Below are positions 1 through 64,000 of a DNA stretch of 64,000 nucleotides, one piece after another. The number at the start of each line of letters is the position of its first letter. The stretch's first letter is position 1. Location of the stretch: assembly GCF_009914755.1 (NCBI RefSeq), contig NC_060934.1, one strand, 5' to 3'. Position numbers and translations under genes: made by a program. This stretch comes from the human T2T-CHM13v2.0 reference genome, Homo sapiens. The notes beneath the pieces were generated by a model. That model made no database searches. It saw only the letters and a program-made list of their open reading frames with translations, and was not told the origin of the DNA.

Positions 1-1500
1 TCCTAATGACATGATGCTCTGCTCTCATAAAAGGTCCATCTTTTTCTGGCATCTCAGTGAGAATGACAGGTCATTTTCTAGAACATTCTGCTGGTTTCTG
101 TGGAAAGCGGCGGATGTTAGCCCTTCCTCTGCATCTTCCATGTGGTCCTTGCTCTCTGGTTTGCAGCATTTTCCTCCGGTGGCTGCTTTATTTGTTTTTC
201 TGTGAAGCTTCATTCTGGGGACCCCATCTGAGCTGGCATCTACAGGCACCCGGCTGTCAGACCATCTGCTGGAGCCAGCATGTTGGGCACAGCCAGTTCA
301 ATTCCTGGGGCTGCCTCTTTTTCACCTGGGTCTCAGCTATGCCTCGGTCACTTCTGGCCCCTCCAGGCTCCTCAGGGTCCCTGCCTGACAGGGCTGCATC
401 CCCCGGGTGGGGCGGGGCACTCGTGGCTCCTGCTGTCCCACGTGTGGGCAGGTGGACAGGCAGGCCGTGGAGCCCTGCTCAGCTCTGGGCCACCCACATG
501 GCCTGCATTTTGTGCCTATGCTGCTGCTTTGCCCAAGGTCCTGTGCATACGTCCAGGGTACAAACTTTGATTGTTTTGGGAAACCAGATGGGACTGTTCA
601 TATCTGAGGGGCAGAAGCTATTTTAAAGAAGAATTAGAACAGTAATTTCTAGACATAGGTAGAAGATTTCTTTTGATAGACTTACAAAAATACTATATTG
701 CTAATATCTTTGAGAGAATGAGATATAAAGTATGTTACATGTTATTAAAATTTGAGTCCAAAAAATTAGAAAGAAAAAACCATCTGTAATCCCAACACCC
801 AGAGATAAAGCCATCGTGAATGCGTAACATATGTGAAATTAATGCTGAGTAACCAGCCCTGCCACAGGCAGCAGCAGCAAGGTGTGTGGCTCCGACCTCT
901 GTGGTCATTGCCTTTGGCTGTGCTCAGCTGCTGGTTCTCCGTCCCAGCCGGGCTCCCTTAGTGCCTTCAGTCACTTGATGGTTAGGTGGAGCCTTGCTTC
1001 GGGGCCCTGGCTGAAGGCAGGAGTAGTGGAGGCTCTGTTCTGTCATGATCCAGCCTTGGTTCCAAAAATGATAGCAGTGTCAGCCTAGGAACAGGCACAG
1101 AGTCTCAGACCCTATTCCTTGACCCAAGTCCCAAGCCAGCCGCGATTCAAGGACTGGGGCCCAGACTCAGTGAGAGGGTGTGGAAACAGGCAGGGGATAC
1201 TTATGGACACTTTTGTATTCTATTACAGTGTATTTCTTTCCAGTATTCTTTCTAAGCTTATTTTAATTAGATATGATCCTATCAGATGCAATTCATACCC
1301 AATGTTCTCCAAGTATCCTGGTATAGGTATTTTAAAAGCGTTATTACAGTGCTCCATGGCACAGCTTTAAAGGATTGTCTAACATGCCATTAGGTGACCA
1401 TATTAGTCTTTTGGACTTTACACTGCTCCAAGGGTAACATTGAACATATTTGGGCACTGATCCCTCAGGACCAAAGCTATCTCTGAACATGGGTCTGAGG

Positions 1501-1531
1501 TACACACACACACACAGACACACACACACAC
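1501..1531. repeat. (CA)n microsatellite
   Basis: tacacacacacacacagacacacacacacac. Confidence 0.9.
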
Positions 1532-1534
1532 TTA

Positions 1535-3253
<1,719 letters not shown>

Positions 3254-3256
3254 TGA

Positions 3257-3904
<648 letters not shown>

Positions 3905-4039
3905 TGAGTGTCACTTCGGTGGGCAGGAGAGCTCGCCCAGGTGTTAGTGGGTTGGTTTCCACCCTGGGATTTTTCTGGGATAGGCTGATTTGCTGTGGAG
4001 GCCTGTTTGGGACATGCACTCCCTGGGGTTTCCCCCTAA

Positions 4040-4852
<813 letters not shown>

Positions 4853-5437
4853 TAAAAGGGACTTATGAAGACAAGCCATGTCCATGCCTTGGATGGCCTC
4901 TAGCTGAGACGGTGGATGCCCATATTATCATCCCTCACAACTAGAACTTATATACCTCAGGGGAAGGGGACATGTAGGACAATTGCTTAAGGGCAGGATT
5001 TACAGTGAATGCATGCTCTTATGCAAGGAACAGTAGATAAAATAGAAATCTTAGAGGCCTTCCCGGAACTGGAGTTGGTCAGAAGTCAACACGGTGGATC
5101 AGCATTCAGGGCAGAGTTGCTTCAGCCTGCAGGCTGATCTCACTTAGGGCTCATTTTATTGGCCAGAGAGAGTGGCAGACATCTGCATCAGCCTCCAGCC
5201 CTCAAGACTGAGCTCAACCCTAGAAGGTTCCCCCAGGCAGCACATTGGGGCCCACTGGGAAGCATCATGTGGTTTGCTGGCAAGGGACGGTGGCCAGGGA
5301 TGGGAGGGCACTGGGAGTCTGGCTATGTTGCCGTGGTCCCTCCATCCCAGCCCACAGCATCCTGCCTCTTTGCTGCCTGGCTGGGGTTCCTGCCTGGAGT
5401 TGCTGTCCTCCCTTGCCTGTGGCCACATCCACACTGA

Positions 5438-5707
<270 letters not shown>

Positions 5708-6092
5708 TGACCACAGGAGCCTGGCTTCAGAAGGCTGCTGACCACAGGGCTCATGGATGCAAAGGGACTCGTGGGCAGGGGAGAGCAGGGCCACACCCAT
5801 GAGGGCAGAGTCAGTGGCTGGAGTCCCCATCGGAGAGGCCTGCCCTGTGGTGGGAGAAGAGGGCTGGTCGGGTGTGCTGGGAGCCGCGGGTCTGGCAGGG
5901 GCATATGCTGCAGCTCACTCAGCCTCAGTTTCATCACCTGTGGGAGCTGTGCTGCTGTCACAGGCTGCTTGGGGTGCTTCAATGTCAGGATGCCTTGAAC
6001 ATTGCCAGGTGCTTTCTGGTTGACATGTTTATGCGTTCCTGTCTTACGGGCTTTGCCAAATGTGCTCTGGGGACAACTTGCACGTGTGCTGA

Positions 6093-6242
<150 letters not shown>

Positions 6243-7237
6243 AGCAACCTGAGGATGAGATACACCAGCTGGCTGTCGAAATCACAGCTCTTCATTTTCT
6301 TGTACAATTGTAGTGGATTTCGTGAGAACACCTTGGATGCCTTTCTCTTGCAATGTCCTCCATGTCCATGTAAAATCCAGTCCTTCCAGGCCCTGCCTGG
6401 CTCTAAACCTCATCCCCTTCGAGGGCCATCTGCTGTGGACAGTTGTGCTGTGTAACCTTCAGATTTCCCACACATTACAGCAAATGCAAATACACATAGA
6501 AATCAGTGGTTCCATTTGTGGTTTAGAGACACATGGTGCCATCTTCATCTTCCGCTCCACAGCTCGCTTCTGGCACCCAGCAGTGGGTTGCAGAGCTCCC
6601 CATGCCAGAACCTTCCTCTTTTTTCTTAAAAACTCTTCTTAATTGAATCCAAAGTATCTTTTAAATGTTCTACTTGTGTAATCATGTCATCTGTGAATAT
6701 TCAGATTTATCTTCTCCTTCCAATCCGTGTACATTTAATCTCTTTTTCTGTGCCTTATTTCGGGGGCTGGGACCCTTCAGTCCAGTGTTGAAGAGAGGCA
6801 GCCAGTGGAGGTCTTGTCTCATTCAAGGACTCAGAGCAAATGTGTTCCACATTTAATTTCACTATGAAATATAATATTTGATGTTCAGTTTTGTAGATGC
6901 TATTTATCAGATCAAGGAAAGCCCAGTCTATACCTAATTTGTTAAGGGTTTTGCTTTTTATCATAAGTGTTGACTTTTATCAAATTCTTTTTTGTATCTA
7001 TTAAGATGATAGATGATTGATTTTCATATGTTAAATTAACCATGGGTTAAACAAACTTACCTTTATCATGATATATTATTCTTTTTGTATTTCACAGGAA
7101 TTAGTTTGGTAATATGTTGGGTCAATGTTTAAAAAAGAAAATGATGTGTAATTTTTTTCTTTTATTGTAGTATTTCTGTTTAATTTTTGGTATGAGGATT
7201 ATTCAGGTCTCATAAGAGTTAGGAGTATATTCTCTTT

Positions 7238-8030
7238 TAAAAAATATTTGCTAATTTACACTCCCACCAACAGTGTAAAAGTGTTCTTATTTCTCCACAT
7301 CCTCTCCAGCATCTGTTGTTTCCTGACTTTTTAATAATCGCCATTCTAACTGGCATGAGATGATATCTCATTGTGGTTTTGATTTGCATTTCTCTAATGA
7401 CCAGTGATGATGAACTTTTTTTCATATGTTTGTTGGCTGCATAAATGTCTTCTTTTGAGAAGTGTCTGTTCATATCCTTCACCCACTTTTTGATGGGGTT
7501 GTTTGCTTTTACCTTGTAAATTTGTTTAAGTTCCTTGTAGATGCTGGACATTAGCCCTTTGTCAGATGGATAGATTGCAAAAATTTTCTCCCATCCCGTA
7601 GGTTGCCTGTTCACTCTGATGACCTATCAATGATAGACTGGATAAAGAAAATGTGGCACATATACACCATGGAATATTATGCAGCCAGAAAAAAGGATGA
7701 ATTCATGTCCTTTGCAGGGACGTGGATGAAGCTGGAAAACATCGTTCTCAGCAAACTAACACTGGAACAGAAAACCAAACACTGCATGTTCTCACTCATA
7801 AGTGGGAGTTGAACAATGAGAACACATGGACACGGGGAGGGGAACATCACACACTGGGGCCTGTCAGGGGGTGGGGGGCTAGGGAAGGGATAGCATGAGG
7901 AGAAACACCTAAGGTAGATGACGGGTTGATGGGTGCAGCAAACCACCACGACACGTGTATACCTATGTAACAAACCTGCACATTCTGCACAGGTACCCCA
8001 GAACTTAAAGAATAATTTAAAAAAATTTGC
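7238..8030 (+). mobile_element. 5'-truncated, 5'-inverted L1PA (roughly PA7-like) inserted in an older L1M
   Basis: ORF2 piece on minus strand (7237-7614, [11 protein letters not shown]...) abuts the ORF2 C-terminus and 3'UTR on plus strand (7625-8025); flanks aaaaaatatttgc / aaaaaaatttgc resemble a TSD. Confidence 0.85.
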
Positions 8031-8363
8031 AAGAGTTTATGTAGCATTGGTTTTATTTCTTCTTAAATGTTGGAAGAACTCACTAGTAAAGCTCTCTAGG
8101 CTTGGAGTTTCCTCTTTAGTGAGGTTTTTTTTTTCCAGATTTAATTTTTTAAAATAAATAGTTGAAGTATTCAGATTCTCTATTTCCTATTAGATCTGCT
8201 TTGTTCAGTCCTTTTAAAAAATGAATTGGTACATTTAATCTAAATTTTCAAGTTTTTCCATATAAATTTGTTAATAGTATCTTTCTACTAGCCTTAATGT
8301 CTACAAAATCTGTAGTCATGTGCATTTTTCAATCCTGATAGTGGCAATTTGTGTCTTCTCTCC

Positions 8364-8490
8364 TTTTTTTTTTTTTTTTTCGAGACCAAGGTCTCACTGT
8401 GTTGCCCACACCAGACTCAAACTCCTGGGCTCTAGCGATCCTCCCTCACAGCCCCCCGCACAGCTGGGACTCTGGGCACTCTGCTGTTCT
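8364..8490 (-). mobile_element. Alu monomer fragment (FLAM/AluJ-like)
   Basis: Poly-T then gagaccaaggtctcactgtgttgccca...ctcaaactcctgggctc. Confidence 0.7.
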
Positions 8491-10144
8491 TGACCGGTGC
8501 TGCTGGCGGCTTCATCTCATTAGTCTTTCCAAGGCACGTGGAGCTTGTGCCTTTGGTTTTCTTGATTTTTCTTGGTGAACATCTGCCTTCTAATTCGTTT
8601 ATTTCTGTTCTCATCTTTGTGATTTCCTTCTGCTTATTCTAGCTTTTTTATATGGACATTCAGATTGTTGATATTCAGCATTTTTTCTTTTTTAATGCAT
8701 ATATTTTAGGTTATAACTTTCCCTTTTAGCATGGCTTTGGCTGCATTCCAAGAGTTTTGATATGTTGTGATTTTGTTTTAATAGGTTTATGGGGGTATAA
8801 TTAGCATATAATAAACTTCACATATTTAAAGAATACATTGCAATAAGTTTTGACATGCACGTACACCCCTGAAAGGATCGCAGCGTCTATGAGAATGGAC
8901 GCATCCATCGCCCCCAACGTTTTTCATGTATGTTTGAACATCTGTCCTGTCCCTTCCTGTGTCCTGCCCCTCAGGTGATAAAGTTCAGCTTTCTGACACT
9001 GTAGACTAGTTTGCACTATTTTAATTTTATGTAAATGGATTATATAGTATGTACTCTTTTTTCGGGGATGAGAGTCTGGCTTTTTTCGCTCAGCACAATT
9101 ACTTGCGATTCATCCATGTGGTGAGAAACCATAGTTCATTTCTTCCTCTTGGCAAATAGCGCTCCATTGTGCTGTTTACCTGTTCACTTGATGGACATTT
9201 GCATTGCTTAAAGCTTCCAGCTATTGCAAAAAAAGCTGCTACAAATATTCATGTACCAGTCGTCATATGGACTCGTGCTTTCATTTCTCTTGGCTACCTA
9301 GGAATGGAACGATTGTAAGGTACGTGCAAGTTTAACATTCTACCAACCTTTCTGGAGTGGCTGCATCATGTTACATCTCCCCAGTAATCTCTGAGTGTTC
9401 TGCTTCCTCCACAAGGTTCCAACACTCGGTTGATAACGTTTGACATTCTAACAGGTATATGGTGCTGTGTCCTTGTGGTTTTAATTTGCATTTACCTAAG
9501 GACTAATGATATTGAACACCTTTTCATGTGTTTATTTGCCATCTGTATATGTACTCTGTTGAAGTGTCTGTTCAACATTTTTGCTCATGCTTTATTGGGT
9601 TGTTTGAGTTTTGAGCATTCTCATGAGCTCCCCTGGGGTGGTCCTTTCCAACTGTGGCCCTGGTACTGAGGGGTCCTCCCCACAGCAGGAACACAGGAAG
9701 AAAGTGTTCAATCAAGTCCTGCAGGATGGCCTCAGCCAGGTCCAGATGTGGGCTTGGGGGCCAGGCCACACTAAGCACCTTCCTCCCTCTGGGCTGTCTC
9801 CCCACAAGACTCACAGAGCTGAGCCAGGTGTCCCATTGGGCACACAGGGGACCCCACCCTGACAGCGGCCCCCATTGTACTTTGGGCCATTGCTGATCTT
9901 TGCTCTTGGTGGGCTGGCGGCTCAGATGTTGCCCAAGAGGCTGTGGGGCAGGAGCAAAGTCTGGGAGACTGGGAGGCTCTGGCTCTTAGGAAGTATCAAA
10001 GGCACCCAGGCCTGTGGGAAGAGGTGTCCTGGAGAGGAAAATGGCAGAGGGAGGTGTGTCTGCCCCAGCCGTGTGGGGCTGGAGAGTTGGGGAGAGAATG
10101 CATTTGGTATGACAATTCAGTGTTAAGAGTCCACGTGCCAGCAG

Positions 10145-10350
10145 AGCAGCCCCCAGCCTTGGCGCTACTGACCTTGGGGCTGGGTTGTTCTCTGCGTGGG
10201 GCCATCCTGTGCATCACAGGTGCTGAGCAGCATCCCTGGCCTCCACCCACCAGGCACCAGTGGCAGCCCCCTTCCAGTTGTGACAATAAAAAAATGTCTC
10301 CAGACGTCACCAAATGTTTCCTGGGGGCAAAATCAGCACAGTTGGAACTT
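10145..10350 (-). mobile_element. MER20-like DNA transposon relic
   Basis: agcagcatccctggcctc...ccagttgtgacaa..aatgtctccagac..ggggcaaaatc matches the recalled MER20 antisense consensus. Confidence 0.7.
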
Positions 10351-10579
10351 CTGGGTTAGCAGCAGATTGGATAGGATGATGGTGAGTGACTGCCTAAACC
10401 ATCACCAGCCTGTGTGAGCTGACAAAGGAGGGCTCCTTACTTATGAGTTTATTTGTGTAAAGTCTTAAAAAATTAAAGATATTAGCTTAGTAATTATACA
10501 CATAATGAATTAACTTTACTGAAAAGAATAGTATGTAGAAAAAATGAGAATTTTAGCAAAATTATTAGACGGTGATGAA

Positions 10580-11400
10580 TGTGGTGTCTCCCTCCTGAGA
10601 TCTGGTTGTTGAGTGCGGCGTCTCCCTCCTGAGATCTAGTCGTTGAGTGCGGCGTCTCCCTCCTGAGGTCTGGTCAGTTGAGTGTGGCATCTCCCTCCTG
10701 AGATCTGGTCAGTTGAAAGTGTGGCGTCTCCGTCCTGAGATCTGGTCATTGAGTGTGGCGTCTCCCTCCTGAGATCTGGTCAGTTGAGTGTGGCGTCTCC
10801 CTCCTGAGGTCTGGTCAGTTGAGTGTGGCGTCTCCCTCCTGAGGTCTGGTCAGTTGAGTGTGGCGTCTCCCTCCTGAGATCTGGTCAGTTGAGTGTGGCG
10901 TCTCCCTCCTGAGATCTGGTCAGTTGAGTGTGGCGTCTCCCTCCTGAGGTCTGGTCAGTTGAGTGTGGCGTCTCCCTCCTGAGATCTGGTCGTTGAGTGT
11001 GGCGTCTCCCTTCTGAGATCTGGTCAGTTGAAAGTGTGGCGTCTCCCTCCTGAGATCTGGTCAGTGGAAAGTGTGGCGTCTCCCTCCTGAGATCTGGTCA
11101 GTTGAAAGTGTGGCGTCTCCCTCCTGAGATCTGGTCAGTGGAAAGTGTGGCGTCTCCCTCCTGAGATCTGGTCGTTGAGTGTGGCGTCTCCCTCCTGAGA
11201 TCTGGTCGTTGAGTGTGGCGTCTCCCTCCTGAGATCTGGTCATTGAGTATGGTGTCTCCCTCCTGAGATCTGGTCAGTGGAAAGTGTGGCGTCTCCCTCC
11301 TGGGATGTAAGTTGTTGAGTGTGGCGTCTCCGTCCTGAGATGTGTTCAGTTGAGTGTGGCATCTCCCTCCTGAGATTTGGTCATTGAGTGTGGTGTCTCC
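10580..11400. repeat. About 34-37 bp minisatellite (about 24 copies)
   Basis: Unit tgtggcgtctccctcctgagatctggtcagttgag with variants (gtc gttgag / cagttgaaag / cagtggaaag). Confidence 0.95.
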
Positions 11401-11611
11401 CCCTCTTTCTTGTTCCTCTTTTGCCATGTGAGGCACCTGCTCCCCCTTCACCTTCCACCATGACTGGAAACTTCCTGAGGCCTCCCCAGAAGCAGATACC
11501 ACTCTCCTTCCTGTACAGCCTGCAGAACCATGAGCCAATTAAACCTTTTTTTCTTAAAAATTACAGAGTCTCAGGTATTTTTTTATAGCAGTGTGAGAAC
11601 AGATGAATACA
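11401..11611 (+). mobile_element. MaLR (MST-type) LTR 3' half
   Basis: ccttccaccatgactggaaacttcctgaggcctccccagaagcag...ccatgagccaattaaacc...ttatagcagtgtgagaacagatgaataca. Confidence 0.8.
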
Positions 11612-13970
11612 GAGACCCCTCCCAAGGGAACATCCTGTGTCTAATTGTTGGTGGGTGTCTCACCGACCCCAGAGTTGAAGAAGCTCCTTTGCTTAGCTTG
11701 TTTCCCATAGGCTGAGCACAGGGTCCCCCAGGGAGTGCCTGGTTGACGGTGGTCAGGTGGCTCAGACCTGCTGAGTCTTGCTGGGGATGGCCCTGCTGCC
11801 TGAGGATCCCAAAACGTTGGAAGATGAGGGACTCTCATTGGGCTTTGAGGATCCCCGTAGCCCTAGGACAATTCCAGGTATGTAGCAGGTGCTCCCACAT
11901 CTTACCACTTAGCTTGGATTTTGAGGTTTAAATGCTACAAATATGGTTACTTATTGTGGGCCATGAAATAACCTTAAATCAGTGTTGCAGTGACCTTTGA
12001 TACTGAATGTTTTTATAAATCAACATTATTTTTAAAGAAAAGTGGTGTGTTTGATTAGGAAAATCCGGCATAGCTGAAGGTTATAACACATTTGAATAAA
12101 TTAGAGGAAGTGTTCAAATCTTGGGTTGCTGAAATGCTATTACATATACTGTCATGGAAAATAGATAATCATTGGCCAGAGATTAAAAACATGTGCCGAT
12201 TGATTGAGTTGAAGGATGTTAGAAGGTTTGGAAAATTAAAGGGGCCAGTTGTCTTCCTGTGATGAAATTAAGAAGCACTTTAAATCAGCCATGGCCACGT
12301 CTCTGGTTCTTTTGCAATGACTGTTTTCTCCATGTCTTATTTTCTGCACTTGGTCTCTAAGATAAATTGCTAGGTTTCTCCTGAGCACAATTATCATCTC
12401 AGTTCTACCTGTGGGCACTTGCTGTGACCACCTACACTGCTTTACCAATCAGTTGTGGGCCTTTGGCCCAAACAAGGAAGTGAGTCAACCCCCATGGGCT
12501 CACAATGCCTCATCTACGTGGCCAGGCCTGCTGAGTGCAGAGTGGGGGTCTGGGCTTCAGCCTGCCAGAAGACTCTTAGTCTCCTCAGACCCTTTGGATG
12601 CTCCATCCTTGAAGTCAGGACAGTGTCTCCCTGGACACTGCAGGCCACCTCAGCGTCTGGATGGGCACATAAGAATTGTGATGAAAATATTTACCTTCCC
12701 GAGTTCACATCAACAGCCAGACATGCTGACAGTGTGCATCCCGGTGTGGTGTGATGAGAATGTCACGTGCCTCTGTGTCTTTCCGCCCCAAAACCCATAA
12801 CTTTCATCATGAGTAAAAAAATAATCAGGCGAATCCCAGTCAAGGGAATACCTGGAAGATACAAAATACCTGGCCAATATTCTCCAAAACTACCAAGTTC
12901 ATCAAAAGCAAGGAAAGTCTGAGAAAATGCTGCAGTCAAGAGAAGCCTAAGGAAACTCCTAACTGTGATGTGGACAGAAGGACGTTAGGGGAACACGGAG
13001 GAACTGGGAATCAGCCATGGATTGCAGTTGACAGTATAGGATCGATACTGGCACATTAATGTAACACATGCTAATGGGAGATGTCAGTAACGGGAAACTG
13101 GGTGGGGGCAAATTTAAAACTATTCTAAAAGATTAAGTCTATTTAAATAAAATTCCATCCTCCTGCAGGGAGGGTTGCACATGGCCCTTGTGTGCCCAGG
13201 GCAGAGGTGCTGGGGAGAAGCCACCAGCTCTGGAATTGATCTCCCCAGGTCCATCACCCAGAAGCCCTGCAGGTGCCCTGGCCTGTCTCTGCTCGAGCCT
13301 GGGGGCGGTTCCCATGGGGACCCCTTTCTACCTCCGAGTGGGGTAATTGCTCCCTGAGAGCCGCTCCTGGGGACACGTGGGCCTCTGTAGCAACCTCAGC
13401 ATCCACCCCGAGGGGACAGACTTCACTCAAAGGTCAGCATCAAACACAGGAGACACTGACTGGGAAGAGACGGGCGTCAGCCTTGAGGCACCATCATGTC
13501 CATGGACATGTGGGCTCCCATTTAGACAGGAGCTGGCCTAGCCACACTCCTCAGTGAGTGGCTGCAACCCTCCATGCCTTCCTTCCACATGGATGACCCA
13601 CCTAATTTTCCTTTCAATGTTTTTGAAAAGTCAGATCTGATTCTACCCTGCCCTGACCTACATTAATGTGGAAAAAATGTTGCTGAAATTGCTTTGCTGT
13701 TGTGTTGAGGGTTTCCGTTTGAAACTCTAAGTGCCTGGGAACCTCTGTGGGCCTGCACTGTGCCCTATCTGTGCCCTCGATCAGGTGAGCAAGAAGCCGG
13801 AGCCCCGTGGTTTGGCCTTTAAGGCAGATCAGGATCTGTAAGAGGGGCCTGGAAGCTTCCTGTGAATCTGGTGCAAGGCTCCACCTGCCCTTGGTTTCAC
13901 AGGCAAATGGGGCTCCTGTGATGGAGGATGGATTTCGGGCCTCAGACTGGGCAGCCAGGAGGTCTTTGGG

Positions 13971-14290
13971 ACTGCCTGAGCTGAGGGCTGCCTGGGCTGA
14001 GGACTGCCTGGGCTGAGGGACTGCCTGGGCTGGGGGGACTGCCTGGGCTGAGGGCTGCCTGGGCTGAGGGCTGCCTGGGCTGAGGACTGCCTGGGCTGGG
14101 GGGACTGCCTGGGCTGAGGGCTGCCTGGGCTGGGGGGACTGCCTGGGCTGAGGACTGCCTGGGCTGAGGGACTGCCTGGGCTGGGGGGACTGCCTGGGCT
14201 GAGGACTGCCTGGGCTGAGGACTGCCTGGGCTGAGGACTGCAGCTGAAGGCTGCCTGGGTTGAAGACTACCTGGGCTGGGTGCCTCCTGG
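13971..14290. repeat. G-rich 16-18 bp minisatellite
   Basis: Repeats of ctgcctgggctgagg(g)a / ctgcctgggctgggggga, about 18 copies. Confidence 0.92.
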
Positions 14291-15210
14291 GCTGGGAAGG
14301 AAGTGGGTTTGGCCTTGTTTCCTCTGATGTTGACTAAGCCACCTCTCCTTGCCCTGGGCTGGGCCTGTCCTGCCCGAGGAGGCTAGGTGGTCAGAGATGG
14401 GTGGTGGGAGAGGTATGTGAGGTTGGTTGAGTGGAGGCACTGGATTAGGGGCTGCACCGAGGCTGGGTCTGTGCCTTTCTTTGATGTATCCAGTCTCGGA
14501 CACAGCCTGACACCCCCTGATGGAACAAACCTCCCACCCAGACCAGGAACAGGAATGGCCAGTCCATGCCCGCTTCTGCATGGAGTCTGCCCTCCTGAGG
14601 GAGCGGCCTGGGGTGGCTGAGGTAGGGCCGCAGTCATGGTTTCTACTAAGGAGCTGTGGCCAGGTCAACCTACAGCTGAAATCTGACAGCTGAGGTCACC
14701 TGGCCAAAAGAGCTGGAGTCTGGCCTGGTGGTAGTTGGAGCCACTCACTGCCCTGATGTCCCCACATGCCTCCCTTTGGAGAGTGCCCCTCACAGCCTCT
14801 GCAAGTGAAACCTGTGCTGTCCTGACGCTAACTCTCCATAAAGCCCATGCCTGCTGGGTGGTTTTCCTTCTCCGCGACCCAGAATCTTGTGCCCAGGTCA
14901 CTGATGTGGTCTCCACCTGCCTCGGGGGCCAAACACACTTGCACACCACGAGCTTCTGTGTGCTGGAATAATGGAGGAAATGTTTAAAATCAAAGCAATG
15001 AGAGGCTCTTGCTGCATTTTTGTTATTTACTGTGATGCCAGCCCCGCTGCAGGCCGGCAGGGAGCACTGTCCTCGGGGGTGAGTGACGCTGGGCTTGTTG
15101 ACTCCCTCGCAGAGTGGAGGGTTAATGCTCTGATTCTCCCTGGGCGCAGGGACCCATGTTAACATCTTAATTATGTGCTTTCTGCAGCAAAGTTGCCAAC
15201 AGCAAACTTT

Positions 15211-16729
15211 CCCAGAGAGTCTCAGCAGGACAGCGAACAAGGGGACAGGTCCCAGAGAGTCTCAGCAGGACAGCGAGCAAGCGGACAGGTCGCAGAGAGA
15301 CTCAGCAGGACAGCGAGCAAGGGGACAGGTCCCAGAGAGTCTCAGCAGGACAGCGAGCAAGCGGACAGGTCCCAGAGAGTCTCAGCAGGACAGCGAGCAA
15401 GCGGACAGGTCCCAGAGAGTCTCAGCAGGACAGCGAGCAAGCGGACAGGTCCCAGAGAGTCTCAGCAGGACAGCGAGCAAGCGGACAGGTCCCAGAGAGT
15501 CTCAGCAGGACAGCGAGCAAGCCGACAGGTCCCAGAGAGTGTCAGCAGGACAGCGAGCAAGCGGACAGGTCCCAGAGAATCTCAGCAGGACAGCGAGCAA
15601 GCGGACAGGTCCCAGAGAGTGTCAGCAGGACAGCGAGCAAGCGGACAGGTCCCAGAGTCTCAGCAAGACAGCGAGCAAGGGGACAGGTCCCAGAGAGTCT
15701 CAGCAGGACAGCGAGCAAGCGGACAGGTCCCAGAGAGTCTCAGCAGGACAGCGAGCAAGCGGACAGGTCCCAGAGCGTCTCAGCAGGACAGCGAGCAAGG
15801 GGACAGGTCCCAGAGAGTCTCAGCAGGACAGCGAGCAAGGGGACAGGTCCCAGAGAGTCTCAGCAGGACAGCGAGCAAGCGGACAGGTCCCAGAGCGTCT
15901 CAGCAGGACAGCGAGCAAGCCGACAGGTCCCAGAGAGTCTCAGCAGGACAGCGAGCAAGGGGACAGGTCCCAGAGAGTCTCAGCAGGACAGCGAGCAAGC
16001 GGACAGGTCCCAGAGAGTGTCAGCAGGACAGCGAGCAAGCGGACAGGTCCCAGAGAGTGTCAGCAGGACAGCGAGCAAGGGGACAGGTCCCAGAGAGTCT
16101 CAGCAGGACAGCGAGCAAGGGGACAGGTCCCAGAGAGTCTCAGCAGGACAGCGAGCAAGCCGACAGGTCCCAGAGAGTCTCAGCAGGACAGCGAGCAAGC
16201 GGACAGGTCCCAGAGAGTCTCAGCAGGACGGCGAGCAAGAGGACAGGTCCCAGAGAGTCTCAGCAGGACAGCGAGCAAGGGGACAGGTCCCAGAGAGTCT
16301 CAGCAGGACAGCGAGCAAGGGGACAGGTCCCAGAGAGTCTCAGCAGGACAGCGAGCAAGAGGACAGGTCCCAGAGAGTCTCAGCAGGACAGCGAGCAAGC
16401 GGACAGGTCCCAGAGAGTGTCAGCAGGACAGCGAGCAAGCGGACAGGTCCCAGAGAGTGTCAGCAGGACAGCGAGCAAGCGGACAGGTCCCAGAGAGTCT
16501 CAGCAGGACGGCGAGCAAGCCGACAGGTCCCAGAGAGTCTCAGCAGGACAGCGAGCAAGGGGACAGGTCCCAGAGAGTGTCAGCAGGACAGCGAGCAAGC
16601 GGACAGGTCCCAGAGAGTCTCAGCAGGACAGCGAGCAAGCGGACAGGTCCCAGAGAGTCTCAGCAGGACAGCGAGCAAGGGGACAGGTCCCAGAGAGTCT
16701 CAGCAGGACGGCGAGCAAGGGGACAGGTC
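15211..16729. repeat. 40-bp VNTR, about 38 highly homogeneous copies
   Basis: Unit cccagagagtctcagcaggacagcgagcaagcggacaggt; one unit near 15651 lacks 2 bp. Confidence 0.98.
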
Positions 16730-16800
16730 GCCTGGCCACCCTGTTCCTGGGCTGGTGGCACTAGCTGTGCCCAGTGACCCCTGAGGGCCTCGCGCTCCTA

Positions 16801-17149
16801 ATGGCAGCAGACAACCACACAGCGTAGAGGCGTTTGTCCTGCAGGGTCTCTCTGAAGACCTTCCACTCCAGGGCTGCTGCTTTGCTTTTTTCCTCCTTTA
16901 CCTGATGGCACTTGTAGGAAACATCCTCATGGTCATGGCCATCAGTCTGAATCCAGGCCTCCACACGCCAGTGTACTTCTTTCTCACCAACCTGGCCCTT
17001 TTAGACATCGTCTGCACATCCATGGACAACAGCAGAGTGGTGGCTGTGCTGTACACAGTGGTCAGCCCCACCCTGAACCCCTCACCTACTCCCTGCGGAA
17101 CAAGGACTTATCAGTAGCACTGAGGAGAGTGTTTTCTTGCATCAGGTAA
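16801..17149 (+). pseudogene. OR7M1P: Olfactory receptor pseudogene with a large internal deletion and frameshifts
   Basis: MAADNHT, FVLQGLS, LYLMALVGNILMVMAISLNPGLHTPVYFFLTNLALLDIVCTS joined directly to VVAVLYTVVSPTLNP / YSLRNKD..ALRR; the symbol is assigned from recalled position between SCART1 and CYP2E1. Confidence 0.85.
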
Positions 17150-19858
17150 AAGGAAGGGAAGTTTCTAGTGTGAAATGTTCCAGGTGTTAACAAACTAATT
17201 TCAACATATGACTTTGAGAATCTCATGCAAGCAGCAAGGAACAAGAAAGTAATTAATGCCACATATTTATAAATAATGTGCTCCCGCACGGGGCTGCCAT
17301 CATTCAATGTGGAACTCCCAACATCCCAAGGCTGTATGGGTAGGTGCAGTCAGGGCTACAAGGCAGCAGGGAGCTAAGGGAGGGCCAGCGGCTAGTTGAG
17401 CAGGAGCCCAAAAGGGCCACTTAACGCCCTCCGACACCCCATGCACCTGCTTGACTCCCTTTCACTGGCAATTGGGTCCCAGGAGCAATGTGGGAGCATT
17501 CACCTTGGGGGTGCCGCTGGCCGTGTCTTCTTTTAGTCAGGGGTTCTTGCCCGGGGATGGGTCGAGAGTCACATATGCCCACTGTGCACACTGCCTGGTC
17601 TATGTTGACGGGGTGGGGGCATTTCTTGATATCCTGCTTTGGAGAAAATCACCCAAACCCCGACTCTCCAACCCAACTCCTCTTGGTGTGAGGTCAAGGA
17701 AAACACGAGAAATGCTCTCCTCCCTGTGTGAGGTTTCGTGGTCCTGGCACCATAAAGGGTGAGAGATGGGGTTATCCAGCCTTTCTTTTTAATGACCTGC
17801 AGGAAATACATGGGGCTTTACTGATTTACTTCCTTTCAGAGAAGGGCATTCTCATTCTTTAATTTATGCACCAATCACCTACATTCTGTCATTAACTTAT
17901 TATCTTTGTTTAATTGATTATCCTTGTGTCCATCACCAATCCATCTATTTTATGCATTTCAAAGCCAGTTGCAAACATCATTTCACTTCTTAAATACTTC
18001 TGCGTGCATATCATTAAACATTTGTTTATAGTTATTTTTCCTTTTAAGGTAATATTTTCAAACAACAAAATGCATAAATAAGGGTGTACGTTTGCTGAGT
18101 AATGTAATTATCAAATCAGGTGCCCATGTGTGATGATCAAATCGGGTACCCGTGTGTGATGATCAGATCCTTCTGTCTAATTGTATGTTTGTACCCCTTA
18201 ACAACCTCTGTTCATCCCCTTCCCCCACACTCTTCCCAGCATCTGGTAACTATCATTTTACCCTCTACCTCCATGAGATCAACTTTTTAAGCTCCCACAT
18301 GTGAGTGAGAACATGCAATATTTGTCTTTCTATGGCCAGCTTATTTCACTTGTCATAATGACCTCCAGTTCCATCCATGTTGCTGCACATGATAAGATTT
18401 CATTCTTTTTTATGGCTGAATAGTATTCCATTGTGTATATATACCACATTTTCCTTATCCCTTCATTCATTGATGGACACTTAGGTTGATTCCATATCTT
18501 GGCTATTGTGAATAGTGCTGCAATAAACATGGGGGTACAGGTATCCCTTTGATATACTGATTTCTTTTCCTTTGGATAAATACCCAGTGGGATTGCTGGT
18601 TCATATGGTAGTTCTATTTTTAGTTTTTGAGAAACCTCCATACTGTTTGCCATGATGGCTGTACTAATTTACATATCCACTAACAGTGCACGAGAGTTCC
18701 CTTTTATCTGCGCTCTTGCCGCCATTTGTTATTTTTTTGTCTTTTTGATAATAACCGTCCTAACTGGGATGAGATGACATCTCATTGTGGTTTTGATTTG
18801 TGTCTCCCTGATGATTCTTGATGTTGAGCATTTTTTTTACATACCTGTTGTCTATTTGCATGTCTTCTTTTGAGAAATGTCTATTCAGATCGTTTGCCCA
18901 TTTTTAAATCTTTTTTTTTCTGTTGAGATGTTGCAGCTTCTTTTATATTCTGGATATTAATCACTTCTTGGATGATTGGTTTGCAGATATTTTCTCCCAT
19001 TCTATAGGTTGTCTCACCACTCTTTTGATTGTTTCCTTCACCATGTAAAAATCTTTTAGTTTGATATAACACTATTTGTTAATTTTTGCTTTTGTTGCTT
19101 GTGATTTCAAGGTCTTATTCATAAAATCTTTTTTTTCAGACCAATGTTCTGAAGCATTTACCCTATGTTTTCTTCTAGCAGTTTTATAGTTTTGGGTCTT
19201 ACATTTAGATCTTTGATTCATTTTGAGTTGATTTTTGTATAGAGTAGAAAGGGGTCTAGTTTTATTCTTCTGCATGTGAATATCTAGTTTTCCCAGTACC
19301 ATTTATTAAAGAAGCTGTCCTTTCCTCAGTGAATATTCTTGGCACCTTTGTCAAAAATCAGTTGGCTGTAGATATGTGGATTAATTTCTGGGTTCTCCAT
19401 TCTGTTCCATTGGTCTATGTGTCTGTTTTTATGCCAGTACCATGCCATTGCTGTTTTGGTTACTGCAGCTTTGTAGTATATTTTGAGGTCTGCTAATGTG
19501 ATGATAGCTTCAGCTTTGTTCCTTTTGCTCAGGATTGCTTTGGCTATTCGGGATATTTTGTGATTCCATACAAATTTTATGATTTTTTTTCTAGTTCTGT
19601 AGGAATGTCATTGGTATTTTGGTAGAGATAGCACTGAATCTGTAGATTGCCTTGGGTAGTATTGTCATTCTCCTATCCATAAGCATGAGATATCTCTCTA
19701 TTTGTATCCTCTTCAATTTTGTTATCAATATTTTGTAGTTTTCCCTGTAGAGATCTTTTACTTCCTTGGCTAAATTTGTTCCTAGGCACTGTTTTTTTGT
19801 ATCTATTGTAAATGGGATTGCTTTCTTGATTTCTTTTTCAGCTAGTTCATTGTTCATG

Positions 19859-20250
19859 TGCCTTAATCCATTTGTGTTGCTATAAAGGAATACCTGAGGT
19901 TGGGTAATTTATGAAGAAATTAGGTTTATTTGGCTCACAGTTCTGCAGGCTGTAACAGAAGCATGGCACTAGCATATGCTTCTGGTGAGGGCCTCAAAGC
20001 TTCCACTCATGGAAGAAGGCAAGACGGAGCTGCCTCACATGGTGAGGTGAAGGGAGAGAGAAAGATGGAAGGAAGGTGCCAGGCTTTTAAAATATAATCA
20101 GTTCTTGCTCATTACCATGAAGATGGCACCAAGACATTCATTAGGGATCTGCTCCCATGCTCCAAATACCTGCCATTAGGCCCCACCTCCAACATTGGGG
20201 AACAAATTTCAACATGAGATTTGGAGGGGACAAATATCTAAACTGTATTG
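19859..20250 (-). mobile_element. MaLR MSTB-like solo LTR inserted in the L1
   Basis: tgccttaatccatttgtgttgctataaaggaatacctgag...caaatatctaaactgtattg; TSD tcatg/tcacg. Confidence 0.82.
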
Positions 20251-22037
20251 TCACGTATAGAAATGCTACTGATTTTTGTATATTAGAATCCTGCAACTTT
20301 ACTAAATTTATCAGTACTAAGAGTTAGAACTTTCTTTTCCTCTAAGCACTGAAACAAGGATGCCCCCCCGACTTTTCTTCATTCAATAAGCTGTTAACTG
20401 TGGGTTTGTCATATATATTTATTATGTTGAGTTACTTTGATTATATATTTAATTTATTAAGAGTTTTTATCATGAAGGAGATGTTGAATTTTATCAAAAC
20501 ATTTTTCTGCATCTATTGAGATGATCATGTTTTTTTCCCTTCATTCTACTGATGTATGTATGATGTTTGTTGATTTGTGTAGGTTGAACTATCCTTGCAT
20601 TCCTGGGATAAAGCCCACTTGAGCATGGTTATTGTTTTTTGATGTGTTGTTTAATTCAGTTTGCTAGTATTTTGTTGAGGATTTTTGCATCTATGTACAC
20701 AAGAGATATTGGCCTGTAGTTTTCTTTTTGCTGTTGTTATGTCCTTGTCTGGTTTTGGTATCAAAGTTATTCTGGTCTTGAAGAATGAGTTAGGAAGAAT
20801 TCCCTCTGCTTTAATTTTTTGGAATAGTTTAAGAGGAAGCAGTATTAATTATTCTTTAAAAATTCTATAGGATTCAGCAGTGAAGCCATCCAGTACTGGA
20901 CTTTTCTTTGTTGAAGGACTTTTTATTACTGATTCAATCTTGTTACTTGTCTTGGTCTGTTCAGGTTTTCTATTTCTTCTTGGTTTAATCTTGGTAAGTT
21001 GTACATGTCCAGAAATTTATCAGTCTCTACAGTTGTTCATAGCAGTCTCTAATGATCCTTGATAGTTCTGTGATATCCATTGTGATTTCTTCTTTTTCGT
21101 TGCTGCTGTTATTTATTTGAGACTTCTCTTTTCTTAATGTTAGTCTAGGTAACGGTTTATCAACTTTTTCTTTTCAAAAAACCAGCTTTTCATTTTTTGT
21201 TATTTTGTATTGTGTTTTTGTTTAATTTTATTTCTGCTCTGATCTTTACTATTTCTTTTCTTCTACTAATTTTGGGTTTGGTTTGTTCTTGCTTTCCTAG
21301 TTCCTTGAGGTGCATTATTAAGTCATTTATTTTCTTTCTAGTTTTTTTTTTTAACGTAGGCATTTATTGCTGTAAACTTGCCTCTTAATACTGCTTTTCC
21401 GTTGTGTTTCTATTTTCATTTGTTTCAAGAAGTATTAAAATTTCATTCTTAATTTCTTCCTTCACCCATTGTTTGTTCAGGATTATGCTGCTTAATTTCC
21501 ATGTATTTTCATAGTTTTGAATGTTTTTCTTGTTATTGATTTTTAGTTTTATTCCATTGTGATCAGATAAGATATTTGATATAATTTTGATTTAAAACAT
21601 TTGTTGAGACCTGTTTTGTATCCTAGTATATGACCAGTCCTGGAGAATGCTCCATGTAGTGATGAAAAGAATGTGTTTTATGTAGCTGTTGGGTGAACTG
21701 TTCTGTAAAGGTTTATTAGACCCATTTGTTCTATGGTGCAATTTAGAGCCAATGTTTCTTTGTTGATTTTCTGTCTAGATGATCTGTCCAGTGCAGAGAG
21801 TGGGGTGCTGAAGTCCCCAACTATTATTGTAGTGGGGTCTACCTCTCCCTTTAGATCCAATGATATTTGCTCTATATATCTGGGTGCTCTAGTGTTGGGT
21901 GCATATATATTTAAAATTGTTATGTTCTCTTGATGAGCTGATCCCTTTATTATTATATAATGTCCTTCTTTGTCTCTTTTTACAGTTTTTAGCTTGAAAT
22001 CTGTACTTTCTGATATAAATACAGGTACTCCTGCTTG

Positions 22038-22350
<313 letters not shown>

Positions 22351-25300
22351 CACTTTTGGTTTTCATTTGCATGAAATATCTTTTTCCATTCCTTTCTTCA
22401 CTTTCAGTCTTTGTGTGTCTTTATAGGTAAGGCAGCGCATATAGTTGGGCCTTTTTTTTTTTTGTCCTTCAGCCAGTCTCTAGCTTTTAAATGGGCAATT
22501 TAATCTATTTACATTCAAAGTTATTACTGATAGGTGGCAACTTACTCCTGTTATTTTATTGATTGCTTTCTGGTTGCTTTGTATATTCTTTGGTCCTTGC
22601 TTCATCTGTTATTATTTATTTTTGCAGTTGGGTGGTTTTCTGTAGTGATAAGGCTTGATTCCTTTATCTTTCCCCTTTGTTATATCAGTTAGTTTTATAG
22701 TTTTGCATGTTTTCATGATGGGTTATTGTCTTTTCACTTCCAAATGTAAGGCTCCCTTGAGCATTTCCTGTAAGACTGCTTTAGTGGTGATGAATTCCCT
22801 CAATTTTTCCTTCTCAAGAAAAATTGTTTCTCCTCCATTCTTGAAGGATAGATTTGCTGGATATAATATTCTTGGTTGACAGGTTTTTAAAAATTTATTT
22901 CAGTACTTTGAATATATCATCTCATTCTCTTCTGACCTGTAAGGTTTCTGCTGAGAAATCTGCTGTTAATCAAACTGGGATTCCCTTATATCTGAATTGA
23001 TGCTTTTCTCCTGCTACTTTAAAAATTCTTTATGTTTGACTTTTGACAGTTTGACTATAATGTGCCTTGGAGAGGACCTGTTTGGGTTGAATCTATTTGG
23101 GGTTCTTGGAGCTTCCTGGGCTTGGACATTCATCCCTCTCCCAAGATTTGGGATTTTTCTGCTGTTATTTCATTAAATGTGTTTTCCATTTCCCTTCTTT
23201 TCTCCTCCTGGAATGCCCAGAATATTTGTTTGCTTAATGGTGTCCCATAAATCCTGCAGGCTTTCTTTATTCCTTTAAATTATTTTTTGTCTGCCTGTAT
23301 TATTTCAAAAGACCTATCTTCAAGTACAGAAGTTCTTTCTTCTCCTTTGTTTAATCTGTTGTTGAAGTGCTTGATTGTATATTTTAATTTCATTCATTGA
23401 ATTCATCAGCTGAGGATTTCCATTTGGCTCTTTTTAATGATATCTACCATTTAGTTAAATTTCTTATTCAAATCATAAATTATTTTCTAATTTCATTGAA
23501 TGTTGTATCTGTATTCTCTTGTAACTCACTGAGTTTCCTTAAGATTATTATTTTGAATTCTTTTTCTGGCATTTTATATATTTCCTTATGATTGAGATCT
23601 GTCATAGGAGAATTATTATTTTTCTTTGGAGGTGACATGTTTCTTTGCGTTTTCAAGGTTAATGTGTTGAGGTGTCTCTATGTTGATTTCTATACATCTG
23701 GTGGGAAAAAAAATCACCTCTTTTGCTTGTATGGAGTAAGTTTTGAAGCAAAAGACTCATTCATGTGAATGGGCCTCAGGGCATCAGTTCAGTGGGGTGC
23801 ATTGCCCTGGGCTCTAGATGGATGCAGTAATGTAGTCTCTGTGTAGTCTTTTCAGCTGTAATCTACATTAGTGGTGTTTCAAGTTTCTCAGTGGCCTAGT
23901 CTGAGAGAGTCTGTGGCACTGGCGGTGCAGCTTTCCCTCTCCTTTTTAAAGAGCTTGTGTACTTAGGTCAGGCTTACCAGGCTGTTTCTCAGGTTGGGAT
24001 GTGTGTGCATATGCACAATGGGCTGGTCAACTTGAGGTCTGGCTCCCTGGGGTTGGGGCCACTGGGCTGTTACTCTGGCCAGGAGCATGAGCATAGATAT
24101 TTGGCCAGCTTATGGGCATGCTCACCATGGGTGGCTGACAGGGCTGTTTCTCAGGCCTGGTATGCAGGCACAGGGCTGCTTGACTGGCCTGGGGGTGTGT
24201 CTGCTGCAGGCAGCCCATGGGACTATTTCTCAGACCCAGGACACAGCTGCATGACTGCTCAGCTGGCCTGAGTGTGTGTCTGCTGGGGGTGGGCCACCAG
24301 GCTGTTTCTTGGACCTGGGATGTGGGTGTACATCTGCTCAGCTGGACTGGGGATTTGCCCACCAGGGTTGGCCAGCTGAGCTGCTTTTCAGTCCCAGGGC
24401 ACACAACTGCTTGGTTATTCTGGGGGTGTTTTGCAAATGGCAGCCCCTAGAGCAGTTTCTCAGCCACTGATTGTGGACATAGGGCCATTGGACAAGTCAG
24501 GGCCTTGTCTGCAGGGAATAGGGCACCTCAAAACTGTTACTCAGACCCTGAATATAGGCACATAGCCACTCCACTGGCCTGGAAGTGTGTCAGCTACTCA
24601 GAGGCTTGAGGGCCTCTCCGACTTGGAGGAGGGCATGCAGCAGTGTGGCTGGCTCAAGGGCAGTTTTGCCCTGGGTGGGACTGCCAGACTTTTCCTCTGT
24701 CTGGAAGTGAGGGTGGTAGGAGTTGGTTTTTCTGCTCTCCAGGGTCACAGCCAATCCTGGGCCCAGGCTTCATGCTGCCAGCATTGTGGTGCTCGGCCAC
24801 CAGTGTGGGCTTGGTGGAACAAAGACAGAGCTCCAGTGCTGGAAAGGTGCAGTGGATACTGGCCTCCAGAATAGGGTGCACTCCAGACATGACTCTGGTC
24901 TCAAGATGGTGCCCTGCTGCAGCAGACTGGCTTACAGGGGATAGTTGGGGGATGGGGAGTGCACATATTGTGCTCCTAATCTAGGGCAATGAAGCTGTGT
25001 GAATGCCCTGCAGCTCTCCAAACTGGGTGACGGTGGGATTCTCCTGTTGTAAGGACTTTAGGTGTTTGCAGTGGCAATCAGGGATGGTGGGGATCTTTTG
25101 TTTATCCGCAATAAGTGACTCCTGACATTAGGCAGTTCTGATCTTGATGAGGGACAAGGGGTTTCAGAGGCCAAGTGCTTCCACACTGCCCTCCTGGACT
25201 TCTAATCACCACAGGTGCATTTCCACTCCTCTTTTGCATACCAGCACTCTTCCTTCAACACTCCAGTCAACACTGAGCTGTTTATTTTTTGCTTTGGTTC

Positions 25301-26164
25301 CTTCTTGTCTGGGGTGGCGGGTGGGGAGGAGATGAATACCAGGCATCTCTAGTCAGCTATCTTATTCCCAAGCTTAGAGGCTCTCTAATGCTAGGTCACA
25401 TAGGCAGGCCTCCTTTATGGCTCTAGGTGGTACCTTAAAAACAAGCTCCCCTTGGCTCTAGTAAATGGTTAGAGCACTGCTCTTCTCGAGTTAGAGGTGG
25501 GGAAGTCCCAAAGGGATATCCCAGTAGTGTGGGAAGGCTGGCTAGGGGTTTGTACCCAGGGGACCTGTGGGATGAAACTCCTACAGCATGGTGCTGCTGA
25601 ACATCCACTGTAATTTGCATCTTCTGTGGCTGAGTTTCAGAGCAGAGTTTCCAGGGCTGGAGGTGGTAGTCCCACCTCCCCACTTTGTCTCTGCCTGTCT
25701 TCAGGGATACTTCTTGATGCTTCCCATGGGCTAAGGTAGGGACGGTTCTCCTGCCAGGGAACCCAAAATGGTGGGGAAGCTGTTTGTCTCCTCCATTTTG
25801 CTTTTCTCAGTGTAGAAACAATGAGTTGGGGAAATTTTTCAACACATGTGGTGCCAGGCAGAATGGGGGAGGGGGCATTGCAAATGTGGGTGTCTAGTTC
25901 TCTTACCAACTACTCAGAGTGTTTTCACTTCTCTGTGGGCCTGGAAGTGGTCTCATCTTTTTATTTGAGTTCTGGGATATTTCTGGTGATAATCTTTGTT
26001 TTTGGTTTTCTGTGGGAGAGAGTGAAACCAGTTTGCTTCTATTCTACATTGCCTTTTGAAACTAGAAAAAAAACCTCTCTTTTTTGAAGAGCTTGTGTGC
26101 TTAGGTCAGGCTTACCAGGAAAATCTCACTGTCTTAAGGTTAACTATGCCATGTAATGTAACAT

Positions 26165-28355
<2,191 letters not shown>

Positions 28356-29142
28356 ACAAGAATCCAGAACTCTATTTTGACATCTGGTGGACATCGCTCC
28401 AATCATGATTCCATGTCTCTCTGCATATACAGAAAGAAAGTTAAATTTGTATAGCTAGAGAACTGCTTAGATTAGGTTGAAAGATAAAATTTTATGAGAA
28501 TATCATATATGTTTTAAAAGCAAGTTTTAGCTATATTTACTAATAAAAAGAAAGGAAACTGATGAAGCTAAAGAAGTTCAGGAAAATATTTCTCATAAAG
28601 ATTAGTTTCCAAGAAACTACATTACTACATATCCTCACCCTGTGAGGGCACAAAACGCCCTGACAAACCTCATTTCAGTTTTTCCTTCTTGGAGATTAGT
28701 CTGTTATTCTTAAATCAGGGGCTTATCAGGGTCTCTGTGTTTCTTCCCAGGGAAAGAGTGGGCATCTAGAATGTGGGAGGTAATACATAATACCTCCAAA
28801 TCTCCAGGGCGTATTTATTTCTTCAGACATCATGCTTACTGCCCCCCACTTTTTTTTTTTTTTAGAAAGAAAGAACAAAAAGAAGAGAAGGAGAGTAAAT
28901 TCTTGTTTCCAAGTTAGACAAGAGAGTTATGATTAAATGCCACCTTGGGTCCACAAGTCTTCCATAAGAAAAACAATGAAAGGATTTCTGGATGATTCTA
29001 TTATGACATCACAACTTGCAGCAGAGGCAGATGTAATGAGGCAATACTTGACATTGTTTTCAGGGCATTTGGTAGGTTCAATGGGAAACAAAACTCTTAA
29101 AACCCCTATCTGCTGGCTGGTGCTTAAAGTTTCTATCTCAAT

Positions 29143-29388
29143 TGTCTTAGTCCATTTAGTGTTGCTATAAAGGAATAGCTGGGGCTGGGTAATTTGTAAA
29201 GAAAAGAGGTTTATTTGGCTCATGGTTCTGCAGGCTGTACAGGAATCATGGTGCCAGCATTTGCATCCGATGATGGCACAGGCTGTTTTCATGCATGGTG
29301 GAGGGTGAAGTGGAGCTGGCGTGCAGGGATCACATGGCAAGGCAAGAGGGGAAGTGAGTGAGTGAGTGAGCAAGACAAAGAGGGGAAG
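29143..29388 (-). mobile_element. MSTB-like LTR, left piece (host of the nested complex)
   Basis: tgtcttagtccatttagtgttgctataaaggaatagctgggg...; continues at about 38523-38710; outer TSD tcaat/taaat. Confidence 0.8.
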
Positions 29389-31327
29389 TGTATTAGTCCA
29401 TTTTCACGCTGCTGATAAAGACATACCTGAGACTAGGCAATTTACAAAAGAAAGAGGTTTAACTGGACTTACAGTTCCACGTGGCTGGGGAAGGTCTCAG
29501 AATCATGGTGGAGGGCGAAAGGCACTTCTTACATGGCAGTGGCAAGAGAGAATGAGGAGGGAGCAAAAGCAGAAACCCGTGATAAACCCATCAGATCTTG
29601 TGAGACTTTTTCACTACCATGAGAATAGCACAGGAAAGACCAGCCCCTATGATTCAATTACCTCCCACTGGGTCCCTCCCACAAAACATGGGAATTCTGG
29701 GAGATATAATTCAAGTTGAGATTTGGGTGGGGGCACAGGCAAATCATATCATTCCACTCCTGGCCCCTCCCAAATCTCATGTTCTCACATTTCATAATCA
29801 ATCATGCCTTCCCAACAGTCCCCCAAAGCCTTAACTCATTTCAGCATTAACTCAAAAGTCCACAGTCCAATGTCTCATCTGAGACAAGAAAACTCCCTTC
29901 TGCTTACAACCCTGTAAAATCAAAAGCAAGTTAGTTACTTCCTAGATACAATGTGGGTACAGGCATTGGGCAAAAACAGCCATTCCAAATGGGAGGAATT
30001 GGCCAAAACAAAGGGGCTACAGGCCCCATGCAAGTCCAAAATCCATCAGGGCAGTTAAATCTTAAAGTTCCAAAATTATTTCCTTTGACTCCACGTCTCG
30101 CATCCAGGTCACACTGATGCAAGAAGTGGGTTCCCATGGTCTTGGGCAGCTCCGCCCCTTGGCTTTGCAGGATACAGCCTCCCTCCCGGCTGTTTTTATG
30201 GGCTGGTGTTGAGTGTCTGTGGCTTTTCCAGGCACACAGTGCAAGCTATCAGTGGATCTATCATCCTGGGGTCTGGAGGATGGTGGCCCTCTTCTCACAG
30301 CTCCAATAGGTGGTTACCCCATTAGGGATTCTGTTTGGGGGCTCTGACCCCACATTTCCCTTCTGCACTGCTGTGGCAGAGGTTCTCTATGAAGGCCTTG
30401 CGCTTGCAACAAACTTTTGCCTGGGCATCCAGGCATTTCCATACATCTTCTGAAATCTAGGCGGAGGTGCCCAAACCTCAATTCTTGACTTCTGTGTACC
30501 CACAGGCTCAACACCATGTGGAAGGTGCTAAGGCTTAGGGCTTGCACCCTCTGAAGCCATGGCTGGAGCTTTACCTTGGTCCCTTTTAGTCATGGCTAGG
30601 GGCAGCTGGGACACAGGACACCAAGTCCCTTGGCTGTACACAGCATGGGGACCCTGGGCCTAGCCCAGGAAGCCATTTTTATCTTGTACACCTCCAGGCC
30701 TGTGATGAGAAGGGCTGCTGTGAAGACCTCTGACATGCCCTGGAGAGGCATGTCTTTTCCCCATTGTCTTGTGAGTTAACATTCTGCTCCTCGTTACTTA
30801 TGCAAATTTCTGCAGCTGGCTTAAATTTCTCCCCAGAAAATGGGATTTTCTTTTTCTATTGCATTGTCAGGCTGCAAATTTTCCAAACTTCTATGCTGTG
30901 CTTTCCTTATAAAATGGGATGCCTTTAACAGCACCTGAATCACCTCTTGAATGTTTGCTGCTTAGAAATTTCTTCCACCTGATACCCTAAATCATCTCTC
31001 TCTGGTTCAAAGTTCCACAGGTCTCTAGGGCAGGGGAAAAATGCTGCCAGTCCCTTTGTTAAACATAACAAGAGTCACCTTTGCTCCACTTCCCAACAAG
31101 TTCCTAATTTCCATTTGAGATCACCTCAGCCTGGACTTTATTGTCCATATTGCTATCAGCATTTTGGGCAAAGTCTCTAGGAAGTTCCAAACTTTCCCAC
31201 ATTTTCTTATCTTCTTCTGAGCCCTCCAAATTGTTCCAACCTCTGCCTGTTACCCAATTCCAAAGTCAATTCCACATTTTTGGGTATCTTTTCAGCAACA
31301 CAACAGCCCACTCCTGGTACCAAAATC
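29389..31327 (-). mobile_element. THE1 element: 3' LTR (29389-29751) plus complete internal region, lacking its own 5' LTR
   Basis: tgtattagtccattttcacgctgctgataaagacatacc...aaatcatatca, then PPT complement ttccactcctggcccctcc, then THE1-int up to the PBS region. Confidence 0.9.
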
Positions 31328-34300
31328 TGTATTAGTCAGGGTTCTCTAGAGGGACAGAACTAATAGGATAAATATTATATATGTATATATATATGTATAT
31401 ATGTAAATGGGAGTTTATTAAATATTAACTAACATGATCACGAGGTCCCCACAATAGGCTGTCTGCAAGCTGAGGACCAAGGAGAGCCAGTCCAAGTCCC
31501 AAAACTGAAGAACTTGGAGTCTGATGTTTGAGGGCAGGAAGCATCCAGCATGGGAGAAAAATGTAGGCTGGAAGGCTAAGCCAGTCTTGCCTTTTCATGT
31601 TTTTCTGCCTGCTTTATATTTGCTGGAAGCTCATTAGATGGTGTCCACCTGATTAAGGGTGGGTCTGCCTTCCCCAGCCCACTGACTCAAATCTCCTTTG
31701 GCAACACCCACACAGACTCACCTAGGGTTAATACTTTTTACAGTCCTTATTTCTGCAGCTGGTCATGTGGTCGTAGCTGGTATTGATGACTACCTTCTTC
31801 TATCACCCACTGTGTATTCCCTTTGCCTTCTGCAAGCACCTCATCAGATCAAGGTTTTTTTCCTGGTGGAGTGACTTAAACCTTCATTCCTGAAGGGTCT
31901 GGACCATTTGTAGTCCTCCCTGGATTGGGCTGTTGTAGTTTCTCATTGACCTTAATCACAGGGCATGGTAATACTAAGTGACATCCTAATGGATCTCCTG
32001 TATTCCATGCATGCTCCTCCTTACCTCTGTTATGGAGTAGTAGACTGATTTCATCTTGATAGTCTGGGTCAATCAACCTAGCCAACACTGTAACTCCCTT
32101 CTTAGCCTGTTTACTTAAAGGTAGGAGGAGCCCGAAGTGTCCAGGTGACAATCTTAACTTTCAGTTTAATGGAATTGTTGTTGTGTCTCCTGGTGGCAGT
32201 GTTACTCCCTCTGGAACTAAGATCTCTAGGCTAGCAGAACGTAATGTTGCAGGAACAGGAAGCAAAAATTTTGCTACTGGATCATTAGGGGTGATGGTGA
32301 GTGGTGCCACTTCCACTTCCACCCCTTGATTCCTGGACCCGTGAATCCTGGCTATGGGAGAAACAGTACCATATATCAGATGCTGATCCAGTGCATACAC
32401 AGCCTTCTAGAGTACTTTGCCCCAGCCCTGCAAAGTATTGTCATCTAATTGACATGGTAATTGTAGGGTCCAGCCCCACAGGGTTGGTGCATTTTCTCCT
32501 TCTGTGTGGAGACGAGAGAGCATAGAAATAAAAACACAAGACAAAGAGATAAAAGAAAAGACAGCTGGGCCCGGGGGACCACTACCACCAAGATGCGGAG
32601 ACTGGTAGTGGCCCCGAATGCCAGGCTGCACTGATATTTATTGGATACAAGACAAAGGGGCAGGATAAGGAGTGTGGGCCATCTCCAATGATAGGGAAGG
32701 CCACATGGATCACATGTCCCCTGGACAGGGGGCCCTTTCCTGCCTGGCAGCCGAGGCAGAGAGAGAGAGGAGAAAGAGAAACAGCTTACACCATTATTTC
32801 TGCTTATCAGAGACTTTTAGTACTTTCACTAATTTGCTACTGCTAACTAAACGGCAGAACCAGGTGTACAAGATGGAACATGAATGCAGACTAGGAGTGT
32901 GACCACTGAAGCACAGCATCACAGGGAGACGGTTAGGCCTCCGAATAACTGTGGGTGGGCCTGACTAATGTCAGGCCTTCCACAAGAGGTGGAGGAGTAG
33001 AGTCTTCTCTAAACTCCCCTGGGGAAAGGGAGACTCTCTTTCCCGGTCTGCTAAGTAGCGGGTGTTTTTCCTTGACACTAACGCTACTGCTAGACCACGG
33101 TCTGCTTGGCAATGGGCATCTTCCCAGATGCTGGCGTTACCGCTAGACCAAGGAGCCCTCTGGTGGCCCTGTCTGGGCATAACAGAAGGCTCACACTCTT
33201 GTCTTCTGGTCACTTCTCACTATGTCCCTTCAGCTCCTATCTCTGTATGGCCTGGTTTTTCCTAGTTTATGATTATAGAGTGAGGATTATTATAATATTG
33301 GAATAAAGAGTAATTGCTACTAATGATTAATGATATTCATATATAATCATATCTAAGATCTATCTCTGGTATAACTATTCTTATTTTATATTTTATTATA
33401 CTGGAACAGCTCGTGTCCTCGGTCTCTTGCCTTGGCACCTGGGTGGCTTGCCACCCACAGCAATTGTGACTTTGAAAGGCCATTCCACCGTTCTATCAAT
33501 CCAGCTGCTTCAGGATGATGGGCAACGTGGTAAGACCAGTGAATTCCACGAACATGAGCCCACTGCTGCACTTCTATGGCCGTAAAGTGAGTACCTTGGT
33601 CAGAGGCAATACTGTGTGGAACACCATGATGGTGGATAAGGCATTCCATGAGTCCACAGATGGTAGTCTTGGTAGAAGTATCGTGTGCAGGATAGGCAAA
33701 CCGATATCCAGAATAAGTATCTATTCCAGTGAGGACAAATCTCTGCCCTTTCCATGATGGAAGAGGTTCAATATAATCAACCTGCCACCAGGTAGCTGGC
33801 TGACCACCCTGAGAAATGGTGCCATATCGAGGAATCAGTGTTGGTCTCTGCTGCTGGCAAATTGGGCACTCAGCAGTGGCCATAGCCAGATCAGCCTTGG
33901 TGAGTGGAAGCTCATATTGCTGAGCCCATTCATAACCTCCATCCCTGCCACCATGGCCACTTTGTTCACGGGTCCATTGGGCAATGACAGAGGTGCTTGG
34001 GAAAGAGGCTGAATGGTGTCCACAGAAGTGGTCATCCTATCCACTTGATTATTAAAATCCTCCTCTGCTGAGGTCACCCATTGGTGAGCACTCACATGGG
34101 ATACAAATATCTTCACAGTTTTTGACCACTCAGAGAGGTCCATCCACATACCTCTTCCCCACATTTCTTTGTCACAATTTCCGATCATTCTTCTTTCAAG
34201 TCCCTGACCATCCAACCAAACCATTAACTACAGCCCATGAATCAGTATATAATCACACATCTGGCCATTTCTCCTTCCATGCAAAGTGCACAACCAGGTT

Positions 34301-37300
34301 CACTGCTCTTAGTTCTGCCCACTGGGAAGATTTTCCTTCCCTACTGTCCTTCAGGGATGTCCTAGAAAGGGGCTGTAGTGCTGCAGCTCTCCACTTTTGG
34401 GTGGTGCCTGCATATCGTGCGGAACCATCCACGAACCAGGCCCAACTAATTATAGGGAACTTCCCATGAGGCCGTTGGGGCAGGCTCGGGGAGAGAAGGA
34501 AGGGTGGCAGGAGTGGAGACCATGGGCATTTGAACCACTTCCTCATGTAACTTACTTGTGCCTTCAGGACCTGCTGGAACCTGATCACATATATACCACT
34601 TCCATCCTGTGGTCATTTCCCTAGTGCCACTTCCATTTGATGACGGAATGCTGCTGTGCACAACCCACTTAATGGCTAGATGGGTCAGAAAGCACCCAGT
34701 TTATGATAGGCAGTTCAGGTCGCGTGGTGACTTGGTGACCTACAGTCAAACGTTCAGTTTCCACCAAAGCCCAGTAACAGGCTAAGAGCTGTCTCTCAAA
34801 AGGAGAGTAGTTATCTGCAGAAGATGGCAGGGCCTCGCTCCAAAATCCTAGAGGCCTCCACTGTGATTCACCTATGGGAGCCTGCCAAAGGCTCCAAACA
34901 GCATGCCTATCTGCCACTGACACCTCAAGCACCATTGGATATGCTGGGCCATATGGCCCAAGTGGCAGAGCAGCTTGCACAGCAGCCTGGACCTGCTGCA
35001 GAGCCTTCTCTTGTTCTGGACTCCACTCAAAACTGACAGCTTTTCAGGTCACTCAATAAATGGGCTGGAGTAACACACCCAAATGAGGAATGTGTTGCCT
35101 CCAAAATCCAAATAGGCCCACTAGGCATTGTGCCTCTTTCTTGGTTGTAGGAGGGGCCAAATGCAGCAACTTATCCTTCACCTTAGGAGGAATATCTCTA
35201 CAGGACCCATACCACTGGACCCTTAGAAATTTTACTGAGGTAGAAGGTCCCTGAATTTTAGGCAGATACACTTCCCATCCTCTGGCATGCAAATGTTTCA
35301 CCAATAAGTCCAGTGTTTGCTACTTCTTGCTCACTGGATCCAATCCGCATAATGTCATCAATGTAATGGACCAGTGTGATATCTTTTGGAGGCAAAAAGC
35401 GATCAAGTTCTCTCTGAATAAGATTATGACACAAAGCCAGATAATTCATATACCCCTGAGGTAGGACAGTAAAGGTATATTGCTGGCCTTGACAGCTGAA
35501 GGCAAATTGTTTCTGGTGGGCCTTATGGACAGGAATGGAGAAAAAGGCATTTGCCAAGTCAATGGTTGCACACAAAGTACCAGGAGATGTGTTAATTTGC
35601 TCAAATAATGAAACCACATCTGGTACAGCAGCTGCAATTGGAATCATCACTTGGTTAAGCTTATGGTAATCCACTGTCATTCTCCAAGATCCATCTGTCT
35701 TCTGCACAGGCCAAATGGGAGAGTTGAATGGGAATGTGGTGGGAATCACCACCCCTGAGTCTTTCAAGTCCTTGATGGTGGCACTAATCTCTGCAATCCC
35801 TCCAGGGACACAATATTGTTTTTGATTTACTATTTTTCTAGGTAGAGGCAGCTCTAATGGCTTTCATTTGGCCTTTCTCACCACAGTAGCCTTCACCCTA
35901 CCAGTCAGGGAGCCAATGTGAAGGTTCTGCCAGCTGCTAAGTATGTCTATGCCAATTATGCATTCTCGCACTAGGGAAATGACCACAGGATGAGTCCAGA
36001 GACCCACTGGACCCACTGTAAGTCAGACCTGAGCTAAAACTTCATTAATTACCTGACTCCCATAAGCCCCTACTTTAACTGGAGGACCACAATGACGTTT
36101 TGGGTCCCCTGGAATCCATGTCAGCTCAGAGCCAGTGTCCAGTAGTCCCTGAAATGTCTGATCATTTCCCTTTCCCCAGCGCACAGTTATCCTGGTAAAA
36201 GGCCAGAGGTCTCCTTGGGGAAGGATGGGAGAAAGATTCACTGCATAAATTGCTGGTAATGTAGTAGGGTCCTTCCTAATGGGAACTTGGCTTCCCCTTC
36301 ATTCAAGTGGTTCTGGATCTGTAAACTGGCTCAAGTCTGGAAATTGATTAAGAGGCCATGATTCTACATTTTTATAATTCAAATTAGTCTTTTATCCATT
36401 CGACCTAGAAGTTTTCTGCTTGTATAAATTAAGTAGGAATGCAGTAGGCTTTCTATCAATTTCACTTCTAGGAACACCATGATTAATTAGCCAATGCCAG
36501 AGCTCTACACGAGTCAGACTATTCTGATTGCCGCTTTGCCTCTGCTGTCCATTATGATAGCTATGCCCACCTTGCTTTTGATAGCTGAGTGCCACCACTT
36601 GGCCCCTGCCACCTCGGGATCCAATTGTTACCATTATATTTAAGTTTTGTAGTTGAGTGACTGTGGCTCCCACCATTAGATCTGACATACAGAGAAAAGC
36701 AATTGCAAGGCTCTTCAAAGATTCAGGTGCTGCCCTCACAAATCTATTTTGCAAGGCGTTGGTCAAGGGTGTATCTTCTGGACCCTCCCAGCTGGGATGA
36801 GTAGGTCTAAAGTGACTAATCCACTCCACCATCCCAATCTCCCTAAGCCTTTGGATCCCTTCCTCTACATTAAACCAAGGGAGATCAGGCATTTCCACCT
36901 CGCTCACAATGAGCCATCTTTTAATCCATATTTCAGCAAACCAATCAAACAAACTATTAGAACCTTTTTTAATTCCCCAAGCTGCAACATTAAAAGCAGA
37001 GTTCCTACTTAGTGGGCCCAAATCAATAAATTCAGCCTGATCCAACTCTATATTCCTTCCCCATTATCCTATGCCCTTAATATCCATTCCCATGCCTGTT
37101 CTCCAGATTGCTGTTTATATAAATTAGAGAACTGAAGCAGATCTTTTTGAGTGTAGTGCACCTCCTCATGGGTCACACTCTCAACCTCACCTCTAGGTGC
37201 CCACCAGGACTTTAATCTAGTTACAGGTCTAGAAGCAAACAGAGGTGTTGGAGGGTAGCTCCTGAGGAGAATCAACATTATCTTGCCTGGCATCTGCCTC

Positions 37301-38522
37301 AGGGGAGGCCATCACTGTTGTCTCAGGCAGCACAGAGTTTATCTCTTCAGACAAAGGTGGAAAGGCTGATGGCAGCATGGGTCGGGGAGGGGATGTTGCC
37401 ACTACTGGGGATGGGGAAGCTGTTTCTTCTGGCCAAAAAAGTTCATCAGCATTTATGAACTCAAGTGTCTCCAGCTTCATCAGGGTCCTCCCAAACGTCC
37501 CCATTCCAAGTTTGAGGATCTCATTTTTTTCCAGTCAATGCACTCACTTTAACAGTAGACACCTGGTGAGGCTGTGCATGCATCTTTCATTGCAGGTCAG
37601 CCACTCAAATGATAAGAGCTTGCATCTGTTTTTCCACAATTTCAGCTCTTTACTGAAAGAGATGAGACTCTCATTCAGGGCAACCTTAGCAGATTTGAGG
37701 CTCAGTATCTGCCTCTGAAGCCAGGAGACAGAATCCCTGAGTTCATCATTTGCTTTCATCACTTTGTCCACTGAACTTAGGAGCAACTAACCAGTTTCAT
37801 TATGTTTCTTGGTTCCCCACATATGGTCAAAGGTATTATGTACAGAGTCACTAACTCCTTGCCTCTCACACGCGGTGGTGAATCAGGAGTGTCAAATGCA
37901 TTTATTTTGCATAACTTACTAAACAGTTTATGCCAAGGACTAGCAGTGTTTTACATACTATTAGAAGTATAGACCTTAGCATTTTTGCACCTAATCATAT
38001 TAAGCAGCCAAATCCAGAAACCCAAAAACCAATGAAAGAACTCCATCCTTAATATTCTGTTCCTCTAGAACCAATCCTGGTACCAAAATCTGTATTAATC
38101 AGGGTTCTCTAGAGTATATATACACACTATATATACATATAAAGGGAAGTTTATTAAGATTAATTTACAAGATCACAAAGTCCCACAATGGGCTATCTGC
38201 AAGCTAAGGAGCAAGGAGAGCCAGTCTGAGTCCCAAAACTGGAGAACTTGGAGTCTGATGTTCGAGGGCAGGAAGCACCCAGCATGGGAGAAAGATATAG
38301 ACTGGGAGGCTAGGCCAGTCTCACCTTTTCATGGTTTTCTGCCTGCTTTATATTCGCTGGAAGCTCATTAGATGGTACCCACCAGATTAAGGGTGGGTCT
38401 GCCTTCCCGGCCCACTGACTCAAATGTGAATCTCCTTTGGCAACACCCTCACAGACACACCCAGGATTAATGCTTTGAATCCTTCAATCCAATCAAATTG
38501 ACACTCAGTATTAACCATCATG
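31328..38522 (-). mobile_element. HERV-L provirus with MLT2A LTRs (31328-~31740 truncated; 38091-38522); degenerate gag, pro, pol (RT/RNase H/IN) and dUTPase
   Basis: Minus-strand ORFs: gag DQAEFIDLGPLS (36392-37045), protease LLDTGSEL (36023-36241), RT LPQGY..HYIDD (35258-35767), RNase H FVDGSA, integrase WQVDYI..SDQGTHF..GLIERWNG (33460-33883), dUTPase PGHFGLL..IDPDYQ (31876-32151); two homologous LTRs. Confidence 0.95.
32462..33459 (-). mobile_element. LTR13-like (ERVK class) solo LTR inserted in the HERV-L integrase
   Basis: TG...CA termini (tgtagggtccagcc...gcttgccacccaca), about 1 kb, TSD gtaat/gcaat; the integrase ORF is interrupted at this point. Confidence 0.85.
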
Positions 38523-38710
38523 GGTAGGCTCTTTTCAACAGCCATCTCTTGGGCGAACTAATAAAGTGAGAAGTCACTACACCAGGGCATTAATGTATTC
38601 ATGAGGGATCCACCTCCATGACCCAAACACCTCCCATTAAGCTCCACTTCCAACACAGGGGATCATATTTCAACATGAGGTCTGGAAGGTCTAATATCTA
38701 AACTATAGCA
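38523..38710 (-). mobile_element. MSTB-like LTR, right piece
   Basis: ggctcttttcaacagcc...catgagggatccacctccatgacccaaacacctccc...aactatagca. Confidence 0.78.
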
Positions 38711-39023
38711 TAAATATATCTCAAAAGAAATAAAATATGGCCATTCACTTAGGCAAGGAGCTCCCTGATTGTTGCTGTGTCCTAGAACATACACTGAAGT
38801 TTACAAAAACATTGAAGACTGGTTGTATCTAAACAGATTTTAATTTTAGACAACATGAACGCATTCCTTGCCATGAAAAATGAGGAGGTGTCTGCCTATG
38901 TTATCTTGTCAGAATTCATATCATTTACAGTCTATGCCAAAATTGTTTACTCTCATATTTTATAAATATAGTGGCTACCAGTATATATGATCAGAAACCT
39001 CTGATTCTAGCTTCTTTATTTCT

Positions 39024-41830
<2,807 letters not shown>

Positions 41831-42388
41831 GATTCACTTCTTGTTGTTCTGGGCTTTATGGTCAAGTAATTTGTTTTAGAAAACTTTACTGGGAGGTGAC
41901 ATCAGCAACATGGTGGCACAGGAGACTTCTACCTCTCCCTCCACCCATGGACACGTGGAATAAACACCTACACATGGATAAATTTTCTTTGAGAGAAAGT
42001 CAGAAAAAGTTGAGAGTCTCTTACACAGCAGACAACTGAGAAAATATTCACATCAAGCAGGTAGAAAAAGCTGAGGCACACGCAGGCACAAATATCACCC
42101 TGGGTACTGCACCATAAACCAGGAAAAACTCCCAACACATAACTTCTCCCTGAGGAGAGAAGGGTATGGACCACATGTATATGACCCTAGCTCCAAGGTT
42201 CCCATGGTTTGACTTTTAATTCACCTAGCTCTGGTAGTGGAAGGGACTAGGCATACACAAGTCTCCCTAGACCACAGAACAAAGTAGCAAAACCCTAAAA
42301 GGAGTTTGTTGGTATACTCCTCCAACTTCTGCTAACAGCAGAGCTTCTAACTAGCCTGAATTAGGGAGTTAACCGGGCTGACAAACTA

Positions 42389-42717
42389 CAATATTCCTCT
42401 GTTATTGATGGTTTTTCTTTCCAAAGTTTCAGTTAACTATGGCCAACTGCAGTCTGAAAATATTAAATGGAAAATTCCAGAAATAGACAGTTTGTAAGTT
42501 TTAAATAACTGTTATCACCATATGTTGTTATAATTGTTCTATTTTATAATTAGTTATTATGTTTCCTTCATTATTGTGCCTAATTTATAAATGAAACTTC
42601 ATCATAGGTATGTATAGGAAACAAAGCACAGTATATATAGGGTTTGGTGCCATACACAGCTGCAGGAATCTGCAGAATGTCTTGGACTGTATCACCCATG
42701 GATAAGGGGGACTAGTG
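42389..42717 (+). mobile_element. MER44/Tigger-type MITE
   Basis: TA-flanked; right TIR ggataagggggactagtg; internal gaaaatattaaatggaaaattccagaaat. Confidence 0.72.
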
Positions 42718-42960
42718 TATAGCCCTCCGGGAGGCTAAGCAGTAGCTCAGCACATCTTAAGCCTTCTCCTCTCCTGTGGTTCACCTGTGATATATCCAGA
42801 TCTACCCATTCTTTCTGGAAGAGGTTTGTCCACACACTGACTGCCCCAACTTTTACAGCTCCCACCCAAAAGACTGCATCCTAAACTGTCTAACTCTGGG
42901 AATGAAAGCGTCTTGGCATTTGCTAGTCTCCCTAGATTACGGTACAAAGAGGTAGTTTTA

Positions 42961-43419
<459 letters not shown>

Positions 43420-46400
43420 TCAGGCTCCTATCTAGCCTGCATCTGGGAGCCAACAGGGCCGACAAACGATAGACCTCCAGGATTCTGAATGAGAGTTCAG
43501 GCACTTCCCAAGCCTTTCCCTCCACCTCACCCCAGTGATAAAACCAGCTCTGTAGATTCCTTTTAGAAGTAGTTTGTGCACCAAGTGCCACAACTTCTAC
43601 AGCTCCCACCCGGAGGAGTGCCTCCTTAACCACCTAACTTTGGGAATTGGTGGGTCTCTGCATTTCTGAGTCTCCGTGGACGACAGAAAATAAAGAAGTG
43701 TACATTCAACAATCCAACTTCTAGTGACTATCAGAGGGTGCATTCTGCATGAAAATGCAGACACTTGTCACAGATCCTTCTTCTGACATAGTGCATAGAG
43801 AGTGGGAGATAAACTCTTGCTCTTAGCTTCACCCTGAGCAAAGAAGAAACTGGAACATATATTTAACACTCCAATCTTTCCAACTGCATCTAGTTTCTAT
43901 CTTACCTATCTCAAGGCACTGACAGGACTTGGCACATTGTAAAATTCTACGGTGGGCAGTCGGGGGGCACTAAAATCAGAGACAGTGGTTTGGACAAACC
44001 AGGATTTAAGAGGCACCTCAGAATCTCTGGACCAATTGGTGAGGGCCTTCTCCTACACTGACAGAACTGGGAGTCTCACAGTCTGACAGAACTGGGAGAG
44101 GCTGCTGTCTTATGTAATGCACGGACACTAATACAGAGAAACAAAGGAAATAGAAAAACAGGGAAATGGGTTCCAAATAAAAGATCAAGATAAATCTGCA
44201 GAAACCAACCCTAGTGAAGTGGAGATGTATGATCTACCCAATGAGGAATTCAAAATAATGGTCATAAAGATGTTCACTAAGGTCAGGAGAAAAATGCATA
44301 AACAAATAATTTCAAAAAAGAGATAGAAAGTATTTCAAAAGCGGCCAATAGAAATTATAAAACTGAAGAATATAATAACTGAACTGAAAAATTCAGTAGA
44401 GGTGTTCAACAGCAGACCAGATTAAGTGAAAGACAGAACCAGTGAGATTAAAGACATGTCATTGGAAATAATCCAATCCTAGAAGTAAAAAGAATGAAAA
44501 AGATAGCTTACAGGACTTCAACAAGCAGAACAATATATTCAGAATTGGTAGACCAGGAGGAAGAGAGGGAGAAAGGGACACAAAACATATTCAAAGAAAT
44601 GATGGGGAAAAACCTCCCAAGCTTAGGGAAATAAATTGAAATCAAGATTCAGGAAACTCAGATGACACCAAATAGGAAAAATCCAGAGACACACATTTGA
44701 GACATATTATAATCAAATTGTTAAAAATTTAGACAAAGAGAGAATTTTGAAAGCAACAAGGGACAGCAAATAGTTACACAAAAGGGATGCCCACCGTGTA
44801 AGATATCCATGGATTTTCTTTTTCCAGAAACTTTATAGGCCAGGAAGGAGCTGGATGATATATTCAAAATCCTAAAAGAAAAAAAAATTACTGCCCAAGA
44901 ATACCATACCTAGTAATACTATCTTTCAAAAATGAAGGCAAGAATAAGACTTTCTCAAACAAACAAAAGTCGAGGAAGGATATCACCATTAGATGTGCCT
45001 TACAAGAAATTCTAGGAATTCTTCAAGCTGGATTAAAAGGATACTAATTGATACGATAAAAATACAAAAATAAAAAACTTACTGGTAAAAGTAAGTACAT
45101 TGTCAGATTCAAACTAGTAATCAGGCAATGGTCTTCTGTAAAACAATTCTATCTCTAGTACAAAGGTTAAAAGATAAAGCAATTAAAAACAACCATAGCT
45201 ACAATAATCTGTTGAGAGATACAAATGATGAAATGATATAAATTGTGACATCAAAAGCATAAAATATGAGGTGGGGGAGTAGAAATGTAGAGTTTATTTA
45301 TGCAATCAAAATTAAGCTTTTATCAGCTTAAAAATAGCTGGTTATAAACATAAGATGTTTTCTGCAAGCCTCAAGTAACCACAAAGCAAAAATCTGTAGT
45401 AGATACACAAAAGATAAGAAGAAAATAGTCAAAGCATATCACTATAGACAAGCGTCAAACCATCTAAGATCAAGAACAAGACAAGGATGCCCACTCTCAC
45501 CACTTCCATTCAACGTAGTACTACTGTCAGTCTTAGCTAGAGTAATTAGGCAAGAGCAAGAAATAAAAGGCATCCAGATTGGAAAGGAGGAAATAATACG
45601 GTTCCTGTTTGCAGATGACATGATATTACGTACAGAAAACCATAAAGACTACATCAAAACTACTAGAACTGATAAATAATTGCATTGAGGGAATTGTTTT
45701 GTACCCGTTTATGGTGGGAGTTACATAAAATATAATATATACTACAATAAATATAATAAATATACTCTATATTATAAATATAATATATATAATACATATA
45801 ATAGCATTATATTTCATAGATCTGTACACCAAAGGAAAAGAAGTCTATTTTACATATGATGATTTTGAAAAATAAAAGAACGGAAAGTAGTATGGAGACT
45901 TCTGTTTAATGATAGTAGATGCGTGTCATTTTTATTATACTCTCCTCTTTTGAAACTAGCCAAGAATAACAATGGAACAAAAAAGAAAATTCCAAAATTA
46001 GTGCAGCAGGGAAATTGCCATGAGCACCATCACATCCTGAATCTTAGCTTTGAACAACTTGTCTGCAACAAATGAAGAGAATGCAGAGACCCCAGATATG
46101 CCTTTCGAGGCCTTTGGTAGGTCACATATTTCTCCAAATTCATGTCAGACCCAACAGTGCATGATTAAAACAGTGAGCAACCAATGCAAGGAGGTGTCTG
46201 AGAAGGTGCTCCTGCCACGGTCATGAGGACACATGTGTCAGCTCCTCAACTGTTCCAAAAAGCATGAGAGATGTGAAGCAGAGCCACACAAGACCTTCAG
46301 GAAGGCAGGACCACTCCACCCACCCCACCTGCAACAGGCCACTCATCCCAGCCCAGTCTGGATTAGGAGAGAGTTCTGGGAGTTTCCTTGCACAGAAATA

Positions 46401-49400
46401 ACTGATACCATGTTTATGAATTAGAGCAGTCATTGTTGCAACATATCCGTTCTCCACAAATTGATCTATAGATTGAGTGCGATTCCGGACATTTCAGTAG
46501 TTTTTGGTAGAAATGGACAAGATGACTTTAAAATGTAGGTAGAAATGCAAAGGGCCAAGAATATCCCCTAGGAGAGGAACAAAGTTGGAAGAGTTACACT
46601 ATCAGATATCAAGAGTAATTTTTAAAATGTTCTAAATAAGACAGTGTGGGATTGGTGCAAGGAGGGACAAATAAACCAATGGAGCCACACAAAGTGCAGA
46701 CTCACACATGCATAGAAGCTTGACTTATGACTTGTGCTTACCTTACGTTACAGCAATTTCACTTTTAGATATATAAACAACAGAGGTAAGCAACGCAGGT
46801 GCATTAAAAGGCAGGCACTGAAATTTCATGACAGCATTATTTGCATAGTGAAAAAGTAGAAAAAACAGTATTGTTTGGGGTATAATTGATGCATCATGCT
46901 ATACTCACAGAGTGGAATAATATATAGCAGTGAAAAAGAATGAACTACTTCTACAAATAACACAAACATGAAGTTAAGTTCACAAACATGAGTGAATCAC
47001 ACAAACATGAAGCTAAGTAAAAGAATTAAGACACAAAGAATGCATACTGTGTGATTCAGCGAATGTTACATAAAGTCTAAAAGTGGCCAGGACTATTCTG
47101 TGGTATTAAAAGGTAGGATAAACTCCCCTAGGACTAGGGGAGGAGTTGGTGACAGCCAGTGATGTTTTTCCGAGGGCGGGTGATGTTTCTACTCTGAAAG
47201 CCCTTCGGCATGGCCACACTCATGTTGTGATAACCCATCAGGCTATACACTTAGCATACTTTTCCTTATGTATTTGATAGTATTGAGATTACAACAGCTG
47301 CAGTATTTATAGATAAATGCACTAAACAGGACACAGAGAGGTAGTAGACAATTATAAAAGGCATAATTTATGAAGAAGATGTAACAGCCACAAATCTCTA
47401 TTTACCAAAAACATGGAACTAAATATTTGAACTGAGATCTACTAGAAATAAAAAAAGAACTAGACCATAGTTCTATGACAGTGGCAACCTTCAAAACACA
47501 GTTTCAGAATTGGACAAATTTAGTACAAGAAGCAAATATGGAAAAAACTGAATAATGTAATCATTAAACTTACTTTTTAAACAGAAGATAACGTTTTGTT
47601 TGTGTGTTCATGTCCCAATTACAAAAATCAATTTTGTACTTGGGAACAAAGTAAACCTTATCAAATTATAAAAAGTAAACACTTTACAGTCCACATTCTT
47701 TGATCTTAAGTCAACAAAGTTAGAAATAGTTAAAAGGTAACTTCCCCAATCTTCATTAATTAGAAATTGAAATCAGATTACTGAAAAAAGTAAGAACTTT
47801 TGAAACTGATGTACACTGGTGATGTCCTCATATCTATTATTGGAAGTGCCTTATTGCCAGCTTTTCACATTGTGCTGTCATCATCATTTAACGGACTCTT
47901 TTGCAAATTGATCTAACTCTTGCAACATATTATCATTCGATTTCATACAAAGGTTATTCCCTGGCATGCACTTGAGGAGTCTGGGCTTTGTGGGAGTTGT
48001 TTCTGGGCATATATTAACCTACAAAATATACGACACAGAAGATTGTCCTTGTAAATAGAGTTTTAAGTTTAAAAAATACAAACTATGGAGTGTTAGACAG
48101 GACTCTATTTCCTAGGCTATGAATACAACTGACATATCTTCTGCATATGAAACATCCAAATGAGATAAATATATTAAAAGCACCACAACTTCCACATGAT
48201 TTAAATCCAGAAAATAATTCCCCAGGTTTCTGAAATGCTTCTCACAGTCTTGGCAATTTCAAGATGCCACTGGAGTATTATAGGATGTCTCCATGCCATG
48301 ATTGTCCTTAAAATCTCAGAAATAGATGCTAGAAAATTACTTTAAAAGATGTTGCATAAGTGGAAGTTACTGATTCTCTCCTTATCTAGTGCTCTGTGGA
48401 GGGACACAATCAAGGAGGAACTTCTGCCTCTGAAAATTACAGGCGATCCCACAGCATTCCTGGAGCTTGGAAGGGCTGGAAAGACAGGGTCTGCCGAAGA
48501 CTGAGGCTAAATTAGAACCTCAGGGAATGCTGTCCTCCTCCACACTCCATAATCTCACTGACAAGCATCATATAAAAATATCAGTGGAATAGAGCTGGTG
48601 GAGCTGCAAGAGAGAGCCTCTCTCCCAGGAGCAAAGAGAGAGCGAAAGCGATGCATGCAGACAAACTCGAAGTATGTCTAGGGGAATCAGGAGCTGCTGG
48701 TACATGTTCACACAGAAACAACAAACTTGCGACTCAGCCTAACCCCCATTAAGATGAGCACAAGCCCCCACACATAAAGAACTAGCAAAATAAAATGTGT
48801 GCTCTTCTCAAAGCATAAAACACTTTTGACCTTAGTATCTACTGTCTTACACAAGATGTCCAGTATGCAAAAAAGCAAGGAAAAACAGAAGACATAAAAT
48901 AATCATTACTGCTAGACTCGGATATGACACAGGTGGTGGAACTATCAGAAAGGGAATTTAAAACAACTCAGTAATATGCTAATGGTCCTAATGAAAAAGA
49001 CAGACCATACGCAAGATCAGGTAGGTCATTTTAGCAGAGAGCTGGAAACTATAAACATGAACATCATGGGAACAATAGAAATTTTAAACCACAGCACTAG
49101 AGAAGAAAAATGCCTTCAAAAGGCTCACCAGGAAACTGGCACAGCTCAGGAAAGACTAACTTGAAGATAGAGCAATAGAAACTGTATGACTCCATTTACA
49201 TGAAATAGCCAGAATAGGTCAATTCCTAAAGACAGAACACAGACTGGTGATTGCCAGGGACTAGGAGCAGGGAGAAATGGAGAGAAGCTGCTTGATGGGT
49301 ATGAGGTTTTATTCTGGAATGATGAGGATGTTTTGGAAGCAGAGGTGGCGGTTGCACAATATTGTGTATGTACGAAATGCCACTGAGTTGTTCATTTTAA

Positions 49401-49718
49401 AACGATCCATTTTCTGTTAAATGAATTTCACCTCAATACATTTTAAAAAATAATAAATGGGAAAATTAATGTAATTTTCTGTATTAACAGGCTGAATAAG
49501 AAAAATTATATTGTCTTTTCAAAAAATACTGTAAAAACAATAAAATTCATCCTCCATTCCCACTAAAAATTCACAGCATTCTAGGAATAGAAAAGAATGT
49601 CCCTACCTTAACAAAGGGCAACTACAAAAACTTACGGCTAACATCATACTTGAAGATAAGTGGGTAAATGCTTTCCCCCAAGACTGGAAAAAATGTCAAC
49701 AGTTCCTCTTGCACCACT

Positions 49719-50073
49719 TGTATTAGTGTGCTCTCACGCTGCTAATAAAGACATACCTGACACTGGCTAATTTATAAAGGAAAGAGGTTTAATGGACTCA
49801 CAGTTTCACATGGCTGCGGAAGCCTCATGGTCATGGTGGAAGGCGATGGAGGAGCAAAGTCACATCTCACATGGTGGTAGGTAAGAGAGCTTGTGCAGGG
49901 GAACTCCCATCTGTAAAACCATCAGATCTCGTGAGATTTATTCACTACTGTGAGAACAGTCTGGGGGAAACTGCCCCATGATTCAGTGATCTCCACCTGG
50001 CCCTGCCCTTGACATGTGGGGATTATTACAATTCAAGGAGAGAGTTGGGTGGGGACACAGCCAAACCATATCT
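49719..50073 (-). mobile_element. THE1-type solo LTR inserted in an old L1
   Basis: tgtattagt..gctgctaataaagacatacc...ggggacacagccaaaccatatct; perfect TSD ccact. Confidence 0.9.
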
Positions 50074-50887
50074 CCACTCCTATTCAATACTGTGCAGTAA
50101 GTCAAGAAAAAGAAATAAAAGGCAGGCAGATTGGAGAAGAAGAAATAAATCTGTTTTCATTCATAGGTTATATAATTATCTATATGGAAATCCCTACATA
50201 TTTACCCCCAAAAGCTACTGGAAACTAATAAATGGGTTTAGCAAGACTAGAATATAAAGTCAATGTACAAAAGGCAATTGTATTCCTATGTACCAGCAAT
50301 GAATAACTAAATAGGAAACTAGAATTTTTAAATAAAATTAAATGTTTAAAAAACATTTACAATAGCAACATATGAAGCACTTAGATATTAATTTAATAAA
50401 ATATATGCAGGATATGTCATGTTCATGGGTTGGAAAAGATTCTTGTTAGTGCATCAATTGTCCCCAGTTTTATCTATAAATTCAATGCTATTCTAATCAA
50501 TATCTTAGCAATCAGATATTGATCAAATAATTCTAAAATCTATGCAGAAAGGCAAAGGAACTAGAATGGTCAAAACAACTATGAAAAAGAACAAAGTTGT
50601 AGGACTCTCGTTACCTAATTTATTCCCGCTGCCCAATTTAAAGATGTAAACTGGGTAGCAAGAGTCCTTCAGCTTGAGGTACAGTAAAAAAGAGTATGAT
50701 TTTGGTGAAAGACAAAGACAAGTTAATGGGTCAGGATAGACAGCCCAGAAATAGACCCAGACAAATATACCTGTTTTTACATAGGTGCAGTAGCAACTTG
50801 ATGGACAAAGGGTAGTCTTTTCAACAAACAGTGCTGGGAAAATCGAGTGTCCACATGCAAAACAAATAAACCTTGACATATACGTCA

Positions 50888-51208
<321 letters not shown>

Positions 51209-51829
51209 TTAACAAGATAAAAGTAGGGAAGGCAGGAGACCTTTGAGCCCGAGAGTTTCTATCCTGAACTTTGATTGTAAGGATGTTTTAATTCAGGTGA
51301 CATTTGGACATACGTATGCAACTTTAACACTGAATTATGCCAACATTCATGACTTTTCTTTAAATTCTCTTAAGTTATTTAATATCGTATCACGTTTTTA
51401 CACAGAGTAGTTGAACTGTCTGACTTTTTTGCACTTTAATTTTACATTAATGGTTTTATTCTAGATTAGTTTCTCCATTTAAATTATCCAATGAAGATTT
51501 GGTTCCTTAGTTTTTTTGTGGGGGGTTCATATCCATTATTTTTAACTCATTATGACTTCTGCCAATGTGAATTTTCCTTTGTGGCCAATATTTCTTCCAA
51601 TCCTATATTTAAAGGAAAAGCTTTATTAGACAAATTAAATTTAACAGAGTTTAATTAGGCCAGAATAGGCTCAGAGAGACTGCAGTGGAGCCATGTGGTG
51701 GAAGATTTATGAACAGAAAAGAAATGTAGAGAAAATGAAAATGAGGTCTAGAAACAGCTGGATTGTTTACAGCTCTGTGTTTGCCGTATTTGAACACAGT
51801 TTGAACAGTTGCCTGCTCTCAATTTCTGT

Positions 51830-54800
51830 ACAGCCTCGTCACCGATGGTCTGCATACCACACTCTAGGGAGCACTGTGCTAGGCCATACAGTAAGTTCAG
51901 TAAACTGTACAAAATTTATATACACACCACATTCTCTGACAACAATGGAATTAAATTAGACATCAGTAAAAGTATAAACTAACAATCTTCATAAAATTAT
52001 TTTATTTTTAGCTGTGATATTGGCATTGTAAGTAGTTTGAGAGAGATTAGAGAGAGTAAGGTCTTAACTCTAAAGATGCAACAAAATTAACTGCATTTTG
52101 ACCATTGTTGAATTTGAGTGTTAGCTATGTGGGGGTGCTTTATCTTTCTCTCACTGTTTTTTCACATTTGAAATTTTCTCTAATTAAAAAATAATTTCTA
52201 TATATTTTGAAAAATACCCCATTTGCACATGAATCATGAATCAAGGGATGGAGATTAAGAAAGCACACAGAGCTCAGTGAATAATGGAACCGTTAAATAT
52301 CAGCACTTGGGGAAGCAGTAACAGAAGATCTTACAGGTAAATATATAATCATAAGTCCTTGTACTAAGAAAGACGGACTGAAAATTAATAAGCCAAATGT
52401 CCAACTGAAACTAAGCAGCATACTGGACCCAAAGAAGGGCAGAAATCATGAAATACAAAATAATGAGGAAATAGAGAGGAACACAACCAAGGCTTGCTAT
52501 TTGAAAAAGATTAATAAAGTAGAGAAACTGCTTCTGAGACTACTTAAGCACAAAAAAGCACAAATAAACAATGTTTGGGATGTCAAAGGAACATAATGAT
52601 AAATACAACCATGACTGTAAACATAAGACAATACTAAAACAAATTTATGTGAATAAATTTGACAGCTTACAAGAAATCACAATTCCTAGAAAAAATGTAG
52701 TTTTCGTAATCAATTCAAGAAGTGTAGAGCCTGACCAGTTATGCTACTCTTAAATACATTGAATTATTAATTCTAAATGTTTTCACAAGTAAAAATACCA
52801 TATGGTTTCAAAAGTGAGTTCTTCTAAAGCTGTTAGATCATTTCAATCTTACATAAACTCTTCAAAAGGATCAAATATGAATGAATGGTCATCAAATCAT
52901 TCTTTGGAGCCTGGATAATTTTGATATTCAACACAGAGAAAGACAGAAGAGAAAACTATGGGCCAGCCTCATACTGAACATAGATGCAAAAATCCAAAAC
53001 AACCTGTGAGTAAACCAAATGCAGCTGCCAGCCAGCCCTTCCTCTGGGTGCAAATCCGTCAATACATTAAAAAGACAAACTGTCAGGACCAAACTGTGTT
53101 TATTCCATACATTTATTCACCACTTTCACAAATTAAAGGGGAAAATCATCTGAACATTTCAAAAGAAGCATTTAGTACAATTCAACATCTATTATTAACT
53201 TAAAAATTCTTAGTAGACTAGAAATAAAAGGTAATTTCCTTAAACTCAAAAAGTATACCTATCAAAACCTTACAATAAACATCATTCATAAAGGGGCAAT
53301 GGCTACTGAGCGTCCTCTTAGAGAACTTCTGAGATGTTTCCCATTAAAATAAAAATCAAGGCAACAGTGTACTGAGGATCTGTTTGTGCAATAAGACAAG
53401 AAAAAGAAATTACAGGAATAAGGATTGAAAGATATAAAGCAAAACTCTCATTGGTCACAGACGACAGGATGGTCTACTGAGAAACCACAAAAGAATCTGC
53501 ACAGAAATTATTGGAAATAAGAGAGTTTAGGAAGGGGGCTGCCTCTAGGATCAATAAGCAAAAATCATTTGTATTGCTATACACTAGCAATAAATAGTTG
53601 GAAAACATAATTTATCAAGAACTCTGCTTAGAAAACTCAACGTTAACTAAGAGTAAGGTTAACAAAAATGTGTACAATTTACATGCGGAAAATTATAAAA
53701 TTTATTGAAAACATTTTAAAATGGCCTAAATAAATGGAAACAGATTCCACATCATGGATAGGAAAAATCAGTATTTTAAAGATATTTAATTCACAGAGTT
53801 TATGTGATTCTGATCAAAATCTCAAAAGACTTTTTGAGGAAATTTAACTAACTGAGTCTTAAAATTTGTATGCAAGGCACTCTTGAAATAAAAAACGGTG
53901 GTGGGACTCGAGGTATTGCTCCTCACAAGAGGGCATTAGCTGCAGGGGTGTGCCTGCAGACCCTGACCCAAACGATGGATGAATACAACGTACACTGACA
54001 CAGAGATATTCTGCTTTGCCAGTCCAGCTCGGTGTCCGACAGCCTACACACCAAGAGAGGTTTGTCACTGTGGCTGGCTCTGAGCAGCTTGCACTTCAGG
54101 CATTTATTTAGTATACGCTTAACAACAGAAGCTCTGAGTCAACACACTTGTGGATAATTAACATGGTTAAGACGGTAGTTCTATGAATGATTAAAGCTCA
54201 GGTACCACGGTTTAAATACCATTAGGGGGCAATTTCCCTGGTCAACCTCCTCCGCACCAAGAGGGCCATCTGGCTCAAAGGTTAGTTAATGGAGGTAGGG
54301 TAAACAGACTTAACTGGGGAAGCCTCTATTGTCCCTAGTATTTACCCTATGACCTAATGCTCTAAGGTAAGAACCCGCTGCCTTCAGCCTGTTCAATTAT
54401 TACAAGCTATGTAACCTTTCAGCCTTCCAAAAAGGTTTGTGACTATTCCCTATAACTTTCCCTAATATGTCCCTTTAATATTTCTGCCACCATCCTGAGT
54501 GAATCACCACAGGACTTGCACTATTTGATATCAATACTACTATAAAGCTATAATAATTAAAATGCTATGGCATTGGACCAGGGAGAGACAGGCCTCTGAT
54601 GCATCCCCTGTGTAAGAACTTTGTCTTGTTTTGGAAGATGATTTGGGGATCAGAGACAGGATCCTGGGACAATTCATATCTATATGGGAAAACAAACTTC
54701 CTTAGTCCTTACTATGTACAAAAATAAATTCTACATAGATTTAGGGCATAAATGGGAACAGTAAAACCTTATAAATAAGCAGTTATCTTTATCATCTTTC

Positions 54801-55690
54801 TGGCTAGGAAAGGATTTTTCTTTTTGAGACATGGTCTCACTCCAACACCCAGGCTGGAAGAAGGGATTTTTTTAAGCTCAGAAAGTGCTAATCCAAAAAT
54901 GCAAGACTGATAACTTGAGAACATCTGTTGATAAAAAGAATGCCATAAATAGTATAGAAAAGTAACCTAAAGAATGGAAAAAATTATTGCAACACATAGA
55001 ACTGAGGACGGATCAGAATAAAGCATTCCTGCAAACAATGAGAGACCAAAACCCCAAGGGAAGAGGAGAGCAAAATACATAAAATACTTGAGTAGGCATT
55101 TCAGAGAAAAGTATGTATAATTTTGACAAGACAGAGATAGAGAGGGAGAGAAAGTTTCTCTACTTTATAATCAGGGAAATGCAAAATGGGACCACAGTTA
55201 AATATCATTTTATATTGACTAAATCGGAAAATATTAAGAAATTTATTAGTACATACTGTTGGGAATAACAGGAACACTTAGACACCACTGGACGCAGGTA
55301 AATGGTTCAAATACTTGGAAAACAATCTGGTTCCATGTATATTAGGTTGCCCAGGTATACACTTGGCCTAGAGATATTCTTACACAGTGCTCCAGGAATC
55401 ATGTTCAAAAATGTTCCTAGTCTGCAGTAGCAAAACCTTGGGAATAATCGGACAGGACAGTGGTTAAACAAAGTGCCACATATTCGTATCTGTGGAGTCA
55501 CAAAGTCGAGGAACTGCAGCAACACCTCACTACGTGGTAACGAAAAACGATGAGCAAAAAAATTCAAGCCTCCGGGAATATAAATGTTATGAAATCCCTT
55601 TAAAAATCCAATTACACAGTATAAAAAAGAAAATCACAGGGAACATTCAAAGCAAAATTCGGGACAGCGGCTACCTCTGGAGGGAGGCAG
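51830..55690 (+). mobile_element. Highly degenerate old L1M ORF2/3' region
   Basis: Scattered ORF2 motifs (catagatgcaaaaatcc, ggtcacagacgacaggatggtctac, atcagggaaatgcaaa); boundaries approximate. Confidence 0.55.
53909..54511 (-). mobile_element. LTR22-like (HML-5) solo LTR
   Basis: 603-bp insert with perfect TSD ggact; gcagaccctgacccaaacgatggatgaa motif; terminal CA; antisense AATAAA at about 54103. Confidence 0.75.
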
Positions 55691-55844
55691 TTGGATGTGA
55701 GAGCTTCTGGTAGACGCAGCTTGAATGAGATGTTGTTTGGGGTTGGGAGTGGGCTGCCTGGGGTTCATACGTCACCACACTTGATAATTTACAGAAGCCT
55801 TTCACACGTTTTTTCCTGTGTCTCAAACGGGGTACCAGGAGGCT

Positions 55845-56150
55845 CAGGGAAACGGCGCAGGCGCCTCCCCGGTGGCTTCTCTCTGGCGCCCTCTGGTGGG
55901 CGGGGCCCGGGTGAGCGGGGTCCCCTCGGGGCCTCAGGGAGCCGCAGCCCCAGCGGAACCAGGAGGGCGCCCTCCGCCCAGCCGCGCTGCCACTTCCGGG
56001 TTGTTTGCTCCCGGAGCCATAACCGCAGCTCAGCGTGCGGGCAGAGCCGGCTGACAGGAGACAGGACACAGCACAGAGCCCCGCGCCCTCTGAGGCGGGA
56101 GGCTTCGTTCCTGCACCAGCGTGGCTTGCCCTTTGGACGCGGCGAGGTTG
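55845..56150 (+). promoter_or_regulatory. Small CpG island, candidate upstream promoter
   Basis: CpG-dense island in AT-rich L1 DNA; NRF1-like gcgcaggcgc (about 55855), GC box gggcgggg (about 55898), ETS cacttccggg (55991). Confidence 0.72.
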
Positions 56151-57128
56151 TGTGTTCTCTGCTTTTGTTTTACTTGGAACAGATGTTTGGCTTTTGTCAA
56201 GGTCGTTATTTCCAGTGAAGTATGGCATCGAACATCAGATAGTTGCCCACACAAATGTCTGTTTTAAGGTTCTCAACCTTTTGACAATACAAAACAAGAG
56301 GAAGTTTCCAGGGGAAAGCCCTCAAATCAGCCATTCTGAGCATGTTTTCAGCCCCATCCGTACTCTCCTCCCTTCTTATCCAGAGCCTTTTGGGTGCCCA
56401 GAAGAGTAATATTCTTCTGCCTCGTAGCTCTGTGGTCCAAGGGTTTATGGCTACTGATTATCCTCCTAGAGCACTTCTGAGATGTTTTATGCTTTCTACT
56501 TGTGAGTGTGAAGGGAGGAGAGGCAAGTTTGCTGTCAGTCTGACAACATGTTTTTGCCACGTGATCTGCCACTGAAGAGAAGTTGGCTATGGAGGGAGGT
56601 CAAGTAGCCCAGGGAGGTGGGCATTCCAAGTGTACCTCCTCGTGCAGCCCACCCTCTCCACATAAAATTGGGTCCTGATTTTATGTGGAAGATGTTGTGT
56701 GTCTAGGAGCAGGAATCCATGGAAGACAAGATATGATATAGAAGAAACAGGCGAAGGGACTGGTACAGCATATATTTGAGGGCAAATAATCACTCGATAG
56801 GTGGCTGAAAATGTGAATGCCTTCGATAAAAATTAATTTGTAAAACAAGTATATTTGAACAAATTTAAAACTAATATTCTAAAACTAAAATTCCTGAGAT
56901 TTGGGGTAGAGTGTATATTGCAAGAGAAGTAGAGAAGAACAGTATGCTAAGGTCCCTTCTTGTTCAGATCAGAAGATATTGACAAATTATTCAAGTGAAT
57001 AAAAAAACTATAGGTCTATATGTGTTTTCAGATTCAAGGGTAACCACCGGTAGAATAACAACAGGAGTCCAAATCATCAAGCAAAAAGAACAAACAAAAA
57101 ATGATCAATCCGAACATAGGGAAAGGAA

Positions 57129-57221
57129 ACACACATACACACATACATATACATACATACACACATGCACACACACACATGCACACACATACACACGCAT
57201 ACACACACACATACATTCACA
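57129..57221. repeat. Imperfect (CA/TA)n microsatellite
   Basis: acacacatacacacatacatatac... Confidence 0.9.
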
Positions 57222-57623
57222 TCGTAACAGCCAAATTTAGTAATCGTGATAAATATGACCGTTTAATTCTATAAAAAGGAAAAACTTTCCGTTTATGTCA
57301 AAGCTATAGAATGTTTACAGGACACCTATCAAGAACAAAAATAACATAAAGATACTTTAAATATTATGATGAGCAAAGATAGACCAGGGAAATACTACGA
57401 AAAGCAAACACATGTAGCAACAGTTATCAGGGGAGTCAAAAAGATGTTTATATAACAGTAAAAGATACAATTAGAAGATTAATTGCCAATTTTAATACAT
57501 ATTAACATATCTGAGTAGATTTTTAAAATAAAAGATAATGTAATAAAACACGATTCTAGTCAGAGAAATCAAGGCACCTTACCTAGAAATGACAAGATCA
57601 CATAGATCTTTTCTAAAGGCGAC

Positions 57624-57907
<284 letters not shown>

Positions 57908-59257
57908 ATAATGGTGACTTTTAAATTAAAAATAATTGATGGGGAAGGTCTTTTAGAAAACATTGTCTAAATTCCAAAGGCCATAAAGGAAAAGTCTGAA
58001 AAGTTTAACTGTATAAAAATCTAATTTTCTACATGGGAAATCAAACAAGAGACTGGGAGGAACTTCCAAACCATCAAACATGAAAACAACTACTATTTAT
58101 TTGATAGACAAAGAGTCCTTAAAATCTGAGAGGAAATATGTAAAATCCCAATATGAAAAGGGAAGGAATTGTTTCATTAAAAAAGAAATTCAAATAAATA
58201 ATCAGTAGATGAAAAGATGCTCTACTTCTTTATTGACCAGAGAAATGCAAATTAAAGTAATGACATATGAATTTTCAGTTATCGGTGACTGGCAGTATCT
58301 AGTGTTGGAGCAGATGTGTAGAAATTGGCTCTCCCATCCTACTGTGGGGGGTTTTAAGTGTTTCAACCTTTTGAGGAAGCAGTTTTATATACCTATTAAC
58401 ATTGTAAATCCACATATCCAGTGACCTAACCGTCCCACTCCCACAAAACTGACTTACAGAGATAGGTGCATGTCTGAACAAAGATACATCTACAGGGCAC
58501 CATTGTGGCACCTTTTGTAACATAAATAGTTGGGGAAACCATTTGAATTGTTCATCAACTCAAAATAGACAAATTGTGAAATACAAAATGTAGTATGTGT
58601 GTGTATGTTTATATAAATTGTTTTTGAAGTTTGGAAGAATACACAGAATACTTACAACCATAGTATGGTACACACTATTGATTAGTAATCAATCCCATTC
58701 CTAATTCCCTTAATATTTTGACACATTCACTTAAAAAGTCTTTCCACTTTCCAGCCCCTCTTGCACAGAGGAGTGGTGACATTCTAACCAAGAATTTAAA
58801 AAATCTCAGATTTTCTGGAAGTTTCTTGGAAAGCTCTCATTTTCCTGATAAATAGGATAGACAAGAGAAGCACTTCTAGAATGGCAGGATAAGAAGCTCT
58901 GAAAATCTGTTCCTCCAGAACTGCAATGTGAACACCAGCTAAAGTGTTGAAAAATGAATGGAGCCTCAGAGACCTTTGGGACATCATCAAGGGTATCTAA
59001 CAGGTACAATGGGAATCACAGAAAGAGAGAAAATAAGGGGACAAAAATACTATTTGAAGAAATAATGGGTGTAAATTCCCCAAATTTGATGAAAAAGATC
59101 CATCTACATATCCAAAAGCTTAATAAATGAATATTCATTTATTGTCATTTATTCATTTATTCTCAAAATAGAATAAATGAAAGGAGAGCCATACCTGCAC
59201 ACACTGTAGTCAAACAATCAAAGGGAAACTGGGAGTCCTGGAAGCAGCAAGAGTGAG

Positions 59258-59560
59258 ATGAGTCGTCAGGTAAATCAGCCCTCGATAAAATAGCAGGAAC
59301 CTGTTCACCCAAAACTGAAATGAGTCGTCAGGTAAATCAGCCCTTGATAAAACAGCAGGAACCTGTTCACCCAAAACCAAAATGAGTTGTCAGGTAAATC
59401 AGACCTTGATAAAATAGCAGCGCCTGTTCACCCGAAACCGAAATGAGTCATCAGGTAAATCAGCCCTGGATAAAATAGCAGGAACCTGTTCCGCCGAAAC
59501 CAAATGAGTCGTCAGGTAAATCAGCCCTTGATAAAATAACAGCACTTGTTGACCAGAAGC
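59258..59560. repeat. About 61-bp tandem repeat, 5 copies, within an old L1 ORF1 relic
   Basis: atgagtcgtcaggtaaatcagccc..gataaaatagcaggaacctgttcacccaaaac.. starting at 59258, 59320, 59382, 59443, 59504. Confidence 0.92.
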
Positions 59561-59661
59561 CATGGGACCAGCAGGCAGTGAGATGACACAGTCAGGGCAC
59601 TGAAGAAAAACACTGCTAACCAAGAATTCTATATCCAGAAAACATTCTTCCAAAAAGAGAG

Positions 59662-59703
59662 AAGTATTACAGCTCTTTAGAATTTGTCTAGCAGGTTTTC
59701 TGG
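59662..59703 (+). pseudogene. U7 snRNA retrocopy (3' stem damaged)
   Basis: aagtattacagctctttagaatttgtctagcaggttttctgg: histone-downstream-element pairing region, U7-specific Sm site AATTTGTCTAG and 5' arm of the stem. Confidence 0.88.
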
Positions 59704-59744
59704 TACCCTCCCCCATTAATTTATTAATTAAAATTTAAAATATG

Positions 59745-59770
59745 TCAGCCTTTTGGCTAAGATCAAATGT
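59745..59770 (+). pseudogene. U2 snRNA 5' fragment (about nt 9-34)
   Basis: tcagccttttggctaagatcaaatgt versus U2 TCGGCCTTTTGGCTAAGATCAAGTGT, 24/26 identical. Confidence 0.8.
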
Positions 59771-60714
59771 CAAAAAGAAAGAGAAATTAAGACATTCTTG
59801 GATAAACAACACCGAGAGAATTCACAAGCCTGTCATAAGAAATACTAAAGGAAGTCTCTTGGGTCAAAGTCAAAGAACACTAGTAACTCAAATGCACATT
59901 ATACACAGAATTAAAGTAAGTGCCAAAAAGTATTTTAGTAGGTACAAAATTAAAACTGCAAATAATAAAAAGAGAATTAGCAGAATCTTTCCTTCTCAAT
60001 GGGGTTTAAAATATGGAAGCTGCCTTTGTAGGGTGAATTTGGGACTTGCAGTTTCCACTTCACCCACTTTTGTGTTGTTTGCATTCGTTAAAAGGAGATA
60101 TTTTACTTCCCCAATTAAAATTATCTTTCTAATCTTTATAAACAATTATTTAATTCCAGTAAATCTTCTCTATATTGCTTTACTAGTGAGTTCTATTAAA
60201 ATTTTGAAGCACAGAAAATTCCCCTACAGTATAAAGTATCCCCAGTCACAGAGAAGACAGGGGTTTTGCAATGATTTCTAGAATAGTGCAATTTTTATGC
60301 AAGAACCTAATATAACACAAAAATTATAGCCCGATTTTATTTGTGGGTATAGATGCAAAATTACTAAAAATACTATTAACAAGTTGAATCCTTAGGGTGT
60401 TAAAAGAGTATCACTCCATGAACGAGTTGGTTGTGATGTGGAACTATGAGGTACTTTTATGATACAATATAAAAATTTATGGTAATTTTATGGTACATTG
60501 TGAGACAGTGTTTTCTTCTAGCATCATACTAGCAGGTCTATGGAGAAAAATCACAGGATTGTCTCAATCAAAAAAAGATTTCATTAACCCAACTCTCATC
60601 CCTGATAAACACTGTTAGTTATCTAGAGAAAGAAGAAAATTGTCCCAATACAGTCACCTCTTTGCCACACCCAGCCAACAGCAGACGTGATGGAAGCCTG
60701 AAGAACACCCTGCC

Positions 60715-60996
60715 ACGGGCACAGGCAGAGGCACAGGCACCCTGTCGTCCTGATTATTTCACCTTGTCACGGGCAGAGGCACAGGCACCCTGTCGTCCTG
60801 ATTATTTCACCTTGTCACGGACAGAGGCACAGGCACCCTGTCGTCCTGATTATTTCACCTTGTCACAGGCACAGGCACCCTGTCGTCCTGATTATTTCAC
60901 CTTGTCACAGGCACAGGCACTCTGTCGTCCTGATTATTTCACCTTGTCACGGGCAGAGGCACAGGCACTCTGTCATCCTGATTATTTCACCTTGTC
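60715..60996. repeat. CYP2E1 5'-flank VNTR, six 42/48-bp units (CYP2E1*1C-type length)
   Basis: Core tgattatttcaccttgtc at 60751, 60799, 60847, 60889, 60931, 60979 (spacings 48, 48, 42, 42, 48). Confidence 0.93.
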
Positions 60997-62809
60997 CTAG
61001 AGTGTCCTGCCAATGGGACAGATGCAAAACAAATAAAAGCCCCGGCTTCTGAAAAGAAGCACACAGAAATGTCATTATTTTCAAACGAGGTGTTCCCGTA
61101 TATAAAATTTGATGTTGGTTGGGCATCTAACAGTATTATGGCCAGAGGACTCAGACCACAGCTGCATCCCTGTGAGGCACAGACTCTCCAGGGCACGCGG
61201 GTCCCGCCTGGGATGTGCACACTCAGGTGAGCTGCACAGACAAGGTGTCCTCAGCCCAGGGGAGCCAGAGGCCTGCTCTGCCTCTCCACCCTGATGCTTC
61301 CTGTTCTCACCCCACCAAAGCCAAGGCTTCAATTTCAGTCTGTGGGGAGCTGACTCTGCTGCTCTCAAGCACTAGAAGAAGGAACCAGTAATCGAGGAAA
61401 CTTGTGGACCCCAATGGGTGTCTGTCCCGGCCAGGCCTGGCTGGGCCCACACAGGACAACAGGGTTCAGGGGTCTGGACAGCTGTTTCTGCCCAGGGAAT
61501 TGTCCCTGCCACCTCACACTGGCCACTGGAAAGGAAAGAGAGGAGGAGGCGGCAGGCTAACCCACCCGTGAGCCAGTCGAGTCTACATTGTCAGTTCTCA
61601 CCTCGAGGGGTGCCAAAAACCAGAGGGAAGCAAAGGCCCCTGAAGCCTCTGCCAGAGGCCAACGCCCCTTCTTGGTTCAGGAGAGGTGCAGTGTTAGGTG
61701 CAGCACAACCAATGACTTGCTTATGTGGCTAATAAATTGTCAAGAGAAAAACTGGGTTAGAATGCAATATATAGTATGTAGTCTCATTTTTGTATAAATA
61801 CAAGTATAGAATGGCATAACTCAAAATCCACAAGTGATTTGGCTGGATTGTAAATGACTTTTATTTTCTTCATTTCTCATCATATTTTCTATTATACATA
61901 AAGATTCATTGTTAATATAAAAGTACAAAATTGCAACCTATGAATTAAGAACTTCTATATATTGCCAGTTAGAAGACAGAATGAAAAACATTCTCTTCAT
62001 TCTAACCACACACACAAAAAAGCTCCACAAAATACCTATGGACTACCTTCATAGAAGGTGGAAGAGGGTCTGTATGAAGAAAATAATTAATACATGAAAG
62101 AAGAAGCTAGTCAATGTGGAGCTCTATTGTGTCCCGGGATCAACAAAGACAAGATATCTTTAAAATCGTCTTCTAAATTTACCCTAATGTAAAACAAATC
62201 CAATAAAACTCTAATGTAATTTTTTAAGAATTTAAATTTGGAATAATTCCAAAGAACAATTTTTCTTAATTTTCTACAGCCAGAATATATACCTTTAAAA
62301 AAAATGAAAACAGAGATTAACTTTCTCAGAATTGGTTGACTCACTCTTTCCTTTTATTTTTCTTCCATGGAATTTTCCAGTTAACTTGAGAAAGTGGAAT
62401 CGAATTCCGATGTTGAATTTTCCTTCTGGCCCCATTCATGTGGCAGGTGGTGATTCAGGTACTACTGGGGGCTGCTCAGACAAACCTCCTCATCAGACAT
62501 CAAGAGGCTGTTGCACCAGGAGGGCCGGTACCGTGTCTAGAGGTGGTCGGCATGGGGTTGGAGTTGTATTACATAAACCCTACTCCAAACAAATGCATGG
62601 GGATGTGGCTGGAGTTCCCCGTTGTCTAACCAGTGCCAAAGGGCAGGTCGGTACCTCACCCCACGTTCTTAACTATGGGTTGGCAACATGTTCCTGGATG
62701 TGTTTGCTGGCACAGTGACAGGTGCTAGCAACCAGGGTGTTGACACAGTCCAACTCCATCCTCACCAGGTCACTGGCTGGAACCCCTGGGGGCCACCATT
62801 GCGGGAATC

Positions 62810-64000
<1,191 letters not shown>

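What the first reader, a model, noticed from the sequence alone, without database searches (positions are those of the whole stretch)
29389..38522. Three-LTR HERV-L/THE1 chimera fused exactly at the primer-binding site
Seen in sequence: on the minus strand the order is MLT2A LTR, HERV-L internal, MLT2A LTR, PBS, THE1 internal, THE1 LTR. The THE1 has no 5' LTR of its own; the HERV-L 3' LTR occupies that position. At 31308-31327 that LTR is followed by ccactcctggtaccaaaatc, nearly the same LTR/PBS linker seen at the HERV-L 5' LTR (38071-38090, ccaatcctggtaccaaaatc), where host DNA would be expected. The sequence then passes straight into THE1-int. The whole 9.1-kb unit splits one MSTB LTR, with a possible shared TSD ggaag (29384-29388) / ggtag (38523-38527). 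Established knowledge: MaLRs such as THE1 lack pol and are thought to be mobilised by ERV-L. Inference: this fits an intermolecular plus-strand transfer at the shared PBS between co-packaged HERV-L and THE1 genomes, which would be fossil evidence of trans-mobilisation. Post-integration recombination or deletion at the PBS homology is the alternative.
Basis: partly seen in the sequence, partly recalled or inferred. Interest (0 to 1): 0.8.

Follow-up and report, generated by a model that had tools for sequence, protein, structure and literature searches.

The report
HERV-L/THE1 three-LTR chimera joined at PBS
An ancient HERV-L provirus and a helper-dependent THE1 retrotransposon sit fused at their shared primer-binding site as one insertion, and the same kind of fusion recurs at some 27 other places in the human genome, which is fossil evidence that the two were copied inside the same particle.

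Summary
On the minus strand the order is MLT2A-type LTR, HERV-L body (RT, RNase H, integrase, dUTPase), second MLT2A LTR, linker and PBS, THE1 internal, THE1 LTR. The 9.1-kb block interrupts one MST-type LTR, flanked by CTACC/CTTCC.

The middle junction carries the HERV-L linker (GATTT), not the THE1 linker (GTAAAT). It passes into THE1 sequence at the end of the 15-nt PBS core, so the crossover lies inside the PBS.

The junction is not unique. Three genome searches found 27 other human loci where an MLT2A LTR end runs through a PBS into THE1-int. Ten were shown complete: MLT2A LTR, THE1-int, THE1 LTR. Seven of these have 5-bp target-site duplications, three matching 5/5 and four 4/5, against a 3% chance rate. 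Crossover points and THE1 lineages differ among them, so the events were independent.

This supports recombination during reverse transcription between co-packaged HERV-L and THE1. None of the 27 has a HERV-L body upstream. Whether the window's body came in with the same integration or was added later at the LTR stays open without primate orthologues. No paper describing these chimeras was found.

The parts
38523..38710 (-). 5' part of the interrupted MST-type (MaLR) solo LTR; starts TGCTATAG
   Evidence: Aligns to the first ~190 nt of seven MST-like LTR copies at ~79% identity. It is not a THE1 5' LTR remnant: only 56 columns align to the THE1 LTR, at 70%.
38523..38527 (-). Left copy of the putative 5-bp target-site duplication (CTACC on the minus strand)
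   Evidence: matches the right copy at 4 of 5 positions.
38091..38522 (-). MLT2A-type 5' LTR of the HERV-L provirus
   Evidence: It matches the LTRs of other HERV-L proviruses and of the chimeras at 75-89%. It carries a ~24-nt deletion near its 3' end relative to the middle LTR.
38071..38090 (-). HERV-L linker GATTT plus PBS TGGTACCAGGATTGG
   Evidence: The same linker and PBS occur in 13 other HERV-L 5' ends; counting the window's own copy, 12 of 14 have GATTT and 2 of 14 GATAT.
31760..38070 (-). HERV-L internal region, defective. RT 35258-35863, RNase H-like 34669-35043, integrase core 33386-34036, dUTPase 31876-32160
   Evidence: Pfam hits PF00078, PF17919, PF00665 and PF00692 above their cut-offs. 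The longest stop-to-stop frame is 223 aa. The 3' end is 89-91% identical to other HERV-L copies.
31755..31765 (-). Junction of a ~380-bp deletion that removed the 3' untranslated tail, the polypurine tract and the first ~45 nt of the middle LTR
   Evidence: Alignment with nine intact HERV-L 3' ends, L037-L045.
31328..31759 (-). Middle MLT2A-type LTR: 3' LTR of the HERV-L and, by position, 5' LTR of the THE1
   Evidence: About 90% identical to the 5' LTR in the core (227 nt at 91%) and 86.6% over all ungapped columns. Best other genomic copies are 87-89% identical.
31307..31327 (-). Fusion point: HERV-L-type linker GATTT (31327-31323) plus PBS TGGTACCAGGAGTGGG (31322-31307), followed directly by THE1-int
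   Evidence: Ordinary THE1 copies have the linker GTAAAT and mostly a PBS with a 2-nt TA insertion.
29753..31306 (-). THE1 internal region, full length, no pol domains
   Evidence: 81.5-84.8% identical to ten ordinary full-length THE1 internals over 1422-1458 aligned nt. No Pfam domain in its two frames of 90 aa or more.
29389..29752 (-). THE1 3' LTR (364 nt), ends AATACA
   Evidence: Ordinary THE1 5' LTRs match only this span, which defines the LTR start.
29384..29388 (-). Right copy of the putative target-site duplication (CTTCC on the minus strand)
29143..29388 (-). 3' part of the interrupted MST-type LTR; ends GACTAAGACA

Best explanation
The block is a composite retroelement that entered one site of an older MST LTR. 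Its MLT2A-PBS-THE1 junction was made during reverse transcription, not by later chromosomal rearrangement.

Proposed mechanism:
- A THE1 RNA (no pol) and a HERV-L RNA were in the same HERV-L particle.
- The HERV-L plus-strand strong-stop DNA (U3-R-U5, linker GATTT, PBS copied from the primer tRNA) annealed to the PBS complement at the 3' end of the THE1 minus-strand DNA, instead of to its own.
- Extension gave DNA with an MLT2A LTR on the left and a THE1 LTR on the right.
- The ERV-L integrase inserted it with a 5-bp duplication.

This happened repeatedly in primate history: at least 27 further loci carry the same junction.

In the window the plus strand, or a second cDNA from the same particle, also carried the complete HERV-L body. 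The integrated product therefore had three LTRs.

What is shown:
- the anatomy;
- the crossover inside the PBS;
- a single interruption of the MST LTR;
- recurrence with target-site duplications;
- differing crossover points.

What is inferred:
- co-packaging;
- which strand transfer was involved;
- that the HERV-L body came in with the same integration. I put that last point at roughly 0.5-0.55, against about 0.8 for the junction having been made during reverse transcription.
For: 1. Crossover position. The window's middle junction has the HERV-L linker GATTT, seen in 12 of 14 HERV-L 5' ends (the other 2 have GATAT). The THE1 linker GTAAAT is seen in 6 of 8 ordinary THE1 junctions and in none of the HERV-L ends. 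The PBS lacks the TA insertion found in 6 of 8 ordinary THE1. THE1-specific sequence begins at PBS position 16.

2. One insertion. The flanks are the two parts of a single MST-type LTR, continuous to within about 5 bp, with CTACC/CTTCC next to the block.

3. No THE1 5' LTR remnant and no HERV-L-only duplication.

4. Recurrence. Junction queries found 15, 11 more and 1 more loci spanning the MLT2A end and the THE1-int start. Ten of the first 15 are complete MLT2A LTR, THE1-int, THE1 LTR elements.

5. Target-site duplications across unlike LTRs. Among the 10 complete loci plus the window:
- 3 match 5/5 (L029 CCACT, L032 AACCT, L033 GTACC);
- 5 match 4/5 (L021, L023, L025, L028, window);
- 2 do not match (L024, L035);
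- 1 cannot be scored (L030).
Chance in the same flanks is 3.0% for 4/5 or better and 0.24% for 5/5, from 16,000 control pairs.

6. Independent events.
- Every locus has different flanks.
- Linker type: 9 of 11 HERV-L type, 2 of 11 THE1 type. PBS type: 6 tRNA-like, 5 THE1-like.
- The chimeras are not monophyletic in a tree with 10 ordinary THE1. The window pairs with ordinary L049 and L023 with ordinary L051.
- The five basal chimeras all carry a longer MLT2A variant of 520-617 nt.

7. A 5' LTR's U3 is not transcribed, so an element with unlike LTRs cannot copy itself. Each copy needs a fresh HERV-L donor strand. This step rests on established retroviral replication, described in the passages of PMC3187697 read.

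8. Precedent. Three-LTR complexes with flanking target-site duplications in Triticeae, rice and maize were attributed to template switching between co-packaged RNAs (PMC1950507, whole text read).
Against: - The window's own duplication is only 4/5 and lies in CT-rich sequence. The MST alignment fits a 5-bp duplication or none about equally well.
- Simple plus-strand transfer predicts two LTRs. None of the 27 other loci has HERV-L internal sequence upstream, so the three-LTR form is a singleton that needs an extra step.
- The two MLT2A LTRs are no closer to each other (about 90% in the core, 86.6% overall) than the middle LTR is to its best unrelated copies (87-89%). They share only 1 private variant. 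Their being products of one reverse transcription is therefore allowed but not shown.
- The polypurine tract that should have primed the donor strand is deleted here. I read this as a later deletion.
- Two chimeras (L028, L029) carry the THE1-type linker, which plain plus-strand transfer does not predict.
- No reciprocal product (THE1 LTR, PBS, HERV-L internal) was seen among 39 HERV-L leaders. That sample was not enriched for such products.
- My LTR ends at L021, L025 and L033 were set by eye with 1-2 nt of slack.
- Searches score only 40 candidates each, so counts are lower bounds and the sample is biased towards sequences like the queries.
Confidence: 0.6

Rival explanations
1. Two steps. 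A two-LTR chimera (MLT2A LTR, PBS, THE1-int, THE1 LTR), made by plus-strand transfer like the other 27, integrated into the MST LTR. Later its MLT2A LTR acquired a HERV-L 5' LTR and body through LTR homology. The route would be gap repair or gene conversion from a HERV-L provirus elsewhere, or recombination with an unintegrated HERV-L cDNA or one-LTR circle. Either leaves the flanks and the duplication untouched.
For: - All 27 other junction loci are without a HERV-L body, so the two-LTR form is the usual product.
- The two MLT2A LTRs show no special sister relationship.
- Flank continuity and the 4/5 duplication fit this as well as a single step.
- That LTR-homology repair of this kind is known for yeast Ty elements is recalled, not checked here.
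Against: - It needs a second rare event at exactly one of about 28 chimeric LTRs.
- The particle that made the junction already held HERV-L cDNA, which makes a joint product natural.
- The HERV-L parts and the THE1 part show similar divergence from their nearest genomic relatives (87-91% and 83-88%). No age gap is visible, though this comparison is crude.
- No mosaic pattern is seen along the LTR pair.
Confidence: 0.27
2. The three-LTR form is the primary product of such events. The 27 two-LTR chimeras arose from it by ordinary recombination between the two MLT2A LTRs, the route that makes solo LTRs. The window would be the one survivor.
For: - LTR-LTR deletion is the common fate of proviruses (established knowledge).
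- It would turn the window's structure into exactly the structure seen at the other loci.
Against: - Many HERV-L proviruses keep their bodies: first-look candidate counts were 1303 for 3' ends and 1165 for leaders, against 3478 for the LTR. These are not copy numbers.
- On those figures, survival of only 1 in 28 looks low.
- The two-LTR form needs no step beyond one misdirected strand transfer.
Confidence: 0.08
3. Chromosomal rearrangement after integration. Independently inserted HERV-L and THE1 elements recombined, or suffered a deletion, at the roughly 30-nt homology formed by the LTR end and the PBS.
For: The LTR ends (CTAATACA) and the PBS are shared by both families. This gives a short homology tract.
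Against: - A normal HERV-L 3' LTR is not followed by a PBS, so at least two events would be needed.
- The outer flanks would then come from two different insertions. Here they are adjacent parts of one MST LTR, with a 4/5 pentamer match.
- Seven other complete loci have matching duplications across the unlike LTRs.
- There is no THE1 5' LTR remnant.
Confidence: 0.04

Closest known systems
Template-switching complexes of plant LTR retrotransposons (Sabot and Schulman 2007, PMC1950507; whole text read)
   Same: - Three LTRs, two internal regions and one flanking 5-bp target-site duplication.
- Explained by an aberrant strand transfer between two RNAs packaged in one particle, followed by a single integration.
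   Different: - The plant cases join two members of one family (Angela, Squiq, Opie), and their outermost LTRs are alike.
- Here the partners are an autonomous ERV-L and its presumed dependent MaLR, the outermost LTRs are unlike, and the join is mapped to the PBS rather than to R.
Retroviral recombination between co-packaged genomes and the obligatory plus-strand DNA transfer at the PBS (review PMC3187697; two passages read)
   Same: The join lies at the 15-18-nt PBS complementarity used for the second strand transfer. The donor side supplies a complete LTR and the linker.
   Different: - That the plus-strand transfer is normally within one molecule is recalled, not read here.
- The window records it between unlike genomes, fixed in the germ line about 28 times.
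Ordinary THE1 (MaLR) elements
   Same: - Full-length internal region and a 364-nt 3' LTR.
- The 3' half is 83-88% identical to ordinary copies and the whole internal region 81.5-84.8%.
- 5-bp duplications.
   Different: - No THE1 5' LTR. All 10 ordinary copies with a visible 5' end have one.
- The linker is of HERV-L type.
Tandem proviruses that share an LTR, such as the HERV-K (HML-2) tandem at 7p22 (recalled, not read here)
   Same: LTR, body, LTR, body, LTR with the original flanks kept.
   Different: Those arise by unequal exchange between the LTRs of the same provirus and repeat the same body. Here the second body and the last LTR belong to another family.
Mosaic HERV chains catalogued by Vargiu et al. 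2016 (PMC4724089; passages and supplement searches)
   Same: They report that many HERV chains contain MaLR pieces, and they leave MaLR analysis open.
   Different: - Their MaLR pieces were mostly at 3' ends, often antisense and often judged to be software artefacts.
- No PBS-level HERV-L/THE1 junction is described in the passages seen.
- No table row was found with coordinates starting 13530, 13531 or 13532. The stored file may be cut.

Membership tests
HERV-L (ERV-L, class III) provirus | pol with RT, RNase H and integrase, followed by a dUTPase downstream of integrase | tested here: met
   Pfam finds RVT_1, RT_RNaseH_2, rve and dUTPase in that order on the minus strand, all above their cut-offs. 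All frames are broken; the longest is 223 aa.
HERV-L (ERV-L, class III) provirus | Pair of MLT2A-type LTRs flanking the body | tested here: met
   The LTRs at 38522-38091 and 31759-31328 are about 90% identical in the core. They match the LTRs of other HERV-L proviruses. The name MLT2A itself was not checked against Dfam.
HERV-L (ERV-L, class III) provirus | PBS complementary to a leucine tRNA | not tested
   The PBS TGGTACCAGGAGTGG is shared with 13 other HERV-L copies. Its match to tRNA-Leu is recalled; no tRNA gene was compared.
HERV-L (ERV-L, class III) provirus | Own target-site duplication bracketing the two LTRs | tested here: not met
   CTACC lies before the 5' LTR, while GATTT (the linker) follows the middle LTR.
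THE1 (MaLR) element | About 1.55-kb internal region without pol, plus a THE1 3' LTR | tested here: met
   81.5-88% identity to ordinary THE1 copies over the internal region and the LTR. No Pfam domain in its frames. The A-D subfamily was not assigned.
THE1 (MaLR) element | THE1 5' LTR followed by the THE1-type linker and PBS | tested here: not met
   An MLT2A LTR holds that position, and the linker is GATTT rather than GTAAAT.
Template-switching complex (criteria of Sabot and Schulman) | Internal LTR shared by two complete cores | tested here: met
   The HERV-L core lacks about 330 nt at its 3' end.
Template-switching complex (criteria of Sabot and Schulman) | Flanking target-site duplication of the length typical for the family | tested here: inconclusive
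   CTACC/CTTCC match 4/5 in CT-rich MST sequence. The match is supported indirectly by 5/5 or 4/5 duplications at seven two-LTR chimeras.
Template-switching complex (criteria of Sabot and Schulman) | High similarity between the two outermost LTRs | tested here: not met
   The outermost LTRs belong to different families, MLT2A-type and THE1.
Recombinant complex formed after insertion (Devos-type, as described in PMC1950507) | No common flanking duplication; flanks come from two different insertion sites | tested here: not met
   The flanks are adjoining parts of one MST LTR with a 4/5 pentamer match.
MSTB solo LTR (host of the insertion) | Match to the MSTB model rather than to another MST or THE1 subfamily | not testable with these tools
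   No Dfam or Repbase library was on hand. The flanks match MST-like genomic LTRs at about 79%.

The most novel reading that the evidence does not exclude
The human genome holds a countable fossil series of about 30 or more independent HERV-L/MaLR heterodimer events, spread over at least two eras of MLT2A and THE1/MST evolution. In each, a HERV-L plus-strand strong-stop DNA was transferred onto a MaLR minus strand. This would be the first direct sequence evidence that MaLRs were reverse-transcribed and integrated inside HERV-L particles. The mix of linker and PBS types would record how the PBS heteroduplex was resolved. The window's three-LTR element would be the one case in which both cDNAs of a particle were joined and integrated together.
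Probability: 0.55. Interest if true: 0.72.

Novelty: new variant of a known kind. Interest (0 to 1): 0.62.

Why it matters
MaLRs (THE1, MST, MLT1) make up about 4% of the human genome and encode no polymerase (PMC10735291, introduction read). That ERV-L supplied their machinery is, as far as I recall, an argument from sequence likeness only.

Elements with a complete HERV-L LTR on one side and a THE1 LTR on the other, joined within the PBS and bracketed by one target-site duplication, are hard to make unless both templates were in the same reverse-transcription complex. They also require that the same integrase accepted both LTR ends.

That turns the helper-dependent relationship into something that can be counted and dated from genome sequence:
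- how often heterodimers formed;
- which HERV-L and MaLR subfamilies were active together;
- how often the plus-strand transfer went between molecules.

For annotation, these loci should be read as single insertions, not as nested or adjacent repeats.

Tried and rejected
1. Sister-LTR test. I asked whether the 5' and middle LTRs are each other's closest relatives or share private variants. It was uninformative. They are about 90% alike in the core, other copies reach 87-89%, and only 1 private variant is shared. The window's own 5' LTR did not appear among the 40 scored hits, probably because of the first-look filter.

2. Proving the duplication from the MST LTR alone. The site is CT-rich with indels among copies, so a 5-bp duplication and no duplication fit about equally.

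3. Reciprocal chimeras (THE1 LTR, PBS, HERV-L internal). All 39 HERV-L leader hits have an MLT2A end upstream. The one hit that started late (L069) is an ordinary HERV-L. A directed search would need a pattern built from two joined motifs, which I did not type.

4. A chimeric family copying itself. Rejected: the U3 of a 5' LTR is not transcribed, flanks and duplications differ at each locus, and the chimeras are not one clade.

5. Left flank as a leftover THE1 5' LTR. Rejected.

7. Literature. Five searches found no paper on MLT2A/THE1 or HERV-L/MaLR chimeras at the PBS. Only listings and abstracts were seen for most hits. The Vargiu 2016 supplement search for this locus found nothing.

8. Subfamily naming (MLT2A1 or MLT2A2, THE1A-D, MSTB) and orthologue comparison were not possible with the tools on hand.

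9. Dating from about 10% LTR divergence was left as a rough figure of a few tens of millions of years, because it depends on a recalled substitution rate.
Full report
**1. The observation**

- An MLT2A-type LTR runs from 38522 to 38091 and ends TAATACA.
- It is followed by GATTT and TGGTACCAGGATTGG (38090-38071), then by about 6.3 kb of HERV-L internal sequence.
- A second MLT2A-type LTR runs from 31759 to 31328, again followed by GATTT and TGGTACCAGGAGTGGG (31327-31307).
- The sequence then passes without a break into a THE1 internal region (31306-29753) and a THE1 LTR (29752-29389).

The repeat finder reports the two LTRs as direct repeats: 227 nt at 91% and 48 nt at 90%. It also reports a 44-nt repeat at 95% that spans each LTR end plus 20 nt beyond it.

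Pfam finds reverse transcriptase, an RNase H-like domain, integrase core and dUTPase, in that order, in broken frames of the internal region. A dUTPase after integrase is, from recall, the ERV-L arrangement.

Ordinary THE1 5' LTRs match only the last 364 nt of what I first took for the LTR. The THE1 LTR proper therefore starts at 29752.

**2. The surroundings**

The sequences on either side of the block are the front (38710-38523) and back (29388-29143) of one MST-type MaLR LTR. They align end to end with seven intact MST-like LTRs from elsewhere in the genome at about 79% identity.

The pentamers touching the block are CTACC and CTTCC. The insertion point lies in a CT-rich, indel-prone part of the MST LTR. 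The alignment shows that no more than about 5 bp is missing or doubled, but it cannot tell a 5-bp duplication from none.

The left flank is not a leftover THE1 5' LTR: only 56 columns align to the THE1 LTR, at 70%. There is also no duplication bracketing the HERV-L part alone, where the pentamers are CTACC and GATTT.

**3. An extra detail at the middle LTR**

I compared the region with nine intact HERV-L 3' ends. The window lacks about 330 nt of 3' untranslated sequence, including the polypurine tract, and the first ~45 nt of the middle LTR. That is one deletion of about 380 bp. Order and orientation are otherwise normal, so I read it as a later deletion.

**4. Where the crossover lies**

The two families differ just downstream of the shared LTR end.

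| Element type | Linker after ACA | PBS | Source |
|---|---|---|---|
| HERV-L 5' ends (14: the window's, L069 and 12 more) | GATTT in 12, GATAT in 2 | TGGTACCAGGAGTGG, then TTCTAGAGG | |
| Ordinary THE1 of the window's lineage (8 junctions) | GTAAAT in 6 | mostly with a 2-nt insertion, TGGTACCAGTAGAGTGGGG (6 of 8) | |

The window's middle junction has GATTT and the uninserted PBS, and it turns into THE1 sequence from PBS position 16. The donor of the LTR and linker was therefore HERV-L, the recipient was THE1, and the switch lies inside the PBS.

**5. The junction is recurrent**

A genome search with 291 nt centred on the junction returned, besides ordinary THE1 starts, 15 other loci that match on both sides. 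Similar queries taken from two of those loci added 11 and then 1 more. The last search gave 1 new locus among 13 other loci matching on both sides, so the set is close to what this method can find. Each search scores only 40 candidates, so 27 is a lower bound.

I fetched 8 kb around the first 15.

- Ten are complete elements with a full MLT2A LTR, a full THE1 internal region and a THE1 LTR.
- One is truncated.
- Four carry only the first ~360 nt of THE1-int.

None of the 15 has HERV-L internal sequence anywhere in the 8 kb.

For the 12 later loci I fetched only the stretch upstream of the LTR. Again none shows HERV-L internal sequence. In 7 of the 12 the LTR start is seen next to unrelated DNA. 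In the other 5 the LTR start was not in the piece fetched.

A sample of 11 ordinary THE1 elements shows a THE1 5' LTR in all 10 whose 5' end is visible. The chimeras are therefore a small minority.

**6. They were integrated as units**

I set the LTR ends by the TGTGATGG start and the AATACA end, then compared the 5 nt outside each end across the 10 complete loci and the window.

| Match | Loci |
|---|---|
| 5/5 | L029 (CCACT), L032 (AACCT), L033 (GTACC) |
| 4/5 | L021, L023, L025, L028 and the window |
| no match at my best-guess ends | L024, L035 |
| cannot be scored (broken 3' LTR) | L030 |

In 16,000 control comparisons of displaced pentamers from the same flanks, 3.0% match at 4/5 or better and 0.24% at 5/5. 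Some ends were set by eye with 1-2 nt of freedom. Even tripling the chance rate leaves the excess very large.

A 5-bp duplication bracketing an MLT2A LTR on one side and a THE1 LTR on the other means the integrase was handed a DNA that already had unlike ends.

**7. They are independent events**

- Flanks and duplications differ at every locus.
- Crossover points differ. Of 11 junctions, 9 have the HERV-L-type linker and 2 (L028, L029) the THE1-type. Six have the uninserted PBS and 5 the THE1-type PBS, in mixed combinations.
- In a tree of the THE1 halves with ten ordinary THE1 elements, the chimeras do not form one clade. The window pairs with ordinary L049 and L023 with ordinary L051.
- The ordinary sample was chosen for likeness to the window, so the deeper chimeras have no ordinary neighbours in that tree.
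- The five deepest chimeras (L024, L025, L028, L030, L035) are also the five whose MLT2A LTR is a longer variant of 520-617 nt, with an extra segment of at least ~87 nt. This suggests older HERV-L and older MaLR subfamilies recombining in their own time.
- An element with unlike LTRs cannot pass on its 5' U3 through RNA, so each needs a new HERV-L donor. This rests on established knowledge of LTR replication; the outline is in PMC3187697 (passages read).

**8. Mechanism**

The simplest account has four steps.

1. A HERV-L RNA and a THE1 RNA are present in one particle.
2. HERV-L plus-strand strong-stop DNA is made, carrying the LTR, the linker and a copy of the primer tRNA's 3' end.
3. That DNA is transferred to the PBS complement at the end of the THE1 minus strand.
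4. Both strands are completed, and the product is integrated.

This predicts a HERV-L linker with either PBS type, depending on how the PBS heteroduplex was resolved. Nine of 11 junctions fit. The two with a THE1 linker need a switch a few bases further into the shared LTR end.

These steps are inferred. What is shown is the position of the switch, the unit integration and the recurrence.

**9. The three-LTR form**

Plain transfer gives two LTRs. The window needs more, and three routes are possible.

- A plus strand that had already run through the whole HERV-L and again ended in a PBS copy could have made the transfer.
- The HERV-L cDNA and the chimeric cDNA of one particle could have recombined through their MLT2A LTRs before integration.
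- The HERV-L 5' LTR and body could have been added after integration, by LTR-homology repair from another HERV-L.

All three keep the flanks. The LTR pair does not decide between them. The two LTRs are about 90% alike in the core and 86.6% over all ungapped columns. The middle LTR reaches 87-89% with unrelated copies, and the pair shares only 1 private variant.

The reverse idea, that three LTRs is the primary form and the 27 others lost the HERV-L body by LTR-LTR deletion, cannot be excluded. It looks unlikely given how many HERV-L bodies survive in the genome (candidate counts, which are not copy numbers).

I put the junction's origin in reverse transcription at about 0.8 and a one-step three-LTR integration at about 0.5-0.55.

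**10. Comparison with what is known**

Sabot and Schulman described three-LTR complexes with flanking 5-bp duplications in wheat relatives, rice and maize. They attributed them to template switching between co-packaged RNAs (PMC1950507, whole text). Their criteria include similar outermost LTRs, which the window does not meet, because here the partners belong to different families.

Vargiu et al. report that HERV chains often contain MaLR pieces but set MaLR analysis aside (PMC4724089, passages). Their master table gave no row for this locus in my search.

Zuo 2023 states that MaLRs have only a gag-like frame and cannot replicate alone (PMC10735291, introduction).

Five full-text searches found nothing on MLT2A/THE1 or HERV-L/MaLR junction chimeras. 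Subscription journals are not covered, so this is not proof of absence.

**11. Verdict**

- The three-LTR arrangement is a singleton whose last step is undated.
- I rate it as a new variant of a known kind of event, of clear interest to people who work on endogenous retroviruses and dependent retrotransposons.

Noticed in passing
L026 (C22:6.27 Mb), L031 (C10:43.13 Mb), L034 (C16:34.65 Mb), L027 (C23:69.38 Mb): At four loci an MLT2A LTR is followed by only the first ~360 nt of THE1-int, ending at the same point (THE1-int position 359). They may be copies of one truncated chimera spread by segmental duplication rather than separate events.
   Followed up: no
Ordinary THE1 loci L048-L056, 5' junctions: Six of eight ordinary THE1 copies carry a PBS with a 2-nt TA insertion (TGGTACCAGTAGAGTGGGG) relative to the HERV-L PBS. 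If the same tRNA primed them, the mismatch was inherited through the RNA rather than reset from the primer.
   Followed up: partly
window 31365-31415 and 38115-38150: An AT/AC-rich microsatellite sits in the 3' part of both MLT2A LTRs and differs in length. The 5' LTR also lacks about 24 nt that the middle LTR and other copies keep.
   Followed up: partly
window 33104-33183 and 35833: According to the hub's annotation, a RefSeq 'silencer' lies inside the HERV-L region between integrase and dUTPase. In addition, alternative exons of the minus-strand lncRNA LOC105378575 run from 35833 to 44871. That is the same strand as the provirus, and the exon end falls in the RT region.
   Followed up: no
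L022 (C23:149.71 Mb): A THE1-like LTR piece ends about 650 nt upstream of the MLT2A LTR of this truncated chimera. It could be a neighbouring element or a more complex nest.
   Followed up: no
G000 C2:4506653 and C2:4514462: The chimeric junction found last lies about 8 kb from a HERV-L leader on the opposite strand. This is probably coincidence. No HERV-L sequence lies directly upstream of the chimera.
   Followed up: partly
window 38711-38725 and 29120-29142: The host MST LTR itself appears to be a solo LTR with its own possible duplication: ATTTA before TGCTATAG and ATTGA after GACTAAGACA, a 4/5 match.
   Followed up: no
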